From positions 1 to 14,742 of the forward strand of contig JBHHXN010000132.1 of the NCBI GenBank assembly GCA_046757025.1: DNA of 14,742 bases. The letters run 5' to 3'. The stretch comes from a bacterium. Its GTDB lineage: Bacteria > Zhuqueibacterota > Zhuqueibacteria > Oceanimicrobiales > Oceanimicrobiaceae. The position numbers were made by a program, and so were the translations under genes. This document shows, piece after piece, positions 1 to 14,742 of this stretch; the stretch's first letter is position 1; the number at the start of each line of letters is the position of its first letter. The notes under the pieces were generated by a model. The model searched no databases and had not been told where the DNA came from. It saw only the letters and a list, made by a program, of their open reading frames with translations.

Positions 1-885
1 AAAACCCGCAAACAAAAACGCCAGGCAGAGGAAAAGAAAATCGCCAAAGCCGGCGGCACACCGCGCTATCCAGGCTGGGAGGAGCTGCGAGCCGAAGCGC
101 GGGAAGAAAAACCCACGGTCATATTAACCATCTCGGATGAAGATGGTCACATCGTTCGACGGTTAAACGCGCCGGCGTCTGCGGGCATCCACAGAGTGAC
201 CTGGAATTTGCGCTATCCATCCAGCAATCCTGTGACGCTGAGCGCGGCTAACAGACGGGGGTTTGGCGGCGGCGGCTCCGGCCCCATGGCGGCGCCGGGA
301 ACCTATCGGGTTTCCATGGCGCTGCGAGTCGATGGCCAAACCACGCCTCTGGGCAACACGCAGAGCATCACCACCGAAGCGCTTGGAACGGCAGCTTTGC
401 CCGCGGCAGACCGGCAGGCGCTGCTGACTTTTCAGCGTAAAACCGCCCGATTACTGCGAGCGGTTCTGGGCGCCGGCCGGGCCGTGTCGGAAGCACAAAA
501 TCGCCTGGAGCACATCAGAAAGGCGCTTGAAAATACCCCTGAAGCCCCACCTGAACTGCTGCAACGAACCGTCTCGTTGGATTCACAGTTGAAAGACCTC
601 CTCATCAAATTGACCGGCGATCCCATCATCCGCGCCCACAATGCGCCGCGGCCACCCTCGATTACCGGCAGAGTGCGCGGCATTGTTTCGGGGCATTGGA
701 GCTCCACTTCGGCTCCGACACAGACGCACCGCGAGCAGTATGAAATTGCGGCCACTGAGTTTGAACAACTCTTACCTCAGCTTCAAAAAATGATCGAGCA
801 GGACCTGGAACAACTCGAAGCCGAACTGGAGAAAGCCGGCGCGCCGCACACGCCGGGCCGGGTGCCGCGCTGGCATCGAGAATAA
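1..885 (+). CDS. 5'-truncated BNR/VPS10-repeat glycosyl hydrolase-like protein (C-terminal part)
   Basis: Frame 1 is open from base 1 (KTRKQKRQAEEKK...YPGWEELRAEAREEKPTVILTISDEDGHIVRRL...GIHRVTWNLRYP...GPMAAPGTYRVSM) to TAA at 883-885. The Ig-like segment and C-terminal helical tail ending APHTPGRVP resemble the C-termini of large BNR/VPS10 proteins. The ORF-track start at 196 is internal. Confidence 0.65.
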   Translation, partial: KTRKQKRQAEEKKIAKAGGTPRYPGWEELRAEAREEKPTVILTISDEDGHIVRRLNAPASAGIHRVTWNLRYPSSNPVTLSAANRRGFGGGGSGPMAAPGTYRVSMALRVDGQTTPLGNTQSITTEALGTAALPAADRQALLTFQRKTARLLRAVLGAGRAVSEAQNRLEHIRKALENTPEAPPELLQRTVSLDSQLKDLLIKLTGDPIIRAHNAPRPPSITGRVRGIVSGHWSSTSAPTQTHREQYEIAATEFEQLLPQLQKMIEQDLEQLEAELEKAGAPHTPGRVPRWHRE

Positions 886-904
886 TTTACGGGAGAAGCG
901 GAAT

Positions 905-3136
905 TTGGCTCGACAAAAAAACCATTCGGGACATGGATTTGGAACGGCGCCGGTCTTTCTGGCGGGAGTCAGCACCATTCTCGGAACCATCCTTTTTCTG
1001 CGATTTGGCTACGCGGTGGCCCACGTCGGTGTGGTCGGTTCGCTGTTGATCATTCTGGTCGGGCACGCCATCACCATCCCCACCGCGCTCGCCATCGCGG
1101 AAATCGCCACTAACTTGAAAGTGGAAGGCGGTGGAGAATATTTCATCATCAGCCGTTCGTTTGGCTCCATCATCGGCGGCACCATCGGCATTTCCTTGTT
1201 TTTTTCTCAGGCGATTTCCGTGGCATTTTACATGATCGCCTTTGCCGAAGCCTTCACCCCGCTGTTTGGATGGATTGAACAGCAAACAGGCATCGTACCG
1301 CAAACCTGGATGTTCAGCATTCCCGCCACGGTCCTGCTTTTGCTGGTGATATTGCTTAAAGGCGCGGATCTCGGCGTTTCCGCCCTCTGGGTAGTAGTGG
1401 CCACGTTGGGAATTTCACTGGGCATGTTTTTTCTCGGCGGGTCGCCCTCGCCGCCCGCCACTTTTGACATTCTGGCCAAAGTCAAAGATCACGACGATTT
1501 CTTCAAAGTGTTTGCCATCATCTTTCCGGCGTTTACCGGCATGACCGCCGGCGTGGGGCTCTCTGGCGACTTGAAAAATCCCCGTAAGTCCATTCCGCTG
1601 GGCACCATCAGCGCCACCCTAACCGGCATGGTGGTCTATATTTTCATCGTTTTTAAGCTGTCCACCAGCCTGACTCCGGAGGAGCTGGCTGCGGATCAGT
1701 TCGCCATGAGTGAAATCGCCCTGTGGGGACCCATCATCCCCATTGGGCTGGCTGCCGCCACGCTCTCTTCTGCCATCGGCTCGATTTTAATCGCTCCGCG
1801 AACCTTGCAGGCGCTGGCCAAAGACGACATCTTTCCGGTGGCCGTTTTCAACCGTTTGCTGAGCAAAGGCAAGGGGGCAAACAACGAGCCGATAAACGCG
1901 ACTCTGCTCACCGGTGGGATGATTTTTTTGGTGGTGTCTCTGGGGAACGTCAATTTCGTGGCGCAAATCATCAGTATGTTTTTTTTGATAACTTACGGTA
2001 CGCTTTGCTCGGTGAGTTTTCTGGAGCACTTTGGCGGAAATCCCTCTTACCGTCCGACCTATCGCTCTCGGTGGTACCTGTCGCTCCTCGGCGCGCTGGC
2101 CTGCTTCATCATGATGTTTCAAATGGCGCCTTTGTATGCCATTCTGGCTGTGGTGGTCATGAGCGGAATCTACCTGGGTTTGAAGCGCAGCCGTAGTGGA
2201 GAGGACGATCTGTCGGCCATGATCAAAGGCGTGCTTTTTCAACTAATCCGCAAACTGCAGGTGTTGATTCAACGAAAAAAAGCCGACGTCACGCCGGCTA
2301 ACTGGCGGCCTTCCTTTATTGCGATTTCATCGAAATCACTCACCCGGCTGGCGCCCTTCGACCTGCTGCGATGGATTTCGCACTATTATGGATTCGGTAC
2401 CTTTTTTCATTTTATCCAGGGTAATTTGAACGAGAAAAACGAAAAAGAAGCGCGCGAAAAACTGGATGAGCTCATCGCACAGGGGCTTGCCAGCGATGCC
2501 GGCATGTATGTTGACACCATCATTTCGCCAAGTTTTAAAACCGCCGTCGCCCAGATCGTGCAGGTGCCGGGCATTTCCGGCATGGAAAACAACAGCATTC
2601 TTTTCGAATTTCATGAAGACGACGAAGCGGAAATTTCCGAAATTATCGACGGCTGTCATTTCGCCGCCGTGGCCGATTTTAACATCTGTGTTTTACGATC
2701 GTCGCAACGGCACTTTGGTTACCGAAAAAATATTCACATCTGGTTGACACCCGGCGATTACCGCAACGCCAATCTCATGATCCTGCTGGCGTACATCATC
2801 ATGGGGCATCCGCAGTGGCACGGCTGTGAAATCGCTTTGTACGGGGCTTTTGAAGAAAAAGCCCTGAATAAAGAAATCAACCGCCTGAATCGGCTCATCG
2901 ACCAGGGCCGCATTCCCATCTCCCATAAAAACGTCAGGAAAATCTCCTGGAACCGGCGTCAAAAAAGCTACGAAGCCCTGGTGGATGAACATTCGGAAAA
3001 AGCCGACCTCGTACTCATGGGGTTTTCTCTGAACAAACTCACGCAGGAAAAGGGTGACTTTTTTAAAAGATTTCAAAATGTCAATGACATTCTGTTCGTG
3101 CGAGCCGAGCAAAAAATCGCCATCGAAGAATCGTGA
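905..3136 (+). CDS. Amino-acid permease superfamily, prokaryotic cation-chloride cotransporter (SLC12/CCC-like) with C-terminal cytoplasmic domain
   Basis: About 12 hydrophobic segments. Motifs STILGTILFLRFG, GGGEYFIISRSFG, FAIIFPAFTGMTAGVGLSGDLKNPRKSIPLGT, APRTLQALAKD and NWRP are typical of CCC proteins. TTG start with GGAG at 892-895. Confidence 0.88.
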   Translation: MARQKNHSGHGFGTAPVFLAGVSTILGTILFLRFGYAVAHVGVVGSLLIILVGHAITIPTALAIAEIATNLKVEGGGEYFIISRSFGSIIGGTIGISLFFSQAISVAFYMIAFAEAFTPLFGWIEQQTGIVPQTWMFSIPATVLLLLVILLKGADLGVSALWVVVATLGISLGMFFLGGSPSPPATFDILAKVKDHDDFFKVFAIIFPAFTGMTAGVGLSGDLKNPRKSIPLGTISATLTGMVVYIFIVFKLSTSLTPEELAADQFAMSEIALWGPIIPIGLAAATLSSAIGSILIAPRTLQALAKDDIFPVAVFNRLLSKGKGANNEPINATLLTGGMIFLVVSLGNVNFVAQIISMFFLITYGTLCSVSFLEHFGGNPSYRPTYRSRWYLSLLGALACFIMMFQMAPLYAILAVVVMSGIYLGLKRSRSGEDDLSAMIKGVLFQLIRKLQVLIQRKKADVTPANWRPSFIAISSKSLTRLAPFDLLRWISHYYGFGTFFHFIQGNLNEKNEKEAREKLDELIAQGLASDAGMYVDTIISPSFKTAVAQIVQVPGISGMENNSILFEFHEDDEAEISEIIDGCHFAAVADFNICVLRSSQRHFGYRKNIHIWLTPGDYRNANLMILLAYIIMGHPQWHGCEIALYGAFEEKALNKEINRLNRLIDQGRIPISHKNVRKISWNRRQKSYEALVDEHSEKADLVLMGFSLNKLTQEKGDFFKRFQNVNDILFVRAEQKIAIEES

Positions 3137-3270
3137 GATTAATTCGAGCCTAAGTTTAAAATGGTTAAAAGCAAAATAGCCCGTTCACGCCAAACCTTCA
3201 GCGACAGTAAGCTAATGTAAAAGTGCCATTTACATTTTATTAATATTTTGCAAAATAATGCACTTTTTTG

Positions 3271-3298
3271 TTGCATTTAAACAAAACTTTTATATATT
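3271..3298 (+). promoter_or_regulatory. Putative sigma70-type promoter
   Basis: TTGCAT (3271-3276), a 16-nt spacer, then TATATT (3293-3298), in an AT-rich intergenic stretch upstream of the FN3/PorV gene pair. Confidence 0.4.
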
Positions 3299-3733
3299 CA
3301 GTAGCTGATTAAAATCCAGGGTAAAAGCGCAATTGTTTTATCTGCATCCCTGGCAACTCACCCACGCGCTGTAAATCCCTCGAATTTTTTCAAGAAATTT
3401 TATTCCTGTATTTGCGTTTCCCTGCTGGATAAAATTTGTACAATTTCATTGGATTAAACCCAAAAGTCGTATGATCAATTGTTGCTCAGATTTCAGGCAG
3501 TGGAGTCTCCATCCCGACCACTCGTTTTCTAACCACCTGGAATTTTATTCCATCACACGTACTCAAGGTTCTGTTCTGGCTGACCAAAGCCGTTTGGGGT
3601 TGCCTTGTCAAACGGTCGCGCTGCACTTGAATCAAAGGAAAATGCGCGGCTAAGCGATTGTGTAGATGTTTGAAGTTGTATTGAGAATACATGCTAATTT
3701 GAAATTCTGGTTTTAACTAATCTGGTCGTGATC

Positions 3734-4420
3734 ATGAAAACAACTTTTCAGGGCAAATTCAGCCGCAAGATTTTGCACGTAATCCGGGGGAGAAAATACC
3801 GTTTATCCAGAAATTCAGTTTATTTGCCATGTTTATGGCTGTTACCGCTTTTAATCACGCGCACCGTGAATCTAACCTGGGACGCCAACCCGGACAGCGA
3901 TTTAATCGGATACAGAATTTACTATGGCACCGCCTCAAAATTGTACGATGAGGAAATTTTCGTAGGCAAGGTCACTTCTCACCTCATTCCAAATTTATTG
4001 GAAGGTCAAAAATATTTTTTCTCCTTAACCGCTCTGGATTCAGCCGGAAATGAGAGCGCCTTCGCCGATGAAATCAGCATCGAAATTCCACACGAAAAAG
4101 TGGAACCCGTAGAGGATACCACCCGGGTTACCAACAGTCTGGTTTACAATTTTCCGAATCCATTTAAACCCAACCTGGAGCGCACGCGCATTCGATACGA
4201 GCTTTCCCGCCCTCAGAATGTCACCATCGACATTTTCAACGTCAACAATGAACCCGTTAAAACGCTGGTCAAAAATAAATTGAAACGAGCCGGCGAGCAC
4301 ACCGAAGATGTTTGGGACGGGAAAAATTCAAAAGGGGAAGTGGTGGCCATCGGTGTGTATTTTTGCCGCATCGTGACGGAAGAAAAACAAAAATTCATCA
4401 AAATTGCCGTGACCAGATAA
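3734..4420 (+). CDS. Fibronectin type III domain protein with C-terminal FlgD-Ig / T9SS type A sorting-like domain
   Basis: FN3 pattern VNLTWDANPDSDLIGYRIYYG...NLLEGQKYFFSLTALDSAGNES, followed by VYNFPNPF...VTIDIFNVNNEPVKTL...WDGKNSKGEVVAIGVYFCRI. The start is either ATG 3734 or GTG 3728 (uncertain). Confidence 0.82.
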   Translation: MKTTFQGKFSRKILHVIRGRKYRLSRNSVYLPCLWLLPLLITRTVNLTWDANPDSDLIGYRIYYGTASKLYDEEIFVGKVTSHLIPNLLEGQKYFFSLTALDSAGNESAFADEISIEIPHEKVEPVEDTTRVTNSLVYNFPNPFKPNLERTRIRYELSRPQNVTIDIFNVNNEPVKTLVKNKLKRAGEHTEDVWDGKNSKGEVVAIGVYFCRIVTEEKQKFIKIAVTR

Positions 4421-4436
4421 TCTCTCGAATTATACT

Positions 4437-5810
4437 ATGTTGTGTAAATTAAAAACCGTTTTCTGCGCAGGGGTGATTTTATTGACCGTGGCTCTTTGCC
4501 GGGATAATGTCAGGGCTCAGGATGAAAACAGTTCAGCCGGCGTATTTTTGCGCATGGGGGTAGGCGCTCGTGCTATGTCCATGGGAGGCGCCTTTGTAGG
4601 GATGGCAAACGACCCCTCTGCCACATACTGGAACACTGCCGGCTTGCATCAAATACGCAATCTGCAATTTGAATTCATGAATGTGAAATTGCCGTTCGAC
4701 CGATCGTTTAATTTTTTTAGCGGCGTATTTCCAGTGAAATCGTTTTTTAACGTGGGGATAAGCTGGCTCGGGTTGCAGGTGAGCGACATAGAAAGCCGAA
4801 GCTCGAACACGGCCGCACCGGACAACTTGTTCAACAATTCGCAAAATGCCTTTTTCATCTCATTGGCCAAATCGCTGACACCGATGATCGCGGTCGGAGG
4901 CAATGTCAAGTTGATTCGAAACACCCTGGACAACCTTACCGCTACCGGCGTGGGTTTTGACGCTTCCATTTTGTTCCGACCCTGGCAGCACTTTCAGCTC
5001 GGTTTGCTGGTGCAAAATTTCAGCACCAATTATCACTGGAATATCGGACACAGAGAACAGGTGCCCGTCACCTATCGAGTCGGGGCCGCCTGGCAAATTT
5101 ATCCGGGTTTCATGATTTTGGCCGATATCAACAAAACGGCTAATTTTTCCTCAAAATATCATTTCGGCGGCGAATTTCGGCCGTTGCGTGCCATCCCCAT
5201 TCGGCTGGGTCTGAACGACAACCAGTTGTCTGTGGGTTCCGGTATCGAGATGCCTCTGGCTGATCACAAATTAGAAGTGAATTACGCCTATTCCAACGAT
5301 CAGGTTTTTAACGATGCCATTCATCGGGTTTCGCTGTTATTCTCTGTAGATGAAAAGCCTAGCCAGGTTTCTATCAGCCAGAACCCGGACCTGCCGCGCG
5401 TGGACGTGGAAACGAATGATTTAGATCGCCCGACTTCTCATCCCAAAGCGCCCAGCACCCACACGGATGTAAAAGATGAGCCTGTTGAGCCCAAGAAGGC
5501 TGTTTTGTCATCCCGAGTGAAAAATAAAAAAGGTACGACCCGATCGGTGAACGGGGCCTACCATCCCGGCGATCGCATCGTCATATATATTAAAAAAATA
5601 ACCGACCGCGAAGAAAAATTGCTTAATACTATTTTAGACGCTTTGCAGAATAAATATCAGCACAAGATAACGGCTAGCCGTTTTCGTAAAACCGACTACG
5701 TTTTTACTTTCGTTCCGGAATCGCTGCCTGAGCTTAAAAACGTGTTGAAAGTCATGCTGCGCGTTTTCAACAGCAAAAGATTGAAAGTGTATTCGGCCCA
5801 ATCGGGTTAA
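4437..5810 (+). CDS. PorV/PorQ-family (UPF0164-like) outer-membrane beta-barrel protein with C-terminal extension
   Basis: Signal peptide ending VRA|QD. Family motif FLRMGVGARAMSMGGAFVGMANDPSATYWNTAGL, amphipathic beta strands, and a last barrel strand HRVSLLFSV near aa 304, followed by about 150 extra residues. Confidence 0.85.
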   Translation: MLCKLKTVFCAGVILLTVALCRDNVRAQDENSSAGVFLRMGVGARAMSMGGAFVGMANDPSATYWNTAGLHQIRNLQFEFMNVKLPFDRSFNFFSGVFPVKSFFNVGISWLGLQVSDIESRSSNTAAPDNLFNNSQNAFFISLAKSLTPMIAVGGNVKLIRNTLDNLTATGVGFDASILFRPWQHFQLGLLVQNFSTNYHWNIGHREQVPVTYRVGAAWQIYPGFMILADINKTANFSSKYHFGGEFRPLRAIPIRLGLNDNQLSVGSGIEMPLADHKLEVNYAYSNDQVFNDAIHRVSLLFSVDEKPSQVSISQNPDLPRVDVETNDLDRPTSHPKAPSTHTDVKDEPVEPKKAVLSSRVKNKKGTTRSVNGAYHPGDRIVIYIKKITDREEKLLNTILDALQNKYQHKITASRFRKTDYVFTFVPESLPELKNVLKVMLRVFNSKRLKVYSAQSG

Positions 5811-5843
5811 ACCCGTTCTCTCGAAAATTGCAACCGTCCTGTT

Positions 5844-5853
5844 CCCCCCCCCC
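5844..5853. repeat. C10 homopolymer tract
   Basis: Ten consecutive C in the intergenic region. Confidence 0.95.
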
Positions 5854-6098
5854 AAAGTTTCATAAAATTCACTCCGTCGTAATTTCTCCATAAGATGTCT
5901 AATCTCCGCCGTTTTGCTTTGATTCACCGCACCCGCCAGGTAATTTTATTTAAAAAAAGGATAAAAAGTAAAAAATATCTGAGAGAATAGACAAACTAAA
6001 GGTGTCTAATAAGTGTAATTAATTTAACGGCTAAAAAACTGAGCACAGGAAGATTGCCAAAACAGCGGTCATTTCCAATATTGTAAAAGGAGTTTACA

Positions 6099-7610
6099 AT
6101 GATATTGAGTGAAAAAGTCAAATTAACCATTTTTAGTTCAGAAGAATTATCCTGGCGCGACCATCGGGACCGGCTGGATCATTTCTACTGGACGCAAAAA
6201 CATCAATATCAACAACCCTGGTTGGGATCTGAATATCAATCCGCAAAATACTTAAATGCCAGTCTGGCTATCAAAGGAATCGAGGGTAATTATATAGAAT
6301 TGGAAATTCCACGCCAGGCCACCATTGCCGAAGTGATCCAGATCGCGAGAGGTCTGTTTCCGGGTTATGAAAAAGACTTTGAAGAATTTAGCGGGATGCC
6401 GCTTTCCTATCAAATGTATTACCCGGCGCTGAGCGAGAAACCCCTCTCGGCGAACGCCAGCCTTTCCGAGCTGCGCACAACTCATGGTGAAATTCTGGTG
6501 CTAAAACAAATTCTCGGCAATTCAAGAGCCACACCAAAGCGATTCAAGGATTTAACTCACTTCGCGGATATGGTCGCGTTGAACGGCGTCATGCGAGATC
6601 AAAGAAACCCGTCAAAGGATAGTGCCGGTCTTTATGCGGTCCTGCTCTATTCGGAAGTGCACCTGCGATTGGCAACCTACGTTCGAGCGTATTTTGACAA
6701 GCTGCGAAATTGGTCGGGCAATAAATTGATGTTTTACGTTCTGGAAGAGCAACCGCTAAAGAGTCCGTTCTCAAACCCAAATTTCTGGAAAGTGCGGCTG
6801 AAAGATTCCGTGTACCTTACCTGGAGTCTGCTGGGATGGGTTAGAAGTAAACCGTATCAAAAATCCAGGGCAGTCGAAATTGCCCGGAACCTAGGGGCGT
6901 TTGCAGATCAACTACCGTGTGTGGTTTTGTTCGACAATATAGAACGTCAGGAAAAAATCGTCATTCCGGTTCAGGGAGAGTATTCCGCGTTTTTCAGCAA
7001 ATTGTTTTCAACCATTCAGGCCTGCTTGAAAACAGCGGAAGGGAATGGTCATCAGGTCAACGCGGCTGCTCGACTGGCCGCCGTTGGTGTTCCCAACAAC
7101 GGGCATAAGCCAGCCAGAAACAGATTGTTTGAAATGTTCAGTAAGTCCAACGGTCACAATGGTCGGTCGCAAACGCCTGAAAAAGTGGCAGCGTATGAAT
7201 CGCTGCAACAAGCCGACAGCCGGCTCTTTGAGTCTCTACGGGTACGATTGGAAAAATCCCCGAACCGGGAACAACCGCAGGGAACCGTTTTCAATATAAA
7301 CGGCTTTAAGGTATTTGTGAATCATCCGCATGGACTTAAAAAAGTATCGCGGGGAGCCATCATTCACCGTTTGAGAAATCCTTCTTTCGATGACGCCGTT
7401 CCGGATTTGTACAAAATTATACCCGAGCTGATGCGTTTAATCAACCAGCTTCATGAAATGAATGAAATTTCCGTGAGCGTCAAAGAGCAAGCGGTCATGA
7501 CTTTGCATGCGATTGCCGATCAAATTGGCCGTCGCAACGGAAATGGCAAGCGCACTTCGAAGAAAGCGCGGGAGCCTCTTGAATGGCTGGATAGATTAAA
7601 AGCCGCATAA
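6099..7610 (+). CDS. Hypothetical multidomain protein (putative ubiquitin-like domain, thioredoxin-like fold, helical C-terminus)
   Basis: 503-aa ORF with a strong RBS (AGGAG at 6088-6092, 6 nt before ATG). Domain calls come from residue patterns only. Confidence 0.75.
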   Translation: MILSEKVKLTIFSSEELSWRDHRDRLDHFYWTQKHQYQQPWLGSEYQSAKYLNASLAIKGIEGNYIELEIPRQATIAEVIQIARGLFPGYEKDFEEFSGMPLSYQMYYPALSEKPLSANASLSELRTTHGEILVLKQILGNSRATPKRFKDLTHFADMVALNGVMRDQRNPSKDSAGLYAVLLYSEVHLRLATYVRAYFDKLRNWSGNKLMFYVLEEQPLKSPFSNPNFWKVRLKDSVYLTWSLLGWVRSKPYQKSRAVEIARNLGAFADQLPCVVLFDNIERQEKIVIPVQGEYSAFFSKLFSTIQACLKTAEGNGHQVNAAARLAAVGVPNNGHKPARNRLFEMFSKSNGHNGRSQTPEKVAAYESLQQADSRLFESLRVRLEKSPNREQPQGTVFNINGFKVFVNHPHGLKKVSRGAIIHRLRNPSFDDAVPDLYKIIPELMRLINQLHEMNEISVSVKEQAVMTLHAIADQIGRRNGNGKRTSKKAREPLEWLDRLKAA

Positions 7611-7701
7611 GCAGGGTTGTTTCATGCTTATCATTTTGTTAATGGTGGTCCGCTTTTTATTGAAATAGACCATTTGAATTGCGCTCATCGCAAGCACACG
7701 C

Positions 7702-7732
7702 GAAGCAATCCCCGAATCTAGGGGATTGCTTC
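7702..7732. repeat. REP-like palindrome / possible terminator hairpin
   Basis: GAAGCAATCCCC (7702-7713), loop GAATCTA, GGGGATTGCTTC (7721-7732): a perfect 12-bp stem about 90 nt after the stop of the 503-aa gene, followed by CGTCGTTTT. Confidence 0.75.
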
Positions 7733-7945
7733 CGTCGTTTTAAGCTACTCTAACACCTCCGTGGCTCCTAATGTGATTTTCCACCTAAAGTTAGGAAGGC
7801 TTTTTATTGAAGAAATCCTGGTCTCTTTTGTTTACTAATCGATTCCATTCAATACACAAAACTATTTGGTTATTCTTTCGTAAACTATCTCAACCTTCAA
7901 GGTGTTAGCTCAAAATACCCTGCATTTGGACTTTTGAGAGGAGTT

Positions 7946-8956
7946 ATGAACAATCAAAATTTAGAGTGCTTTCGTAAGGCTTTAATCAATCATAGAGATT
8001 CCCTGCAAGACTGGCTGTGTTCCAACTCGAACCAAAAGCAAATTCGTTTGGCCAGCACGGAACAAAATGAGGTTTTGCAGCTCATCGCCGAGATCAAAAA
8101 CGCTCTGGTGAAGATCGAAAAGGGGGATTTTGGCAAATGTCTAGAATGCGGCGAAGACGTCGAATTCGAACAGCTTGAATATGATTTTACTTCCTGCTTG
8201 TGTTTATCTCACTATTCGGAAGCCCAGCTTCGTACACTGGAACGAGAGCTGGAATTGGCCTCACGCGTACAGAAAGATTTGTTGCCCTGCTGTTTACCCG
8301 CGTTGCCCGAAACGCAAATTGCGGCGCACACCGAGTCCGCACGCATTGTCGGTGGCGATTACTACGATTTTTTTGAATTTCAGAACACCACCCAAGGGCT
8401 GGCCATCGCCGATGTCATGGACAAGGGCCTGCCAGCCAGCATGTTGATGTCCAATTTGCAGGCTTCTTTGCGCATTCTCGGCCCGGAACACTCTTCTCTG
8501 GATGCTTTAGCCAAACGATTGAACAAGTTTTTTCTGCACAATCTGAATCTGATTCGATTCATTTCCGTATTTTTGGCCGCTATTGATGTGAAGACAAAAA
8601 CTCTACAATACTGCAACGCGGGGCACCATCCGCCTCTATGGTGGCAAGGCTGTTCGCAAACGATTCACTGGCTGCAGCCAACTGGTCCCGCGCTGGGATT
8701 GACGGCGCATGCCAAATACAATTCGAAATCAGTAAATTATGCAAATGGCGATTTGTTTGTTTTTTATACAGATGGTTTGATAGAAGCAGGTAATAACAAA
8801 GGACAAGAATTTGGCGAAGAAAGCATGGCAGCCTTTGTAAAAGAGCACCAATATTGGTCTCCTGACGAAATTTTAAACGGTCTGCTTGCGGCTGCAAAAA
8901 ATTGCACAGACAGGTTTCATGATGATGTGACTTTAATTGTTCTGAAAGTGGAATAG
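7946..8956 (+). CDS. SpoIIE/RsbU-type PP2C protein phosphatase with N-terminal DksA/TraR-like zinc finger
   Basis: PP2C motifs LELASRVQKDLLP, VGGDYYDF, IADVMDKG, NAGHHPP, YTDGLIEA and DDVTLIVLK. N-terminal ALVKIEKGDFGKCLECGEDV...CLCLSH. ATG 7946 follows GAGAGGAG; TTG 7934 is an alternative start. Confidence 0.9.
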   Translation: MNNQNLECFRKALINHRDSLQDWLCSNSNQKQIRLASTEQNEVLQLIAEIKNALVKIEKGDFGKCLECGEDVEFEQLEYDFTSCLCLSHYSEAQLRTLERELELASRVQKDLLPCCLPALPETQIAAHTESARIVGGDYYDFFEFQNTTQGLAIADVMDKGLPASMLMSNLQASLRILGPEHSSLDALAKRLNKFFLHNLNLIRFISVFLAAIDVKTKTLQYCNAGHHPPLWWQGCSQTIHWLQPTGPALGLTAHAKYNSKSVNYANGDLFVFYTDGLIEAGNNKGQEFGEESMAAFVKEHQYWSPDEILNGLLAAAKNCTDRFHDDVTLIVLKVE

Positions 8957-9059
8957 TTCATTTGATCCCGGCGAGGAATCCAGAAAATCCAATTTCACAA
9001 ATTGACCTGTTTCCCTACTGATTTGGCTGGCTCACAGAGCAAATAAATGAGGAATCCTT

Positions 9060-11606
9060 TCATGCTTCCACGCGCAAAACCTCCAACGGCGGCCGGTCTA
9101 GAATGCCGCGGCTGTTTAACATGCCGATGACAATGGTCAATCCGATGACGGTCGCCAGAACCACCAGGAAAGGCAAAACCGTCGGCACGAAAACCGAGTC
9201 GAACACGAAGAACGCCAAAGCCCAACTGCCGGCATAAGAAAGCAGCAAGCCGGTTAAAGCTGCAAATCCGCCCAGGAAAACATATTCGATCACCATGATT
9301 TTGATAATTTGCTTGCGTGAAGCGCCTAACGTGCGCAGTAGAACACTTTCCTGCACGCGCTGAAAACGGCTGGTTATGACCGCCGCAGCCAGTACGATCA
9401 AACCGGTCAAAATGCTGAAAAAAGCCATAAACCGGATCACAAACGATATTTTACTGAGAAAAGTGTCCAGGGTGGAAAGCACCAGCGCCAGATCGATCAT
9501 GGAGACGTTCGGGAACGCTTGCACCACCGCCCTTTGCAGCTCGGCAGACTTTTCCGTGGTTTGAGCGCGGGTGGCCAGAACGTAAATTTGAGGCGCGTAA
9601 TCCAAAGCGCCTTCTGGAAACACCACGAAAAAATTGGCCTGAATGCGCTGCCAGTCCACCCGGCGCAAACTGGCGATGTAGGTGGTGACCGGCACGCCCT
9701 GCACATCCCACACGATGGTATCTCCGAGGGTCAGGTTCATGCGGTGCGCCGCCCCCTCTTCAAATGAAATGGGAATGACCTCGGTATTTTCTGTCACTCG
9801 TTGGCGCCAGGTGCCCGCGACGATTTTTTCGGTGTCAAACAAATGACTGCGGTAGGTGGTGCGGAATTCCCACCGCAGCAAACCACGATTTCTTCTGCGG
9901 GTGGAATCGCTTAACATTTCTTCCACCTTGCGGCCGTTCAATGTGGCCAGGCGCATGGTGACAATGGGCGCTTCCTGTACTATGGGCAAATCAAACGACC
10001 GTACCATCTCCGCGATTTGCTCTTTCTGATCGGGTTGTACGTCGAACAGAATCAGGTTCGGGCGGTTGCCGCCGCCCACATAAGTCACTTTTTCCAGTAA
10101 GGTGTCGTGCGACAAATACAGCGTGGTGATCAAAAACGTGCCTAGCCCGATGGACAGCATCAATATCTGCGTTTGATTGTTGGGACGATACAAATTGGCC
10201 AACCCCTGCCGCCAGACATACGTCCATGAACGGGGGAAAAACTTTTTGAACAGCACGGTAATCATTTTAGCCACGCCGGCCAGTACACCAAATGCCGACA
10301 GGATGGCCGCCGTAAAAATTATGCCAAAGTACCACTTTGCGGATTGGGAAATGGCGAAAACGGTGACGGCCAAAATGATCAGTCCGTACACCAGCCAGCG
10401 CGCTTTGTCTTTCGCTGCGCCGGACTGATTTTCAAAGGACGAGCGCAAGGCCAGCAGCGGCGGCACTTTGCGAATGGCCAGCAGCGGCAGTAAAGCAAAC
10501 AAAATTGCCAGGCCCAGACCCAACGCCACGCCTTTGGCAATGGCGAACCAGGCGATAAAATATTCGATGGAGACCGGCAGGAATTCACGAAATACGCCAG
10601 GCAAAAAGCGTTGAATGATCATTCCCACTAAGGCTCCTGTCACAGAACCGAGCAAAGCCATGGCCGCCACCTGAATCAAATAGATGGAAAAAGTGGTTTT
10701 GGAATCGGCGCCCATGCAGCGCAAAATCGATACGTCGCCGATTTTTTGTTTGGTGTAAACATGCACGGCGCTGGCTACGCCGATGCTGCCCAAAATTAAC
10801 GCCACAAATCCCACCAGGTTGAGAAAACGGTAAAGGTTCTCCAGCACGCGACTGAACTGCTGTTTGCGATTCTCCGCGGTTTCGGCACGAATGCGCTGCT
10901 GGTCCAGATGCGGTTTGAGATCGCGGATGATTTCGTCCGGCTGGCTGGTAGGCGGCAACTTAAAATAAACCCGATAGTTGACCAGGCTGCCTTTTTGAAG
11001 CAATCGGGTTTGATCCAAAAAAGTAAATGGAATATAAACAGTAGGATTGAACACGCTTGCAACCGGCGGATTGCTGGGTATCTTTTTCAGTCGGCCGGCA
11101 ATGCGGAACGTTTTGGCGCCGATCTTTATGGAATCCCCGATATCCGTGGCGAACTGCAGCATGAGCGCTTCATCCACCAAGGCTTTGGGGCCGCTGCGAT
11201 AATTTTCAACGGCGGAGGCGGGCGTCGCGCCGATTTCGCCATAAAACGGAAAATCGCCCTGTAGCGCCCGCACCTGCACCAATCGCGTGCCGCCATTTTC
11301 AGGAAAATACGCCATGGAAGCAAACAGAATTTCACGCGCTTGCTCACCGTCGATGCTATCTAGCCGGGCTTCTGTGGCTGCGCTGAAGGGCTGTAAACTC
11401 GACAGCATCAGATCCGCCCCCATCAACGCTTTGGCTTGCTCGTCGATAGCCTTCTCCAGATTCTCTCCGAAAGAGCCGATGGACACCAGCGCCGCGATGC
11501 CCAGTACAATGGAGGTCATGAACAAAAACAAGCGCTTGCGGTGCTTGCGGCTGTCCCGCCAGGCCATTTTAAATATCCAGACATTAAAAATTGAAATCTT
11601 TTTCAT
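9060..11606 (-). CDS. YbbP-like ABC transporter permease (duplicated MacB-PCD/FtsX architecture)
   Basis: 848 aa. MAWRDSR...SIVLGIAALVSI, ALMGADL, FPFYGEI, PNLILFDVQPDQ, SLRRVDWQRIQANFFVVF and ESVLLRTLGASRKQI are characteristic of YbbP-type permeases. Confidence 0.9.
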   Translation of the reverse strand: MKKISIFNVWIFKMAWRDSRKHRKRLFLFMTSIVLGIAALVSIGSFGENLEKAIDEQAKALMGADLMLSSLQPFSAATEARLDSIDGEQAREILFASMAYFPENGGTRLVQVRALQGDFPFYGEIGATPASAVENYRSGPKALVDEALMLQFATDIGDSIKIGAKTFRIAGRLKKIPSNPPVASVFNPTVYIPFTFLDQTRLLQKGSLVNYRVYFKLPPTSQPDEIIRDLKPHLDQQRIRAETAENRKQQFSRVLENLYRFLNLVGFVALILGSIGVASAVHVYTKQKIGDVSILRCMGADSKTTFSIYLIQVAAMALLGSVTGALVGMIIQRFLPGVFREFLPVSIEYFIAWFAIAKGVALGLGLAILFALLPLLAIRKVPPLLALRSSFENQSGAAKDKARWLVYGLIILAVTVFAISQSAKWYFGIIFTAAILSAFGVLAGVAKMITVLFKKFFPRSWTYVWRQGLANLYRPNNQTQILMLSIGLGTFLITTLYLSHDTLLEKVTYVGGGNRPNLILFDVQPDQKEQIAEMVRSFDLPIVQEAPIVTMRLATLNGRKVEEMLSDSTRRRNRGLLRWEFRTTYRSHLFDTEKIVAGTWRQRVTENTEVIPISFEEGAAHRMNLTLGDTIVWDVQGVPVTTYIASLRRVDWQRIQANFFVVFPEGALDYAPQIYVLATRAQTTEKSAELQRAVVQAFPNVSMIDLALVLSTLDTFLSKISFVIRFMAFFSILTGLIVLAAAVITSRFQRVQESVLLRTLGASRKQIIKIMVIEYVFLGGFAALTGLLLSYAGSWALAFFVFDSVFVPTVLPFLVVLATVIGLTIVIGMLNSRGILDRPPLEVLRVEA

Positions 11607-11646
11607 CGTGTTTAAAATATTTGAATGACGGCAAGCTCAAACTATT

Positions 11647-11894
11647 AATTATTAACTAACATTTCTTACTTTAAGTCATGCAACTATGTTCATATTAAAT
11701 AATTAGATACGACAGGTTCACTTCATGCTGAGCGGAGTCGAAGCATGAATTACAGCCAGAACTAGTCACCCTTCGACGCAGTTTATCCTGAGCTTGTCGA
11801 AGGGCTCAGGGTGAAAGTAGAACAATCAGTAACCTCTTAATTAAAAGTTGGTTTATGAATCACGTCACGAAGTGAGAAATGTTAATTATTAATT
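11647..11894. mobile_element. Putative MITE-like element bounded by 25-bp imperfect inverted repeats
   Basis: 11647-11671 (AATTATTAACTAACATTTCTTACTT) matches the reverse complement of 11870-11894 (AATTAATAATTAACATTTCTCACTT) at 22 of 25 positions. The interior is non-coding and contains REP-like palindromes. Mobility is inferred. Confidence 0.45.
11722..11814. repeat. Cluster of REP-like palindromic units (CTGAGC-n-GTCGAAG family)
   Basis: TTCATGCTGAGCGGAGTCGAAGCATGAA (11722-11749), then TCACCCTTCGAC...ATCCTGAGCTTGTCGAAGGGCTCAGGGTGA (11766-11814). The core CTGAGC-n-GTCGAAG occurs twice forward and once split in inverted orientation. Confidence 0.8.
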
Positions 11895-12961
11895 TTTCGT
11901 TCCTTGTACACTTGCTTGATCATGCAATGCAGCTCTTTGTCTTTGCGCTTTTTTTCAAGTTGACTGTTCAGATTCTGTTTGCTTTCCAGGTAAGCCAATT
12001 CCTTTTGCAGTTTCACATAGCTCAAATATCGACTGGACTCGATTTCACCGTTGGCCACGGCCTGTAAAACCGCACATTTGATTTCAGAGGTGTGGCTGCA
12101 ATCTGAAAAGTGGCATTGGCTTGCTAATTGCTCGATTTCGGAAAAAACCTGCTCGACGCCGTCCTCGCTATGCCACAATTGCAGCTCGCGCATGCCCGGC
12201 GTGTCGATGACGCAGCCGCCCTGTGGTAAAACGAACAATTCCCGCCGACTGGTGGTGTGCCGGCCGCGGCCGTCTTTCTGACGGATTTCGGTGGTTGGTT
12301 GCACGTCTGCTCCCAGCAATTTATTAATGAGAGTTGATTTGCCCACCCCGGAAGAACCGATGAAGGCATACGTGCAGCCACTTTTGATGGAATTTTTCAA
12401 CGAAGCCATCCCCTGATTGTTTTCAGCGCTGACCGCCATCACTGGCACATTCGACACTGTGCGTTTGACTTCGTTCACTCTTTCTTTGAAATTGGCGTCT
12501 AAATCTAACTTGTTCAAAAGGATTACCGGTTGGGCCTGGCTTTCGTACACCATGACCAGATAGCGTTCGATTCGCCGCAAATTAAAATTGTTGTCCAGAC
12601 TCTGTACGATGAATATGACGTCGATATTGGCGGCCAGAACTTGTTCTTCGATTCTCTTGCCTGCCTCTTTGCGGGATAGTTTGCTCTTTCGTGGTAAAAT
12701 CTCATGAATGATGGCTTTTCTTTCCTCCTCAAATAAAGATAAAACCACCCAATCACCGACTTTTGGCCAATCCGCCGGCGAGGCTGCCTGAAACATGAGT
12801 TTGCCGGTAATTTCCGCGTGGTATTCCCCATGGGCGGTTTGCACCAGATAGCGGTCTTGGTTTTCCACCGCGACCCGGCCCGCTTCCAAGCCCTTGTTTT
12901 CAAAAGCAGCAAATTCTTTTGTCAGGGATTCATTCCATCCGAGTGGTATCAGTTGTTGCAT
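11882..12961 (-). CDS. rsgA: Ribosome small subunit-dependent GTPase A (circularly permuted GTPase)
   Basis: OB-fold region (VGDWV), ANID, G4 NKLD preceding G1 GSSGVGKST, G2 GRHTT, G3 DTPGMRE, and zinc site CHFSDCSHTSEIKC. Confidence 0.96.
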   Translation of the reverse strand: MQQLIPLGWNESLTKEFAAFENKGLEAGRVAVENQDRYLVQTAHGEYHAEITGKLMFQAASPADWPKVGDWVVLSLFEEERKAIIHEILPRKSKLSRKEAGKRIEEQVLAANIDVIFIVQSLDNNFNLRRIERYLVMVYESQAQPVILLNKLDLDANFKERVNEVKRTVSNVPVMAVSAENNQGMASLKNSIKSGCTYAFIGSSGVGKSTLINKLLGADVQPTTEIRQKDGRGRHTTSRRELFVLPQGGCVIDTPGMRELQLWHSEDGVEQVFSEIEQLASQCHFSDCSHTSEIKCAVLQAVANGEIESSRYLSYVKLQKELAYLESKQNLNSQLEKKRKDKELHCMIKQVYKERKINN

Positions 12962-12962
12962 T

Positions 12963-13085
12963 TTATTCTTTCTTCATTCAGAATGTTCCTTCAGTTAAAG
13001 AGATTTGCGCCTGAACACTGGAGCCAAAAGTCATAAAGGCAAATCCCGTCTTCACAACAAGAAACCACACAAACACGCTTGACGG
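12963..13085 (-). promoter_or_regulatory. Putative regulatory leader of rsgA (uORFs and stems)
   Basis: GTG-started 25-codon uORF at 13055-12978 ([25 protein letters not shown]), followed immediately by a mini-ORF MKKE* at 12977-12963. Two short stems: CCGTC/GACGG and GATTTGC/GCAAATC. Confidence 0.4.
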
Positions 13086-13160
13086 CGGCTTTTTGTTTTT
13101 CGATTTCAGAGGTCGGCAAATGTTTAACCCGAAAGAAGTTTGGTGTTTTGAAATGACGAA

Positions 13161-13883
13161 TCATGAAGTTTGCAGGACGGCTTTGTGGGTTAATTCTTGC
13201 GGGCTCATTTTTTCATCCGCGATCATGCGGCCGCCTTTCAGTCTCATAATGCGCTGGGTCTTACTGGCCAGCTCCAGATTGTGCGTTGCGATGAGTAAAG
13301 TGGCGCCGTGGGCCTGGTTGAGCTCAAACAACAGATCCTCCACTCGATTGCTGTTTTCAGCATCGAGGTTGCCGGTGGGTTCATCTGCAAAGAGAATTTG
13401 CGGACGGTTGATAAAAGCCCGCGCCAGCGCCACCCGTTGCTGTTCCCCGCCCGAAAGTTGTACCGGGTAATGATTTGTGCGTTCACTGAGTCCCACCTGC
13501 GTGAGCAGTTCTTGCGCGCGTTGCAGCACATTAGTTTCTCCCCGCAGCTCCAACGGCACCATGACGTTTTCCAGAGCTGTGAGAGTGGGAATAAGCTGAA
13601 AATTCTGGAAAACAAATCCCACGTGGTCGTTGCGCAGTTGGGCGCGCTGGTCTTCACTCAGGTTGCTCAATGAAGTCCCGTTCAAAGTCACCGAACCGCT
13701 GCTGGGCAGATCGAGCCCGGCGCACAGTCCCAGCAGGGTGGTTTTACCGCTGCCGGAGGGCCCCACGATGGCCGTAGTGGTGCCGGCCTCTATATTTAAA
13801 GAAATATCGTGCAGTACGATCAAATTCGAATCGCCGCTTTGATATGATTTCGTCAAATTTTGTACCGTAAGAATCGCAGCCAT
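13161..13883 (-). CDS. YbbA/LolD-like ABC transporter ATP-binding protein
   Basis: Walker [11 protein letters not shown]-loop GFVFQNFQL, signature LSGGEQQR, Walker [13 protein letters not shown] and H-loop ATH. GLCAGLD and [11 protein letters not shown] are YbbA-like. Confidence 0.95.
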
Positions 13884-14030
13884 TTTCTTGAATTTAAATA
13901 AAGTGCAGATTGATATTTTGTTTGAATTTGTTTACATTGAGGATAAAGATCGACATTTTTAACGTAATACACAATAGTTTGTTGCAAAATAACAGGCAAG
14001 TGAAATGTAAGGTAGTCACGAAATTTAGCA

Positions 14031-14096
14031 ATTGACTAAGTGAATAATTCTCATTAAATTTAATTCAGATGAATGTAGAAGAGCTTCTTAGTCAAT
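14031..14096 (+). promoter_or_regulatory. Putative promoter/operator of the toxin-antitoxin operon
   Basis: TTGACT (14032-14037), 17 nt, TAAATT (14055-14060). Perfect palindrome ATTAAATTTAAT at 14053-14064. Perfect 10-bp inverted repeat ATTGACTAAG (14031-14040) / CTTAGTCAAT (14087-14096). Confidence 0.55.
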
Positions 14097-14111
14097 ATTT
14101 GGAGAATGAAA

Positions 14112-14351
14112 ATGTTAACGCAAATCAGCAAAATTGATAAACAGGGCAGAATCGAACTCCCTGATAAAATGCGCAAGGAGTGTGGTCTTCTTCCAGAAAC
14201 TGATGTGCTCATCGAATTAAAAGATGATGGAATTTTTATCAAACCGAAACTCACTACTACACCAATTACACAGAGAATTGCTGAGATGGACTTACCCGTC
14301 TCAGACTGGAAGGAAATAGAAAAAGAAATTGCAGAAGGACATCTTAAATAA
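14112..14351 (+). CDS. AbrB/MazE/SpoVT-family DNA-binding antitoxin (VapB-like)
   Basis: SKIDKQGRIELPDKMRKECGLLPETDVLIELKDDGIFIKP is a swapped-hairpin AbrB pattern. GGAG at 14101-14104 is 7 nt from ATG 14112; ATG 14106 is an alternative. The stop abuts the toxin ATG. Confidence 0.9.
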   Translation: MLTQISKIDKQGRIELPDKMRKECGLLPETDVLIELKDDGIFIKPKLTTTPITQRIAEMDLPVSDWKEIEKEIAEGHLK

Positions 14352-14742
14352 ATGGACGAACCAGTATTTCTGGATGTAAACGTTTTCATGTACGCCGCTG
14401 GCAAACCCACATCCCTACAAGAATCCATGTTTACGCATTTTAAAAGACATTGAAACTCATGCATTAACAGGAGTGGTTAACACAGAAATATTTCAGGAAT
14501 TACTTTATCGATATAGCCACATTGGTTTAATCAAAAAGGGAATTCAACTTTGTAATGATATTTTTAAGTATCCGTTGACTATTTTTCCGGTAACAGAAGT
14601 TGATATTCGCTTTGCAATAGAATTAGTCGAACAGTATAAAAATTATGATATAACACCCCGAGATGCGATTCACGCTGCAACACTCAAAAACAATAAGATT
14701 GAAAAACTAATAAGTGCTGATAAGGATTTCGATAATTTTGAT
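14352..14742 (+). pseudogene. vapC: VapC-family PIN-domain toxin, +1 frameshifted, running off the window end
   Basis: ATG 14352 reads MDEPVFLDVNVFMYAAGKP and then stops at TGA 14451-14453. The +1 frame from about 14407 reads PHPYKNPCLRILKDI...VNTEIFQELLYRY...PRDAIHAATLKNNKIEKLISADKDFDNFD, a typical PIN domain. It is absent from the ORF track. Confidence 0.88.

Follow-up and report, generated by a model that had tools for sequence, protein, structure and literature searches.

The closest described systems to the gene analysed here are BASS and the Bab/Agp pairs, in each of which a short motif is shared between two proteins. In the available portions of the published accounts, the effector carries this motif at its C-terminus and the sensor carries it at its N-terminus (Dyrka et al., 10.1101/2020.01.06.895854; Ibarlosa et al., 10.1101/2024.11.07.622273). 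The same portions of the BASS study describe its motifs as proline-poor, and the motifs of cross-seeding pairs as 43–56% identical (Dyrka et al., 10.1101/2020.01.06.895854).

The stretch of DNA that was analysed, which we call the window, is 14,742 nucleotides long and is one whole contig of a 5.96-Mb genome that is 94.8% complete and holds a single copy of the gene. The gene is best described as one member, fused and eroded, of a family in which the C-terminal slot can hold different parts and a partner gene carries a matching motif. In this family too a short motif is shared between a larger multidomain protein and a second protein, here a small helical one.

Domains and surroundings of the window gene

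The features of the gene are listed in Table 1. The first-pass annotation described it as standing alone behind a strong ribosome-binding site, and this is what is seen: the site is well placed before the ATG, and the flanking intergenic gaps are about 290 and 320 bp. The evidence for the upstream promoter is weak, because nine sigma-70-like sites were observed in the region where 3.2 are expected by chance. One study yielded contigs for this locus in four hydrothermal-vent runs (of which three are possibly the source of the assembly), and none has an indel in the open reading frame, which speaks against an assembly error at its 3′ end. The GC content of the locus is that of the genome.

Table 1. 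Features of the window gene and its flanking signals (window coordinates)
Feature	Position	Strand	Remarks
Sigma-70-like promoter match, putative	6054..6082	+	9/12
Ribosome-binding site AAGGAG	6087..6092	+	six bases 5′ of ATG
503-aa gene	6099..7610	+	Ubl; thioredoxin-like core, inactive; linker; shared motif, decayed; helical partner domain, truncated
Ubiquitin-like (Ubl) beta-grasp, YukD/EccD-like	6111..6515	+	aa 5–139; first strand aa 6–13; insertion aa 14–64
CxxC-less thioredoxin-like core	6615..7043	+	aa 173–315; helical insertion; LPC aa 272–274
Low-confidence linker	7044..7289	+	aa 316–397; repeated NGH words; one helix
Decayed copy of shared motif	7290..7379	+	aa 398–427; 7.4 bits vs 40–59 typical of core-side copies
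Helical domain homologous to stand-alone partner	7407..7607	+	profile positions 3–46 of 83
12-pair hairpin, then T-rich tail, terminator-like	7702..7732	+	

The gene is flanked by a PorP/PorV-like gene on one side and by a SpoIIE-type phosphatase gene downstream. The upstream segment (window 3728–5810) encodes an fn3 and FlgD-Ig protein followed by the PorP/PorV-like barrel, which has an extra C-terminal region; this arrangement is typical of T9SS-like cargo loci. A poly-C tract at 5844, upstream of the gene, differs in length between runs. The phosphatase (7934–8956) has a weak N-terminal match to a DksA/TraR-like zinc finger (E 0.2). Its orthologues are present in five of 20 family genomes; in these five relatives the genes upstream in the window were absent within 1.5 kb of the phosphatase, and no empty insertion site was found. 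At 14106–14742 a MazE/AbrB antitoxin and PIN toxin pair lies within an AT-rich stretch at the contig end, and this pair, 6.5 kb away, is the only defence neighbour at the window locus. Within the linker (7044–7283), the repeats of the NGH word and two RLFE helices suggest an internal duplication.

The first-pass annotation placed a YukD/EsaB-like Ubl domain at aa ~54–138. The beta-grasp fold is borne out. In the model of the window protein, built on 78 sequences, VIA gave the predicted domain (aa 5–138) a best Z of 11.5, with an rmsd of 2.2 over 80 residues, and Z of 9.9–10.5 against YukD, EccD5 and a bacterial E1-E2-Ubl chain. All 36 matches of the family profile to PDB sequences are ubiquitin-like (best E 0.004), and Pfam YukD matches the window protein at E 0.015. 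The extent had to be corrected to aa ~5–139: because the first strand precedes an insertion of ~50 residues that separates it from the rest of the beta-grasp (aa 65–139), the stretch originally noted is only part of the domain. As had been noted, no terminal Gly-Gly follows the domain; GG follows the Ubl in two of the 86 members that bear one. These 86 are found among 102 members whose sequence leaves space N-terminal of the core, the rate being 14/30 among those outside the set from which the profile was built. In some members the Ubl is replaced by pentapeptide repeats, vWA or ParB. The Ubl profile also cross-matches EccD-like proteins and small Ubls.

The core was proposed at first to be a thioredoxin-like fold without CxxC, and at the level of predicted fold it is. 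Folded alone, it gave a pLDDT of 93.9 and the topology of a thioredoxin into which a helical segment is inserted. The best VIA match was to ERp27, with Z 6.9 and an rmsd of 3.5 across 100 residues; this Z is middling and lies below the level that VIA calls clear, and the best 50 rows are mostly thioredoxin- and PDI-family chains. The best Foldseek match had E 0.024. The top fold matches include the non-catalytic, client-binding domains of ERp27 and PDILT, and a UAS domain scored Z 5.5, level with many thioredoxins, with no Pfam UAS match. Searches with the core found only unnamed clusters in the ESM Atlas and only weak thioredoxin matches in BFVD. At the CxxC position, after the first core strand, the family has LYTDED and the window LYSEVH, and neither CxxC nor CxxS/T occurs there in the window or the family. 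The cysteine of LPC is kept in 126 of 129 relatives and Pro273 in all 129, this invariant proline being consistent with the cis-Pro-type loop of the thioredoxin fold in the predicted structure. The window protein matched no named family at curated cut-offs in Pfam, NCBIfam, PADLOC or PHROGs.

Core, C-terminal slot and partner in the family

The first-pass annotation took the protein for an orphan. We rejected this status, since 223 clusters match at E ≤ 0.001, with the best-matching stretch nearly always in the core. We examined 152 relatives. The core is the constant part of the family, and the region C-terminal of it varies: the shared motif ends 51 of the 152, and the helical domain of the partner is found in 25 (24 of them with the motif), while a Pfam search of 105 members found TIR_2 in 16 and PNP_UDP_1 in two. 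A quick tree was built from 130 cores, and slot labels were assigned from the domain and motif results; on it TIR requires six changes, at least four of them forced by well-supported branches, and partner fusion also requires six, at least three of them so forced. Other short G/N/Q-rich motifs take the place of the main motif in the same slot. We therefore regard the slot as exchangeable, and for two types of motif after the core, the main one and one from Nostoc, matching copies occur in neighbouring genes.

Some further arrangements were seen after the core. Eight members (P0002, P0003, P0008, P0012, P0013, P0040, P0046 and P0048) have other G/N/Q-rich motifs there, often followed by different helical tails, and several motif/tail pairs seem to fit the slot. 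At L001:702–2048 the core seems by eye to run into a CHAT-like start, with no Pfam match before the contig ends, and at L005:7896–8929 an EAD1 reading frame overlaps the end of the core, perhaps as a frameshifted fusion.

The main motif is about 25 residues long (F.F.GQT.FIN.P...DFQN, with the core-side form Y.F.GQTVFIN.P.G.V.L.DFQN). It is rich in T, F, I, Q and N and poor in L; its proline is invariant and glycine is scarce. The partner, of about 121 residues (122 in L002, where the core gene overlaps it), has the motif at its N-terminus, then a helical bundle, with a hydrophobic helix last. A profile made from core-side motifs only scored above 10 bits on 42 of 43 partner N-termini and on none of 2150 shuffles. 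The core-side and partner-side consensuses are consistently different, and in unfused pairs 8–15 of 25 motif residues are identical. Similarity of the motifs within a locus is barely above permutation (p 0.02–0.04, uncontrolled for kinship).

The partner has 44 close homologues of 60–80% identity, no Pfam family and no recognisable sensing domain. Leads from the ESM Atlas are DUF4404 (16% of members) and DUF5955 (14%), and the helical part matches the C-terminus of the PADLOC candidate PDC-M14B (E 1.9e-8). The terminal helix peaks in hydrophobicity at residue ~103 and has a median Kyte-Doolittle maximum of 1.8 in 43 partners, a moderate hydrophobicity with which packing within the bundle is possible.

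The pairing was compared in 38 loci: eight with a free motif on the core, four with a fused partner, L020, and 25 without the motif. In all eight free-motif loci, two of which (L010 and L011) are near-duplicates, the partner gene is adjacent to the core gene, downstream in L002, L006, L007 and L016 and upstream in L009–L012. A free partner is also kept upstream in two of the four fused loci (L003 and L033). In L020 the partner is present, and the core, which reads like P0042, is interrupted ahead of the motif, close to where the contig stops. None of the 25 loci without the motif has a partner gene; several of these are duplicates, or are short or truncated ahead of the C-terminus. P0205 carries two full motifs in tandem, as expected from a gene fusion of core and partner. 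In P0203, P0204 and P0206 the motif and helical partner follow N-terminal regions unrelated to the core; in P0206 the motif is present twice, and a precomputed match to PF27061 is on record. The records for core and partner also give equal longest-contig sizes in P0010/P0190 (2782), P0016/P0163 (26843) and P0021/P0183 (4063), an indirect sign that these three pairs may be adjacent as well.

The family is rare and patchy in its distribution. The core was found in none of 60 relatives of the host and in none of 300 genomes from the class of G065. It occurs in nine of 300 genomes from the order of G064 (one broken, one Ubl-only) and strongly in one of 250 from the family of G063, along with 32 weak Ubl-only matches, of which those inspected were three EccD-like proteins and two small Ubls. 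The partner was found in none of 400 Actinomycetota genomes besides the central one, and a pattern scan of viral contigs found neither core nor partner. The unpublished genomes G551 and G593 are the basis of no claim. The Ubl part of the profile also matched small stand-alone Ubls ending in PQVDG (L035 and L038) and a locus with a pair that by eye is E2-like and JAB-like (L072); all three are likely to be Bil/Bub-type systems.

Neighbours of the relatives were scanned with Pfam in 80 ORFs chosen from 23 loci, a selection that takes in most of a list of 99 plus some others and carries no background rate for defence genes. Integrases, a resolvase and transposases lie near many relatives. Defence genes include SMODS with SLATT and a pPIWI nuclease (CBASS) in L017, TIR-GAP1 in L009, EAD1 in one of the 23 loci (L005), type III restriction and a methylase in L066 and L022, and a GT4-conflict gene in L024; L002, L003, L075 and L076 sit among ordinary genes. 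E1, E2 or JAB genes, which had been suggested as neighbours, are absent from these 80 ORFs, among which no NTPase, secretion or AAA-chaperone gene recurs either. On plasmid p057_A of Nostoc sp. C057 (L077:340–12962), seven proteins share the motif NSQF.GG...NA..V.A.QIGG.I. The carriers are a pentapeptide protein, NACHT, NB-ARC-TPR and AAA_35 proteins, the core and two unnamed proteins, such that six neighbours have the motif that ends the core, and the NACHT, NB-ARC-TPR and AAA_35 proteins among them carry it N-terminally. The searched part of the BASS data file (PMC8086366) contained no AQFAG, SQFGG or QIGGN, and from its sequences the island is possibly another undescribed amyloid network.

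In the window copy the partner has become part of the same gene. The alignment to the partner covers residues 398–482 and takes in the motif (E 1e-6; E 1.9e-4 in a genome search), and we therefore read the helical tail as a fused partner. The motif and the origin of the tail were overlooked in the first reading, which had described only amphipathic helices at aa ~436–503. Helices are predicted there (437–453, 459–481 and 487–502), and the amphipathic character is clear for the first (moment 0.70) and weak for the second (0.27). The tail ends before the terminal hydrophobic helix, and its Kyte-Doolittle maximum is 0.5 compared with the partner median given above. The core departs from the family at T185S, D188H, Y259V and R300S, so that it differs at four of the 16 core columns conserved at ≥85%; three of the 127 others lose as many or more. 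No free partner was found in the host genome, as far as its 94.8% completeness reaches. Having lost the motif, the terminal helix and four conserved residues of the core, and with no free partner found for it, the copy probably works poorly or not at all.

It is possible, with the odds somewhat against it, that this gene alone is instead intact and has become specialised, as a single-gene form, for a new ligand, which would be compatible with the model for the family. The open 503-codon frame, the ribosome-binding site and terminator, the lack of indels in four runs and the high confidence with which the Ubl and core folds are predicted suggest a gene that is perhaps specialised rather than dying. 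So do its tree neighbours: the copy falls outside the main fused clade, and the nearest rows (P0017, P0085 and P0148; support 82) are likewise diverged, P0017 and P0148 showing similar changes. Such specialisation would, however, have to accommodate the loss of a terminal helix that all 25 fused relatives reach, two substitutions (Y259V and R300S) seen in none of 129 relatives, and variants across runs (A156V, Y438D and S460N) that are all non-synonymous, a small number of three with one at depth 2.8. Just past the stop codon, an out-of-frame hydrophobic ORF of 14 codons (7624–7668; T7631C in three of four runs) may be what is left of the terminal helix or may have arisen by chance; no test lent support to the former. 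In G965 (L071/L073) a core copy is interrupted by many stops, so decay occurs elsewhere in the family.

Proposed mechanism and alternatives

We propose, at roughly even odds (a probability of about 0.5), that the gene is a fused, eroded copy of a two-part defence module: the core would be its sensor, and a motif of amyloid type would relay the signal to a membrane-acting partner. A constant module that is repeatedly joined to TIR or PNP is most simply a sensor, which is an established pattern in bacterial immunity; because the core is repeatedly joined to both, we read it as the sensor. The partner would be the effector and the motif the coupling, because both replace the enzyme where the enzyme is missing. 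On this model, the core would bind an invader protein and cluster, and the clustered core would activate whatever the slot holds, either an enzyme in cis (TIR as NADase, PNP as nucleosidase) or the motif. Clustered core-side motifs would convert the matching N-terminal motif of the partner, and the C-terminal hydrophobic helix of the partner, once freed, would insert into the membrane and so halt the infected cell. Points against this model are the moderate hydrophobicity of the helix, which could stay packed in the bundle, the weak within-locus similarity of the motifs, and a window locus whose one defence neighbour is the MazE/PIN pair. The motif is likely to be an amyloid-type signalling motif by analogy, since its length, its composition, the 8–15 identities in 25 and its sharing between adjacent genes match such motifs. 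The first-pass annotation had suggested an adaptor in a signalling or conflict/defence system; the TIR and PNP fusions and the defence and mobile-element neighbours argue for the conflict or defence role, and adaptor is not the best description.

A bolder form of this model, tentative and with the odds clearly against it, sees a new single-step sensor made of a thioredoxin decoy and a Ubl bait, with a new amyloid motif of reversed polarity, a new membrane executioner acting through its C-terminal helix, and a slot exchangeable between networks. T7-type polymerases borrow host thioredoxin, and it is this borrowing by phages that prompts the decoy. In the accessible text of a recent report, the phage Cas12p likewise hijacks host thioredoxin (PMC13728456). 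Decoy and bait, on an equally doubtful footing, would catch invader proteins that hijack host thioredoxin or cut ubiquitin-like proteins, and the executioner would, just as conjecturally, be an inverted analogue of HeLo/MLKL. If the thioredoxin fold is a decoy, bacteria would be guarding a host factor that phages borrow.

Two rivals to the sensor–relay–partner model remain because the published polarity is reversed here, an invariant proline is unusual for such motifs, and in the Nostoc island the arrangement suits signalling the other way round, as in published systems. That last point counts against our model and leads to the first rival, which we think unlikely: in an amyloid-type relay running the other way, the core with its C-terminal motif would be an effector or downstream adaptor, like Bell-BASS and Bab, and proteins with the N-terminal motif (the NLRs in Nostoc, elsewhere the small helical protein) would trigger or cap it. 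It would restore the arrangement in which the effector bears the C-terminal motif, it suits the N-terminal copies on the NACHT, NB-ARC-TPR and AAA_35 proteins of the island, and the conserved polar set and cysteine of the core could be an active site. However, several direct fusions of the core to TIR and PNP effectors are the usual sign of a sensor, and the 121-residue partner is without a recognisable domain that could do the sensing in its place.

The second rival, which we consider distinctly unlikely, takes the motif as a folded beta-module that joins proteins one-to-one in the manner of EADs, or takes the partner as an inhibitor of the core. The invariant proline, the consistent difference between the core-side and partner-side consensuses, and the high conservation of the partners (60–80% identity) would all be natural here; one copy on the core and one on the neighbour is the EAD pattern, so far as the available text of PMC7159879 describes it, and EAD1 takes the same position in L005. 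A length of ~25 residues is, however, far shorter than the helical EADs, other short G/N/Q-rich motifs swap into the same slot, and the first half of the motif resembles the actinobacterial BASS cluster C03, a likeness by eye only and to the part of the BASS material consulted. It is highly improbable that the family serves outside defence, as an accessory in chaperone, redox or secretion functions (a UAS-UBX analogue, say, or a type VII secretion Ubl), since ERp27, PDILT and UAS (Z 5.5) among the fold matches and the cross-matches of the Ubl to YukD/EccD are set against the TIR and PNP fusions, the patchy spread, the mobile and defence neighbours, and scanned neighbours in which secretion and AAA-chaperone genes never recur.

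The sensor–relay–partner model brings together three uncatalogued parts: a thioredoxin-fold core that would drive TIR and PNP, a paired motif not among the BASS sequences searched, and a 121-residue candidate executioner whose layout is the reverse of Bab/HeLo. The two-gene unit is ~1.5 kb and is directly testable for amyloid relay and phage defence. For such experiments the window gene is the least useful member, and L002, L009 or a TIR-fused member would be a better choice.

Comparison with known systems

No description of the family was found in the literature searched, the figures and supplements of which could hold one. Among related systems that depend on a Ubl or a thioredoxin-like domain, the resemblance is to single domains. 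Like the Ubls of YukD/EsaB, EccD and Bil type, the window Ubl is a beta-grasp of the non-conjugated type, but it is internal, has a large insertion and has no terminal glycine, and neither secretion nor conjugation genes were found close by. The conjugated systems (Bil, Bub and CBASS Cap2/3) share the beta-grasp with it and differ in having a C-terminal glycine, rare after the Ubl here, and E1, E2 or JAB, none of which turned up among the neighbours scanned. In comparison with UAS-UBX adaptors the domain order is reversed, the Ubl standing before the thioredoxin-like core. HEC-07, a defence candidate, has a CxxC-less thioredoxin-like domain before its effector, as here, but in the portion of its description that was available it has an AdoMetDC-like N-terminus and a RelE RNase (10.1101/2024.01.29.577857). 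The PADLOC HEC models matched none of 78 family members at E ≤ 0.001; PADLOC as a whole gave no match to the window protein, and in the 78 members only part matches to TIR, PNP and PDC-M14B.

The EAD systems, as the available parts of Kaur et al. (PMC7159879, PMC8195603) present them, resemble this family in having a coupling module on both a core and its neighbour and in having swappable effectors, and EAD1, GAP1 and GT4-conflict genes lie near some relatives. They are unlike it in that here no NTPase (MoxR, STAND or GTPase) recurs and no E1, E2 or JAB was found among the neighbours scanned, and the coupling would be through a short motif. This core is not described in the searched parts of these two papers, and the word thioredoxin does not occur among the matches listed for them.

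The Bab/Agp system, within the part of Ibarlosa et al. (10.1101/2024.11.07.622273) that was available, consists of two genes: their products, a helical protein of ~110–120 residues and a larger multidomain protein, share a motif. Bab, however, has an N-terminal hydrophobic helix and a C-terminal motif, the opposite of the partner here, and Agp is TPR-GreA/B-PIN as compared with the Ubl and inactive thioredoxin of this family.

BASS, again as described in the available text, has several features in common with the family. Both have a beta-prone motif of ~25 residues in adjacent genes, C-terminal in one and N-terminal in the other; both include all-in-one fusions, have TIR and PNP as alternative effectors, and occur in Actinobacteria and Cyanobacteria. 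Unlike BASS, the main pair has no NLR, the N-terminal copy of the motif being on a 121-residue helical protein; an N-terminal copy on NB-ARC or NACHT proteins is seen only for the different motif of L077. Gene order varies here, and the motif has no G-phi-Q-phi-G core. The Bell layout, with an N-terminal helix and a C-terminal motif, is reversed in the partner. GQTTF, GQTVF and DFQN had no match in the searched part of the BASS data file (PMC8086366).

By analogy, then, the module appears to work like a BASS or Bab/Agp relay, and it departs from BASS in the NLR and in the Bell layout. Judged from sequence, the core and the motif are absent from the catalogues searched, where the partner matches a PADLOC candidate in its helical part, and the principle by which they would be coupled is one already known from BASS and Bab.
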